Assembly: GCA_052327205.1 (NCBI GenBank)
Contig: CM126214.1
Location: 54,002,001-54,066,000, forward strand
Length of the DNA stretch: 64,000 bases
Reading direction: 5' to 3'
Source of the DNA: Somniosus microcephalus
Lineage: Eukaryota
In this document: piece by piece, positions 1-64,000 of the stretch
Layout of the letters: every line of letters starts with the position of its first letter
How positions within the stretch are numbered: position 1 is the stretch's first letter
Notes under the pieces: generated by a model
Seen by the model: only the letters and a program-made list of their open reading frames with translations
Database searches by the model: none
What the model was told of the DNA's origin: nothing
Made by a program: the position numbers and the translations under genes

Positions 1-2278
1 GTAAGACGATGCATGATCAGTGGTGTACATTTAAGGAGTTATTTTACAACTTCCAAAAAATATATATTCCACTGAGAAGAAAAGGGTGTAAAAGAAAAGA
101 CAGCCATCCGTGGCTAAGTAAAGAAATTAAGGATAGTATTCGACTAAAAACAAGGGCATATAAGGTAGCCAAATCTAGTGGGAGGATAGAGGATTGGGAA
201 AACTTCAAAAGACAGCAAAAAATAACAAAAAGATTGATTAAGAAAGGGAAGATAGATTATGAAAGTAAATTAGCAAAAAATATAAAAACAGATAGTAAGA
301 GTTTTTATAGTTATATAAAAAGAAAAAGGGTGGCTAAAGAAAATGTTGGTCCCTTAGAGGATGAGACCGGGAAATTAATGGTGGGAAATATGGAAATGGC
401 AAAAACACTGAATGAATATTTTGTATCAGTCTTTACAGTAGAAGACACTAAGAATATCCCAACACTGGACAAACAGGGGGCTATAGGGGGGGAGGAACTA
501 AACACGATCAAAATCACTAAGGAAGTGGTACTCGGTAAAATAATGGGACTCAAGGCGGATAAATCACCTGGATCTGATGGGTTACATCCTAGGGTCTTGA
601 GGGAAGTGGCGGTAGGGATTGTGGATGCATTGGTAATAATTTTCCAAAACTCCCTGGATTCAGCAAAGGTCCCGGCAGACTGGAAAACTGCTAATGTAAC
701 GCCCTTATTTAAAAAGGACAGTAGACAGAAGGCTGGAAACTATAGACCGGTTAGCCTAACATCTGTGGTAGGTAAAATATTGGAGTCCATTATTAAGGAG
801 ACAGTAACAGGACATTTGGATAATCATAATTTAATAGGACAAAGTCAGCATGGTTTTATGAAGGGGAAGTCATGTTTGACAAATTTGCTGGAGTTCTTTG
901 AGGAAGCAACATACAGGGTGGATAAAGGGGAACCAGTGGACATAGTGTATTTAGACTTCCAAAAGGCATTTGACAAGGTGCCACACAAAAGATTATTGCT
1001 TAAGATAAAAAATCACGGGATTTGGGGTAATATTCTGGCATGGATAGAGGATTGGCTATCTAACAGAAGGCAGAGAGTTGGGATAAATGGTTCATTCTCG
1101 GACTGGCAATCAGTAACTAGTGGTGTTCCACAGGGGTCAGTGCTGGGTCCCCAACTCTTTACAATCTATATTAACGATTTGGAGGAGGGGACCGAGTATA
1201 ACATATCAAAGTTTGCACATGATACTAAGATGGGAGGGAAAGTAGTGAGTGAGGAGGACATAAAAAACCTGCAAGGGGACATAGACAGGCTAAGTAAGTG
1301 GGCAGAGATTTGGCAGATGGAATACAATACTGGAAAGTGTGAGGTTATGCACTTTGGCAGGAAAAATCGTAGAGCAAGTTATTATCTTAATGGCAAGAAA
1401 CTGGAAAGTACTGAAGTACAAAGGGATCTGGGGGTCCTGGTGCACGAAACTCAAAAGGTTAGTATGCAGGTGCAGCAAGTGATTAAGAAGGCCAATGGAA
1501 TGTTGGCTTTCATTGCTAGGGGGATAGAATATAAAAATAGGGAGGTATTGCTTCAGTTGTACAAGGTATTGGTGAGACCGCACCTGGAATACTGCATACA
1601 GTTTTGGTGTCCATACTTAAGAAAAGACATACTTGCTCTCGAGTCAGTACAAAGAAGGTTCACTCGGTTAATCCCGGGGATGAGGGGAAGGACATATGAG
1701 GAGAGGTTGAGTAGATTGGGACTCTACTCATTGGAGTTCAGAAGAATGAGAGGCGATCTTATTGAAACATATAAGATTGTGAAGGGGTTGGATCGGGTGG
1801 ATGCAGGGAGGGTGTTCCCGATGATGGGTGAAACTAGAACTAGGGGGCATAGTCTTAGAATAAGGGGCTGCTCTTTCAAAACTGAGATGAGGAGGAACTA
1901 CTTCACTCAGAGGGTGGTAGGTCCATGGAATATGCTGCCCCAAAAAGCTGTAGAAGCTACAACATTACATAAATTTAAAACAGAAATAGACAGTTTCCTA
2001 GAAGTAAAGGGATTTAAGGGTTATGGGGAGCGGGCAGGAATTTGGACATGAGTCTAGGTTCGGATCGGTCATGGCCCTGTGGGTAGCGGAGTGGGCCCAG
2101 GGGACGTGTAGCCTGATCCTGCTCCTATTTCGTATGTCTAATTCTGTAAGATTCAGGAGATGGTTCTGTGATAGAAGATTGGCGGTTAGGATCAGATCAG
2201 CCATGATCTTATTGAATGGCGGAGCGGGCTCGAGGGGCCGATTGGCCTACTCCTGCTCCTATTTCTTATGTTCTTATG
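1..2278 (+). mobile_element. CR1-clade LINE, 3' part (ORF2 RT domain plus 3' UTR), cut by window edge; inserted into a Gypsy pol gene
   Basis: ORF 9-2051 has CR1 RT motifs (NYRPVSLTSVVGK, YLDFQKAFDKVPH, SGVPQGSVLGP, LVRPHLEYC). Ends in a (TTCTTATG)2 microsatellite tail at about 2263-2278, directly followed by in-frame Gypsy RT codons (VTVNP). Confidence 0.95.
9..2051 (+). CDS. CR1 ORF2 reverse transcriptase (partial; catalytic FADD reads FAHD, so probably inactive)
   Basis: 680-aa open frame, closely similar to the ORF2 at 20289-23198; ISKFAHDTK in place of ISKFADDTK. Confidence 0.9.
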   Translation: MHDQWCTFKELFYNFQKIYIPLRRKGCKRKDSHPWLSKEIKDSIRLKTRAYKVAKSSGRIEDWENFKRQQKITKRLIKKGKIDYESKLAKNIKTDSKSFYSYIKRKRVAKENVGPLEDETGKLMVGNMEMAKTLNEYFVSVFTVEDTKNIPTLDKQGAIGGEELNTIKITKEVVLGKIMGLKADKSPGSDGLHPRVLREVAVGIVDALVIIFQNSLDSAKVPADWKTANVTPLFKKDSRQKAGNYRPVSLTSVVGKILESIIKETVTGHLDNHNLIGQSQHGFMKGKSCLTNLLEFFEEATYRVDKGEPVDIVYLDFQKAFDKVPHKRLLLKIKNHGIWGNILAWIEDWLSNRRQRVGINGSFSDWQSVTSGVPQGSVLGPQLFTIYINDLEEGTEYNISKFAHDTKMGGKVVSEEDIKNLQGDIDRLSKWAEIWQMEYNTGKCEVMHFGRKNRRASYYLNGKKLESTEVQRDLGVLVHETQKVSMQVQQVIKKANGMLAFIARGIEYKNREVLLQLYKVLVRPHLEYCIQFWCPYLRKDILALESVQRRFTRLIPGMRGRTYEERLSRLGLYSLEFRRMRGDLIETYKIVKGLDRVDAGRVFPMMGETRTRGHSLRIRGCSFKTEMRRNYFTQRVVGPWNMLPQKAVEATTLHKFKTEIDSFLEVKGFKGYGERAGIWT

Positions 2279-5029
2279 TGACAGTGAACCCAGTCCTTCA
2301 CACTGTACAATATCCGCTTCTGCGGATTGAAGATATTTTCGCCTTGCTATCTGGAGGGAAGCGCTTCACTAAGATTGATCTGGCCCAGGCGTACCTGCAA
2401 ATGGAGGTAGAAGAAGCCTCAAAACAGTACCTCACGATCAACACTCATAAAGGTCTCTACCAATACAACCGGCTGGTGTTCGGGGTAGCATCAGCTCCAG
2501 CTATTTGGCAAAGGGCAATGGAACAAGTCCTGCAAGGGATTCCAGGGACCCAGTGTTATTTGGACGACATCCTGGTCACGGGCAAAAATGACAGTGATCA
2601 CCTCGCCAACCTGGAGCAGGTGCTCACTAGATTGAAGGAATATGGGCTCCGAGCTAATCACCACAAATGCGAGTTTTTCCAGAAGCAGATCTCGTATTGT
2701 GGCCACGTTATTGATAAAGCGAGGTTACATAAGTCCCCTGAAAAGATTGAGGCAGTAGTCAAGGCTCCAGCACCGGAAAATGTGTCACAACTGAGGTCGT
2801 TCCTCGGGCTGAACTACTATCATAAGTTCTTGCCGAATTTGTCTACCGTACTACACCCACTGAACACCCTACTGCAAACGGGGGTACCATGGAAGTGGAG
2901 TGACGAATGTAAACGAGCTTTCCAGAAGAGCAAAGCATTGATCACATCAAAAGAGGTGTTGGCTCATTTCAACCCAGCACTACCAATTCGGTTGGCGTGT
3001 GATGCATCACCCTATGGCATTGGAGCAGTGCTGTCGCACAAATTCCCGGACGGCTCGGAGAGGCCAGTAGCCTTTGCGTCTCGGTCACTAACCTCAGCCG
3101 AGCGTAACTACGCCCAGATTGACAGGGAGGCCCTCAGCCTAGCGTGGGGAGTGAAAAAGTTCAATCACTATCTGCACGGGCAGAAGTTCACCTTGCTGAC
3201 TGACCACCAACCACTTGGCTCCAACTTTAACCCAAAGAAGGGCGTTCCGGTGATGACTGCGCAATGGCTACAAAGATGGTCCCTTTTTCTAGGGGCACAC
3301 CAATATGAAATCGATTATAAGGGCACGAAACAGCATGGAAACGCTGATGGGCTATCACGCCTGCCACTGCCTACTGCGGAGGAAGCACCAGCAGTGGATC
3401 CTGTCGAAATATTTCATTCGACTATAATTGAATGCTTGCCAGTAACTAATGCTGGTATAGAGAAGGAGACCCGAAATGACCCGACACTGTCTCGGTATAT
3501 GATTTGACGGTGAAGGGATGGCCAGCACATGGTGACTCACTGTTGCCAGCATTCTCATCCAGAAGAGAACAGCTGTCAGTATGCCAGGGGACCTTGATGT
3601 GTGGATCCCGAGTGGTAATTCCACCCACATTAAGGGAGAGAGTGCTCAATGAGCTTCACGAAGGTCATCTGGGCGGGGTGAAAATGAAAAGCCTTGCTAG
3701 GGCTTATGTGTGGTGGCCGGGGATTGATCAGCAAATCGAGGACCTGACAAAGAGCTGCTCAGGATGCCAGAAAGTCCAAAATGCACCACCACATGCCCCT
3801 CTACACCCATGGGAGTAGCCCTCATCTCCATGGCAACGGGTGCATATTGATTTTGCTGGTCCATTCATGGACTCAATGTTTTTAATAGCCGTGGATGCGC
3901 ACTCGAAATGGCCTGAGGTGATCAAAATGTCCTCCACCACCACGGAGAAAACTATTGCAGTCCTACGGACCATTTTTGCCAGGAACGGCTTGCCAGAGCA
4001 GATTTGCTCTGATAACGGACCACAGTTTGTGTCCGAAGAGTTTTGAATATTTATGAAAAGGAATGGGGTAAGGCATTACACATCCGCCCCTTATCATCCA
4101 GCCACAAATGGATTGGCTGAGAGGTTAGTACAAACCTTTAAAAAAGCAGTAAAGGCCATGTGCGATGACGACATTCCACTGCAGCATAAGGTGGACAATT
4201 TCCTGTTAGCCTACAGAAATGCGACACTTGCAGTCACCAACCAGGCCCCGGCCATGATGTTCTTTAACCGAAGGTTGAGATCTCGTCTGGATTTGCTCAG
4301 ACCAAATGTACGAAGAGATGTTGAGAGTAAGCAATTCCAGCACATCAATGAGAAGCCGACAAGGAGCTTCAATGTAGGGCAACCAGTCTTGGCCCGCGAC
4401 TACCGAACAGAGAAATGGCAACCAGGAACGATATGCACACGGCAGGGGCCACTAATGTACACAGTGGATGTTGGGGAGTACATTGTGAGACGCCATGCTG
4501 ACCAGATCCTAGAGTCACAGGAACGAGTCAACCCCATGTCTCGGCCATACGTACCTGGTGAGGAACCCGACGTACAGGTCGCATCTACTTCAGAAACAAT
4601 AGCATTGGAAGCTGATGAATCAACTGACGACAGGGTGTTAGAATCGCCTCCGCACCAAGAGCGAGACACTCGGGCAAGGCGTTATCCAGAAAGAATCAGG
4701 AAGCCTCCCCAAAGACTGAATTTATAAATAGACTATTTTCAGTTAATGTTGCATGTTAAAAGTGTTAATTGTAATTAGTTTGATATTTAATTGTTAAATG
4801 AGTGTTATGGTACTGTTAATCTAAAAGGGGAGGAATTGTAATGTATGTACCTTTAAGGGGGAGAACTACTTTTTACAGCTCCTGTATCCTGTAGTACCGG
4901 CAGTGACCACACCTGTATATAAACCCTGAGTAGTGATCTGTACAGTCAGTTGCAGTTTGAAACCTCATTCAGTAAACACCTGTTGATCGTTCCCTGCAGT
5001 CTGTTGTCTGATTATTGAAGGACACAACA
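2279..5029 (+). mobile_element. Ty3/Gypsy LTR retrotransposon (Mag-like), 3' portion: degenerate pol, PPT and 3' LTR
   Basis: RT (YLDDILV), RNase H (LACDASPYGIGAVL), integrase zinc finger (LHEGH..C..C) and core (SDNGPQF, NGLAERLV); pol ends PPQRLNL at 4727. Stops at about 3505, 3816 and 4044 plus a frameshift. Confidence 0.93.
4837..5029 (+). repeat. 3' LTR (193 bp) of the Gypsy element
   Basis: Follows polypurine tract AAAAGGGGAGGAA (4823-4835); TG...CA termini (TGTAATG...CACAACA); internal TATATAAA and AGTAAA. Confidence 0.8.
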
Positions 5030-5777
5030 TTAAGATACACGGATATAACACCTACCACCACCTCAACCGCAGTCAGTTAACTCAGCACAGACCAGTGATC
5101 AAACCTGGAACCTCCTGATCCGTGGGACTTATCTAGGTTTAATGTTAGCACAGAGTTGACTGTTCTGTTGGCCTTCGCTAAGACGAACCAGCATTTGGAC
5201 ACTGGTAAGTAAATCTATGAATCCACGCAGAGCAGAAATCTGCGTGGATGCAGAGTGGCTCGATAGCAGACTGTATATCCTTTGTGGGCCAAAAGCTTGT
5301 GCACAGATTTCACATTATTTTAATTTTACTGACAAACTATGAAAAAGAAAATAGGCAGAACAAAAGGAGGTCATTCAGCCCTTCTTGCCAGGGCTAAATA
5401 TAGCTTGCTAAATCAGGTTACCCTCGCCTGTGTTTGAACATCGGTAAGAGCCTTGCAACAATAATAACTTGCATTTATGTTGCAACCTTGACACAGTAAA
5501 TGTCACAAAGTGCTTGATGGAGAAGAAATGGACGCTGAAAGGTAGTAGAAGAATTAGGGGAGATGGAAGATGGTTAGAAGGTTCTGAGGAGGTTTCTGAA
5601 ACACATGGAATCCCTACCACTTGGTTTAAAAGCCTCTATTTCAGGCTACTGAGAAATCTATACCCACCTGTAGGGTGTCCATTTGCCGAACATAAGCTGG
5701 CATTCAGAGATTTCCCCACTTCTGTTGTTGGCCACCAGTAAAAGAAGGAAAGGAATTTGAATCAGGGATGAAATTAT

Positions 5778-6060
5778 AAGAACATAGGAACAGGAGAAGG
5801 TGATTTAGCCCCTCGAGCCTGTTCCGCCATTCAATTAGATCAGGGCTGATTTGTATCTTAATTCCATCTACTCGCCTTGGTTCCGTATCCCTTAATAACC
5901 TTGCCTAACAAAAATCTATCAGTCTCAGTTTTGAAATTTTCAATTGACCCCCAATCTCAACAACTTTTTGGGGGAGAGAGTTCCAGATTTCCACAACCCT
6001 TTTTCAATTCTTTTAATCATCTTAAACACCTCAATTAGATCACCCCTTATGCCAGCTTCC
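5778..6060 (-). mobile_element. CR1 LINE 3' end fragment
   Basis: Reverse complement of CR1 tail and 3' UTR (aagaacataggaacaggag..gccattcaa) and RGDLIEVFK codons. Confidence 0.8.
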
Positions 6061-7023
6061 ATACAGTGAATGATTACCTCATTAACTTTAAACTTTGGGC
6101 CTGTAGTTTTTTTTCTTCTGTGGGAAAGTACCAGGCCTTTACTTAGCAATCGCCCAGAGCCACATCTAGTCAGGGGCTCACTGGGTGAAAGAATTACAGG
6201 CCCCAGATCCCATCATTCCTCTCAGTGTTGCTGCATTCCTGAGCCAGGTTTTGGTTAGGATTGTGACTCTTGACAAAAAGTTAGCGGTTAACACAGGAAT
6301 AAACATCAGTGGAGGTGAAATTTCTCAATTCACGCATGATGGGAGAATGTCCGTTTTTTCTCTGTGACAAATGACTTGCTCACAAAATCTGATCCTCATG
6401 TTTCAAAATTACATGCCCCCACAATGTCATTAGCAAAGGACATTCTCCCTATTTTTAAAAGAATTATTTCATCCCAGCAAGTGACAGGTAGAGGCATTTT
6501 ACAGCTCATGCGATGTAAGTGCCTGTAAGGAAATGGTTAATTCTTTACACTGACTGTTAGCTTTTGCTTGCTAAGTGAGATTCATTTGCAGTAAAATTAA
6601 AAGTTACCAGACAGAGATTTTAGCTGATAAGCATTCAGCTACAAGTTTTCTTTGTTTTAGCAGCTGTCCTCCTCGGGATTAATTCCTCCAAGGACACATC
6701 TGCGCTTGGCAAGTGAGAACTCACCTGTAGGAGAGGCTTGGGCCCCTGTAACTGTCTCCAGTTGAATGACTTTAATGACAGTTCCATCAAGGTGAAGGCT
6801 TGGGGAGTTATTCTTGTTAAAACTGAAGTCCAGCTAATTGGAGGAGGTAATACTTTGAAACATGTAGATTCTCACATAGCCAGAATGAAAGAAAAGTATA
6901 AAAAGAGGGGAGTTAGGACTGATATTTCAGAATTCGACAGGGCCTGGCTAGCAGATCCCCTCAAGCTCGAAACCTATGACATGGTGAATTCTCCTGTAAT
7001 TTGTTTTATCGTAAGTGTCTCAA

Positions 7024-7128
7024 GTATATGTGTAATTATTGATAATAATAGTTATTGTATATGTGTAATTTTTGATAATAATAGTTATCACTGTATATGT
7101 GTAATTATTGATAATCATATTATCATTG
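7024..7128. repeat. Short AT-rich tandem repeat (about 33-bp unit, 3 copies) in an LTR-like context
   Basis: GTATATGTGTAATT(A/T)TTGATAAT repeated three times; TATAAAA upstream (about 6896) and AATAAA downstream (about 7153). Confidence 0.6.
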
Positions 7129-8636
7129 TATGCTTATTTCCTATGAAAGCCAATAAATGCCTTTCAACCCTCAAATCTTGTGGAATAACTTATAAATGTA
7201 TAAGTAAGAACATCCATTCCATAAGCCGCCGAAGGGTTAAAGCACCATGTGTGAGGTAGAGGATGCTGCAGCTCCAGGCTTTGCTTGTACAGGTACCAGC
7301 CCATCATGGAAGCTTTAACCTCTCCTCCTTGCTGGCTAAACCATGGTGATTGTGAGCTCAGGTGAAACTGTTTATAGTTTTCCAGCTCTCATCCCCATTG
7401 TAGACTCAACTAATCTGCTGTTTTCTGACATATGCAGTCGGAAGGCCCAGGAATTGAATTAAATGTCAAATATTTTAGCACATTGGTGTATCTGAAATAC
7501 TTCTGTACAAACAAATACCCAGGGAATAAAATTAATCATTCACTTTCTCTCATATTCCATATGTGTGCCAATCAACCAAAGACAGTTGAATTTGTTCAGT
7601 AGCTTAAGGGAGTGCACTGCAAAACTGATGCCAAGCGCTCACTAACCTAATTCTTATGAATGGATTGCTACGTCATTATTATCACTATACACAAAAATAC
7701 AATCCACCCATCTGAGTGAGGAATAGGAGCCGTACAAACTAACCGTGAAGGTAGCTAATCTCAGTTGGAATGGCAATGGCGCGCTGCAATTGGGCTCAGC
7801 ACCCTTTGGCTATGGAAGAGGAGCAATTAGCTAGGTTTCCTGTTCCTTGTCATTATCGTGTGTGGCTGTCGGGCGAGGTCAGCTGTAACCGTCTTCACTT
7901 TACTGGAGCTGCCATAACCCTCCCACCATTACATTATGCAGACATGGAAAAGGCTCTTTACCGGAATGAGGTGGGGTAGAGTACGGTTCTTCCTCCTTTG
8001 AGAGCTGGAATTTAATCCTTTTGTTAAATTGAGAAAGGTAAGCGAGAAACCAAGACCCATAGCATGGGACACCACCAAATGTGAAACGATGCGAGAGAAG
8101 ACAAAGCGCATCAAGAAGTAATGATTGGGCAATAGTGAGCTTGGTTTTAAAAGCCTGCAGACTGTAGGAAGACTGAGGGAGGGATGGAGTTTTACCATTT
8201 TGAGAAGCTGCGAGAGAAATAGATGAGTCTTGATTTCAACACAGTCCATTTACCCACTGGAAATTACACATGTGCGGATATCAACAACCATTTTAATTTA
8301 TATAGTGCCTTTACTGTAAAGGAACATCCCAACATGCTTCACAAATATTGTGCCGGGCCAGGAAGGAAGAAATTAGGATGGGGTGGCCAAAACCATGGTC
8401 AAAGAGATAGATTTTGAGAAGGTGGCAAGAGATGGAAACGTCTATGGAGGTAGTTTCAGAGAATAGGAACAAGACAGGTGAAGGCCCCGTCACAGTAGTG
8501 GCACAAAGTGGGGAGGGAATGCACAGAAGGCCAGAGTCAGAGGAGCAACAGATAATAACCTGTATGGATTCTGGGTGAGGAGAGGATCTTGCTCAACTCT
8601 TATGTCCTGCACAGTTGAATCGCATTCGAACATTAA

Positions 8637-10448
8637 GGGCTCGATTTTGCCAAGCACGAGGAGGCGGCTTTGGAGGCATGTGAGGTGGTAAAATCGCAAA
8701 AAACGAGCAATTTTCCCACAGGCGTGTTTTCTGACCCCGTTTCCATCCCGCCTCCAAGAGGTGGGATAGGCCCTTAAGGCCATTACCAACTTGGCTTGAC
8801 AGCACCTTGCTGCACTTCAGGGGGGCCATGAGGACCCATTTCTGCACTGAAAGTCCTACTCCAGAGGACTTCCATAAAGGTCTGGTTTGTTTGCTCAATA
8901 GCTGACCATCGCTCCTCAAGAGATGTCATTCTGTTCTGAACAATTACCATGTTTTCCATACCCTGGCAACTAAGCTCCTCCATGGCTGTAGCCATCCTCT
9001 CCTCTACCGTAGCCATCCTCTCCTCTACGGTAGCCAGCCTTACCACGGAGTTAGCCATCCTTTCCACAGAGGTTGCCATCCTTTCCGCGGTGATGCGTTC
9101 ATGCACCAATGCCTCCACAAAGGCTCTGCTCATGTTCGCGATGGGCTCCTCCATTCGCTCCACACTCACAGCGACCCTGGAGACAAAACCTGCCAGAGAC
9201 TCCTGCACCTGTTCCTGGAGTTCCAGCACCATTCTCCTTCTGGATGCACCCGGAGGTACAGGGTTGACATGCAGCTGAGCCGAGCTGGCTGAGTCCTGTG
9301 CCCTCCGATGAGGACTCTCCACTGCTGTCCCTGTTTCCACTATCTGCTGATGCTCACTTGTGAGCTGTGATACACCAGGTGCCAACACTACTCTATTTCG
9401 CGAAGGTCCCATCAAGGTGTGAGTGTCTGTGCTGGTGCTGGGTGCACTGAATTCTGCTGACGCTGCACCCTCAGAGGTTGCAGCTTCCTCTGAGGAGTCT
9501 GGAAGCTCAGGCTCTTCTTCCTGGACAGTGGGGACGGGGGCTTTTGATGGTCCTGTGGGGAAGTAAAGGAAAGAGTTAGAGATGTGAGGTCCAGGTTACA
9601 TGCACATTGAATAGTGCAGATGATCATAAGTCAATCTGTTAGAGCATCAGATTCATTATCAGTGACTCATGCAATGTCAATGAGAGTGATGCCAAACTAT
9701 TCTGTCACCAGATTGCTGTGATGCGCCCGTCTGTCCGTCCCCCCACTTGCGCATCGTCCTCCACTCCCACGATCTCCAGGGCCACCTCCTCTGCATTGGT
9801 GAGCTGGGCTATTGAGGGTGGCCCTCCTCCTGTCCTCGCCCTTTCCCTCTTATTGTGAGTTCTCTTTTCCTGCAATGAGGGAGACAAGTAGAGTTTGAGT
9901 GAGAATGAAGGAGTGAGTTTAGAGAATCCATAGCATAGATGCTTAGAAGGAGACAAAGATGGAGTGAGGTGCCAAGACCAAGGGCCCTCCCTGTGTGTTG
10001 TAAGTTGTTGGCATTGCATCACAGTGATAGGGAGTGTGAGGGCTGCATAGTCGAATAGCTCAGTGAATGTGAACATAGAGAGAGAGGGAATGGGTAAGGG
10101 TGCAGGGATGTAAGGGTGAAGTGGGATGTGGAGGAGGAGGTTGACAAAGCAGAGTGCTGGTGATGAGAGGCAATGGGGATCAGATTGAGGGTGATGGGAA
10201 TGTAATACTCACTTTTCCTGTGCAGAGAAGGTCATGAAACCTCTTTTGGCATTGCAGCATTGATGATGTCATCAGAGGCGACTTTCTGTATGAAAAGACT
10301 CATTGGGCCAGGGGTTCCCACATGCTGGAAATCAATTGCCTAATTAGGGGAAAATCGCTATTTTTCAACACTTCACTTCGGAGTCGGGGTCCTGACATGA
10401 ATCCCACCTGACACACCCCAGCCTGCCCACACTGGCAAAATTGCGCCC
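8637..10448 (-). mobile_element. PIF/Harbinger DNA transposon deletion derivative carrying an intron-containing Myb/SANT-like gene remnant, no transposase
   Basis: TIRs GGGCTCGATTTTGCCA / TGGCAAAATTGCGCCC; TAA on both flanks (8634-8636, 10449-10451). Minus-strand exons: QCQKRFHDLL..GK|gtgagt (donor 10212), cag|EKRTHNKRERARTGGGPP (9869-9709), cag|9552 onward into a coiled-coil ORF. Confidence 0.85.
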
Positions 10449-10749
10449 TAACTGTCAGTTCCCACATGGGAAGATTGACCAATTGGATCAGATACTATTT
10501 GAGCTGGCAGCTGTAGCCAAGCACGGAGTTAACACCTTCAGGAAAGGAGAAGTGAAAATTGGGCATAAATCTAACACAGCTGGTGTATCAGGCCCATTTT
10601 TCCACTTCCAATAGTTTAATTTCCAGTATAATTTTATTCCTTGCTCTTTGGCCTCCCTGGCCTACATGCCATTCCCTGATTGAGAACTACTACCAAGCTT
10701 CTGGGCTCCTCTCCTTTCCTTTAGGGGCTTTTACTTGTTATCTAATTGT

Positions 10750-11735
10750 TCAGCTTGGCCAGTTGGTAGCTGTCTTGTTTCTAAGTTAGAAGGTTGTGGG
10801 TTCAAGCCTCACTTAAGGGCTTGAGCCCTTTAATTTAGGCTGACACTTCACTGCAGTACTAAGGGAGTGCTGCCTTGTCAGGTATGCTATCTTTTAGATC
10901 AGCTGTTACACTGAGGTCCTGCCTACCTGTTCAAGATGTTACAAAAGATTCCATGGTGCAATACAAAAAAAAATAGGGAGCTGACCTAGTATCCTAGCCA
11001 CCGTTCCTCTCTCATCACCACCCAAAAAAAAATGCTATCTGGGCACATCTCATTTTCTGGATGAGATCTTGTTGTGCACAAATTGGCTTTTTTTTTATTC
11101 ATTCCTTGGATGTAGGCATCATTGGCAAGGCCAGCATTTATTGCCCATCCCTGATTACCTTTGAGAAGGTGGTGCCTTCTTGAACTGCTGCAGTCCATGT
11201 AGTGATACTTCTTTGTATTGGTTTGGTACAATTGAGTGGCTTGCTTGGCCATTTCAGAGGGCAGTTAAGAGTCAACCACATTGCTGTGGGATTGAAGTCA
11301 CATTTCAGCCAGACCAGGTAAGGACAGCAGATTTCCTTCCTTATTAGTCTCCCTCACCATTTCCCCCCTGGTAACTGTCTCTCTGCATTGGCAACTGTCT
11401 CCCTCTCTCTCACCATTAGTGAACCAGGTGGGTTTATTACAACAATCTTGTAGTTTCAGTGGTCACTATTACCGATTTTTTTAAATTTCAGATTTATTTA
11501 ATTAACTGAATTTAAATTCCCCAGTTGCTGTGGACTAGGGATTTGAACTCATACCTCTAGTTTACTTAGTCCAGGCCTCCAGATTACTAAACCAGTAACA
11601 TAACCACTATGCTACCATATCCAATATGCTGCTGTATTTGCTTACATAACAAAAGTAACTACACTTCTAAAGTAAAGTAATTTGGGATGTCCTGAGGACG
11701 TGAACGGCACTACATAAATGCAAGTTCTGTCTTCT
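10750..11735 (+). mobile_element. DeuSINE (SacSINE1/AmnSINE1-like) interrupted by a second SINE
   Basis: tRNA-like head (ggttgtgggttcaagc); body resumes at about 11625 (gctgctgtatttg...taaatgcaagttc). Confidence 0.75.
11090..11620 (-). mobile_element. tRNA-derived SINE with LINE-derived 3' tail, nested in the DeuSINE
   Basis: Minus strand starts GGTAGCATAGTGGTTA...GAGTTCAAATCCC (A/B box-like). Its tail matches the LINE 3' end at 34680-34775 and 53950-54060. Confidence 0.7.
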
Positions 11736-13467
11736 AACCCTTCACCCAAGGCCAACTGGGAATGTGCCTATTGGTGCGATCCATCATGCTTCTTTTGGTG
11801 CAGTCCCCCAGGCCCTTTTTAGTGCCATCTGCATCTTTTGATGCTTTTTTATGAGCACAGCCTGGGTGGTCACTCACCCTTGAGCTCTAACTCATTATCC
11901 TTATTAATCTGGCAATGTTGTTTTATTTATTAAAACACATTTTTGGCCTGCCTATCTTATTGCCATGGTAATGTGGATGTTAAGGCCCTTCAGGGGAAAG
12001 ACAACTTTTTTTTTAACGGTAACTGAAGCAAAGAAAATGGATAGTCTGCGATGGCTCACTAGATAAGGCTATAAGTAGAATTTATGAGCAGTTTAACCAA
12101 ATTAGTGAGGTGGAAAATAGTCGGGGATGGCACAAAGGCTTCTGTGTGTCACTCCCAGGGAACATAATACATAATCTCACTGAGAAAATAAATTGCAAAA
12201 GAGGGCCTTCCTGTCAGTGAAAGCCCGCTGACCTCTTTCACTGTGCAGCTGAAGAAGTTACAATGTTTTTATCTGTGCTTTCCACATACTTCAGTTCCTA
12301 TTTTCATCCCCATCCACACCCCCCCCCCACCCCCCCCCCAGTCATCGTTCACAGGCCGAGGGGTATGTTAGGTTGTCTCAAACTTCCAGTTCTTCCCTGT
12401 GGGGAAGCCCTTTGAGCCTTTTCTCCTTCAGGTGCACCTAGCTTACAGACCTGGCTCTGCTCACAGGCCACATGTCACCGGCAGCAGTATAAGCGTAGCT
12501 GTTTTTATAAATCCGAAAATTACAAAAATCGATAAGTTTATAAAGGCGCACTGACCTCCGCCACTGATTCTCCAATTGTACGGCAACAACTAAGCATGCC
12601 CCAAACAGAGCCATAGGGCACTTTAAGATCCAAAACAGATTTTAGAGTGAGGGGGCTTTCATGAATTTACTATTTGAAAACATTTTGCCCATTTTCTTGG
12701 GTTGTGGCACATTACAGATTCCATTGCACGGTAATACAGTGAAGGTCTGTCAGAGTTCAGTTACACAAGGTATTGAGGGCTGACAGGATTAGCACCTTTG
12801 TACAGAGATTCGGGATAGATGAGGGCAGTTGGTCAGGAGATCTGTTGAGAACTACGTGAGGGGGCATTCAGCAGCTGCATGGGAGGCAGGGGTCCTCTTG
12901 TTCAACCGATGGCGGTTAGCTTCAAGCAGGGTTGCCACATGTCGGGTTATGGACAGATTGTCTGATCCTTAACACAAAATGTCTCACTGGAACCTGAATG
13001 CCAATGGGTCATTTTCCAAATGGCGATTTTCTGTTCCTTGATGTCGATGGACTGCATTTTCATCAGCAGCAAAGCAAGTATCAGAAGTCAAACAAGGACC
13101 CCACCCATTCTCCCCGCCCCACCCCTGTCCTGCTTCCATTCGGTTTTGCACCTGGCAAAAGATGGAAATTCTAGATTCAAATTCAAACTGCAGGTCTGAA
13201 AGGCCGTATCTACGAAAATTGTATCACCCATCGTCAAATCAAGGTGTACCTAAACTTTATTCCAAGTCTCAGGAAATAAGACAATGAGGGGAAGACTTCC
13301 CTTGTTTACTGTTTTTAAAAAGAAAGACTTGCTGTTATAGAGCGCCTTTCACGACCTCAGGACGTCACAAAGCACTCTACAACAATGAAGTACTTTTGAA
13401 ATGTAGTCACTGTTTTAATGCGGCAGCCAATTTATGCACAGCAGGCTCCCACAAACAGCAACGTGAT

Positions 13468-13766
13468 TGTGATGAAATATTCCATTCACCACTGCCTGTG
13501 ACTGAGATCGGTTTCAGTGTCATTTCCCTTCCCCCAGACCTCATTGTATTGTGCACTGGAATGTGCTGTATTGTATACTGGAATGTGCTGGAATGTGCTG
13601 TGTGTAGGGCTCCGCCCATACCTGGCCCCGTTTGTAAGCTAGCTTCAGTCTGGCCTCAGTCTCCAGAAGGAAGACATCTCTCTCTCTTACGTGTTACTTT
13701 CTAAGTTAATAAAAGCCTTGTTTTTGTTCTGCTAACTTCGAGTCTCGGAATTATTGAGGCACATCA
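13468..13766 (+). repeat. 5' LTR
   Basis: Direct repeat of 17522-17820; AATAAA at 13708-13713. Confidence 0.97.
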
Positions 13767-13792
13767 ATTTTATTAACTTATTTTTCAACACT

Positions 13793-16700
13793 ATGGATCA
13801 ACTCCTGAAACCCAAACGTTTGGATTTGGATCAACATGCTCCGGACGCATCAGCACGCTTCGGACACTGGTTTGAGTGTATGGAATTCTTCCTGGACAAT
13901 TCCGCAACCGTCAAAGACGCTACGGACGCTGCGAGGATGAGACTCGGAATTCTGCGGAATTGGGTAAGCCACCGGGTTTACCCCCTCATCCAAGACGCCG
14001 AGACGTACCTGGCCGCCTGCGACATCTTAAAGGCGCATTACCAGCAGCCTACGAATGAGGTGTATGCTAGGCACCTGCTCGCTACCCGCGCACAGCGACC
14101 TGGGGAATCGGTGGAGGAGTTCCTAAGCACCCTGAAAATGCTTGGCAAAGACGGCAAGTGCCGAGATGTAAAAGCCGCGGTGTACACTGACGAGCTTGTT
14201 CGCGATGCCTTCATCACAGGCCTCAGCTCCACTTACATCCGGCAAAGACTGCTGGAAAAAACGGGGTTGGACCTGAAACAGGCTGCGGACACCGCACGAT
14301 CCCTGGATGTGGCCCAGAGAAACTCGGACGCCTACTCTTCAGCCCGCGCCATCCACGCCGCCACGCGTGCACCGAGGGCGCCGCCATCTTGGAAGGCATC
14401 TTCCCCGCCCGACAGCCCGACACCGGCTGGGCCCCGCTCTCCCCCCAGAAGCCCTACGACAGCCGCGACGCGTCAGGGACCCAACTGCTACTTCTGCGGG
14501 CAGCCAAAGCACACCAGAAACCTGTGCCCGGCGAAAGGCACCACCTGCTTTAAGTGCGGTAAGAAGGGGCACTTCGGGAAGGTGTGCAGAGGGAACCCCA
14601 CCGGAAAACCAACCACCGGAAAACCCGCCACCGCCGCGTGTGCGCCGTGGGAGCGGCCATCTTGGACGCCATCTTGCCCGACCTCGTGGGGTCCGCCATC
14701 TTGTGAGCAGACAGCGTGGACGCCATCTTGTATCGATCAGGGCCCTACAGTGGCATCGGTCACAGTGGACCAGACCAGGCCGCACCCGCTATCCAGATCA
14801 ATGGTGGACATCGAGGTAAACGGGTGCCGGGTTAAATGCTTAATTGACAGTGGAAGCACGGAGAGCTTTATCCACCCAGAACTGGCACAACAACTCTCCC
14901 TAAAGGTGGTCCCTACTCAGGGTACCATCTCTATGGCTGATAAAACCCAGACATCGACCATTCTGGGTTACTGCACGGTACAATTGTGCGTTAACGGAAC
15001 TGTATATGATAATTTTAAAGTATTAATCATGAAGAACCTATGTGCGAGCGTGATCTTGGGCCTGGATTTCCAGTGCAACCACCAAAGCATCACGCTCAAG
15101 TACGGTGGGTCCCAGCCGCCCCTCACAGTGTGCGGTCTGGCTACCCTGAAGGTAAAGCCGCCTTCGCTATTCGCGAACCTTACCCCTAACTGCCGGCCAA
15201 TAGCGACCAAAAGCAGGGGGTACAGCTGGGAGGACAGGCGGTTTATCGCGACCGAGGTAGACAGGCTCCTGAAAGAGCGCATTATTGAACGCAGCAACAG
15301 CCCGTGGCGCGCCCAAGTGGTAGTGGTAAGGGGTAGCGAGAAGAAACGGATGGTGATCGACTATAGTCAAACGATCAACAGGTACACCCTACTAGACGCC
15401 TACCCGCTACCCCGCATATCAGAAATGGTGAACCAAATCGCCCAATACCGGGTGTTCTCGACCATCGACCTCAAGTCAGCGTACCACCAGCTCCCTATCA
15501 GACCAGAGGACCGCCCGTACACCGCCTTCGAGGCGAACGGACGCCTCTACCAATTCCTCAGAGTCCCCTTTGGGGTGACGAATGGGGTCTCGGTCTTCCA
15601 GAGGGAGATGGACCGCATGGTCGATGACCACCACTTGCAGGCAACCTTCCCCTACCTCGACAACGTCACCATCTGCGGTCACAACCAGCAGGATCACGAC
15701 TCGAACCTCGAGAGGTTCCTGAAAACCGCACAAAAACTCAACCTCACCTACAACGAGGACAAGTGCGTTTACAACACCACGCGCCTCTGCATACTAGGCA
15801 GCGTGGTGGAGAATGGGGAAATCGGGCCAGACCCCGACCGATTGCGCCCCCTACGGGAGCTGCCCCTGCCCAACACTCCCAAAGCCCTGAAAAGGTGCCT
15901 GGGGTTATTTTCTTATTATTCCCAATGGGTCCCCAACTACTCCGACAAAGCCCGCCCCCTCTTGAAAACATCCTCTTTCCCGCTCTCTGCTGAGGCCCAC
16001 GCCGCCTTCAAAAGCATTAAGCAGGATATTGAGCGGGCCACGCTACAGGCAGTGGACGAGAACACTCCATTTCAAGTGGAAAGTGATGCGTCTGACTTCG
16101 CCTTGGCGGCCACCCTCAACCAGGCGGGGCGGCCCGTAGCTTTCTTCTCCAAGGGCCCGAGATCAGACACTCCTCCGTGGAAAAGGAGGCCCAAGCCATC
16201 GTGGAGGCAGTGCGCCACTGGCGCCACTACCTAGCCGGCAAACGCTTCACCCTACTTACCGACCAGCGGTCGGTAGCGTTTATTTTCAATAATAAACAGA
16301 GGGGGAAGATTAAAAATGATAAGATTCTTAGGTGGTGGATCGAGCTCTCCACCTTCGAGTACGACATCATTTACCGGCCAGGGGCCCTTAACGAATCCCC
16401 TGACGCCCTCTCACGAGGGATGTGTGCCAGCGCCACCGGGGATCGGCTACAGACCCTCCACAACGACCTCTGCCACCCAGGGGTCACGCGGCTGTTCCAC
16501 TTCATAAAGTCCCGTAACTTACCCTACTCGATTGAGGAAGTTCGGTCCCTGACCAGGAACTGCCGCACTTGCGCTGAGTGCAAGCCTCGGTTCTACCGCC
16601 CAGATAGAGCCCACTTAATCAAAGCTACACGGCCCTTTGAGCGGCTCAGCTTAGATTTCAAGGGCCCCCTCCCATCCGTCGACCGCAATGTTTACTTCCT

Positions 16701-17511
16701 GAACATTGTGGACGAATACTCCCGGTTCCCATTCGCCTTCCCCTGCCCAGACATGACCAGCGCCACGGTCATTAAATGCCTCAACAGCCTGTTCTGCCTG
16801 TTCGGTATGCCGAGCTACATCCATACGGATAGGGGGGCGTCCTTCATGAGTGAAGAGCTACGCCAGTACATGCTGTCCAAGGGGATCGCCACGAGCCGTA
16901 CCACCAGCTACAACCCCCGGGATAACGGCCAAGTGGAGCGAGAGAACGGAACAGTATGGAAAGCAGTCACTCTAGCTCTAAGGACCAAGGGCCTCCCTAT
17001 CCCCCGCTGGCAGGAAGTCCTCTTGGATGTGCTCCATTCGATACAGTCGCTATTGTGTACGGCCACTAATACCACGCCTCATGAACGAATGTTTGTCTTT
17101 CCCCGGAAATCCACCTCAGGCGTATCCATGCCGTCATGGCTCTCCACCCCAGGTCCGATACTCGTGCGAAGGCATGTGAGGGGCCACAAGACGGACCCTC
17201 TCGTGGAGCCAGTACACCTACTCCACGCCAACCCCCAATACGCATATGTCCGGCACGCCGACGGAAGGGAGGACACCGTGTCCATAAAAGACGTCGCCCC
17301 AGCCGGCATCGACAACAACCACGGCAATAGCGGCAACGACGATCACAGCAACTCTTACCCACCCACTACTCTTTCATCACCCCCGGAAGAACACCGACCA
17401 ACGGCACCCCCACCAACTACCCCTCCAACAACCCTGGCGGCACCCGCGGCACCGCAACAGCCACGTCGGTCGCAGAGGACTATCAAACCCCCGAACAGAC
17501 TAAATCTATAG
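13793..17511 (+). pseudogene. gag-pol polyprotein (Gag with 2 CCHC knuckles, PR, RT, RNase H, IN) with one frameshift near 16150
   Basis: CYFCGQPKH..C and CFKCGKKGHFGKVC, LIDSGS, YLDNV, VESDASDFA, HTDRG..GQVER. ORF 13754-16234 switches to frame 16177-17511 at FFS|, where about 10 nt (expected RTLQ-like codons) seem deleted. Confidence 0.92.
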
Positions 17512-17521
17512 AAGGGGTGAA

Positions 17522-17820
17522 TGTGATGAAATATTCCATTCACCACTGCCTGTGACTGAGATCGGTTTCAGTGTCATTTCCCTTCCCCCAGACCTCATTG
17601 TATTGTGTACTGGAATGTGCTGTATTGTATACTGGAATGTGCTGGAATGTGCTGTGTGTAGGGCTCCGCCCATACCTGGCCCCGTTTGTAAGCTAGCTTC
17701 AGTCTGGCCTCAGTCTCCAGAAGGAAGACATCTCTCTCTCTTACGTGTTACTTTCTAAGTTAATAAAAGCCTTGTTTTTGTTCTGCTAACTTCGAGTCTC
17801 GGAATTATTGAGGCACATCA
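17522..17820 (+). repeat. 3' LTR
   Basis: Direct repeat of 13468-13766. Confidence 0.97.
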
Positions 17821-18734
17821 GTGATGACCAGATGGTCTGTTTTAGTGATGTTGATTGAATGATAAATATTGATCAGGACACCAGAGAGAACTCCCCTGCT
17901 CTTCTTTGAAATAGTGCCATGGGATTGCTTATATCCACCTGAGAAGGTAGAAAGGGCCTTGGTTTAATATCTCATCCAAAAAACAGCACCTCTGACAGTG
18001 CACCACTCCCTCAGTACAACACTGAAAATGTTAGCCTAGAGCTTGTGCTCAAGTCCCTGGCGTGGGACATGAACCCACAACCTTAGTAACTCAGAAGTGA
18101 GTGTGCTGCACACTGAGCCACGGCTAGCACTTCAGTGAGACTGTAAACGCATTCTCTATACTTGTGTTTGCAATTTCACTGGCAAACATAAGAAATCTCC
18201 GCCCCCTCATCTCCCGTCCTGGTGTTTTGTGCCATGCAGCACCCCATATCTTGCATTCCTTTCTGCCTGATTTCAGCTCGGGTGAGAGGGCTGTGTGCTA
18301 ACATGCTGTGGCACTCTGCCCAGCCCCCATAACAGAGAAATAGAGAAGACCCTCATGCTTTTCTGCCTGGATTGGATTTGCCTTTGAGTGAGAGGGCAGC
18401 ATGCTAACACACACATATTTGACTCCTTCCTTGACTCAGGAGCGTCTTTGACAGAGGTTTTTACTAACATGATAGGTGTGAGTTGTGTAGATGTCAGAAA
18501 TATTTTTTAACAAGTTGTCAATAATCCTATGGTGATAAATCTCCTCACAAAACACAAGATGTCAAAATTTCAGGTTTTTGAAATTACTATATGATCCGTA
18601 GCTGCTTCCCCCCATCCCCCGCCCCCCACCAGCCGTGATTACAGAGGTGAATTTTAGTACTCCCACTGCTCTCTTACCTGGCACTAGCTAGTTTACCACA
18701 TCTGGCTGCAAACCTACACCCTTTACAAAGAATG

Positions 18735-18940
18735 TACAGCACAGAAACAGGCCATAAATTAACAACAGAAAATACAGAAACAGACCGTTCGGCCAACTGG
18801 TCTGTGCCGGTGCTTATGCTCCTCCTGCCCTACTTCATCTCACCCTATCACCATATCCTCCTATTCCTTTCTCCCTCATGTAATTATCTAGCTTCCTCTT
18901 AAAGGCATCTAATGCTATTCACCTCAACCACTCCATATGG
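18735..18940 (-). mobile_element. CR1 3' end fragment
   Basis: tacagcacagaaacaggcc..., tatctagcttcctcttaaa: typical reverse-strand CR1 3' UTR. Confidence 0.6.
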
Positions 18941-19431
18941 TTCAGTAGCAAAGCCTGCTACTCAGGCAACCTTTTCTCTTGCAGTCCAGTACAAATTGTG
19001 ATAGCCTGGGTCTCCTGTGTGAAATGTCTGGCTGCTAACTCACATACATTCCTGGAGAAATCCAACGTGCTGTGCTTTGTACTGTCACAATCTCAACATG
19101 AACTCCCAACAGGGTGCTCGACACCAGAAGAAGTAGGCTTTTACTGTCAATGTCTCAATTACAGCAGCCTCCAAGTTCAATCACTTTGTCACTCTTGGCC
19201 TCCTCTCTTTTCCTGAGGGAGCTCTCAAGCTACATCTTAAAGTCAGGTTTTGTGCCGTTTTATTCTTCTTGGAGACTTTTTCCAGCCCTCCCTCCACCCC
19301 CCGTCCATCCTAACTGAGATCAATTAACTCAGGACTGATTGGGAGCTGAGGCCAGGACATTCTTGTCCTGTGTGGCTCAGCAGCACCGTGGCCAGTGCAT
19401 TTGTGAGCTGGGCTATTAGGGGAGCTATCCC

Positions 19432-20241
19432 ATGGAGCTGCGAATGGACTCACTCTGGAGCATACGCGATGCTGAGGATGTTGTGGATAGCACATTCAGT
19501 GAGTTGGTCACACCGCAGGTAAAGGCTAGCTCAGACAGTAAATGGGTGACCAAAAGGCAGGGTAAAGGCAGGAAGGTAGTGCAGGAGTCACCTGCGGTCA
19601 TCTCCCTCCAAAACAGGTTTACCGTTTTGGGTACTGTTGGGGGAGATGACTTATCAGGGGAAGGCACCAGCAGCCAGGTTCAGGGCACCATGACTGGCTC
19701 TGCTGCACAGAAGGGCGGGAAAAAGAGGGATAGGGCTATAGTGATAGGGGATTCAATTGTAAGGGGGATAGATAGGAGTTTCTGTGGCCGAGACCGAGAC
19801 TCCAAGATGGTATGTTGCCTCCCTGGTGCAAGGGTCAAGGATGTCTCGGAGCGGGTGCAGAGCATTCTGAAGGGGGAGGGGGATCAGCCAGTTGTCGTGG
19901 TACATGTAGGTACCAACGATGTAGGTAAAAAGAGGGAGGAGGTCCTACAAGCTGAATTTAGGGAGTTAGGAGCTAAATTGAAAAGTAGGACCTCAAAGGT
20001 AGTAATCTCTGGATTGCTACCAGTGCCACGAGCTAATAAGTTTAGAGAGAGTAAGATAGATAAGCTAAATATGTGGCTTGAGCAGTGGTGCAAGGGAGAG
20101 GGATTTAAATTCTTGAGGCATTGGAACCAGTTCTTGGGGAGGAGTGACCTGTACCAAGGGGACGGTCTACACCTGAACTGTGAGGGAGCCGATGTCCTCG
20201 GGGTAATATTTTCTAGGGCGGTTCGGGAGGATTTAAACTAA
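19432..20241 (+). CDS. CR1 ORF1 with SGNH/GDSL esterase domain (N-terminus missing)
   Basis: IVIGDSIVR, CCLPGA, VHVGTND and DGLHLN motifs; LQNRF motif. Confidence 0.92.
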   Translation: MELRMDSLWSIRDAEDVVDSTFSELVTPQVKASSDSKWVTKRQGKGRKVVQESPAVISLQNRFTVLGTVGGDDLSGEGTSSQVQGTMTGSAAQKGGKKRDRAIVIGDSIVRGIDRSFCGRDRDSKMVCCLPGARVKDVSERVQSILKGEGDQPVVVVHVGTNDVGKKREEVLQAEFRELGAKLKSRTSKVVISGLLPVPRANKFRESKIDKLNMWLEQWCKGEGFKFLRHWNQFLGRSDLYQGDGLHLNCEGADVLGVIFSRAVREDLN

Positions 20242-23200
20242 TTTGGCAGGGGGATGGGAACCTAGGTAGTGGAAAAGAGGGAAGTCATATGAAGTCAGAA
20301 ATAGATGGTAGAAAGGTGAGAAGCAATAAGCAAAGGAGAGAAACACAAAGGGCCAAACTAATTCATAATGAGAGTGTGAAAAAAGCAAGCCTGAAGGCTT
20401 TGTATCTTAATGCTAGAAGCATTAGGAACAAGGTGGATGAATTAGTTGTGGAAATAGAGGTAAACAAGTATGATTTGATTGGGATTACAGAAACGTGGCT
20501 GCAGGGTGGGCAAGGCTGGGAACTTAACATCCAGGGATATACAATATTTAGGAAGGATCGGCAAAAAGGTAGGGGAGGTGGGGTAGCATTGCTGGTAAAG
20601 GAGGGGATTAATGCAATGGAAAGGAAGGATATTAACTCGGATGAAACGGAATCTGTATGGGTAGAAATGAGAAATAGCAAGGGGAGGAAAACGTTAGTGG
20701 GTGTGATATATAGGCCTCCAAATAGTAATATGGAGGTGAGGGAAGGCATAAAAAGGGAAATTAGAGAAGCGTGCGATAAGAGCACAGCTGTCATCATGGG
20801 TGACTTTAATTTACATATTGATTGGACTACCCAAATTAGTAAAAATTCTGAGGAGGAGGAATTCCTGGAATGTTTTCGGGACGGTTATCTGGACCAATAT
20901 GTCGAGGAGCCGACTCGAGATCAGGCCATTTTAGACTGGGTATTGTGCAATGAGAAGGGACTTATCAGCAATCTTCTTGTACGAGGCCCCTTGGGTCAGA
21001 GCGATCATAATATGATCGAGCTCTCAGTCGAGATGGAGAGTGAGGAAATTGAATCAGAGACTAAGGTCCAGAACTTAAATAAAGGGAATTACGAGGGTAT
21101 GAGACGGGAATTGGGTAAGATTGATTGGGTGGTGTTTCTGGGGGGATTGACAGTGGATAGACAATGGCAAGCATTCAAAGATAGAATGGAAGAATTCCAG
21201 AACATGTTTATACCGGTTTGGCATAAAAATAAACCTAAAAAGGTGACTCAACCGTGGATAACGAGGGAAATTAGGGACAGCATAAAATCAAAAAAAAGGG
21301 CATATCAACTGGCAAAAAAAAGCACCAGACCGGAAGATTGGGGGCAGTACAGGATACAGCAAAAGAGGACAAAGGGATTAATCAGGAAGGGGAAAATAGA
21401 ATACGAAAGTAAACTTGCAGCAAACATAAAGACAGACTGCAAAAGCTTTTATCGGTATATCAGGAGGAAAAGACTGGTAAAATCCCAAGTCGGTCCCTTG
21501 CAGTCCGATTCGGGAGAATATATAATGGAGAATAAGGAAATGGCAGACCAATTAAACTCATACTTTGGTTCTGTATTCACAAAGGAGGACACAAATAACC
21601 TCCCAGGAATATCGGCAAACATAGGGACTAATGAGAGGGAGGAGCTGACAGAAATTAGTATCTCTAGGGATATGGTGTTGGGTAAGTTGAGGGGACTGAA
21701 GGCCGACAAATCCCCGGGGCCTGATAAACTACATCCTAGGGTACTTAAGGAGGTGGCCCTGGAGATAGCAGATGCTCTAAGGATCATCTTCCGGAACTCC
21801 ATTGACTCGGGAACAGTACCCGTGGATTGGAGGGTAGCTAATGTTACCCCAATATTTAAAAAGGGGGGTAGAGAGAAAGCAGGGAATTATAGACCAGTAA
21901 GCCTTACATCGGTTGTGGGCAAAATGCTAGAGTCCATTATTAAGGGTAAAATAGCGGAGCACTTGACAAATGGGGAAAGGATCGGACAGAGTCAACATGG
22001 ATTTACAAAGGGTAAATCGTGTTTGACTAATCTGCTGGAATTTTTTGAGGAAGTAACTGGTAAAATAGATGGGGGAGAGCCAGTGGATGTGGTGTACCTT
22101 GACTTCCAGAAAGCCTTCGATAAGGTTCCACACAAAAGATTATCATGCAAAATTAAGGCTCATGGGATTGGGGGCAAAGTATTAACGTGGATAGAGAACT
22201 GGCTGGCGGATAGAAAACAGAGAGTTGGAATAAACGGCTCGTTTTCGGAGTGGCAGGCAGTGACCAGCGGGGTGCCGCAAGGATCTGTCCTGGGACCCCA
22301 GCTGTTCACAATATATATAAATGATCTGGATCAGGGAATTGGATGCAATATTTCCAAATTCGCTGACGACACTAAACTAGGAGGAGGGGTGGGCTCTGAT
22401 GAGGATGTCAGGAGGCTACAGTGCGATTTGGACAGGTTGGGGGAATGGGCGGATACGTGGCAGATGCACTATAATGTGGATAAATGCGAGGTTATCCACT
22501 TTGGGGGTAAAAACAGGAGGGTAGATTATTATCTAAATGGCAATAGATTGGGAGATGGGGAAGTGCAGAGGGACCTGGGTGTTCTTGTGCACCAGTCACT
22601 GAAGGAGAGCATGCAGGTGCAACAGGCGATTAAGAAGGCAAATGGTATGTTGGCCTTCATATCAAGGGGGTTCGAGTATAGGAATAGGGATACCTTACTA
22701 CAGCTGTACAAGGTGCTGGTGAGACCGCATCTGGAGTATTGTGTACAGTTTTGGTCGCCCCATCTGCGGAAGGATGTTCTTGCCATGGAAAGAGTGCAAC
22801 GGCGATTCACCAGGCTGATACCTGGAATGGCGGGAATGACCTACGAAGAGAGATTAAATAGTTTGGGCTTGTACTCACTGGAGTTTAGAAGATTGAGAGG
22901 GGATCTCATCGAAACATATAAAATTATGGCAGGCCTGGACAGGCTGAATTCAGAGAGAATGTTTCCAATGGCCGGGGAGCACAGAACCAGGGGCCACAGT
23001 CTAAAAATAGCAGGCAAATCATTTAAAACAGAGATGAGGAAGAATTTCTTCACTCAAAGAGTGGTGAGCCTGTGGAATTCCCTGCCACAGAGGGCTGTGA
23101 AGGCTAATTCAATAAATATTTTCAAGAGAGAATTGGATATATTTCTGAAGGCTAAGGGGATTAAGGGTTACGGAGAAAAGGCGGGGACGGGGTACTGAAC

Positions 23201-23319
23201 TGGTAAGATCAGCTATGATCTCAGACGAAGATCAGCCATGATCTCATTGAATGGCGGAGCAGGCTCGAAGGGCCGAATGGCCTACTCCTGTTCCTATCTC
23301 TATGTTTCTATGTTTCTAT
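19434..23319 (+). mobile_element. Near full-length CR1 LINE (5'-truncated within ORF1), young
   Basis: Esterase ORF1, uninterrupted ORF2, 3' UTR ending in (TTCTATGT)n at about 23298-23319. Confidence 0.96.
20289..23198 (+). CDS. CR1 ORF2: APE endonuclease plus reverse transcriptase, intact
   Basis: 969 aa; YLNARS, ITETW, YRPP, MGDFN, SDHN (APE); PQGSVLGP, FADD (RT). Confidence 0.96.
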   Translation: MKSEIDGRKVRSNKQRRETQRAKLIHNESVKKASLKALYLNARSIRNKVDELVVEIEVNKYDLIGITETWLQGGQGWELNIQGYTIFRKDRQKGRGGGVALLVKEGINAMERKDINSDETESVWVEMRNSKGRKTLVGVIYRPPNSNMEVREGIKREIREACDKSTAVIMGDFNLHIDWTTQISKNSEEEEFLECFRDGYLDQYVEEPTRDQAILDWVLCNEKGLISNLLVRGPLGQSDHNMIELSVEMESEEIESETKVQNLNKGNYEGMRRELGKIDWVVFLGGLTVDRQWQAFKDRMEEFQNMFIPVWHKNKPKKVTQPWITREIRDSIKSKKRAYQLAKKSTRPEDWGQYRIQQKRTKGLIRKGKIEYESKLAANIKTDCKSFYRYIRRKRLVKSQVGPLQSDSGEYIMENKEMADQLNSYFGSVFTKEDTNNLPGISANIGTNEREELTEISISRDMVLGKLRGLKADKSPGPDKLHPRVLKEVALEIADALRIIFRNSIDSGTVPVDWRVANVTPIFKKGGREKAGNYRPVSLTSVVGKMLESIIKGKIAEHLTNGERIGQSQHGFTKGKSCLTNLLEFFEEVTGKIDGGEPVDVVYLDFQKAFDKVPHKRLSCKIKAHGIGGKVLTWIENWLADRKQRVGINGSFSEWQAVTSGVPQGSVLGPQLFTIYINDLDQGIGCNISKFADDTKLGGGVGSDEDVRRLQCDLDRLGEWADTWQMHYNVDKCEVIHFGGKNRRVDYYLNGNRLGDGEVQRDLGVLVHQSLKESMQVQQAIKKANGMLAFISRGFEYRNRDTLLQLYKVLVRPHLEYCVQFWSPHLRKDVLAMERVQRRFTRLIPGMAGMTYEERLNSLGLYSLEFRRLRGDLIETYKIMAGLDRLNSERMFPMAGEHRTRGHSLKIAGKSFKTEMRKNFFTQRVVSLWNSLPQRAVKANSINIFKRELDIFLKAKGIKGYGEKAGTGY

Positions 23320-26129
23320 AACAATTTCTAACTGTTTGAATAAATGTGCTTGAGAATGAAAGTGGTACCACGAGGTATATTTAAGCAACCATTTATTTAA
23401 AGCATTACAGCGTTCACTAAGAGAGTTTCTGCGTGCTTTCAACAATGGCCTGAAGTCATATAGCGCCTTTAACACAGAAAACATCCCAAGATACTTCACA
23501 GAGGGGAAATGGACACTGAGAAATAGTCGGAGAGCGTGGGCGAAAAGATTTTAAAGGGGAGGAGAGAAGTAGTAAGGTGAAGGAGTTCAGCCAGGGAGTA
23601 CTGGAGCGTAGGCCCGAGAGAGAAGAAGGCCCTGGCACCGATGGTGGGGTGGAGGCAGGGGCACAGGGGACGGGGTGGAGTGTACGCACAGAACGCCCGA
23701 GCTAGAGGAAGGGCACGGAGTTGGGTAAGTCTCTCATCTCACCTATTGAATGAAGGACTCTATAGTGTGTGCGGGGGCCTAGAGACCAGCCGCTCAGTCT
23801 GCTGCATGGAGCAGTCTTGAGAACTACCCTCTCTGTCAGCAAAAAACTGCCTTGTGACAAACATTATAAAAATATAAAAGAGCCATCAGCGTATGCTTCA
23901 GTACAGTCGCACAGTGGGGATGCTGCACTCCAAGAGGCTGATCTACAATATGAGCTATTACAGTGTGTAAATATTAAAATGGGCTCATTATAATCCTTAA
24001 AGACAGTGCCTTAGCATCAGTAATCCTGTCACAAATAAAGCACCAAAAGTTACCATTAACTATTCTTTGTATCTGCCTATTACTGCTGTTTCTTTGGCAA
24101 TTATATTGCTCAACCTACAAGACATCAACAGAGGGAGGTGGGTTAACAGACACAGGTCGCTGAAACACCCTGGATTAATGGCAAGATCACTCCCAGGTGA
24201 AGGGCCTGGGCACGCTTGTATTGCAGGATATCATCAAGGTTTAAAGAAATGACAGGAGAGAAGGTGGGATAAATCAAGAAGCAGTGGTTGGGTGATGCAA
24301 AGGTTGGGTTTTACAGGCCTGAAGTTTGCAGGAGAAAGGAAAGACTGAGGGAGGTCAGGAGTTCCACAGTTTTGAGGTCCCGGAATGCGTTAGGCTTGAA
24401 AACCGAATGATAAATCTTGATTTCAACACGATGAGGGTGCGGGGAGGAGCGGGAGAACCCGAGGTGGTGTTTAGAAGGAATCAGAGAGAAAAGTACAAAG
24501 TACTGTAGTTGTATTAATAAAATAGAGAGTGAGACAAGAAAGGTTATGATGGGAAAAGAGGGAAGTTGGAGACTGGAGGATAAATTGACCAACCCTATGC
24601 CCCCAATGGGGAGCTGTGCTCAAAGGGACTATGGGTCAGAGAATCAGTGCTACAGTTTTGTCCCCATCTCCAACCCGCGTTCCTTCTGAATACTGCTCCC
24701 TGCTGGGAGCGCTGAATTCACCTTCAGAGGTTTGCTGTAAGTCCATGTATGCGAATGTCAGTTGAGGTCAGATCTGACTTGGCTCTGATGCCTCCCATGA
24801 TGGAATAGTTGGTTGGCACTCAATCTAGGTTCATTGGTGAAGTGCTGGAGCTAGTCCCGGTGGAATGGTACCCCAGCACGAGTCTGCACCTTCAGGAGCC
24901 GAGGGGGGAAAGCTGGAAGGAACACTTGCTTAAAAAAAAAGTAAAATATCTTTAAAGTTAATCAGAATTCTTGCTAGCTGTGTTAGTTTGAACACACTAT
25001 TTAAGGTGAGACTCTCGCTCTGATGCATTGCCATCTAGAAAAGGATTTTTCTTTTACATTAAATTGTTTATTTAAAAAGATGTTTTCTTTCGCCTGTCAC
25101 GACAGTCATCAGTTTGTGTCCTCTTCAGCTCTGTGAGCTGTCTGCTTTGATTTACAATACATAAAATAATTTAAAATACATGACAACACTCAAATATGTA
25201 CAAGAACAGTAATTTTTATTGCTCTGTACAGGGCAGATTGAACTGCTGCCAATACAAGCTTCCCACAGAGTCGTCACACTTTGTGCAACCCTTGTCCTGA
25301 GTGGCACCACAGCACCAATTAGTCTCAGTGCCCCTAGACTCACTAAAATGTGAGGAACGGCAGATATCTATGCACTTGGAGTCTTAGTTTTATTGTTGTG
25401 CTTTCAAATGACTGGTTAGAGTACGGTTTTGGAGCAGGCATTCTGCACAGAATGCGGATGTACATGTATTGACAAGAAAAATCCCAGGTTCAGAGGAGTA
25501 AATAGGCAAAGCAGCAATCAGTAATGGTCAGCGCCGTACGTTGTACAGTGACCACAGGGCACTTCACGTGCTACTCCTGGGAATCTGACTCTTTCATCTT
25601 GGCCCCGATGACCTCCTAAGGCCACCGCGAGTTGTTCTTGGTCAACCCACTGGAAGGAGCACAACAGCAACGTGAAATGCTCAGTCCTCTGATGTCCCCT
25701 TCCTCACCCTTTGTTTGATGTCCTTCCTGTACCCCTTCCACCAGCATGGTCAAGACAGGGGGGAATCACTTAGTGGGCCATTCCAGGTGCCAACCCATGT
25801 CCTACCAGCTTGTGGCACAATGCTTTAGCCCTCTAACTTGCCATCATGCCACCCACTGTACTCAGCATTAAACAGGTCAGATTTTCTTCTCCTTTTTCAC
25901 CATTTCTCTCCCCATCTCTGTTGCAGGCTCTAACCCTTTCTGGGGTATGACTCAACAGGGGCCTAGTGCCATCTGGTACCTCGCCTAAATGGCAGTAGTC
26001 ACTGGGTAGTGATCAGGAGTAGGAACCTGGTTAGTTGCCCCCTCTCCTGCCTTTCCTCACATTTTAATACTATGAACCTGTAGGTATATGCCCTGGTGTC
26101 CTTGTCTGGGGTCTTCCCTCAACCAATAC

Positions 26130-26590
26130 AATCAAAAATAGGTTAATTGATCTCTTCTCTGCACTGCCTCCAGTGCCTGAATGTCTCCCTGTTTCTCTGT
26201 GACAAAAACTGGACACAGTACTCGAGGTGACTAGAGCACAGTGTAGTTCGATCTCACTTTCTACTGTTTTGGTTGTGTAGTTCAACATCCTATTGGCTTT
26301 GTTGCTTGTTGCTCTGCATTGGTTGGGAATGTTGCGTGTCGAGCTAGGTAGGGGTTAGTTTCTTCCTTAGCTATTTCAACACCATTCATGGAGTGCGTGT
26401 GTCATCCATTTTTCCTTCCAAAGTGCAGTACTTGACACTTGCCTACATTAAATTTCATCTGCCATTGTTCTGCCCCTGTACATATTTTGTCCAACTCGCT
26501 CTGTAATTTTGGAAGTACCTCCTTGAACTCCACCGCCACTCATCACTTTGTATCATCTGTAAACATGACTAATTTGCACTGAATTAGTTA
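26130..26590 (-). mobile_element. Old degenerate CR1 ORF2 fragment
   Basis: Residual RT-like words (tcatctgtaaac, ttgcctacattaaatttcatctgcca, aaactggacacagtactc) on the minus strand. Confidence 0.6.
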
Positions 26591-26707
26591 GAAAGGTGTC
26601 CCATCCAAGGGCATGCTACAATTACCTAGATATTGGGCAGGTTGTTGAAGGGTTCTGAGCATGAGGAAATGATCCAAGATAAAAGTCCAAATAAACATAC
26701 GAAGCAC

Positions 26708-26850
26708 CTTGACCTTTCATCAGAAAGGTCATCGATCTGAAACGTTAACTCTGTTTCTCTCTCCACAGATGCTGCCTGGCCTTCTGAGTATTTCCAGAAT
26801 TTTTTGTTTTTATTTCAGATTTCCATCATCTGCAGTATTTCGCATTTGTA
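26708..26850 (+). mobile_element. Penelope-like pLTR fragment
   Basis: aggtcatcgatctgaaacgttaactctgtttctctctccacagatgctgcc matches the reverse complement of 29415-29510. Confidence 0.75.
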
Positions 26851-26859
26851 TACGAAGAA

Positions 26860-27190
26860 CCTTACTGAACTTTTACAAAATATTAAAGGGCAGAGATAAG
26901 GTTAACCTGGAAGCACTACTTCAAGGTGTTCCAGGATGCTAGTATGAGGAGGAGTAGATTAAAACTAGTAGGGGAAAGCTTAGGACAGACGTCAAGTAGA
27001 ACCTTTCATGCAAAGAGCAATCTGAGAGAAGCCATAAGGTTCTATATAAAGGCAATTCAATAGTTGCTTTAAAAAGTTGAATACTAAAGGATTTGGGGAG
27101 CAAGCAAGAGAGTGAGATTAGACTATGTGGCTCAGATGAAGCAAACACTGGCCAAATGGTTTGTTTTCTGTGTTATAATGTTTGATGATT
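26860..27190 (+). mobile_element. Degenerate CR1 3' fragment
   Basis: YKILKG-like codons followed by a decayed 3' UTR. Confidence 0.5.
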
Positions 27191-28479
27191 CGATGAATAG
27201 TTAGAGCAGGTAGGTGGGAGTGCAGGAACTAATAAGCGGCAAGGTGAAGTTTCATAACCACAACTCCGCACACTTCAGCCATCAGTAAGAGGCCCCATAT
27301 GAAGTGATAATGGTTTCACTACAATGAAAAAGGTAATTCAGAGAACCAGTCCCTGCAGGCCTCTCTAATCTGCAGAGGCCTCATACAGTAACATTCCTGT
27401 TTTTGTCGTCGAGTGACCCTTCTTTGGAATGTATGGAGGTTGGGTGAGGATCAGCTTTGATGATTGAAAAGTTTAACAGACTTCACACCCTATTTGGATC
27501 CCTACTGCTTCCTCCATACATTTCCCTTAATAGCTCAGCAAGCCGAGCGATTAGAACCATCCATTCCACTGTCTGTCAATCTACTCATGTTAACACGTCA
27601 AATAAGCTAGTTCATCCAACAACCAATTTTTGACACTCGCTATCTGGATTGATACTTGAAGAATGACTACCTGGAACTGTATCCCAGGAAGAGTCAGCAT
27701 CTCTATGTAGACATTACCAAAAAGGTTTTGTAAACACTGAAGAGAATTCTTCATTTCAGCTCCTTCCATGCCCTGGTAGAGATGTAGCTCGCCAGCTGTG
27801 TAATATTAGATTTCAAATAACCGATAGGTTCAGACTGACATCCTTCAGAAGTGCAAGGAATGTTGATCTCTGCCCATCCCAATGGCAGCCAGCCCGAGTT
27901 GGATCCATCATCCTACTGGGCCTTTCGACAATGCTGTGGCTTCTCGAAGCTGCTTTAAAACTGGCACATAAAGGGAAATCTCTCCTTGTTGGGGAAGAAA
28001 TACTTTAAGCAGTTTTATCTCCCCTAAATTTCACCACAATGTGGGTCACAGAGTAGAGGCTGGAGCTAGTGACAAATTATTTGTGACTGTTTTTAAATGT
28101 TCTGAGGGATGTGATATCAATTTAAGTCTTTAGTTCCAGAAGCTTGACAAGTTTGTCAAGTTTGTTTCAGCCGCCCACCAGTTCTACAAACAGTGAGTTT
28201 CCAGTCTTGAAAAATACCACTGGGTGGGGAAGAAATGAAATGTGCTTCCCCAGGGACAGAAAGTTGAAAATTGAAAGGCAAATCGCCCCAGGTGATTCAC
28301 ACACATCTCCTGGCGAGTCGCTGACCAATCCCAATGGAAGAGGCCTTGGAGGTCAGCTGTGGAATAGAACCAGACACAGTGAAGAAAGAACTTTGTAGAC
28401 AAATGCATGCAGTTATAGTACACCTCTTAGAAACTCTTCAAATTACTTTACGTTAAAGTAGTAAATTACTTTAAAGTGC

Positions 28480-28810
28480 AGTGACTGCTGTCGTGCAGGC
28501 AAATGTCAGCAGCAGCAGCCAATTTGTGTACAGAAACAGCAACGAGATGGATGGCCGGCTAATCTGGTTTTGGTGATGTTGCTTGAGGAACATGTTGGCC
28601 AGGAGATTGCTCTTCTTCTGATACATTCACCTGAGGCATTAGAACAGCCAGCTTAGCATCTTATCTAAAGGACAACACCTCCGGCAAAGTAGCACTCCTT
28701 CACTACTGTACTGGAGTGCCAGCCTACCTTAGCTGCTTAAATTCTGGCAGGGAGCTTGAACCAAGGTCTTCATGATTCAGAGGCAGAAGTGCGACCAACT
28801 GAGCCAATCT
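28480..28810 (-). mobile_element. Degenerate DeuSINE
   Basis: gcagccaatttg..., agcactcc..., ccaactgagcca match the intact copies. Confidence 0.65.
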
Positions 28811-29399
28811 AACCCTTGTCTTGGTAGTAATCTAAGTGTACATTGGACCAACAAATTAAAAAGGCAAGGCGTCTCAGTGAGCTAGAAGGTTTGACCTGTG
28901 ACTGAACCAAAATGGATGTGCCAGTTTTCCCATAGTTTGGACAGTCCAAATAAATCAGGAACACTGTGTAGGGAATCATAGCCAAAATCCTGTTCCTCCT
29001 TTCAGTGATGTGGTGGTGAGAGATTAAACCAAGGCCCTGTCTGCCTGTTTCAATGCTTCAGGTGGATATTAAAGATCCCATGGCAGCATTCAAATTCTCC
29101 CAGTTCTCAACATTTTACTTTACTAAGACTAATTTATCCAAGAATAGCTTGTCTTCAAAAACTGCCACAGGGTTTTTAACATCCACCTATGATACTGTAA
29201 CATGTTAATGTTCTAATAATCCCAATCGCTCAGTTGGTGAATACGTCGCTCACTGGTTCACTTGTTCCCAGGTGAGTTGAATAAGCTGATTTCTGCTGAG
29301 GGAACAGTTGGAACACTGCAGTTGACCTCAGCGGTATTGTGTTAGGAAATGAAGGTTTCCCACATCTGAACACTATCCACTGACTCCGGCTGAAACGAA

Positions 29400-29855
29400 A
29401 ACAACTAAAACAACAACAGAAAATGCTGGAAACACTCAGCAGGTCAGGCAGCATCGTGGAGAGAGAAACAGAGTTAACGTTTCAGGTCGATGACCCTTCG
29501 TCAGAACTGGAAAAAGTTGGAGAAGTAACAGATTTTTAAGCAAGTGCAGGGGCAGGGAAAGGGAGGGGGGGAAGAAATAGCAAAAGGGAAGGTCTGTGAT
29601 AGGATGGAAGGCAGGAGAGATTAAATGACAAAAGGGATGATGGTGCAAGGCAAAAGGAGATGTAAATGGGACAAGTTAAGAAACAAAAGATGACTCTAGA
29701 TGAGATGTAAATGACAATGGCAGAATCATCGACAGCTGCCATGTGTGAGAGAAAAAATAAAACAGGGGTCGAAGTTATAGTCTGAAATTGTTGAACTCAA
29801 TGTTGAGTCCAGAAGACTGTAAAGTGCCTAATCGAAAGATGAGGTGCTGTTCCTC
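29400..29855 (-). mobile_element. Penelope-like element 3' end/pLTR with minimal hammerhead ribozyme
   Basis: Minus strand reads GIY-YIG C-terminal-like EEQHLIFRLGTLQSSGLNIEFNNF, then a UTR, then the hammerhead-containing pLTR. Confidence 0.85.
29472..29508 (-). ncRNA. Minimal type I hammerhead ribozyme
   Basis: Minus strand AGTT-CTGACGA-AGGGTC-ATC-GACCT-GAAACGTT-AACT: conserved CUGANGA and GAAA core, stem II, and stem I AGTT/AACT. Confidence 0.75.
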
Positions 29856-30094
29856 GGCTGAAACTATATGGATGTCGGATAAGGGCAGGATCATCCACAG
29901 CCGTGATGCTTTCTATGGTCGATTAGCCCACTGCCGAGGCTCGCACATGCAGAATGGCCACTTGAGTGAGGTACCTGAGGGCTGATGACACACACAAACT
30001 GGACTCCAGCATGAGTCATCACCTTCAGAAAGGAAGAGCTTAAAACTGATGGGGGAAGGGGTGGAATAGCACGTTTCAAAACTTAAAGAGTGAA

Positions 30095-30536
30095 AAATTT
30101 GCATTTTCATCACCTCAGGATGTCCCAAAGTGTGTTATAGCCAACGAAGTACTTTTGAAGTGTAGTCACTGTTGTAATGTAGGAAACGCAGCTGCCAATT
30201 TGCGCACAGCAAGCTCCCACAAACAGCAATGTGATAATGACCAGATAATCTGTTTCAGTGATGTTGGTTGAGGGATAAATATTGGCCAGGACACTGAGGA
30301 GAACTCCCCCATTCTTCTTCGAACTTGTGCCAGGGGATCTTTTACTTTCAAACTGAGCGGTCAAACAGAGCTTTGGTTTAACATCTCATCTGAAAGGTGG
30401 CACCTCCAACAGTGCAGCACTCCCTCAGCACTGCACTGGACTGTCTACCTAGATTTTTGGCTCAAGTCTCTGGAGTGGGTCTTGAAACCACACCCTTCTG
30501 ACTCAAAGGCAAAAGTCCTACCACACAGCCACGGCT
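30095..30536 (-). mobile_element. DeuSINE, full length
   Basis: Colinear with the copies at 49103 and 61900; tRNA-like head at the right end. Confidence 0.9.
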
Positions 30537-30974
30537 AAAACCTTTGAAACCAAGAAATTCTGGCAACTTATGCTATTACAAGAGACCCAACCTAGCTGTC
30601 CCTGCAATATTCAAGTCCTATTCTCCTTTGCTCACTATCACAGAAGAAACTGGTCCATGACAACTGCAAGACTGGCTACAGGTGGAGGAATCCCCAACAT
30701 AAGATCTTTAATGCCACATTGAAGAAGAAGCAGCAGCCATCCTGAGGAGGTAGGCAGCCCAATCCTTTGGACATGGAGAAGTTGGAGGGCCAGTGGCGGG
30801 TTAAGGTATGTCAGGACCATCAGCAGCTTGTCTAACTCATGACTTGGAAATGTAGACACACTTGCAAGAAACTTGATGGGTCTCCTTCAAATCGAATAAG
30901 GAAAGATGCTGTGATCAACCTTAGATTCTGACACCTCTCCATTTTATTTCCATCTAACTGAAATGCAGTAGGAT

Positions 30975-31760
30975 GCCACTGACTCCATCCCTCTCCCTAA
31001 CATCTGTCTGAGGCTGAACCACACTGTTCGCAACCTTGGTGTCATATTTGACCCTGAAATGAGATTCTGGCCACATATCCGCAGCATAACTAAGACCGCC
31101 TATTTCCACCTCTGTAACATCGCCCGTCTCCGCCCTTGCCTCAGTTCATCCGTTGCTGAAACCCTCATCCATGCCTTTGTTACCTCTAGGCTTGATTAGC
31201 CCAATGCACTCCTGGCTGGCCTCCCACATTCTACCCTACATAAACTTGAGGTGATCTAAAACTCTGTTGCCCGTGTCCTAACTCACACCAAGTCCTGTTC
31301 ACCCATCACCCCTGTGCTCGCTGACCTACATTGGCTCCCGGTTAAGCAACGCCTCAATTTCAAAATTCTCATCCTTGTTTTCAAATCCCTCCATGGCCTC
31401 GCCCTTTCCTATCTCTGTAATCTCCTCCAGCCCCACAACCCCCTGAGGTATCTGCGCTCCTCTAATTCTGGCCTCTTGAGCATCTCTGATTATAATCGCT
31501 CAACCTTTGGTGGTCGTGCCTTCTGTTGCCTAGGCCCTAAGCTCTGGAATCCCCTGCCTAAACCTCTCCACCTCGCTACCTCTTTTTCCTCCTTTAAGAT
31601 GCTCCTTAAAACCTACCTCTTTGACCAAGCTTTTGGTCACCTGCTGTAATTTCTCCTTATGTGGCTTGGTGTCAAAATTTTTGTCTTATAATACTCCTGT
31701 GCAGCGCCTTGGGACGTTTTACTATGTTAAAGGCGCTACATAAATACAAGTTGCTGTTGA
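30975..31760 (+). mobile_element. L2 LINE 3' fragment
   Basis: VRNLGVIFD, SRLD, LADLHWLPVKQR, LLKTYLF motifs; 3' end aaggcgctacataaatacaagttg. Confidence 0.9.
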
Positions 31761-33689
31761 GGAAGAGGAGAGGGAAGGAAGTGGATAGGCCCTTCCATCT
31801 CTGTGCTACTCACCACAGCCTCATCCATGTCATCTGTCGTCCTTTCTTTCTTATTCAGCAGCTCAGAAGGATCCACTGGGAGGGAGGTAGATTGTTCCGA
31901 CGAGGGTTTGTCACTGGGTAATGCATAGAGCACGAGGGTGCTGGGAGAGTCAGAAGTGAAGATTGAGTCTGGTTCTGCAGCCTGCAGACTCAGATCTCCT
32001 GAGTCCTGCTCTAAAACAAGGATGCTCGATGAGCGTCACAGCTAAGTAAGGGGCACTGAGGATCACCTCACAGTACCTGAGGCAAATGGCCGAGGTCGCA
32101 GCAGTGTCATCCTTGGCGCCAACATTCAAGAAGACTTCAACACAATGCAGTGATGAAGTGACAGCAGCAGGAACATCTGCATCAACACTGCTGGAAGGCA
32201 GCTGGTGCAAGCCCTCTTGTGCTACAAAGCACAGACGAAAAATCCTGAATCACTCCAGTAACTGCAGGGATAGGCCACAAAAGTTTTAGGAGACTCAGAA
32301 GTATTTTCTGGAGCTACGGTGAGTAAATGGAGTTGAGCTACAGATCAGCCGTGATCTAACTGAATGGCAGAGGAGGCAGGAGGAGCTGAATGGCCTGCTC
32401 CTGCTCCTATGTTAAACAGTAACTTCCTCCTTGCTCCGCTGATCTTGGCATTCACACCTACTTTATACAGACGTAAGTCAAGTCAGATTCGGAACTGATG
32501 GAAGTGATAAGATTTCTGACGGTTGACATTTTCCCGTCATTACCTACACCTTCACCTTTCTCGGGCGGGGTCTCCTTCCACCGACCCACACTCCTGCTCG
32601 AATTCACCGCACTATAAAGATAGAACTGAACTCTGCCGCGTCCGAGCCCCGTCCCAAATCCCAACATGCCCACCCACCCTGCCGGTGATCTGCTCGTTCG
32701 GGATGCTATTTTAATCATGTAATCTGAGGGCTAGAGTGTTCTGATTGCATCCCAAATAGTATTGCACTGAAGGGATGAGGATAGAAGGGGGAGGGGTTTG
32801 GTCTGTTCTCAGGGTCTGGGAGGCTCATATTTCCAGGCCAAGACTGCAAGGAATCAGCTGCACTGAAGTGTAATTGTGACAGTCACCGCAAGCCCTTTGA
32901 TGCGGTGCCTTTGATCTTTCTGTCTGGGTTTTTCTAAGGCCTGCTATTGTTATTGTCACTGGAATCTCACTGTTTCACAGCATGGCTTCAATGTTCCAAC
33001 CCTCCGTGGGAAGGTATTCACTTGGGTTTGGCGGCAGCGACATTTTAAACCTGTCTGCCTGTTCTAATGCTTCAGGTGGACACTGAAGGTTTCACAGCAC
33101 CATTCAGATTCTCCCAGGCTCCTGGGCCAGCATTCCTCCCTCAGCCAACACCACCAAAGGATCAGATTCATCTCACTGCATTTGTGAGGTCTGCAGTGCA
33201 CAAAATGGCTCGCTACATAACGACAGTAATTGCGTTTCAAAGTAACCAGTTGAATTTCAAGAGCTTTGGGGCATTTCTGAGAGATGTGATGAGCCTCCAT
33301 ATAAATGAGAATCTATCTTTCAAATGTGAGATGGTAACCTGACGACCTGCAGTGGTCCCTAAAGGTAACATCTGTAAATCTAATCTCCATGAGGCCCCGC
33401 CGAAGACTCGCTGAATAAATACGTCACCCGATGGGATGCTAAGCCACACAGAACAGAAAGGTCCATAGTTCAATTCTAGATGTGCGATGAGTTAACTGAT
33501 CTCAGCAGGGCAGCAGTAGCGGAGGATGCTACAATTGGCCTGATGTTCCGATGATGGGGAGAAGATTCAGTTTCACAATCCGGAGTTGAACAGCCTGCCA
33601 ACACTCACTATCTGGAGGCACACATGAAGAATGACCACTTGGAGCATATCTATGAGTTTCACAAGTGTGCATTCACATCCCTGTCAAGC

Positions 33690-34292
33690 CTCAGCTTGGC
33701 TCTGCTGACAGCACAGCTTTCCTCGGACAGAAGCTTATGATTTCAAGCCGCACTCCAGGGCCTGACCACATAATCCAGGCAGATACTCCAGAGTACTGAG
33801 GGAGTGCTGTATTGTTCGAGCTATTGGGGTAATTTAAATTTTGGGTGATAGTGTAAACCAGGCGATATCGATTCAGCCACCCGTTATATATCGCTCCCCA
33901 TTTTCATTTCGATTGGCCTCGGTGGAAATGAAAATGGGGAGAGATGTATAACGGGCAGCCCGTTTTACACCATCGCCCCGCTGTCTTTTGGATGAAACAT
34001 TAAGCTGAGTCCCGTCTGCATGTTCACAAAGATCCAACAGGACTGTTTAAAGAAGAGCAGGGAGTTCTCCAGGCCCCTTGGCCAACATTAGTCTCTCAAC
34101 CACCCTCAAAAACTGATTAACCGGTTATTCATCTCATTGCTGTTCAGAGGACTTTGCTGTGTGCAAAATGCCCGACGAGTTTACCTACATAACGACAGTC
34201 ACTAAACTTCAAAAATAATTGTGTGTGTAGTGCTTTCGGATGGTCCTAGGAAACACGATAAGATGCTATGTAAATGCAGTTCTTTTTTTATT
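33690..34292 (+). mobile_element. DeuSINE interrupted by a hairpin MITE
   Basis: SINE body before 33825 and after 33981 is colinear with the other copies. Confidence 0.7.
33826..33980. mobile_element. Palindromic MITE-like insertion
   Basis: cccgttatatatcgctccccattttcatttc pairs with gaaatgaaaatggggagagatgtataacggg; outer gggtgatagtgtaaa pairs with tttacaccatcgccc. Confidence 0.7.
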
Positions 34293-34324
34293 TGCTTACA
34301 GTACTCTAGCATCATTTTGATCAC

Positions 34325-34780
34325 AAAATCAGGACAAAGCAGCTCGCTTGATTGGCACCCCATCCACCACCTTAAACATTCACTCCTTCCACCATCGGCA
34401 TACCTTGGCTGCAGTGTGTACCATCTACAAAATGCAATGCAGCAACTTGCCAAGGCTTCTTCGACAGCACCTTCCAAACCCGCGACCTCTTCCACCTAGA
34501 AGGACAAGGGCAGCAGGCTCATGGGAACACCACCACCTCCAAGTTCCCCTCCAAGTCACACACCATCCTGACTTGGAAATATATCGGCTGTTCCTTCATC
34601 GTCGCTGGGTCAAAATCCTGGAACTCCCTCCCTAACAGCACTGTGGGGGCACCTTCGCCACACAAACTGCAGTGGTTTAAGAAGACGGCTCACCACCACC
34701 TTCTCAAGGGCAATTAGGGATGGGCAATAAATGCTGGCCTTGCTGGCGATGCCCAAATCCCATAAACGAATAAATGAAAA
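34325..34780 (+). mobile_element. 3' end of a second LINE family (CR1/L2 superfamily)
   Basis: IHSFHHR..AAVCTIYKM RT C-terminal codons; tail gggcaataaatgctggcc...gaataaa shared with 11090 and 53950. Confidence 0.75.
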
Positions 34781-35539
34781 AGATAAACAAGGATGCGGAA
34801 GGTCTTTTTCCCAATCTGAGCTCATTCCTCCAGACAATCTACAGTCTCCCATCACTGCATCCAACTGCCTCTTATATGATGCAAAGGTTTTTGCCTCCAC
34901 TACCCTCTGCAGAAGTCCATTCCACAAGTTGATCACTGTGTGAAGAACATCCTAATATCAGTCCTAACTTTACCTTTGCCACTTTCAACCTACGCCCCTT
35001 TCTCCTACTGTTATAGCCTACCTTGAAATTATGTGAGGCTCTCCAGAGCAAAGTACGCTCGTAAAATCAGCCCCATGGGGTAAGAATCCCACTGGCTGCC
35101 CAGTGTAGAGATATTGTTCATCAGTTTATAAAGTTTTCTTTTGCTTAATGTTTCAAGTAAAATCAGAAATGCGTTTCTATTAGATTGCGGTTGCCATTTT
35201 ACTACCAGCAGAGCTCTGTTCCAGGAGCACATATTAGGGATTGCGACCTGGAGTCGGTGCACCCGACATGATTTTCCGCCCATTAAAACTAATGGATGGA
35301 AAATTGTACTGGCACTCCTGTGATGGGAAGCTCTTGGGTGTCAGCCTCAGCTCTGTTGGTAGCACTCTCGGGTGAGCTGAATAAGGTGAGAATCACCACA
35401 AAGTGTGCAAAATGTTTCAAATTAATTATAGTAAAAGGACTGATGTTCTGTATCGCACAAGGCCGACAAGGCACTCTTGAACTAATCTCAAAGTCAGTGA
35501 ACACATCTCTCCACAGCTTAACTCCTCTTCAGCTTCCGT

Positions 35540-35972
35540 CAGCCGTGTTAGCCGTGGCTCAATTGGTAGCACTGACTTAGAAGGTGGTGGGTTCAAGTTG
35601 CACATAATTTAGGCTGACACTCCAGTGCAGCGCTGAGGGAGTGCTGCACTGTCGGAGGTGCCTTCTTTCAGATGAGACATTAAACCGAGGCCCCGTCTGC
35701 CCTCTCAGGTGGATGTAAACGATCACATGGTACTATTCAAAGGAGAGCAGGAGAATTCTCCCCAGTGCCCTGGCCAATATTTATCCTTCAACAATCTCAA
35801 TAAAGAAAAAATATCCGGCCATTAAAATATTACTGTTTGTGCGCAAATTGGATGGCATTTTCCTACATTACAACAGAGACTACACTTCAAAAGTGCTTCA
35901 TTGATTGTAAAGCGATATGGGACATCCTGAGGTTATGAAAGGCGCTACAAAATTTTTCGTCTTTCTTTCTTT
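35540..35972 (+). mobile_element. DeuSINE
   Basis: gccgtggctcaattggtagca head; gaggccccgtctgccctctcaggtggatgtaaa core. Confidence 0.9.
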
Positions 35973-36684
35973 ATTTTGCCAGAAGCACTAATACATAGAA
36001 GCTAACCCAAAATCTCAACATGCAGCAGTAATGTCACTACAAACACCAATCAGAGAGTACTTACATATTTTTGTAACAGTATGGAGGGAGCTTTACCTTA
36101 TATCTAACCCATGTTATATCTGACCTAGGTGTACTAGATGGAGGAATGGCATCCGTCATCTTGAGTTCAAAGAGTGTAGATAAAACATCTTTTAACAGGT
36201 TAGTCTGTTAACTTCAAAAACTAGTCTACAATATCTTCATGCCTAAGGCGGGGTGTACAGTCCTTACAAAATTTGAAGATACACAGGTAAGAGAGAACAA
36301 TACACGGACTGTCATTATCACTGATCACTGTGAGTCCTCAGGAATGAGGGATGTAATGTTGAGTTCTTATGTGACTGAAGTTTTACAGGAGTGTGTGACC
36401 ATCCACTTAAACACTATCAGGTTAGGACCTGAGCTTAGGTCTTGCGAGGCTGTGGCTTGATTTGCAATTGATGGGGACAAACGGACCTGCTCGCCCCCAC
36501 TCACACTTCCCCTCCTTTTGTTCATTGAAAGAGGGTCGAATATTCATCTGTCATGGCTTAAGGTACATTGTGGAGAAGGCCATCTATAAAATAATAAAAT
36601 ATAGTGCGCACTTCCAGTAAGTGTGACATTTACTTCCCGTAGCGCATTCCCCACCAAACTTTATTGACAACACCCCTATTGTTA

Positions 36685-37215
36685 GAACCATAATTTACAG
36701 CACAGAAGGAAGCCATTCAGCCCATAGTATCTGTGCCTTCTCTTTGCTAGAGCAATTCAAAACTAATCCCACTACCCTGCTTTCTCCCCATAACCCGATA
36801 CCTTCCTCTCCTTCAAATAATTATCCAGCTTTCCCTTGGAAGATGCAATGGTCTCTGACTCAATCACGCTCTGTGACAAAATATTCCATGTTCCAGCAAC
36901 CCTCGGAGTAAATAACAACTCTTAACCTCTCTGTTGTCTTCCTTAGTGACAGTTTTAAATTGATGACCTCCCATCATTGACTCCCCAACCAGAAGGAATA
37001 GTATTTACTTATTCAGCCGATCAGAGCCCTTTGTAATTTTAAAAACCTTTATTAAATCTCCTCTTCACCTTCTCTATTCTAATGAAAATAATCCCATCTC
37101 AAGTCTCTCCTTATAACTATAGCTTCCCACCCTTGGCATCATCCTGGTGAATCTATGCTGTACGCTCTCTATAGCCCTAATGTCCCTTCTATAGGGCACC
37201 CAAAACTGCACAGAG
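36685..37215 (-). mobile_element. Degenerate CR1 3' fragment
   Basis: Reverse-strand 3' UTR and terminal ORF2 (cccaaaactgcacag, catcctggtgaatct). Confidence 0.7.
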
Positions 37216-37658
37216 GACTTCACCCGTTACAGAAGTGTGCACCCTCTGACTCACTGTGAGCAATGCCACGCGTGATCGGCTAGTTTGTAGCAAAATGTTA
37301 AACACCGTCAAGACTTCATTTCCACGATCCCAACATCCACCATTTTGTGAACAACACTGAGGCAGTACCATTTCTATGTTGGTGCACTGGCTGATGTACC
37401 ACTTACAGAACTGAGCGAGGAACGTATCTCAATCATGACACACTTCCTATTTGTGTCACGGACAGGGAAAAACTGGGACCATCGTGGGTTCAGGAATTAT
37501 TTGTGAACCACGGTTGTGTATCACAGCATATTCGCTTGAAGTACTGTTGGATGGGCTTTTGTTATGACTCGAATGTTATATCACATAACACATCATATGT
37601 TACAGAACAAGAAGAGTCTTTTATACCTTCCCAGTCCTTTTTTGATATGCATAAAGGT

Positions 37659-37808
37659 ACATAAGAACATAAGAAATAGGAGCAGGAGTAAGCCATATGG
37701 CCCCTTGAGCCTGCTCCGCCATTCATTATGATCATGGCTGATCTTCTGCCTCAACTCCACATTCCCGCCTAATCCCCATATCCCTTGATTCCCTTAGTGT
37801 CCAAAAAT
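37659..37808 (-). mobile_element. CR1 3' UTR fragment
   Basis: (acataaga)2 tail followed by aataggagcaggagta... Confidence 0.8.
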
Positions 37809-38476
37809 GGTCCAGGGACTGCCTTGAGGAAATATGCCTGCTGCTGAGATGGAGTTATGTTTAAACTAGTCTGTCCCTTTAAGGTCACAGAGTGTACTCA
37901 GCGCTTTAAAATAGTCACTTCCTAAGGTCAGTTAGAGACTATTTATGGTTTGCCTCTAGATTGACAATGGATTGTAAACCCATGATTCTTTCACTAAGAG
38001 GAGGCCAGGTTATCAAAGTTTGCAGCCAACACAAAGCTGGGTCAGCGTGTATGCTGTGAGGAGGATGCTGAGAAACTCCAGTATGATTTGGACAGGTTGG
38101 GTGATTGGGCAGATGCATGGCAGATGCAGTATAATGTGGATACATGCGAGATTATCTACTTTGGTGGCAAAAACAGGAAGGCAGATTATTATCTGAATGG
38201 CAATAGATTGGGAGAAGGGGAAGTGCAAAGAATCCTGGGTGTCCTTGTGCACCAGTCACTGAAGGTAAGCATGCAGGTGCAGCAGGCGGTTAAGAAGGCA
38301 AATGGTATGTTGGCCTTCGTAGCGAGAGGATTCGATTACAGGAACAAGGATGTCTTGCTGCAGTTGTACAGGGCCTTGGTGAGACCACAACTTGAGTATT
38401 GTGTGCAGTTTTGGTCACCTTATCTGAGGAAGGATGTTCTTGCCATGGAGGGAGTGCAGCGAAGATTCACCAGACT

Positions 38477-38733
38477 TGTTAAATCTGTGAGTTGTTCAAG
38501 TAATTAATACTCAGACTTAATCAGTAACAATAAAACAGGTCTTTACTGGTTGGAGGTAGGGACTATACGTAGGTCTTTACTTCATGCCCACAGGCGGGAA
38601 CTGAGGGGATATCAGTACCCACAGTACTATTTATACCCCTATGGCCAGGAGTGGTACTGCGTATCACTACGCCCAACAAGTAGTGCAGTCCTGTCCATAG
38701 GTTCAAAGTAGCACACATATTACATACACAACA
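38477..38733 (-). repeat. 3' LTR
   Basis: Direct repeat of 41860-42116, adjacent to the PPT. Confidence 0.97.
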
Positions 38734-39049
38734 TTCCTCCCTTCCTAGCTTTACAGTCATCTCCCCATTTAACATAACGTAATAACATATATACATATAT
38801 AACTTCAGGTTTACATAACAGAATAACATAGATACATAGATAACTTCATGTCAAAACAGATCACAGATTCAGTCTCTGCGGAAAACAGTTCACAGATTCA
38901 ATCTCTGTGGTGGAGTCGGTTCACGTTGCTGGAGTGACTCATTCAATAGTCCTTCCATGGATTTAACAGTTTGAACTTCCGAACTGAATTGGCTCCGTTC
39001 GGAGGGACCACGTGTGTGATCTGGTAGAGGTGATAATGGTTCAGATGGG

Positions 39050-39300
39050 TCATCTTCTGTTTTTACTTTTCCTTTTCTGCTTCTTGGAGACTCTCTGGGC
39101 TCCATTGTCAGCTGCCACAGCTGCCAGCTGCATGCGCAGTTCCTCCTTCTCTTCCTCCTGTTTCCGTCGTAGAGCCAGCTTCTCCCGATGTTCCGTAGAC
39201 TTTTGGTGCTCCTCCATGATTTCTGCACTTTGGGAGTCGAAGTTACAAGCTGGGCAGGACAGGACATCGTAATATTCGGTGTCGTCCACCAGGTCATAGT
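39050..39300 (-). other. DNAJC21: Captured segment resembling the first C2H2 zinc finger and basic tract of DNAJC21
   Basis: YDVLSCPAC...[23 protein letters not shown]...[10 protein letters not shown] resembles recalled DNAJC21 YDDLYCPAC...[25 protein letters not shown]...QKLSKKQKKK. Confidence 0.68.
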
Positions 39301-41305
39301 AATATTCGGTGTCGTCCTGAGCTAGACCAGTGAGAGGGTCGTCTATTTCCTCCATACCCAGCTGGACGTTAGCCAGCTCTTGTTCCAAATCCAGACATCT
39401 TTCCTGAAGAGACTTCTTCATGTGTACCTCTGCATCCAGCTTTTTCTGGGCTTTCAGCAAGTCGTTTACTAGTGACCTCATTTGTGATTTTAATACTTCA
39501 ACTTCCTTTGGAGATTGATTGATCGGACTATGCAATCCCTCTACCGGAGCAGCTGTTTCAGCGGCCTGTTGTTCTACGTTGACGTGAGTCAGCGTACTTT
39601 TGGCATCCAAGGGCTGCTCTGTTGCAGTCATCTCAGTCTGTGTTGCCACCTCAGCTCTTCCAATAACCTTTGAGAGCTCCGAACCCCTTTCGTTTGAATA
39701 TTGAAGTTCGTGTTCAAGTTTTTCCCATTTCAGAGTCCTGTCCTTCAGCATATGCAGGAGTTGGCTGACCGTTAACTCCTCTGACATCAGACGTTTTGTG
39801 TGCTCCTGTTCCATTTTCTCCATCAGCTGCTTCTGTTGTCTTTCCAGATTCTCCAACTCTATATCAAAGAACTCTTTCGTTGCATTCAACTCTTGCTCAC
39901 AACGGCGAAGCATTTGTTCTAATTGCTGTTGTAGTTTGAAATGGAGTTGAGTTCGAGCCCGGTGTCCCTCAGAAATGGGCACATCAGTAGACTTGCCAGA
40001 CTCAGAATCCACAGTTAAACTATGTTGTTGTTGCTCAGTGGAATTCTGTGCTGAAACTTTGTCTTTTGCACCTGAGTTGGGCTTACCATCATCCGTTCCA
40101 GAGTCTGGGCCGACTATCTTCACCGAGTTCTCACTCGTTATTGTTTGTAGGAAATGCCAGTCCATATTCATTTTCCTAATCCACTCCCGTCCTAGTAGTG
40201 GAGGACCTCCTTCAGATATCACATATAAGTCCATTATTTGACTGTCTTCGCCCTTGTGGACCACTGCAACCTCTATTTTCCCGATGGGGTACACTCTTTG
40301 CCCCGTGTATGTTTCCAATATAATCCCCGTATCCTGTAGGGGAATATGTTGGAATAACTTTCCGTAATCTTTCTTATTTATGACCGTCAATGCCGATCCA
40401 GTGTCCAATTCCAGTTTTACTTGGACTCCTTCTATCTGAAGAGTGACCCAAATTGTCTGGAGGTCTGCACCCTTACCAGCGTTGAGTACTCTTAAGCTAG
40501 CCAGTTCATTACAGCTTAAGCTAGCCAGTTCATTACTGCTAGCGTCTGAATCGGACTCCTGTTCGGTCACCTTGTGTACCTTTGCGTATTTTCCTTGCGG
40601 TGACTTCTTGTTGCTGGTCTTCTTCCCTGACCTGCATACTCTAGCTATATGTCCAAGCCTACCACAAGTTCTACATTCTTGGTTTTTAAACCAACACTGG
40701 TTCTGATCATGCGTTGTCTTTCCACAACGATAACATTTGCCAGAACTCACACCCAATTTGTGTGCACTGAGCTCCGGTGACCGTAGCTGCATTACTGCCG
40801 TGCCTCTCGCTGCGGCTTCGTGTGCTGCTGCCATAGTGACCGCCTTCTCAAGCATCAGCTCATTCTCCTCGAGCAGTCGCTTTTGTGTATCCTATTTAAA
40901 TAAACCACACACAAATTTGTCTCGAAGTGCCTCTGTCAGTCCCGTTCCAAACTGGCAATATTTCGCTAATTTACGCAATTCCAGCAAATAATCAGCATTG
41001 CTTTCATGCTGTAGCTGCCTTCTGTCATAAAATTTAAATTGTTCCGCTAGCATCAGCGGCGTGGGGTTTAGATGATCTTTCAGGACAGTAACAATCTCAT
41101 CGAACGTCTTATCCGCCGGTTCATCTGGTGATAACAGGTGTTTCAATTGCCCGTATGTCTTCGCACCCATTAAATTTAATAATGTTAGAGCTTTATCTTG
41201 GTCACGAATTTTATTGGCCTTACAATAATTTTTTACTCTTTCAACATATATGGCCCAATCTTCGAGGTCACTATCAAAGGTGCTAATATTCCCGTGTTTA
41301 GGCAT
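39050..41305 (-). CDS. Chimeric Gag-protease-(STK10/OPTN/DNAJC21-like) polyprotein, about 751 codons, with one in-frame TAG at 40892-40894
   Basis: ORFs 40892-41392 and 39050-40855 are in the same frame. Gag (LRDKFVCGL), two knuckles ([22 protein letters not shown]), protease LELDTGS..LLGREW, then coiled-coil segments and a C2H2-type finger. Confidence 0.88.
39347..39784 (-). other. OPTN: Captured segment resembling the optineurin central coiled coil
   Basis: EELTVSQLL..., RAEVATQTE and [36 protein letters not shown] align in order with recalled [21 protein letters not shown] and [36 protein letters not shown]. Confidence 0.8.
39788..39970 (-). other. STK10: Captured segment resembling the STK10/LOK (SLK family) C-terminal coiled coil (PKK region)
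   Basis: [57 protein letters not shown] resembles recalled STK10 EEHRNQTQL...[42 protein letters not shown]. Confidence 0.8.
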
Positions 41306-41848
41306 TGTAGATTTGCAATTTCTCAGATTTTTTTTTTTTTTACTGCTATCCAAGATGGCGGCTTCCCGCTCTTGCCGTCGTCCTCCGCCCACAAAATGAC
41401 GGTTTTCCCGCGCTTGGCGGTCTTCACCCGTCCCCCAACGCCGTCTCCCTTCAGCCCCCGAGTGCGGCCCTTATCTTCGCCGCGATCGCCCGAGTGCGGC
41501 CCTTATCAGCGGATGCGATCGCTGGATCGCGAAGCAGCTCTCGGCTCTTATCAGGAGATGCGATCGCTCCGTTGAAACGCCTCCCGCTTGAAGCGGCTCT
41601 CGCGCCCTATTCCTCCAGCTCCCCCAGCCCCGTTCGTGCGGCCAACGCGGTCGACTGCCTGTCGCGTCGCTGCCCGGCTCAGACAACGGCTTACCCACCA
41701 CCAAGCTGGAGAAGAAGCTGACGGTCGCCGATGGAGGCTCCGAGGTCAGGATGTCTTCCAGTGGGGTGGAGAGGGTGGAAACCTCTCTGCAACGTCCTGG
41801 CTGTGGACGAAGCTGCCGTGGAGTGACTGCCGCAGGGTCCGAATCAGA

Positions 41849-41858
41849 CTCGTCGCCA
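41849..41858 (-). promoter_or_regulatory. Primer binding site complementary to the 3' end of tRNA-Ser(GCU)
   Basis: TGGCGACGAG lies 1 nt downstream of the 5' LTR; it is the complement of ...CUCGUCGCCA. Confidence 0.8.
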
Positions 41859-41859
41859 G

Positions 41860-42116
41860 TGTTAAATCTGTGAGTTGTTCAAGTAATTAATACTCAGACT
41901 TAATCAGTAACAATAAAACAGGTCTTTACTGGTTGGAGGTAGGGACTATACGTAGGTCTTTACTTCATGCCCACAGGCGGGAACTGAGGGGAGATCAGTA
42001 CCCACAGTACTATTTATACCCCTATGGCCAGGAGTGGTACTGCGTATCACTACGCCCAACAAGTAGTGCAGTCCTGTCCATAGGTTCAAAGTAGCACACA
42101 TATTACATACACAACA
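41860..42116 (-). repeat. 5' LTR
   Basis: Direct repeat of 38477-38733. Confidence 0.97.
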
Positions 42117-42985
42117 AGACTGATACCTGGGATGGCAGAAATGATGTATGAGGAGAGATTGGGTCGATTGGGCTTATACTCGCTGGAGTTTAGAAGAATG
42201 AGAGGGGATCTCATTGAAACTTATAAAATTCTAACAGGACTAGACAGGCTAGATGCAGGAAGGATGTTCCCGATGGCAGGGGAGTCCAGAACCAGGGGTC
42301 ACAGTCTAAAGATAAGGGGTAAGCCATTTAGGGCAGAGATGAGGAGGAATTTCTTCACCCAGAGAGTGGTGAACCTGTGGAATTCTCTACCACAGAATAT
42401 ATTCAAGAAGGAGTTAGATATATTTCTTAAGGCTAAAGGGATCAAGGGCTATGGGGAGAAAGCAGGGACAGGGTACTGAATTTGGATGATCAGCCATGAT
42501 CTCATTAAATGGCAGAGCAGGCTCAAGTGGCCAAATTGCCTACTCCTGGTCCTATCTTCTATGTTTCTATGTTAAACCAACAGGGAATGACTGGCTTTCT
42601 TTCTCTTTTTTTATACTTTTCTAACGATTGCTCAGTTACGACTTGTTGCTGTTTTATGAATGTAATACCTGAGCCAATCTGGTATAAGTGTGGCACTTTG
42701 CATGCTTGGCATTTTCAAGTGGAATTATTTCTAGTGTGACACTTAGAGATGTGGTGGATGAGCTAAATGTAAGACTTTAATATTTATACTCGCTGATCTC
42801 CTGTGATGTTGCTTATGGTAAATTGGATGATTACAAGGACAGATTATACCATGAAACACACGTTATATTATTCTGCTGCCAAGATGATTCAGTATTCAGT
42901 GTCACGTTAAGGCCACAAAGTGTATTTGATGTAAATAGGTACACCTTGCGATCAATTAGAGGTTAGTTGCTATCATAGAAACATA

Positions 42986-43616
42986 GGGGGTGATTTTGCA
43001 AGCCCTCGGGAGGCCTGGGGGCTTCCCAAAGGCTCCAAAACCCGCCAGCTCAGCGAGGCGAGTACTGGGTCTACAGGGGTCGGGGGGGGGGGTGCAAAAG
43101 TGTGGTGTGAAGTTAAGTGCTGGGTGCAAGAGTGGAGAGGTGAGTATCTGAGGTAAGTGCAAAATGTTTTTAAAAGTGTACTTACCTTTGTTTCTTCTTG
43201 CAGGCTTCAGTCGGTTTCTATACGGAGAGTCTCACACCTCCGTCTTGCAGATGAGAGATGGCCGTTGCATTCTCAGATGCAACAAACATCTCAATTCTGT
43301 AAAAGAAAGAAGGTTGATGAGGTCTTGTAAGCAAGGCCTCATCAAACTACAGAGAATGTCACTGTTTGACAGCTTCACAGAGCTGTCAAATGATGACAAT
43401 TGATCTGTCAAAAATTTTTGACAGATGAAACGTCATACGTTGACGTGCTCTGCAACCAGCTTTCCCTTAATTGGCTTGCTAAGCCCGCTGGGCGGGCTTA
43501 ACAAGGTCAATCAAGGGAAAATAGCGTGGGTTGTCCACAAATCGATGGAGGTGGAACATCGACCCGACAAGCAGCAGTCCCGCCTCCAACGTGCCCCCAT
43601 TCACAAAATCGTCCCC
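42986..43616. mobile_element. Non-autonomous Harbinger-type TIR element (MITE)
   Basis: Ends GGGGGTGATTTTG / CAAAATCGTCCCC resemble the TIRs at 8637 and 10448; TA(A) flanks; internal hairpins at about 43365-43425. Confidence 0.7.
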
Positions 43617-44076
43617 TAAGAAAAATAGGAGCAGGATAGGTCATTCGGCCCTTTGAGCCTGCTCCACCATTCAATATAATCATAGCTGATCCTCTATCTC
43701 AATACCATATTCCCGCTCTCTCCCCATACTCCTTGATGCCTTTTGTGTCTAGAAATCTATCTCCTTCTTAATTATATTCAGTGACTTGGCCTCCACAGCC
43801 TTCTGTGGTAGAGAATGCCATAGGTTCACCACCCTCTGAGTGAAGAAATTTCTCCTCATTTCAGTCCTAAATGTCCTACCCCGTATCCTGAGACTGTGAC
43901 CCCTTGTTCTAGACCCCCCCAGCCAGGAGAAACATCCTCCCTGCATGTAGTCTGTCTAGCCCTGTCAGAATTTTATACGTTTCAATGAGATCCCCTCTCA
44001 TTCTTCTAAACTCTAGTGAATACAGGCCTAGTCGACCCAATCTCTCCTCATACAACAGTCCTGCCATCCCAGGAAT

Positions 44077-46921
44077 TGTAAGGGGTTTTTCTTGCTAGGT
44101 CCCTCTCTCTGGTGAGACCTCTCTCTTTTGCACAGTAATTTACCGAGTGGTTCGACCCACTCACCCCTTAGGTTCTGTACACTGGACTTTGAGGCAGGAA
44201 CTACAATGCAGAGAATACTCTGTAGACCAAGTTTAATGAAACAAAGTGAAATTTTATTGCATAAAGGAAAAATTGAATGTAAGCCAAAGATAAGGTACAT
44301 GGGAGGGAAAAACAAATCATAATACAGTACTAACCAATATATCCACAGGCATATTACACTTTAAAAGGTTCACCATGAAATAGGGAAACGCACGGAACAT
44401 CGAGGGACAACAACTCATTTGTAGGGGTTGTTGGTTGGGTGGTCGGTTTGGCCCGGGCCTGACCCAGTGGACGTTTTCGAGGCGTCCCCACACTCCCACT
44501 CAGTTCTGACACTGGGATCCTACCAGGCAGCTGATGCGCAGAATAACAAGCTCGAGACAGACAAGCAGGTGAAAGGTTAAAATAATAACGGTTTTATTGA
44601 GAGAAAAATAAAACAAAACAGGCAAGCAGAGAAATTAATTGGTTCAACGATACTAAACCAAGGCTACAGCTCTATACACTTTAAAAAAAAAGGGAATACT
44701 ATATATTCAAAACAGAGGGCACGCGAGTGCGGGAAGGAGTACGACACATCGAGGGGTATCACACATTAACACTCCCCTTAGCCTTATCCCCACCTCCTAC
44801 ACTATCCCTAACCTAGGTCGAACTAAAGGGGGGTCAGACTCTCATGCTCACCCAACGCATTGGAACAAAGGCCTTTAGGTTGTCCTGGGACTGCAGCTTT
44901 AGTTGGTCTGGCCTGGTAAAGTTCAGTGTGCACTGGCCACACACTCTCCCGTCAGTCAGGTAGTGGATCTTCCTCCTTGGCTGGGCGAATAGGCTTCCCT
45001 CCTGGGTCGGGCTGCGCCGTTTAGCGAGGCCCGCTCTGGGCTCCGGTCCGTACCGGGATGGTGCACTCCATCCCGTGTCTTCCTGGTTCCACTCTGAATC
45101 CCTGCCTGAGGTGGTGGGCACGGGGGTGGGGGGAACAGTCAGGTTTAAATCGGGAGGCAGTACGGACCGGGAGCTTCGCCTGCTTACCAAAGCATGGGCC
45201 TGCTGCGCATAGCCTTCCCCGCCTTGGAGACTGCTTCTCCCAGTAGAGTCCTCGAAGTTTCCTTTTTGCAGCGAAGTCCCAGGATGAAATCGAAGTGAAG
45301 TGTAGAAGCTATCTCTCCCGAAGTGTGTTCCAAGTCGAAGTGTCTCCAACTGCCCTTTCTGTCTGCTTACTAAAAACAGTTATACTCTCTCGATCTGCCT
45401 TGCCTCCCCCAGCTCAAGAGGTGTCCCAGGTTACTTCGTTAACTGTAAATGGCTGCAAAACGGCCAATTTCCCACTGACGGCCTTATCACCGGCCCTCAT
45501 TGTTTTTGGTTTCAGTCACACAATGGTATCTCTGGTGCCTAGTCCTCTAAAACGGCTTCTGATATGATTGGATCTGTTAGGATGGGCCCGATGATGGTTT
45601 TAACTAGCTTAACCCTGATTGCAGTGCAACCAGTTTATTGTTCTTACCGGCCTACTGGCGACTTGCTATTACATATTCAATTCCATGTCTGGCCTGGAAT
45701 CCACATAGGGACTGTGGAATTCCAGGCCCTGTCTCCAGTCTTGTTGCTGGGGAGAAAAATGACTCACTTCCAGCAGCTTTCTGGTCACGTGTCCCAGAAC
45801 TCCATTTTGTACGTTTAAAAAGTGGCCAACTTTGTTTGATTCGGAAAGCAGGCGAGGTGGGGGAATTTTGCAAACTCCCTACACATTGTTAATTATCCTC
45901 TAAAATGCCCACCCCCTAAACCTAGCTAGATTAGATTATGAGGGGCCAGAAACATGCTCACCAGTCCCAGTTAGAAAATAGAGGTTTTGAAGTCTGCGTT
46001 TTGGTCCTCTCAGGCGTCCTGTCTCCACGTGGTCAGCGGAACGCAGCGGGCTGCGACACACTCTTCTCTCCCTCGAGGTGATGGACTCGGACAGGCTGGA
46101 TGTTAGCAGGCCTGGACGTCGGCGTGGAGAGAGACCAACTTTTCATATAGGTTTCTTCTTGGAGGGTCGCCGTCTTTTCGTCTCGTCAAATGGCCCGGGG
46201 TTTGTCGATGATCTCCCGATAGCTACCCCGGGTCTGGGCGCTGACTCGATCTTCCCTCTCGAACCTCTCTCTCCGAACTCGAACCTCGATCCTCGATCAT
46301 CTGAACCCAATCCTCTCCTCGATCGTCTCAGCTCGAGCCTCTGAACTCGATCGTCTTCCGATTCTCTGAACTCCTGATAGCTACCCCGGGTCTCCAATTA
46401 TACTTCTCATCGAGGCCCTTATCTCCCGCCATATCAAGGTTAGTCTTTGTTTAACTTTTGGCGGGCTTGTAGCACAGCGGGGTAGTCATTGTGTTTAAAG
46501 TACTTTCAGGATGGCCAGTAACTGCCATCTCTGGTCTGGAATTACCTTGTATTGTCTTTAATGGGTCTTGATGTTCCCCTTTGAATTTGAAGCTGTTTCC
46601 CTTTTGTCTGGGTAAACATTTTGATGGCCTTTATATACAGGCCGATCTGATTGGATCTGCATCCAATCCATATGTATGGGGTTCTGTCTGGTTTCGCATT
46701 CTCCGAAATTGCATTCCAGAACTTACTGTGGGCTGAATCCACAAAAGCTGTCTGTGGACTGCAGGAACCATTTTTAAATGTCCCAAAAAGCTGGTCACGG
46801 GGTCTGGTGGCCATTTTGTGTGCCCCTTTATCTGGGCTTCTTTTAAAACAGTCTTTTAAAATTAAGGCCTTTTCTGCCAATAGACCCTTATAGGACAATG
46901 TTCAATTTTGCGAATCCTACA
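44077..46921 (-). mobile_element. Large non-coding TG...CA insertion (solo LTR, probably with a second solo LTR nested at about 44513-46058); 4-bp TSD GAAT
   Basis: TGTAAGG...CCTACA termini; GAAT at 44073-44076 and 46922-46925; CR1 resumes exactly; two minus-strand AATAAA (about 44253 and 44593); no retroelement coding motifs. Confidence 0.85.
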
Positions 46922-49019
46922 GAATCAGTCTGGTGAACCTTCGCTGCACTCCCTCTATGGCAAGTATATCCTTTCTTAGGTAAGGAGACCAAAACTGCAC
47001 ACAGTACTCCAGGTGTGGTCTCACCAAAGCCCTGTATAGTAAGACATCCTTGCTCCTGTACTCAAATCCTCTTGCTATGAAGGCCAACATACCATTTGCC
47101 TTCCGAACTGCTTGCTGCACCTGCATGTTTGCTTTCAGTGACTGGTGTACAAGGACACCCAGGTCCCTTTGTACATCAATATTTCCCAATCTATCACCAT
47201 TTAAATAATACTCTGCCTTACTGTTTTTCCTACCGAAGTGGATAACTTCACGTTATACTGCATCTGCCATGTATTTGCCCACTCACTCAATTTGTCTAAA
47301 TCGCCTTGACGCCTCTTTGCATCCTCCTCACAACTCACAACCCCACCTACTTTCATGTCATCAGCAAACTTGGAAATATTACATTTGGTTCCCTCATCCA
47401 AATCATTGATATATATTGTGAATAGCTGGGGCCCAAGCACTGATCTCTGCGGTACCCCACTAGTCACCGTCTGCCACCCCGAAAGAGACCCATTTATTCC
47501 TACTCTCTGTTTCCTGTCTGTTTTCAATCCATGCCAGTATATTACCCCCAATCCCATGTGTTTTAATTTTGCACACTAACCTCTTATGTGGGACTTTATC
47601 AAAGGCCTTCTGAAAATCCAAATACACCACATCCACTGGTTCTCCCTTATCTATTCTACCAGTTACATCCTCAAAAACTCCAGTAAGTTTGTCAAACACG
47701 ATTTCCCTTTCATAAATCCATGTTGACTTTGTCTAATCCTGTTGATATTTTCTAAGTGTCCTGTTATCATATCCTTTATAATAGACTCTAGCATTTTCCC
47801 TACTACTGATGTTAGGCTAACCAGTCTGTAGTTCCCGGTTTCCTCTCTCCCTCCTTTTTTAAATAGTGGGGTTACATTTGCCACCCTCCAATCTGTAGGA
47901 ACTGTTCCATAATCTATAGAATTTTGGAAGGTGACAACCAATGCATCCACTGTTTCCATAGCTACCTCTTTTAGTACTCTGGGATGCAGATTATCAGGTC
48001 CTGGGGATTTATCGGCTTTCAGTCCCATTAATTTCTCCAGCACTATTTTTTTACTAATTTCCTTTAATTCATCCTTCTCACTAGACCCTTGATTCCCTAG
48101 CATTTCTGGGAAGTTCTGAAGACAGAACCAAAGTATTTGTTTAATTGCTCTGCCATTTCCTTGTTCCCCATTATAAATTCTCCCATTTCTGACTGTAAGG
48201 GACCTACATTTGACTTCACTAAACTTTTTCTTTTTACATACTTGTAGAAGTTTTTACAATCCGCTTTTATGTTCCTTGCAAGTTTACTCTCATACTCTAT
48301 TTTTCTCCTCTTAATCAATCTCTTGGTCCTTTTTTGCTGAATTCTAAACTGCTCCCAATCCTCAGGCTTGCTACTTTTTCTGGCAACTTTATACGACTCC
48401 TCTTTGGATATAATACTATCCTTAATTTCTTTTGTTAGCCATGGTTGGGCCGCTTTTCCTTTTGTGTTTTTGCACCAGAAAGGAATGTATAACTGTTGCA
48501 ATTCATGCATTCGTTCCTTAAATGTTAGCCATCGGTGACGATAGTTTGGAGATTGACAGATGCTTGTAAATTCCCAGCATCAGCTCCTTTTAAAAAACGG
48601 CACAAAATGACAGTGGGTTTTTTTCTTTTTTGAATATACTTTTGACTCTTGGATTTGTAACTGACCCTAGAACTATTTAAATTTATTGCATTGCAAGAGA
48701 GTATTTTGCCTATTGTGTCTGCGTCGGCATAGGTGAAGGTTTCTTTTTAAGATTGTGTTGCATCTGACGAACACTGAATGAAAGACTCTTATTTCTGTAC
48801 TAGTGTGGATCTCCTCTGACAGTGCTCACAGTAAGTGGATAATACAGTGTTTTATACAGAGTGTTACGCCATATAATTCACAATGCATTATTTCACTAAG
48901 GTGGAACTGTGTCCCTTTTAAGGCTGCAAAGTCTAATTCTTGTTAAGGCTCAGGTGTGATGGCTGCACACATATTATTAGCAGATCTTTTCTGGCATTCC
49001 TTATGGTGAGTCAGAGGAT

Positions 49020-49735
49020 ATATTGCTTTACAGTAATGGGGAAGTTATACCCAGTGTACTATCAGGGCTGTTATTTTACAGTAATGGGGTGTTATACTGT
49101 GAAAGAAAGAAAGACTTTCATTTATATAGCGCCTTTCACGATCACCAGAAGTGCCAAAATGCTTTGCAGCCAACAAAGTACTTTTTTGAAGTGAAGTCAC
49201 TGTTGTAATGTAGGAAACGCAGCAGCCAATTTGCGCACAGCAAGCTCCCACAAACAGTGATGTGATAATGACCAGATAATCAGTTTTTTAGTGCTGTTGA
49301 TTGAAGGATAAATATTGGCCAGAACACCCCTGCTCTTTTTCGAAATAGTGCCATGGGATCTTTTACATCCACCTGAGCGAGTAGACGGGGCCTCGGTTTA
49401 ACATCTGATCCGAAAGACGGCACCTCTGACAGTGCAGCACTCCCTCAGCACTGCACTGCAGTGCAGTGTCAGACTAGTATTTTTGTGCTCAAGTCTCAGG
49501 AGTGGGATTTGAAACTATAACCTTATGAGTCAGAGGTGAGGGTGCTACCAACTGAGCCACTGGCTGATACCCGGTCTATTATCAGAGCCATTGCTTTATA
49601 GTCATAGGGGAGTTATACTGTGTAACATTCAGTGTACTATCAGGGCCAATGTTTTACAGTATTGGGGGAGTTGTACCATGTATAACCCAGTGTATTATCA
49701 GGATCATTATTTTACAGTAATGGAGTGTTATATTA
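49020..49735. repeat. Degenerate minisatellite (about 47-57 bp unit) split by a SINE
   Basis: tttacagtaatgggg..ttata..cagtgtactatcaggg recurs at 49021-49100 and 49575-49735. Confidence 0.65.
49103..49570 (-). mobile_element. DeuSINE, full length
   Basis: (aaag)n tail, conserved core, tRNA-like head. Confidence 0.92.
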
Positions 49736-50219
49736 TGGGCACAGAAAGCCTATACATTGGAATATCAGTAGCCTATTTGACTGTGGAGAGCTTTACAGGC
49801 AAGTTTGAGCTCACCTTCACCCAATGTCCCCATCTGCAGCCAGATGTCCCGAAGCCAGTTTAAGTACCTGTACTGCTGTCAGCCAGAGATCGCTCAACTC
49901 AGCACAGAACAGGAATTCCTGGAACTTTCAATTCAAGCATAAGCGACTACAATTAATCCAAAGCCTGTTAAGCAGATAAGATGTGTGCTACAACCAATGT
50001 ATCAGTGAAAGGTGTAGGGGAATAACTAGCAGATAAACCTTCGACATATAGGGTCCTCCTAGTACCTGGAGTATGTACTCAGTGTCATCTACGGTGATGA
50101 GGAGTCAGAGAGCAAGAATGGCCTGAGTACAAAGAGAAAAAAAGAGGAGGAAGAATGATCAAGGGGCTCATTGCTCAGAGGATTGAAAAAATCTCAACGG
50201 ATCGGGAACGGAACAGGTA

Positions 50220-50610
50220 AATCCCTCAACCAACATCCTAAAACAGATTATCTGGACATTAGCTCATTGCTGTTTGTGGGAGCTTGCTGTGCACCAATTG
50301 ACTGCCACATTTCCTACAATACAATAGTGACTACACTTCAAAAAATGCCATGGAGGTCTCCTAGTGTCTCACTTCAGAGGCTCAGGCAGCACCCACACCT
50401 GAAGCTTTTTGCTGTGAAATAAAGACAGTCTTGCATTGATACAGTGCTTATCACCACCTCAGGACCTCTTAAACTGCTTTACAGCCAATTAACTACTTTT
50501 GTTTTTCAATTGTAGGAAACACAGCAGCCAATTTGAGCACAGCAAGCTCCCACAAACAGCAATATGATAATGACCAGGTGAGCTGTTTTAGTGATGTCGG
50601 TTGAGAGATT
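50220..50610. mobile_element. Two partial DeuSINEs, tail to tail (+ 50220-50345; - 50420-50610)
   Basis: cattgctgtttgtgggagcttgctgtgc and its reverse complement. Confidence 0.75.
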
Positions 50611-51004
50611 TACATGTGTCGTTCCCAATCCAGTGAGATTTTAAAACGCCCAATTTTTTAAGTGTAATAGGTGTCCCCTGAGTAATGGCAGGGGACTCAG
50701 GGATTTATCCAGATTGGGATCCACAGTACTACGCACGGGGAGATGATGCATGAAAGTCTTTGATGTGATTTAAGCAGAGAATCGACACAGTTCTCTCCGA
50801 ATGCTCGACTTTCCAGAGTATTTGGGTCCAAGGGGCAACACTGGCAGCATCAGCTGGCATTGCATGACTGGGATGCATTTTTAGTCTTCCTGCTCTTTCC
50901 CTTCTGGAAGCGTTAACCTGTATTTGATGACAGAGGGCAACAGTCAAGCTCAAGGCTGTCCTCACCCACACACCCACACACACACGGCAGGGTCACCGTA
51001 TAAA

Positions 51005-51951
51005 TGTAAGAAGTCACACAACACCAGGTTATAGTCCAACAGCTTTATTTGAAATCACAAGCTTTCGGAGCGCTGCTCCTTCTTCAGGTGAAGTGGAGAA
51101 ATGCATAAAGACACAGCTTATATAGTCAGAGAATCATGTCAGATGTTTACAGGTAACCTTTCCAACTGCCATTTATCACACCTCGGCAGAGAGATAATCA
51201 CAGCAGTCAAAGGTGTGAATGGTGTCCAAACAGGTCAGTCAGGGAAACATTACATCAAAGAACAATGAGGTGGGGTCACAAGGGGTCAAATATTGCAGAT
51301 GCTGGGGTCTGTATGAAAAACAAAAAAACAGACAAAAAACATTTTTTTGGGCTGGAGATCACAGCAGGTCCGGCCGCATCTGTGTAGAGAGAACAAGCCA
51401 ATGTCGACTCGAGTCTGGATGACCCTGCGTCAGGTGGGGTTACATGTAGCGTGACGCTACATGTCACGCTACATGTAACCCCACCTGATGCAGGGTCATC
51501 CAGACTCGAGTCGACATTGGCTTGTTCTCTCTACACAGATGCGGCCGGGCCTGCTGTGATCTCCAGCCAAAAAAAATGTTTTTTGTCTGTTTTTTTGTTT
51601 TTCATACAGACCCCAGCATCTGCAATATTTGACCCCTTGTGACCCCACCTCATTGTTCTTTGATGTAATGTTTCCCTGACTGACCTGTTTGGACACCATT
51701 CACACCTTTGACTGCTGTGATTATCTCTCTGCCGAGGTGTGATAAATGGCAGTTGGAAAGGTTACCTGTAAACATCTGACATGATTCTCTGACTATATAA
51801 GCTGTGTCTTTATGCATTTCTCCACTTCACCTGAAGAAGGAGCAGCGCTCCGAAAGCTTGTGATTTCAAATAAAGCTGTTGGACTATAACCTGGTGTTGT
51901 GTGACTTCTTACATTTGTCCACCCCAGTCCAACTCCGGCATCTCCACACCA
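51005..51951 (+). mobile_element. Penelope-like non-autonomous insertion made of inverted pLTRs (454-bp-arm palindrome), 12-bp TSD
   Basis: Arms 51002-51455 and 51463-51916 with a 7-nt spacer; 35-bp extra tail on the right; TCACCGTATAAA at 50993-51004 and 51952-51963. Confidence 0.9.
51827..51863 (+). ncRNA. Minimal hammerhead ribozyme (mirror copy on the - strand at about 51055-51091)
   Basis: TCAC-CTGAAGA-A-GGAGC-AGC-GCTCC-GAAAGCTT-GTGA. Confidence 0.7.
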
Positions 51952-53944
51952 TCACCGTATAAAGATCAGGGAGAGGATTTTAACTCCCCCACCAAGCAGC
52001 AAGCAGTTAAAATGAAGCGGGTGACTTCCGCCGGTGGACTGGCCGTTTTGATCGGGGAGACGGCCAGCAGCATGTTAATCGGCTGGGCCTCCAGCTGCCG
52101 CTCCCGGGCGGGCTGGCCACTCGTTAATCCGCATTCCCCCCGCCAACAGTTAAAGTCCCCCTGGAACCCCTGGGTATTTTCCCCTCTCTCTCTCAGCCAA
52201 AGTCAATGAGGCCAATTGTACCATCCCAGCTGCTGCCTCAGCTTACACGGCCCAGACTGGCAATCAAACCTGGGACCATCTTGTCCACATGGCTCGGTGC
52301 CACACCACCCAGTGCACCCTGCTTAATTTTCTGAAAAAACTCTCCCTTTTAAGTAAAAGATTTAGATATATTTTTGCTGACTTTTGTGCTCATCAAGGTG
52401 AGGGACCTCAGTGTTGAGGGGGCGGGATTGGGCACTTTCAGTTCGGACACCCAGGGTCAGCATGAAGCACTGTCCCAGGGGAGTTACAGCAAAGTTAGAT
52501 GAAGATTAAAGCTCCCTCTGTTCTGTCCCAACAATGTGCCTTAGCCCCAGTGCCAGAAGAGCGCCCCCTACTGCACCAGTGTGGCATTTGCCCATCTCCC
52601 ATACCAGCCATTTACATGGCTTCTCTGAGTCAGATTGCCAAATTAGTGCTGGTATTGAGCTGTGGACCCATGCCCAATGGTTGACTCATTTGACGTCAGA
52701 CTGTCATAGCTGGCAGAGAGGAGGCCTTCATCCATCACTCTGGCCTGGATTCAAACCCAGGTTCCAGAGATGAAGGGGCAGCTTGCTAAATTCATATGCC
52801 AGCCCTTTTTTACATTTTTTAATATTTTAGAAACAGCACAACTTTGCATTATCCTTGAAACCAGCATGAAAAACTTAGTGTCTTATACCTGAAAAATCTT
52901 CAAATGACATGCACTGCCATGGGATGGGGGGTGGGAGTTTGTCTGGTTTTGTACAGGCACTTGGTACACCTGCCTGCTGTCCCATCACACCACCACTAAG
53001 CCTTTGACCTTCAGCGCAATTTTAGCTTATAATATTGACTTGTGTGTGTGTTTTTGAATCCCTTAAAGGGACACTGTCTTTGTTACTAGGAAGAGAGAGG
53101 AGTTAAAAATCGTGTGCTAGTAACACATTTTTGTGATGCAACGACAAGTTTCCATGGAAGCCACAATCAGTATTTTGAGTATTTGCCAAGAACCTTTGAA
53201 TAAAGATATTGTCACTTTAATTGGTTCACATTACTTTCCTCCATGCAGCCAGCAATTCCCAACAGCTCCCATTCTCCAATCTGCCAGCAACTGATTGTTT
53301 GTGACTGAACATATGTTTCTTGTGAGATTGGAGACGTTCAGCTTTTCCTTCTGTCCAAGGCGGACCGTGACCCTGTAGCAAAGCAGTTCGCAAACAGCCT
53401 GATCAACAGCACATAAAGCCTTGCTTTAAATGGCTGTCGGATCTGAAGATTTAACCTTGTGGAGATAGTGAACTGATCTTTGTACAGCTTCTACATTTGC
53501 CCCTACTTTATCCTTACCACCCCTGAAACTACCATTCATGATTTTGTTATCACAAGACTCAATTTCTCCAAAGTTCTCATTGGGTTTTCCAGCTGAACAT
53601 AACTCACATTCTAACTCTTCCAGAACTCTGAGCCTATCTTGTACCAAGTCCTACACACCCATCATCGCTGTCCTCACCAAAGTCTTCCACTGGCTCTTTG
53701 CCTCCACCCCAGCATATCAACTTTAAAATCCTCGATCTTGTCTTCACAAGATAGATCTGGATGATGGAGGACAAATGGCTCAACCAGAAAGACCCTGCAG
53801 GTGCCCCCCCCCCGCATCATGGCATCCCATTTTCCTTAAATGATTCCAGGGTTTTTACTTCCACTGATTTGGGAATGTATTCCATGTCCTTGTATGAAGA
53901 ACTTCTTCACATCAATTCTAAATTTGATTTTTACTATTTTGAAT

Positions 53945-54156
53945 CTTGTTTTTTTATATTCGTACATGAGATGTGGGCGTCACTGGCAAGGCCAGCATTT
54001 ATTGTCCATCTCTAGTTGCCTTTGAGAAGGTGGTGGTGAGCTGCCTTCTTGAACCGCTGCAGTCCGTGTGGTGAAGGTACTCCCACGGTGCTGTTAGGGA
54101 GGGAGTTCCAGGATTGTGACCCAGCGACGATGAAGGAACGGCGATATATTTCCAAG
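53945..54156 (-). mobile_element. LINE 3' end fragment (same family as 34325-34780)
   Basis: Reverse complement of 34580-34775. Confidence 0.75.
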
Positions 54157-54479
54157 TCTGTCTCGCCTTGTCCTATTCTTATGGTTTACATTGAGGTTCT
54201 CATTCCAAGTCATTTGCTTAAATTAGAAACAGTAAGATCGATCCCGGGGGCAGCCCATTCAGCACTTTACCCCACCTAAATTTTCCAACATAACTCCCAT
54301 AGCAAGTACCTGCTCCTTCCTATTCTTCAGACAATTTCTTATCCATTCTCAAAGCCTTCCTCAGTTTTGCTCCACTCTACCTCTACAATGTTCTCTCGTA
54401 CTGCATCCCATCATGAAGCCTCAACTCTTCTGCCCGATTCCCACCACCCTCTGCTCCAACACAGGTGACAGCCTTCAGA

Positions 54480-54890
54480 GAGAGAAAGAAAGACATTTCC
54501 GTGCTGTAACATTCTATGTAATTTCTACACTGCCTTTCACGACCACTGGACCTCCCAAAGCACTTTACAGCCAATGAAGTATTTTTTGAAGTGTAGTCAA
54601 TGTAATGTAGAAAATGCAGCAGCCAATTTGCGCACAGCAAGCTCCCAGAAACAGCAATGAGATAATGACCAGATAATCTGTTTTTATAGTGATGTTAGTT
54701 GAGGAAATAGTGCCATGTGATCTTTTACATCCACCTGAGAGGGCAGAACATCTCATTCAGAAGACAGAACCTCCAGCAGTGCAGTACTGTGAAGTGTCAG
54801 CCTGAATTACCTGCTTAAGTAACTGTCTGGAGTGGGGCTTGAACCCATAACTTTGTGACTCGGAGGTGAGAGTACTTCCACTTTCAACTG
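54480..54890 (-). mobile_element. DeuSINE with internal deletions
   Basis: Matches the other copies. Confidence 0.8.
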
Positions 54891-55207
54891 TGCCTTCAGC
54901 ACTTCCCCCTAATTGCTCCCCTACTTTTTGCTCAGTGTCCACTGCTCTCCCTGTAATGTGCCTTGGAACGTTTTGTTATGTGAAAGGTGCTATACAAATG
55001 TAAGTTCTTGATTTGAGGAGAATTCTCCTCAGAAAGTCCCTTTAAGAAAGAATTTCCCTTCAGCAATTAACTTGCTAGTTTAATTTTATATATAGGTATA
55101 TACACACCGATAATATGTACATTATACCCTGGAAAATGTACACTATATAATACGAACAGATAGGATATAGGCCGAACTTCAAAGCTGCCTAACTTTTACG
55201 TCCGTAA

Positions 55208-55405
55208 ACGAAAGACTTGCATTTATATAGTGCCTTTCACAACCACTGGATATCCCAAAGCGCTTTACATCCAATGAGGTACTTTTGAAGTGTAGACACA
55301 GTTGTAATGTAGGAAACACAGCAGCCAATTTACACACAGCAAGCTCCCACAAACAGCAATGTGATAATGACCAGGTCATCTGGTTTTATGATGTTGATTG
55401 AGGGA
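55208..55405 (-). mobile_element. DeuSINE 3' half
   Basis: aaagacttgcatttatatag...gataatgaccag. Confidence 0.85.
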
Positions 55406-55499
55406 TTCAAAACACCATCCAAAGAAGTAAAATGATATTGAGTGAGGAATTCCGCACCGATATCTGCTGATTTAAACCCCATCACTTCCCTAGAGAAGG

Positions 55500-55680
55500 C
55501 TCCTTTAAGAGGGAGGACTGTCGATTTAAGAGGGAACCGGTGCCCTCGTCACGTGTTGCGGGCGTGCTCCCTTCCGTTCCCGCCTCACGCCGCATGACGC
55601 GTTGACGTCGAGGGGGGGACGCGACTCGAGTGATGTCAAGACGCCGGAGTTCTGAATGACATCACCCCTTGGTGCCTGGT
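55500..55680 (+). promoter_or_regulatory. Putative CpG-rich Pol II promoter with clustered CRE/ATF-like and E-box sites
   Basis: Local CpG cluster in non-repetitive DNA; GTCACGTG (55548), TGACGC (55595), TGACGTCG (55603), TGATGTCA (55631), TGACATCA (55657). Confidence 0.6.
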
Positions 55681-55834
55681 AATGCTGAGAGTGGAGAGAG
55701 GCTGAGAGCAGTGAGAACAGGGAGAGTCTGCAAGCAGCACACACACACAATCACACTGGGATTACACTGCACTGCAAAAAAAAGGGATTATTCACCAGAA
55801 AAATGTAAAGGAAAAGCAGGAACATTTTTACCAG
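55680..55834 (+). other. Putative non-coding first exon of an unidentified gene (start approximate)
   Basis: Follows the promoter-like cluster; ends at donor CAG|GTAAAT; about 3 kb of TE-poor DNA follows. Confidence 0.45.
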
Positions 55835-58149
55835 GTAAATGCTTGATTCTCTCTTTCTTTCCCATTTCAATGCATTTTGGTTGTGTGGGGATGTGTGAGG
55901 GAGGGGATTTAAATTCCTTTGTATTCCTGCTGTGATGGGGTTTTTTGCACTTGATTTCTTGCAAGGGTTTTTTTGTGTGTTGCAGCGAGTGGGAGAGGAG
56001 ACTGCAATGCCCTGCTCTGGAAATGCTCCATTTGTACGAAAGGAAGGAGCAAAGGAGCTTTTGCAGGCTTACTTTGTCTTTTTGAATTTAGATAAATTCT
56101 TGCACAGAGTGAATAGGGAGAGATTTGTCCTACAGGACTCCAGAGGTGATATGCTGGGCAGATATAGAGATTCCGTGTGTGTGTGTGTGTGCATGCATGG
56201 GGATGAGGAGAGAAAGAAACAGCAGCTGGGCAGGCTGTGAGTGAGGGGTTTAAATGGGCAAGGATGCAGTGGTCTCTGCATCTGACTGGCAGGAGTGAAA
56301 AGGAACGGTCTCTTAGACTGGGAAGGTGAGCTCAGAACTGTGACTAGGATGGGGCACTTCAGGGATGGACTGGGAGGTTGTAGAAGGGGGAGGAAGATAC
56401 TATTTGTGGGGCAAATACTATGGGATGGGGCGGTCTATGGTCTTTCCAGATCTTGCCCCTCAAGACTTTGTACGAGAAAGAGAGACTGAGAGGCTAGTGC
56501 TCCTGTCACCAGATGGTTCCGGAGAGTCAACATTTAATAAAATGTGTATTTGCCCTACGTTGGGTTGATTTTTAGGTTAAATATTTTGGGAACTATTGAT
56601 CTGTTTGTTAACATTTACTTTGCAATGCCCCATTGCTTTCTCAATGATGCTTAAATATTTTAGATATGGGAATGGACCAGGAGCCTTCAGTCTGCAAGTT
56701 GTCTTTTTGTCCCACATTAGCTATTGATGGATCCTGCAGGATGAATGTTGCAAATGGATGGAGTGTTTTTTTAAATAGACAGATAGTGGGGATGCAAGGG
56801 CAGGAAATGCGTGAATGGAGAGGGGTGATTCTTGTATGCGAGAGGGACAGGTCTGAGATCAGCGTATTTTTTAAAAAAAAAGCGAGACAAACCCAGTGGA
56901 AATAACGTGTGCGCCCCTTCCTGTTAAAACATTTGCCCGGTACGAATTGCCTAGCACTGGTCGTGACAGCTGATTCATTAACCAGATTGCGTGCAACTCT
57001 GCCAAGCTTCATATTTAAGGAAGGGATTGATGAAGATCAGATATACACATGGATCACTGGCTCAATATACATTGCAAGTGATTGCTTCCTTTTACTTTTG
57101 GCTAGAGGGGAATTGTCTTGGAGAGAGGAGATGGGGTGTTATTGGATCTTTTCTATTGCAACTGTGCTTCCTCCTGTGTTTTGTAGCATTTAGTAAGTGC
57201 AGGGGCAAAAATAGACTTGAAGAATCGCCTTCATTGACCTCTTGTATGGGAGATCGATTGTCTTGGTTTGCCTTTATTGGGGAAAGATGTGTAGAGGAAT
57301 AAACATCACTTAAATAGATGTGTTTGTTTTCATCGGGTATGCCAGTATTAATATGCCATAAAAAAGGTTTATCAATAACAACTCTGCACTATTTTTTAAA
57401 GATATGATCGAAGATTAAAGTCTCTTTCCCTGAAAGATGTTTTAATGCTAAAGTCTGCCTGCAAATTATTGGAGGAACTTGATTAACATTGATTTTCGCT
57501 CTCCCTCAAATCGTAGAGCTATGAAAATGAGCGAAGGTTTAGCATTCATTTTTGTAATTGTGATTCTGGAGACTTCAATATTCTCTTTCTTTCCTTCCCC
57601 TCCCACCCCCACTCCTCCGCTCTCTTTCTCTCCCCCTCTCCTCTCGTCTCCCCATCCCCTCCCTCTGATGTGGGTGAGACTAATCAGTTCAAACAGGCAG
57701 TGATTAACCCATGATGTCCTGACTTTTTCTTCGCAACTTCTGCTTAACCTTCATGAATGGTGTTCAAGAAACGCAACTGTGTTCTGAGAAACGCAGAGAC
57801 CCCCGGGTGGCTGCTCCCCCCCCCCCCCCCCCAACCAACCCCCCACACCCACACACATTTCCCAGCAAAAAAAAAAATCATCTTTTGATGTAAGGAGCCT
57901 GTTGGTATCTATTCCTGGAGATTTAACACTGGCTTTTGCAGTGTGGGGAGTGAACAGTGTTCCGTTATATTAGTGGCAGTCACCAGCTTTGGTAAACAGT
58001 AATTTCTGATAACAGTAATTGATCTGATGGTGTGTCTCAGTGTGTTTTTCCTAGGGGATGAAGTTACTAATTATTTTAGTTGATCGTTAGTGAAGTAGAT
58101 TTTTCATTCCTGTCCTTTTTTGTCTGTCTCTCTTTGCCGTTCACTGTAG

Positions 58150-58201
58150 CAGGAGCAAACGGCGCTGTGGAGAGCCAAATCTTCTGAATGGGCAGTAGCG
58201 G
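58150..58201 (+). other. Putative small exon 2, possibly containing the start codon (MGSSG...)
   Basis: Long polypyrimidine tract plus TAG|CAG tandem acceptor; ATG at 58188; donor CGG|GTGAGC at 58202. Confidence 0.45.
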
Positions 58202-58734
58202 GTGAGCACTTGCTCTTTATCCAGGTGTTTGCGTTGGGCAGATGTTGTGCCCCTATGTGACTGAGTGGACCGCTTTATTTTGAAAGGGACGCTGATGGTA
58301 GCTTGGACAGGCTGACTCTTTGCCGGTCAAAGAAGAACTCGCCACGTCTGCGCTGTTGACACCGTCACCGTGCTGGCTGTCAGTGGGGTGGAGGGGGTGG
58401 GGGAGGTGAGTCACCCTGCGCCGGACATCGTGCCCGCTTCGGTACGGAATATCGCCAACCCAATTTTAAAAGAAGAAATAGTTCACCGTTGGTGCGTGGT
58501 TGCATGCCCCCCTGTTTGTTTCCAGCCCCGGTGAGTTGTCCAGCCGGGTGCCGCGCCTGGTGGCGGTGCCAGTCGATGGCCGCACACTGCATCATGAGAA
58601 ATGGAATTGTCCTCCGAAGTTGAATCCACGCTTATTGTCGTAGGCACTGGATGCGACGGGTAATGCCGTAGAAATGGGCAAAGGGGTCTGTCTGCAATTG
58701 TCACACGACTACAGAGCCTAGTACTGTTTTATCA

Positions 58735-59062
58735 GTCTCTCTTTCGAGTGAGACGTTAAACCAAGGCCCCGTCTGCCCTCTCAGGTGGATGTAAAAGATC
58801 CCACGGCCACTATTTGAAGAAGAGCAGGGGAGTTCTTCACCGGTGTCCTGGCCAATATTTATCTCTCAACCAACATCACTAACGCAGATTATCTGGTCAT
58901 TATCACATTGCTGTTTGTGGGAGCTTGCTGTGCGCAATTGGCTGCCGTGTTTCCCACATTACAACAGCGACTACACTTCAAAACAGTACTTCATTGGCTG
59001 GAAATTGCTTTGGGACGTCCGGAGGTCACGAAGGGCGCTATATAAATGCAAGTTCTTTTGTT
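58735..59062 (+). mobile_element. DeuSINE lacking its head
   Basis: Core and tail match the other copies. Confidence 0.88.
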
Positions 59063-59400
59063 TTTACAAAGCCGAGTACTGTCCTACCACAAATAAATTG
59101 ACACCTGTGCATCTGCGTACAGCGAGCAAGAACGCTTGCTGCTGACCAGGAAACCCTCCCCCGGGGCTGATTTCTGCCCCTGTCTGCGTTCCGCTGGGCC
59201 TTAGCGGAGCGCCCAGCTCCTGCTCCGCGGATCTCACCTGCCTGATTTACTGAGCCTGGCTGCTGGGAAGACTTTTTTTTTTAAACTGAACACTGCGAAT
59301 CCCGTGTTGTTTGCGTTGTGGGGGGAGGTGGGCCATCGGCTGCATTTGGAGTGGTGTGCCGGGAGCCAGCGGCGCCAGCCAGGCCAGTATAAAAGCAGCT

Positions 59401-59922
59401 GCCCGTGGGACCGGTGGGTGCCCGCTGCCCGTGGGACCGGTGGGTGCCCGCTGCCCGTGGGACCGGTGGGTGCCCGTGGTACCGGTGGCTGTCCGCTGAC
59501 CGGTGGGTGCCCGTGGGACCGGTGGGTGCCCGCTGCCCGTGGGACCGGTGGGTGCCCGTGGTACTGGTGGGTGCCTGCTGCCCATGGTACCGGTGGGTGC
59601 CTGCTGCCCGTGGGACCGGTGGGTGCCCATGGGACCGGTGGGTGCCCGCTGCCCGTGGGACCGGTGGCTGCCCGTGGGACCGGTGGGTGCCTGCTGCCCG
59701 TGGGACCAGTGGGTGCCCGTGGTACTGGTGGGTGCCTGCTGCCCATGGTACCGGTGGGTGCCCGCTGCCCGTGGGACCGGTGGCTGCCCGTGGGACCGGT
59801 GGGTGCCCGTGGTACTGGTGGGTGCCTGCTGCCCATGGTACCGGTGGGTGCCTGCTGCCCGTGGGACCGGTGGGTGCCCGTGGGACCGGTGGGTGCCTGC
59901 TGCCCGTGGGACCGGTGGGTGC
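59401..59922. repeat. GC-rich minisatellite (19-bp core GCCCGTGGGACCGGTGGGT with optional 7-bp GCCYGCT)
   Basis: More than 20 tandem variant units; explains the repetitive ORFs in all frames. Confidence 0.95.
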
Positions 59923-61279
59923 TCACAGCATCACATCCCAGCAAGGAATCAATGCCTTTAGAAGAGAAGGAGATAGGAAAAGAGATAAACGGAGAGAAAG
60001 AAGTGTTTGGGGGGGGGGGGGAGGGGTCGGGGGGATGCTCACACTTTGCTGCTTTCTAACTACTCTTTGTGAAAACGACAGTGATTATCGATGTTCCCTT
60101 GGATGAGTGTCACAAGCGCACTGTGGCGTATGTGTAATTCTCCTGGGGATGGTGGGGAGTGTGGGGGGGTGGTTCCCGTCACTCATGTAGTGTGCGAGTG
60201 GCACAGCAGGATACAGAGAGCTGGGCTGATTTGCCGTCAGCCACAAGGCACGGGGTTTGTATGGTAGGTTCACAGGACACGAAGGGCCGTTGGTTAAGTG
60301 TGCCTCTCAGCCTTAATCTGCAGCCAGCTGCTGGTGATTCTGCAGAGCGGCCCATTGACTGTCACTTGATTTTATTCTGTTGCGCCGGTGAATTGAGAAT
60401 GGGTCGAGGCAGTGGGCAGGAATTCGCTGGGCAGAGAATGAAAGTAAGCCTTTCAGATAAACTATGTTGTCCCAGGGCTTATTTAATTCGTACCAATCAG
60501 CTAAAGCAAAAACGGCAATGAAGCCAATGCTCTTCAAATGTGCCGATGCACTCCTTGCTTCACATTGCTAGCACAGCGAGTGACAGACCTGGAACTCTGC
60601 CGCACTTCATCCCAGGGCTGTACCAGCCCCAGCATCCTCTCGTCAGACACAAAGCCAGCTTTGAGAGGACAGAATCCCAGAGCCACACTGCTCGCTGTTT
60701 CTTTTCCACTGTTCCCTAGTTTTTCCCTTCCAATACTCTTTGCTGCTCTCATCAAAGCCATCCAACCCCGTGTCTTTAACCTGCTGTCACATCGCGAGGT
60801 GCTTGACAGAGTGGCCTGTAAGGTGGAAGAATTAGAAGGGAGCCAGGGCGGGGCGGTGGGGATGGAGCTGGTCTCTTAAAGCCAGAGAGCAATGTATCAA
60901 GGCAGAGAGGTTCAATCGGGGAGTTCCAGAGTGGTGCCGAGGAGCGATGATAAACTCGATGACAGAGCAGCCAGGGGCAATGGACACACAGGAGACCAGA
61001 ATTGGAACACAGAAAGGCGCAGGCTGGGAGGGATGGTTGGAGAATGTTGCCTCACTATTCCTTACTTGCTGAGTCAATGTGGGATCTTGCTGATCATAAA
61101 TTGTAAGTTCAACGTGCTGAATTTTTTTTAAATGGTGCAGTACCATTAACTGCCACCGGGTGTCTCTAGCAGCCTATGAAAGTGTTGGAGGGTACATTGT
61201 ATCGAGTGTGCAATGTAGTGCCACCTCGTGGCAAAGAGGTTATGAACTTTTCCTGTCTTTTTGCTCATATGTGTCTGCT

Positions 61280-61832
61280 TGGCTCATTTGTAGCACCCCC
61301 TGCTCCTGAGTCAGAAAGTTGTGGGTTCAAGCCCCATTCCAGGACTTGAGCACATAATCTGGCCTGATTTCAGCGCAGTAATCTGGCCTGATTTCAGCGC
61401 AGTAATCTGGCCTGATTTTTCAGCGCAGTAATCTGGCCTGATTTCAGCGCAGTAATCTGGCCTGATTTTTCAGCGCAGTAATCTGGCCTGATTTCAGCGC
61501 AGTAATGTGGCCTGATTTCAGCGCAGTAATGAAGAGAGTTGCATTGTCGGAGAGACATTAAACCAAGGCTCTGTATTCCTGTTGAGATGGATGTTAAAGA
61601 TCACGGGGCATTATTTGAAGAAGAGCAGGGAGTGTCTTAGCCAACGTTCCTCCCACAACCAACACCGCCATAAAGCAATTATTTGGTCACTGGTTGATTT
61701 GCTGTCGGTGGGATCTTGCTGTGCACAAACTGGCTGCCATGTTTGACCATGTAACAACTGTGACTGTATTTCAAAACGAATCCATTGGCTGTGCAGCCTT
61801 CTGCGATATCCTGAGAACAGGAAAGGTGCTTT
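61280..61832 (+). mobile_element. DeuSINE containing an internal tandem amplification
   Basis: Head ggctcatttgtagcac..gggttcaagcc; body resumes after 61530. Confidence 0.8.
61355..61530. repeat. Tandem repeat, 7 x 24/26 bp (TAATCTGGCCTGATTT(TT)CAGCGCAG)
   Basis: Unit lengths 24,24,26,24,26,24,24. Confidence 0.95.
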
Positions 61833-61899
61833 AGTACAAACCTAGAGGCGGCCTGTTAGGGTTTCCCACAGCTGGAGTGTGAAACATTTGATGTAAAAA

Positions 61900-62362
61900 A
61901 AAAGACTTGCATTTCTATAGTGCCTTTCACGACCACCAGACGTCTCAAAGCGCTTTACAGCCAATGAAGTACTTCTGAAGTGTAGTCACTGTTATAATGT
62001 AGGAAACGAGGGAACCAATTTACGCACAGCAAGCTCCCACAAACAGCAATGTGATAATGACCAGATAATCTGTTTTAGTGATGTTGGTTGAGGGATAAAT
62101 ATTGGCCAGGACACCGGGGATAGCTCCCCTGCTCTTCTTCGAAATAGTGCCATGGGATCTTTTACATCCACCCGAGAGAGCAGACGGGGCCTCGGTTTAA
62201 CGCCTCATCCGAAAGACGGCACCCCTGACAGTGCAGCGCTTCCTCAGCATTGCACTGGAGTGTCAACCTAGATTTTTGTGATCAAGCCCCTGGAGTGGGA
62301 CTTGAACCCACAACCTTCTGACTCCAAGGCGAGAGTGCTACCCACTGAACCACAGCTGACAC
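61900..62362 (-). mobile_element. DeuSINE, full length
   Basis: Best-preserved copy in the window; tRNA-like head at the right end. Confidence 0.93.
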
Positions 62363-62769
62363 TGTGTACACTTGTTTGTAAAATTGCTTTCCCCCCCCCC
62401 CCCAATATCTCCTGAAGACACTGACTCGCGCTAGGTTATGGCTCCACAGGAATCAACTTGTGCGAGTCTAGTTTGAGTATTAGTGAGCTATTTGACCGTG
62501 GAAGTCATCACAACCTAGTCTGGCCTTATCCCCACTCAACAAGGGCACTTTCCGGGGACGGGGGTGGGGGGGTGGGGGGGTAGGTTTGTTTCCTCCTATT
62601 CCCTAGCTCGGATGCTGAGGCCAACTGAAGGAATGTTACTGCTGCTACACGCTGCTCATTGTCCAGTTAGATGATGGTGCTGACTCTTCACAAGGTGCCT
62701 TTGTGGTGTCCTTTAAGAAGATTTTGATTGGTGTTTGTCCATTCATTTGTGCTCTGTGAGACCCGCAGC

Positions 62770-63165
62770 TTGTTAATACTCCGGGACAGCAAGGCTTGAT
62801 TCCATAAACTACACGTTTGAGTTCTCTGTGTTGAATTAGCCAATCCCTGAGCCAGGTAGACAGTAGGGGGGGGGGGGGCGCTACAGTTTGCCTCAGTACT
62901 CCTTTCCTGGGGGGGGGGGGGGCAGCGGAAGCGGGCAGTATTCTCGCTCCTGATTACAATCCACTAATTGCAGCTGGAACTGGCAAATGTGTGGTTGTCC
63001 AGAAAGGGCAGGATTAGTGCGATGCCCTGCGTGGTCGAATAGTCAGTTGGCACTCAATGTGTAGGCTCACAACTGAAAGAATGGCCATTTGGGCCAGGTG
63101 ATCGGGAGCCAGCGGCTAGCGCCAGTGCAACTGTACCCTGGCATTAGTCGACATCTTCAGGTTGT
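62770..63165 (+). mobile_element. Old SINE-like dispersed repeat of another family (related decayed copies near 7720-7930, 24640-24920, 29870-30040, 33380-33640 and, on the - strand, 63740-63990)
   Basis: Shared words: gctacaattggcctcag, gtcgaatagcc, aggctcaca..gaatggcca.ttgg. Confidence 0.55.
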
Positions 63166-64000
63166 GAGGGGGTGAGGACAGGTGGGCTTCCTTTTGAATA
63201 TTTACGTGGGGGATTATAATGTGGCTCCCTACCTTTAAGAAGGCTTGCAGTTTTTCTCTCATTGGTTTAAAAGCTAATTTTGTAATCCTATCATTTTGAA
63301 TCTTTCAATAGCATTAGAGTGGGATCTATGGCAGTGGTAATGCAAGGTGTCTGGCCCGGTGGATGCTGTGCGGCTGCTGAGCCAGACAGTGATCTAACTG
63401 AATGGTATGGAGCGAATGCTGTACAGTGATGCTCACTAGTGACGGGCATCGATCATCGACTCAGTTACAGGGTGGCAGCACAGGCCCAATCACTAACAAA
63501 GAGCCCTCCTGTTCTGTCGTTCATACTCTCCACAGATCTTCAGCAGAGTGATCCGGTTCTCAATTCCCATCCTTTAATTTAACCCTCCAAAAGGGGGAGG
63601 GGGGCCTGCTGAATTCAGCTAAATACTCCTTTCCCCCCCCGCCAAACGCGATCATGATTTACACCTAGATTGGATTCCACGGGAATAAAACAGCAGATTA
63701 ATGCTCATTTTGTTGACTGATAGCCCATGGTGCCAATCGCCCTTTGCTACTTCACCCGAGGGACCCGCTGTTAATGAGTGAGCCTAGACAGCGTATCGGC
63801 TGGCTATTCCACCGTGGAGGACCTTTGCAGCCGAGCCCAATCCTGATCTCATCCACTCTCCAACAGATCAAGAGCAGGAACTCTGTTTAATGCTTCTCCC
63901 CTCTTATCCATCCCCCACCCAAATTAGGCATTGAAGCTGGTTGTCGCCCCCCTGCAACTGCCTCGGCTAACGTCCGCTAACTCAACAACCCTCCATCACC

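Follow-up and report, generated by a model that had tools for sequence, protein, structure and literature searches.

The window analysed here, a 64,000-nucleotide stretch of the Somniosus microcephalus assembly (contig CM126214.1, positions 54,002,001 to 54,066,000), contains on its minus strand an LTR retrotransposon that interrupts a single CR1 ORF2 (Table 1). The element is bounded by a 5-bp target-site duplication (AGTCT on the element strand) and by two LTRs of 257 nt each with TG..CA ends and one mismatch between them. A primer-binding-site-like 10-mer, TGGCGACGAG, which we presume to correspond to tRNA-Ser, lies 1 nt downstream of the 5' LTR. Together with the purine tract, these are the cis signals that a first-pass annotation of this DNA had reported, and all of them were found again.

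The Gag frame starts at 41305 and is interrupted by a TAG, after which a 613-codon open frame runs to position 39050. According to Pfam, this frame encodes two zinc knuckles and an aspartyl protease, and both gag and protease are related to Gypsy Gag-Pol. The first-pass annotation had described about 365 uninterrupted non-retroviral codons behind Gag-protease; we counted 363, all in frame. Neither the window ORF nor two ORFs of a second family (family B, below) gave a Pfam match to reverse transcriptase (RT), RNase H or integrase, and no env-like frame lies between the cargo and the polypurine tract. The element is a non-autonomous Ty3/Gypsy LTR retrotransposon. In Mag-clade elements, gag and pol share one frame, accompanied by two CCHC knuckles and a 5-bp target-site duplication; the knuckles and the duplication are present here, and the gag-pro-RT start of a pol-bearing sister copy (L054) is one open frame. 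We take the family to be Mag-like on these traits, the element itself having no RT.

Table 1. Features of the element and its insertion site (window coordinates)
Feature	Position	Strand	Remarks
Target-site duplication, 5' side	42117-42121	.	identical to 38472-38476
5' LTR, 257 nt	41860-42116	-	
Primer-binding site (putative)	41849-41858	-	identical 10-mer in family B and the pol-type sister
gag, two CCHC knuckles	40460-41305	-	broken in the window copy by TAG at 40892-40894
Aspartyl protease	40142-40459	-	probable backbone/cassette crossover at ~40155, close to the protease end; RNA loose ends
Segment X, 57 codons	39971-40141	-	predicted disordered; longer in family B
STK10-like coiled-coil piece	39789-39970	-	two spliced host exons; PF12474
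Optineurin central coiled coil	39345-39796	-	four spliced host exons
DNAJC21-like module	39050-39344	-	C2H2 (JAZ) finger ~39283-39158, acidic helix, basic tract, stop
pol/integrase C-terminal tail remnant	38890-39049	-	out of frame in family A; in frame in family B
Polypurine tract	38734-38746	-	abuts the 3' LTR
3' LTR, 257 nt	38477-38733	-	
Target-site duplication, 3' side	38472-38476	.	

Host origin of the cargo

The last 363 codons of the frame match the Pfam PKK model with 32.9 bits (cut-off 25) and shark optineurin (OPTN) with an E value of 1e-49, reaching 71% amino-acid identity to sawshark OPTN; the top optineurin matches come exclusively from sharks, with the sawshark first. Compared with the genome's own genes, the STK10-like piece corresponds to two exons on C8 (92-93% nucleotide identity), from which an intron of ~1 kb is absent, and the OPTN piece to four exons on C17 (80-92%), from which three introns are absent. 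The loss of these introns indicates that both pieces come from spliced mRNA. The C8 gene, which among three paralogues lies nearest to STK10-like queries (80% in a shared exon versus 70% and 48%), is presumably STK10 instead of SLK.

For the third cargo piece, all three matches among 67 candidates were to DNAJC21, the best with an E value of 5.6e-4. Relatives of the element carry a less changed form of this piece, whose identity to great white shark DNAJC21 is 66-74% and which passes the JAZ-finger cut-off; in addition, a short part of the basic tract matches exactly. In the 20 kb downstream of exon 4, the host exon for the DNAJC21 finger was absent, and two motif searches for it were empty. 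The serial mRNA capture proposed in the first-pass annotation thus holds for STK10 and OPTN, whose introns are gone, while the probable DNAJC21 origin of the third piece is supported at the protein level only.

The three pieces stand in the order originally described, with refined bounds, and STK10 is preceded by an additional 57-codon segment (segment X) that the annotation had not singled out. A search of the ESM Atlas for the donor of segment X gave no usable match, and a sequence search of the cargo against the PDB gave 0 matches. The two alternative frames of the cargo contain 24 and 21 stops, leaving the host frame as the sole open one. The kinase, J-domain and ubiquitin-binding parts are missing from the captured pieces.

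Two families and the remodelling of the cassette

The cargo exists in two forms. That of family B comprises 69 STK10 codons and OPTN residues 131-384, while family A, to which the window copy belongs, has lost 318 nt in frame across the STK10-OPTN joint. The deletion is flanked by stretches sharing 7 of 8 bases; for the primary joints, one donor side is lacking. The STK10-OPTN joint of the window copy, which had been read as a capture joint, is therefore the product of this later deletion. The replacement of pol, likewise, is extensive but incomplete: an RT-start remnant of ~20 codons persists in some family B copies, and a remnant of the integrase tail is kept by all copies. Family B reads through into this tail and family A stops earlier, in the DNAJC21 frame, so that both end in a basic tract, although from different sources. 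The earlier observation that the cargo is diverged while the LTRs are nearly identical is accounted for in part by the window-copy lineage, which changes ~4-5 times faster than its sisters, gag-pro included.

Amplification in the genome

Counted as junction-motif matches across the 6.45-Gb assembly, with full length unverified, the OPTN-DNAJC21 joint occurs 9,647 times (control 1), and OPTN leads directly into the pol tail, without the DNAJC21 joint, 882 times (control 11). The STK10-OPTN joint of family A gave 4,310 such matches (control 1) and that of family B 4,134 (control 0). In a DNA search, 40 of 3,190 candidates were scored and all were 93-100% identical across most of their length; a search with 71 nt of LTR/PBS sequence returned nothing.

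We fetched 30 close copies for analysis at the level of individual insertions. An LTR pair was recovered in 28 of them, with 0-2 differences across the 257 sites in all but two of the 28, and an exact 5-bp target-site duplication was present in 26 of these 28. The frame is open from gag through the cargo in 24 of the 30 copies, and in one of these it stops 39 codons too soon; since five loci have a flank in common, the independent insertions number 26, of which 21 are open. The TAG that breaks the window copy, flagged previously as possibly copy-specific, is no family trait, being present in 2 of the 30 copies and missing from roughly 8-9 in 10 RNA reads that span it. Among the 150 family B matches listed, ranked by protein score, 87 lie in open frames of at least 840 codons. 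Capture followed by mass amplification is virtually certain, and these copies, with the thousands of junction motifs, bear out the earlier suggestion of a family that has replicated with its cargo.

Transfer between backbones and a likely helper

Families A and B differ far less in the cargo (dS 0.05-0.2) than in gag-pro (dS 0.6-0.9), and the comparison of their LTRs gives 157 of 269 columns. The presence of a common cargo on two divergent gag-pro backbones points to movement of the cassette between Gypsy lineages, and from these sequence comparisons we regard it as highly probable that a crossover near the end of the protease placed the cassette on a second gag-pro backbone.

A related lineage appears to retain pol. 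Its protease-into-RT junction has 2,631 matches to an exact motif, which is a floor, and in L054, one copy of this pol-type sister, the primer-binding site is the same and gag-pro-RT forms one open frame across the 2.4 kb read. The gag-pro region of the sister is ~90% identical to that of family A and 79% to that of family B, and a tree of nine gag-pro sequences joins it to family A with 100% support. In RNA run X7, 157 reads leave the protease of family A and continue into pol-type sister sequence. A motif search for the exact A-type protease end before RT gave 0 matches, which counts against the explanation favoured below. Judged from the first 2.4 kb of the candidate helper, its shared primer-binding site and its grouping with family A, the pol-type sister is a likely helper, in keeping with the mobilisation in trans that had been proposed. 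Another family in the window (L053, positions 2008-4727), which has RT and RNase H, shares 57-66% of gag-pro amino acids with the element and was rejected as the backbone donor for being too distant.

RNA and predicted structure

RNA evidence comes from two runs (X6 and X7) of a single study, mapped at 94% likeness and under a species label that may differ from that of the assembly, and the read depth may include related families. In X6, first mates in cargo bins number 263-1,154 on the plus strand and 11-61 on the minus strand, whereas reads on the CR1 flanks divide almost equally between the strands (near 1:1). Given the usual library direction, this signal would be sense RNA. The strong one-strand bias over the element in this run counts in favour of the explanation given below. 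In X7, the cargo bins show mixed strands (78-272 versus 73-212), which counts against our favoured explanation. A single-sequence AlphaFold model (pLDDT 71, pTM 0.28) predicts that a single helix of 113 residues spans the STK10-OPTN joint.

Selection on the frame and tests on residues

The reading frame has remained open beyond chance expectation. Along the branch leading to family A, 127 changes include no stop (5.5 expected, P 0.004), and the same is true of the 105 cargo differences between families A and B (4.5 expected, P 0.011), the family B copies L049 and L050 having been picked for long frames. Indels in family A copies keep the frame in 4 of 5 cases within the ORF versus 2 of 20 outside it (P 0.005), two of the five possibly representing one event. 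We conclude that the frame has very probably been kept open by selection. The first-pass suggestion that the fusion may be under selection is thus supported as regards its openness, whereas the amino acids of the cargo give a non-significant result once CpG effects are controlled for. In STK10 and OPTN together, the A branch carries 13-17 synonymous to 22-26 non-synonymous changes, a ratio matched by private changes (39 synonymous, 60 non-synonymous), and when the neutral share is set at 0.30 to allow for CpG effects, amino-acid constraint on these two pieces is non-significant (P 0.19-0.36). On the same branch, gag-pro is weakly constrained (P 0.02-0.16), which again counts against the favoured explanation; pooling these changes with those in gag-pro gives weak constraint (P 0.03).

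Two further signals were discarded. Purifying selection on OPTN, suggested by a raw dN/dS of 0.4-0.6, fails both the private-change and the CpG-aware controls. The omega of 0.12-0.25 for gag-pro between A and B was rejected as a sign of selection on non-autonomous elements, since the two backbones had diverged before the cassette swap.

The finger of the DNAJC21-like module behaves differently. Its non-synonymous changes outnumber the synonymous ones by 24 to 3, and roughly half of the 42 codons have changed with the four zinc ligands kept. Set against the private changes (60:39), this ratio has P 0.005, or P 0.017 leaving out four shifted codons, in a segment that was selected post hoc and contains a local shift of 4 nt. 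Finger differences between subfamilies A1 and A2 stand at 9:0. Against the CpG-aware neutral share, the excess is non-significant (P 0.08-0.13).

Discussion

We consider the best overall explanation, and a fairly probable one, to be a helper-dependent, Mag-like Gypsy family that makes its own Gag-protease and carries the cargo in the place of Pol. An RT template switch onto co-packaged spliced mRNAs would have replaced most of pol with segment X, STK10, OPTN and DNAJC21, the first and last of these being putative captures. Its sequence shows that the cassette was then cut down by in-frame deletions and, with high probability, transferred to a second gag-pro backbone. Element RNA would be translated into a single Gag-protease-cargo polyprotein instead of Gag-Pol, with RT and integrase presumably supplied by pol-bearing relatives that share the primer-binding site. 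Selection on source elements would preserve the open frame, and the cargo would provide an extended coiled-coil stretch that can be translated and is closed by a basic tail, sparing the RNA an early stop; it may also aid protease pairing, with its exact residues weakly constrained. That the cargo acts as a stand-in for Pol is a more tentative proposal. In the accessible part of one HIV study, a leucine zipper behind the protease raised activity and lowered particle yield (PMC3291649); stronger pairing would hence not be plainly beneficial, and the parallel may serve as a lead for the stand-in role.

The host-derived cassette, built by serial mRNA capture, could be a transferable accessory module that raises the fitness of its carriers and has jumped between backbones, its finger being positively selected in a conflict involving host or helper. 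Cargo-carrier joints (~10,500) outnumber the exact-motif matches of the pol-type sister (2,631, a floor). We find this reading rather doubtful. A cargo protein with a specific anti-host job, for example as a dominant-negative optineurin partner or through a positively selected finger, is unlikely in our judgement. Such a job would fit the 24:3 ratio of the finger with its zinc ligands intact, compared with 60:39 for private changes, and the 9:0 difference between A1 and A2, as well as the excess of motif matches with the module joint (9,647) over those without (882) and the retention in family B of what we take to be the LIR motif of optineurin. However, family A is equally widespread despite having deleted the LIR-bearing part, the finger excess does not reach significance against the CpG-aware share in a segment picked post hoc, and the pieces lack the kinase, J-domain and ubiquitin-binding parts.

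We regard as improbable an effect of the RNA alone, in which the open frame saves an RNA with a long tail from nonsense-mediated decay, or resemblance to host sequence hides the element from silencing by small RNAs, and the protein is inert filler that the protease removes. With the other two cargo frames full of stops, selection on openness alone suffices to account for in-frame capture, and the weak residue-level constraint on the cargo agrees with this, as does the camouflage through captured sequence proposed for plants in the available text of PMC13317346. An RNA effect leaves unexplained, however, why the two well-mapped pieces are both coiled coils that merge into a single predicted helix of 113 residues, why a basic tract closes the frame in each family and why the finger changes fast. 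Neutral hitch-hiking, in which a handful of source copies, favoured by luck and strong LTRs, amplified any cargo and open frames reflect nothing but youth, is already disfavoured and very improbable: near-identical LTR pairs (0-2 differences per 257 sites in 26 of 28 copies) do lead one to expect few post-insertion stops, and excerpts of Tan et al. attribute in-frame young retrocopies to youth (PMC5131818), but the source lineage kept its frame through over 120 substitutions and some twelve indels or changes of module, and private non-synonymous changes are below expectation (59 versus 80, P 0.009).

The helper-dependent Gypsy family that we favour has several relatives among known systems. 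In acutely transforming retroviruses of the Gag-onc type, host coding sequence replaces pol in frame with gag and the virus depends on a helper; the shark element differs in its Gypsy backbone, in having no env that we could find, in drawing on three or four donors and in its amplification in the germ line, and nothing in it suggests a domain capable of signalling. Non-autonomous elements that keep gag alone, such as TR-GAG, have lost RT, RNase H and integrase, whereas the shark element retains its protease and has a host-derived coding cargo instead of pol. In the sections of the literature available to us, the maize LTR element Bs1 carries three host-gene pieces as one chimeric gene that is transcribed and translated, with secondary retroposition (PMC13317346, PMC5131818), at a copy number of 1-5 (PMC5131818). 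Unlike Bs1, the shark family is found in a vertebrate, with ~10,500 joints, two gag-pro backbones and ongoing in-frame remodelling. Available portions of Tan et al. (2016) describe LTR-mediated retrocopies in animals, among them zebrafish, chicken and mouse, as partial spliced mRNAs between LTR parts, including multi-gene chimeras with microsimilarity at joints, sense transcription and further rounds of copying, at few young loci, with 3-10 retrocopies in mosquito, zebrafish and chicken (PMC5131818). The shark cargo resembles these in being partial mRNA minus introns (one for STK10, three for OPTN) and in its repeated retroposition, but the chimera has become a major repeat family whose fusion frame with Gag-protease is held. 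A review, in the part available, places transduced frames in LTR elements at one or few copies (PMC7264820). Our literature search, which covered main texts outside Repbase, Dfam and most subscription papers, found no description of this family, its scale, the cassette swap or the held frame. The capture mechanism is already known; what would surprise a specialist is how large the family became, that the fusion frame was held and that the cassette moved between backbones.

Captured pieces in LTR elements are usually described as rare, low-copy by-products, whereas this shark lineage has ~ten thousand copies that are still translatable and may make up as much as ~0.6% of the 6.45-Gb genome if most copies are full length. 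The annotation of OPTN, STK10 and DNAJC21, and the mapping of reads to them, will be confounded by element fragments, and thousands of transcribed fragments of the three genes could affect the host genes themselves. The family offers a dated record, in many copies, of how exons were shuffled under selection at the level of the element, and it enables testing whether captured host sequence benefits a transposon.

Host genes related to the cargo

Three STK10/SLK-like genes, rather than two, are present in the assembly, at C8:167.2 Mb, C8:2.2 Mb and C30:27.5 Mb. In addition, an intronless STK10-like stretch of 225 open codons lies within a CR1 element on C3 (locus L035:1498-2172) and is probably a processed pseudogene. 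Compared with the OPTN pieces of the elements and with the sawshark protein, the assembled host OPTN gene on C17 has one additional base at each of two positions close to the same exon border (locus L048:4385-4395 and about 4960); either the assembly is wrong here or the host gene itself is disrupted.

Aberrant copies and neighboring repeats

Among the fetched copies, L006, L009, L011, L012 and L013 have one flank in common and are therefore duplicates of a single insertion. The LTRs of L016 are unlike each other and no target site duplication flanks this copy, which is either a recombinant or a mis-join. In the family-B copy L050 (1487-5725), the frame continues without interruption into a piece of CR1 ORF2, giving 1,413 open codons in total. 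Several other repeats occupy the window, and the LTR start of the large family represented by the pol remnant resembles that of family B.

Other repeats in the window
Feature	Window position	Characteristics
Pol remnant belonging to a large Gypsy family	2008-4727 and about 4836-4940	102 scored matches at 95-97% amino acid identity or better
Further Gypsy-like gag-pol, two frames	13736-17511	26% amino acid identity to the element's family, i.e. distant
CR1 LINE	19420-23198	Open frames of 273 and 993 codons
GC-rich tandem repeat	59205-60106	Several frames open

Possible further cargo variants

In 92 reads of RNA run X6, the OPTN piece is fused at window position 39778 to an unassigned sequence, which may reflect splicing into a cryptic acceptor or the existence of another variant. 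Genome-wide counts of junction motifs revealed that OPTN 3' joints exceed the combined STK10-OPTN 5' joints of families A (that of the element itself) and B by about 2,000, and given this surplus, cargo variants beyond those counted may exist.

Follow-up and report, generated by a model that had tools for sequence, protein, structure and literature searches.

Our analysis of a 64,000-nucleotide stretch of the Somniosus microcephalus genome (CM126214.1, positions 54,002,001 to 54,066,000, forward strand; here called the window) identifies a non-autonomous Ty3/Gypsy LTR element of 3,640 bp (3.64 kb; 38477-42116, minus strand), in which a chain of pieces from the host genes STK10, OPTN and DNAJC21 follows gag-protease, in this order and in frame. 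With confidence a little better than even, we favor a history in which a circular RNA, copied once around, provided an in-frame scaffold replacing pol and in which selection for translation in cis would have turned this scaffold into a gene-shuffling cassette that took up pieces of at least four more host mRNAs and multiplied in a vertebrate germ line to at least ten thousand copies. Precedents exist for every ingredient (LTR-mediated retroposition, maize Bs1, circRNA pseudogenes); it is the combination at this scale that appears to be new, and a search of article titles and abstract openings, whose reach ended before subscription papers, repeat databases and bioRxiv supplements, found no published description of the family or of its ingredients combined.

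The element is young, with two LTRs of 257 bp each that differ at one base (256/257 identical), and its insertion point lies inside a LINE reverse-transcriptase frame (presumably CR1-type), which it splits. Its parts, in window positions, are the following.

38472..38476, no strand: target-site duplication (TSD), left copy, 5 bp (AGACT)
38477..38733, minus strand: 3' LTR
38734..38746, minus strand: polypurine tract
38890..38937, minus strand: remnant of the integrase C-terminal tail
38938..39058, minus strand: end of STK10 exon 8 and start of exon 9, downstream of exon 12 (permuted order)
39062..39340, minus strand: C2H2 zinc-finger piece from DNAJC21, internally duplicated and basic at its end
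39345..39796, minus strand: spliced OPTN coding exons 5-8 (our own count), which contain EVATQTE and have lost 3 and 18 nt by in-frame deletion
39789..39970, minus strand: spliced pieces of STK10 exons 11 and 12; PKK coiled coil
39966..40136, minus strand: two STK10 exon-9 pieces joined by an in-frame deletion
40150..40458, minus strand: aspartic protease with DTG motif, in the same frame as gag
40609..41305, minus strand: gag, with a weak Retrotrans_gag match and two CCHC knuckles
41849..41858, minus strand: primer-binding site TGGCGACGAG, common to RT-bearing relatives, which we take to match a serine tRNA
41860..42116, minus strand: 5' LTR, 257 bp, TG...CA
42117..42121, no strand: target-site duplication, right copy, 5 bp

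A domain search of the element's frames gave no match to RT or integrase. In the window copy gag is interrupted by a premature stop (40892-40894), where most sister copies are open; the frame ends behind the DNAJC21 piece (stop at 39050-39052), and the STK10 exon 8/9 piece (38938..39058) is out of frame in the window copy's subfamily. The searched start was present at 28 of 30 loci examined, 23 of which have a frame of 743 aa running to the same end; all 150 tail matches scored were identical, and frames of at least 746 aa occur in 114 of 148 rows tallied. TSD, near-identical LTRs and the 4,295 copies of one and the same joint (see below) speak for transposition as a unit. A 24-nt tandem duplication between gag and protease (40485-40550) was also seen, and the frame of the window copy is 8 codons longer than that of its sisters.

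The sequence-only reading of this DNA had described a 146-codon intron-less OPTN-like segment with an EVATQTE motif, and 39347-39784 on the minus strand does translate without a stop into 146 amino acids with the motif inside. In a protein search the best matches of this cargo are shark optineurins (E 7e-50, 69% identity), all best matches being from cartilaginous fishes, and the OPTN-derived piece proper (39796-39345) extends four codons beyond the noted segment at its 5' end. Mapped onto the host OPTN gene (G000:C17:85.872-85.906 Mb), the piece resolves into four exons (G000:C17:85,884,683-85,890,195; 80-92% DNA identity), whose three joins (window 39687/39686, 39515/39514 and 39399/39398) sit exactly on donor and acceptor sites. 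These exact junctions show capture via spliced RNA, as the same reading had proposed, and a single-exon origin is not the case. Carriage on Gag-Pro, likewise proposed, agrees with the position of the OPTN piece in frame behind gag-protease; the upstream STK10 pieces, the downstream DNAJC21 piece in the same frame and the premature gag stop are additions to what had been noticed. The comparison with the host was made exon by exon, since extra bases of the host assembly otherwise shift the frame. There are two of these, both single bases in short runs relative to the captured copies, one at the end of exon 5 and one at the start of exon 6 (G000:C17:85884770-85885410, L058), and an apparent out-of-frame O6/O7 join was rejected as being due to them. 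At the site where TQTE is found in most copies and in many orthologues, host OPTN of the assembly moreover has TPTA, and a TPT change is common to three element copies (L065, L067, L075); extra bases and TPTA may reflect an assembly error or a damaged allele.

The LIR, TBK1-binding and UBAN parts are absent from the window copy, just as had been claimed. Sister elements hold a longer OPTN piece (coding exon 3 to exon 8) that includes the LIR, which reads DDSFVEI in 53 of 61 motifs, and the window form is related to it by an in-frame deletion at an 8-nt overlap. Judged by comparison of the two forms, the LIR was originally captured and its loss from the window copy is a later deletion. Genome pattern counts gave 4,295 copies of the window-form junction (at most 1 mismatch; control 0) and 4,112 of the LIR-bearing form (at most 2 mismatches; control 0), and the first-look candidates (16,570 for PKK, 23,837 for OPTN, 17,486 for the tail) are not copy numbers. 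A PDB sequence search with the cargo returned no match, and no chimeric gag-cargo protein from another shark was among the best 120 matches to cargo or tail queries, repeats being usually masked before annotation.

The STK10 part holds the clue to how the family may have begun. In relatives its exons (again by our own count) are ordered as exon 9 (3' part), 10, 11 and 12, then 8 and 9 (5' part), and the exon 12-to-8 join is exact, connecting a true donor (C8:167,191,933) with a true upstream acceptor (167,198,433). This back-splice junction occurs in 30 of 101 surveyed elements and has 1,134 genome matches (control 0). One element (L183) retains the whole undeleted STK10 turn (97-100% identity) between protease and integrase tail in one 979-aa frame, with exons 8-12 only and no STK10 exon outside; the full turn measures, by our sum and with one codon that had been counted twice taken out, 1,245 nt or 415 codons, a whole codon number. 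Entry to and exit from the scaffold lie on the same 14-nt STK10 word, and in RT-bearing relatives a matching word, with 10-13 nt in common, stands at the RT start, while the integrase tail contains an LDE-SPQQ word. As for the window copy, its back-splice junction was lost to the OPTN insertion, the permuted ends are kept and the exon 11/12 junction is exact. A non-colinear back-splice junction is the signature used for circRNA-derived pseudogenes (PMC4897178), and a template-switch route is described for LTR elements (PMC5131818). Apparently, then, the STK10 scaffold is one full turn of a back-spliced five-exon RNA and the family circRNA-founded.

The permuted order might instead have been captured from a linear RNA with repeated exons, produced by trans-splicing or by a tandem duplication that was lost again, so that no circle would be needed. 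An exon 12 to exon 8 junction can arise in this way too, and the circular STK10 RNA is a putative one, deduced from element sequences. Each STK10 exon is, however, present just once at the host locus over 120 kb, and the capture comprises exactly one turn with no exon outside 8-12, which makes the linear route quite unlikely to us; this estimate bears on the capture route only and is separate from those given for the other readings. Two further loci touch on STK10. A decayed full-length relative with the same primer site and 66% DNA identity (G000:C8:167208319-167213288) sits in an STK10 intron just upstream of the circularized exon 8, which may be chance given the abundance of the family, and L037 (G000:C3:354656987-354660409) contains an intron-less STK10 3' end, outside the exons of the circle, and looks like a separate retrocopy.

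Relatives with RT are abundant. A protease-to-RT pattern has 10,307 genome matches (control 0), and each of four such loci examined contains an RT motif, with one of them readable from gag to integrase in one frame. L186 has full RT, RNase H and integrase in the Pfam order PR-RT-RH-IN, as in Ty3/Gypsy, and it is at the cargo entry point that relatives hold RT and integrase. The lineage is probably Mag within Ty3/Gypsy, for which a 5-bp TSD, short LTRs, a full element of about 5 kb and a Ser or Leu primer are described (PMC3286476); at the level of this description, TSD, LTR length and element size of our element and its relatives agree. The gag-protease of the window copy is 90% identical to RT-bearing L185 and L186 and 74% identical to sister cargo copy L165, whereas its cargo differs from that of its sisters by about 10%. 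Being near RT-bearing copies in one part and near sisters in the other suggests that the cassette moved to a different gag-protease backbone by recombination.

The third donor became evident from a sister whose tail zinc finger is less diverged: its best match is DNAJC21 (E 1.5e-17), and the matches listed carry DNAJC21 names or the DNAJC21 domain set. A word-index search with the window's own tail had found nothing, and this tail aligns with DNAJC21 protein with identity at 26 of 48 residues. A locus found with PF21884 was rejected as the host DNAJC21 gene, its sequence not matching the tail. In other members, Ig domains or a myosin-tail coiled coil take its place, and cargo pieces are interchangeable within the family. 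Ig I-set cargo, which we assume to be titin-like, was seen in the STK10 scaffold of L038-L048 and L177-L182, and myosin-tail coiled-coil cargo, presumably cingulin-like 1, in L125-L137 and L160; protein-atlas searches with cargo gave generic zinc-finger and coiled-coil clusters and named no donor for either kind. Further cargo comprises a 487-nt piece of no named donor (L039, L042) and a 459-nt piece (L184).

What these exchanges have in common is the reading frame. Among non-splice joints present in at least 4 of the 101 elements, 25 of 27 are in frame. Two joints at an insert whose frame is unknown do not enter this count, and one joint is scored as in frame because 4 of its 6 copies are; the two exceptions compensate each other and so restore the frame in 36-39 copies. 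Joints found in 2-3 copies are in frame in 8 of 12 cases and out of frame in 4, and private joints in 20 of 43 (leaving out the window copy's five family joints). Overlaps measure 9, 11, 13 and 13-14 nt at the main joints and 0-2 nt at some. One might hold that neither frame nor cargo is selected, that codon-periodic microhomology and sampling give the appearance of a kept frame and that subfamilies rose by drift or strong LTRs. Chance is not a negligible factor here: the in-frame share of words common to cargo genes is 0.43-0.59 (up to 0.6 between genes) and within STK10 reaches 0.8 (up to 83%), and 25 of 27 yields P = 2e-4 against a null of 0.6 and P = 0.07 against the within-gene null of 0.8, for joints that are not independent and elements that were picked by protein searches, which favor open frames. 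Such an account fits poorly, however, with the compensated frameshift pair, with joints of 0-2 nt overlap that are in frame likewise and with the many joints outside the short domains used as queries, and to our minds it is very unlikely.

Conservation of the frame is not matched by conservation of residues. While gag-protease has an omega of 0.26-0.36 at about 10% DNA divergence (P < 0.001), a value that may partly be inherited from its history in RT-bearing donors, OPTN compared with the host gives 0.59 (P = 0.07) in the window copy, 0.85, 0.95, 1.37 and 0.96 in four diverged sisters of one related group and, on few changes, 0.48-1.73 in three barely diverged copies; for the DNAJC21 piece omega is 1.6 against a sister copy. 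Overall, conservation is strong for the frame and at most weak for the residues of the cargo. Some amino-acid constraint on the cargo may nonetheless exist, given an omega of 0.60 (P = 0.019) for STK10 and OPTN of the window copy together and of 0.40-0.65 for STK10 in diverged sister copies. The same values could be read as a sign of a generic protein role, in which a long soluble coiled coil with a basic tail on Gag-Pro aids assembly, co-assembly with helper Gag-Pol or nuclear entry and in which any coiled coil would serve. STK10, OPTN and myosin-tail-like modules are all of coiled-coil type, a structure model has long helices at 58-171 and 210-264, and surveyed frames usually end in a basic tail, with the window subfamily having gained a new basic end from DNAJC21. 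Yet Ig-domain cargo spreads too, E/K/Q-rich coding DNA shares in-frame words above chance, which alone enriches coiled coils, and hydrophobic positions are no better kept: invariant L/I/V/M number 22 of 41 as against 62 of 109 other positions. We therefore rate a generic role as unlikely, if worth keeping in mind.

More specific functions had been envisaged for the OPTN piece, namely as a decoy against autophagic clearance or as an LC8/dynein hook through TQT. The TQT anchor itself is present in the cargo (EVATQTE) and, in a single-sequence model, occupies residues 166-168, where a long helix ends next to a low-confidence and possibly disordered linker (pLDDT under 50); LC8 binding by EVATQTE is possible on the basis of this model. 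Many TQT peptides, on the other hand, do not bind LC8 (PMC6607443). Among 22 orthologue entries 12 have TQT and 5 RQT or RQA (5 not resolved); the motif is ancestral in shark OPTN and is inherited from the host. Its anticipated conservation among copies holds in that 90 of 97 OPTN-bearing copies keep it and fails in that shared variants are present, with 36 of 148 three-residue windows and 84 of 150 residues free of such variants; TQT is no better kept than its neighbors. For a selected decoy or hook one may cite, apart from the retention and placement of TQT and the omega of 0.59 in the window copy, that OPTN-bearing forms (4,295 + 4,112) outnumber keepers of the back-splice junction (1,134). 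These 1,134 copies, however, retain a junction that OPTN insertion removes and so indicate that the family spreads without OPTN, which many relatives lack; presence of the LIR, as in the sister form, or its absence has no visible effect on copy number (4,112 vs 4,295), and OPTN amino acids evolve close to neutrality in most of the lineages tested. Taken together, a decoy or hook function appears highly improbable.

Instead, we consider it fairly probable that the cargo is a passenger, kept by selection for unbroken read-through translation in cis. The element would be moved by RT and integrase from its abundant RT-bearing relatives. Its history can be read from the sequences. As a first step, pol was replaced by what is apparently one turn of back-spliced STK10 exon 8-12 RNA, the switch points being at words common with STK10, with entry at the RT start and exit in the integrase tail. 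Template switches at microhomologies of 4-14 nt then added spliced OPTN, DNAJC21 and other mRNA pieces and caused deletions as well, and in the window subfamily the cassette lies on a different gag-protease backbone. If the element RNA needs to be translated from gag almost to the 3' LTR, whether because the element's own Gag packages it in cis or because RNA with a long untranslated tail would decay, any in-frame cargo would pass this translation filter and the identity of the cargo, OPTN and TQT included, would matter little. The analogy is with mouse IAP 1-delta-1, in which an in-frame Gag fusion is reported to help retrotransposition in cis (PMC6466679, PMC7411935).

How does the family compare with known systems? 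Acutely transforming retroviruses with gag-onc fusions have a helper-dependent genome in which pol is replaced by spliced host sequence fused to gag; the shark element differs in having no env, in not being a retrovirus and in giving no sign of selection for one cargo function. Maize Bs1 is reportedly a gag fusion. According to PMC5131818 it is an LTR element with a frame built from three transduced cellular genes, but one of its donors lies out of frame, that account makes no mention of a circRNA and the host is a plant rather than a vertebrate. LTR-mediated retroposition as outlined by Tan et al. 2016 (PMC5131818) likewise involves partial spliced mRNAs that replace internal frames with microsimilarity at the joins, multi-gene chimeras, sense co-transcription and further rounds as non-autonomous elements, and our element has the features of such retrocopies (intron-less host sequence, replaced internal frames, microsimilarity, transposition as a unit). 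In contrast to the few to tens of loci per species given there, the shark family numbers about 9,500 copies or more, which divide into three mutually exclusive junction classes; its pieces were captured one after another into a single scaffold, and a single frame runs from gag across every module. CircRNA pseudogenes such as mouse circRFWD2 (Dong et al. 2016, PMC4897178) share the non-colinear back-splice junction, the restriction to circle-resident exons and LTR sequence in the flanks, yet number 33 high-confidence copies with a mechanism called 'mysterious' in that paper; in the shark, comparison with RT-bearing relatives reveals both switch points, circle and gag-protease share a frame, and the family apparently founded on the circle is large and transcribed. 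IAP 1-delta-1 is also non-autonomous, with pol removed and an in-frame Gag fusion, but is retrovirus-derived and arose by plain deletion with no host cargo (PMC6466679, PMC7411935). Plant TR-GAG elements, finally, are non-autonomous, under 4 kb, apparently active and have one gag frame (PMC4350172); we rejected classification as TR-GAG, since gag is not the sole coding content here, protease and host cargo being added in frame.

The window copy's subfamily is transcribed, mostly in sense in one of two RNA runs. In X20, 13,158 of 16.7 million reads match the element and first mates on the plus strand are about 10- to 35-fold commoner over the cargo, which, for a library stranded in the usual way, represents sense RNA; in X21, 12,347 of 14.4 million reads match, with weak strand bias. 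Reads were matched at 93% likeness and so stem from many copies rather than the window locus, read-through of host introns may add to them, and run X11, with just 19 matching contigs at low depth, was left out. Roughly 100 reads per run join OPTN at window 39778 to other upstream sequence, indicating that a further transcribed variant exists. Indexed runs with half or more of the cargo's words come under three organism labels and from four studies, none on record as RNA, and the best of them may be the source sample itself.

Since PMC4897178 leaves the mechanism of circRNA retrotransposition open, a family whose entry and exit points become visible by comparison with the parent element, and whose serial exon shuffling reaches a scale that permits statistics on selection for frame versus function, would, if our reading is true, amount to an experiment of nature, replicated on a massive scale, that tests both circRNA retrotransposition and the fusions that a Gag particle tolerates. 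By our arithmetic, about 9,500 copies of 3.6-4.5 kb make up roughly 0.6% of the assembly. For genome annotation, thousands of spliced OPTN, STK10 and DNAJC21 fragments inflate counts of gene duplicates, and in RNA-seq the copies add reads to these three genes and can be mistaken for an STK10 circRNA. Small RNAs directed against host genes could also arise from the copies.

Elsewhere in the window lies a second young Ty3/Gypsy element (13463-17820), whose LTRs have 99.3% identity over 304 bp and in which inspection by eye recognized motifs of gag, protease, RT and integrase in two frames; it is not among the repeats that the cargo element shares. An inverted repeat of 454 bp, near-perfect and with 7 nt between its arms (51002-51916), is possibly a fold-back element or an assembly artefact, and GC-rich tandem arrays occupy 59345-59970 (19/26-nt) and 61331-61554 (24/26-nt).
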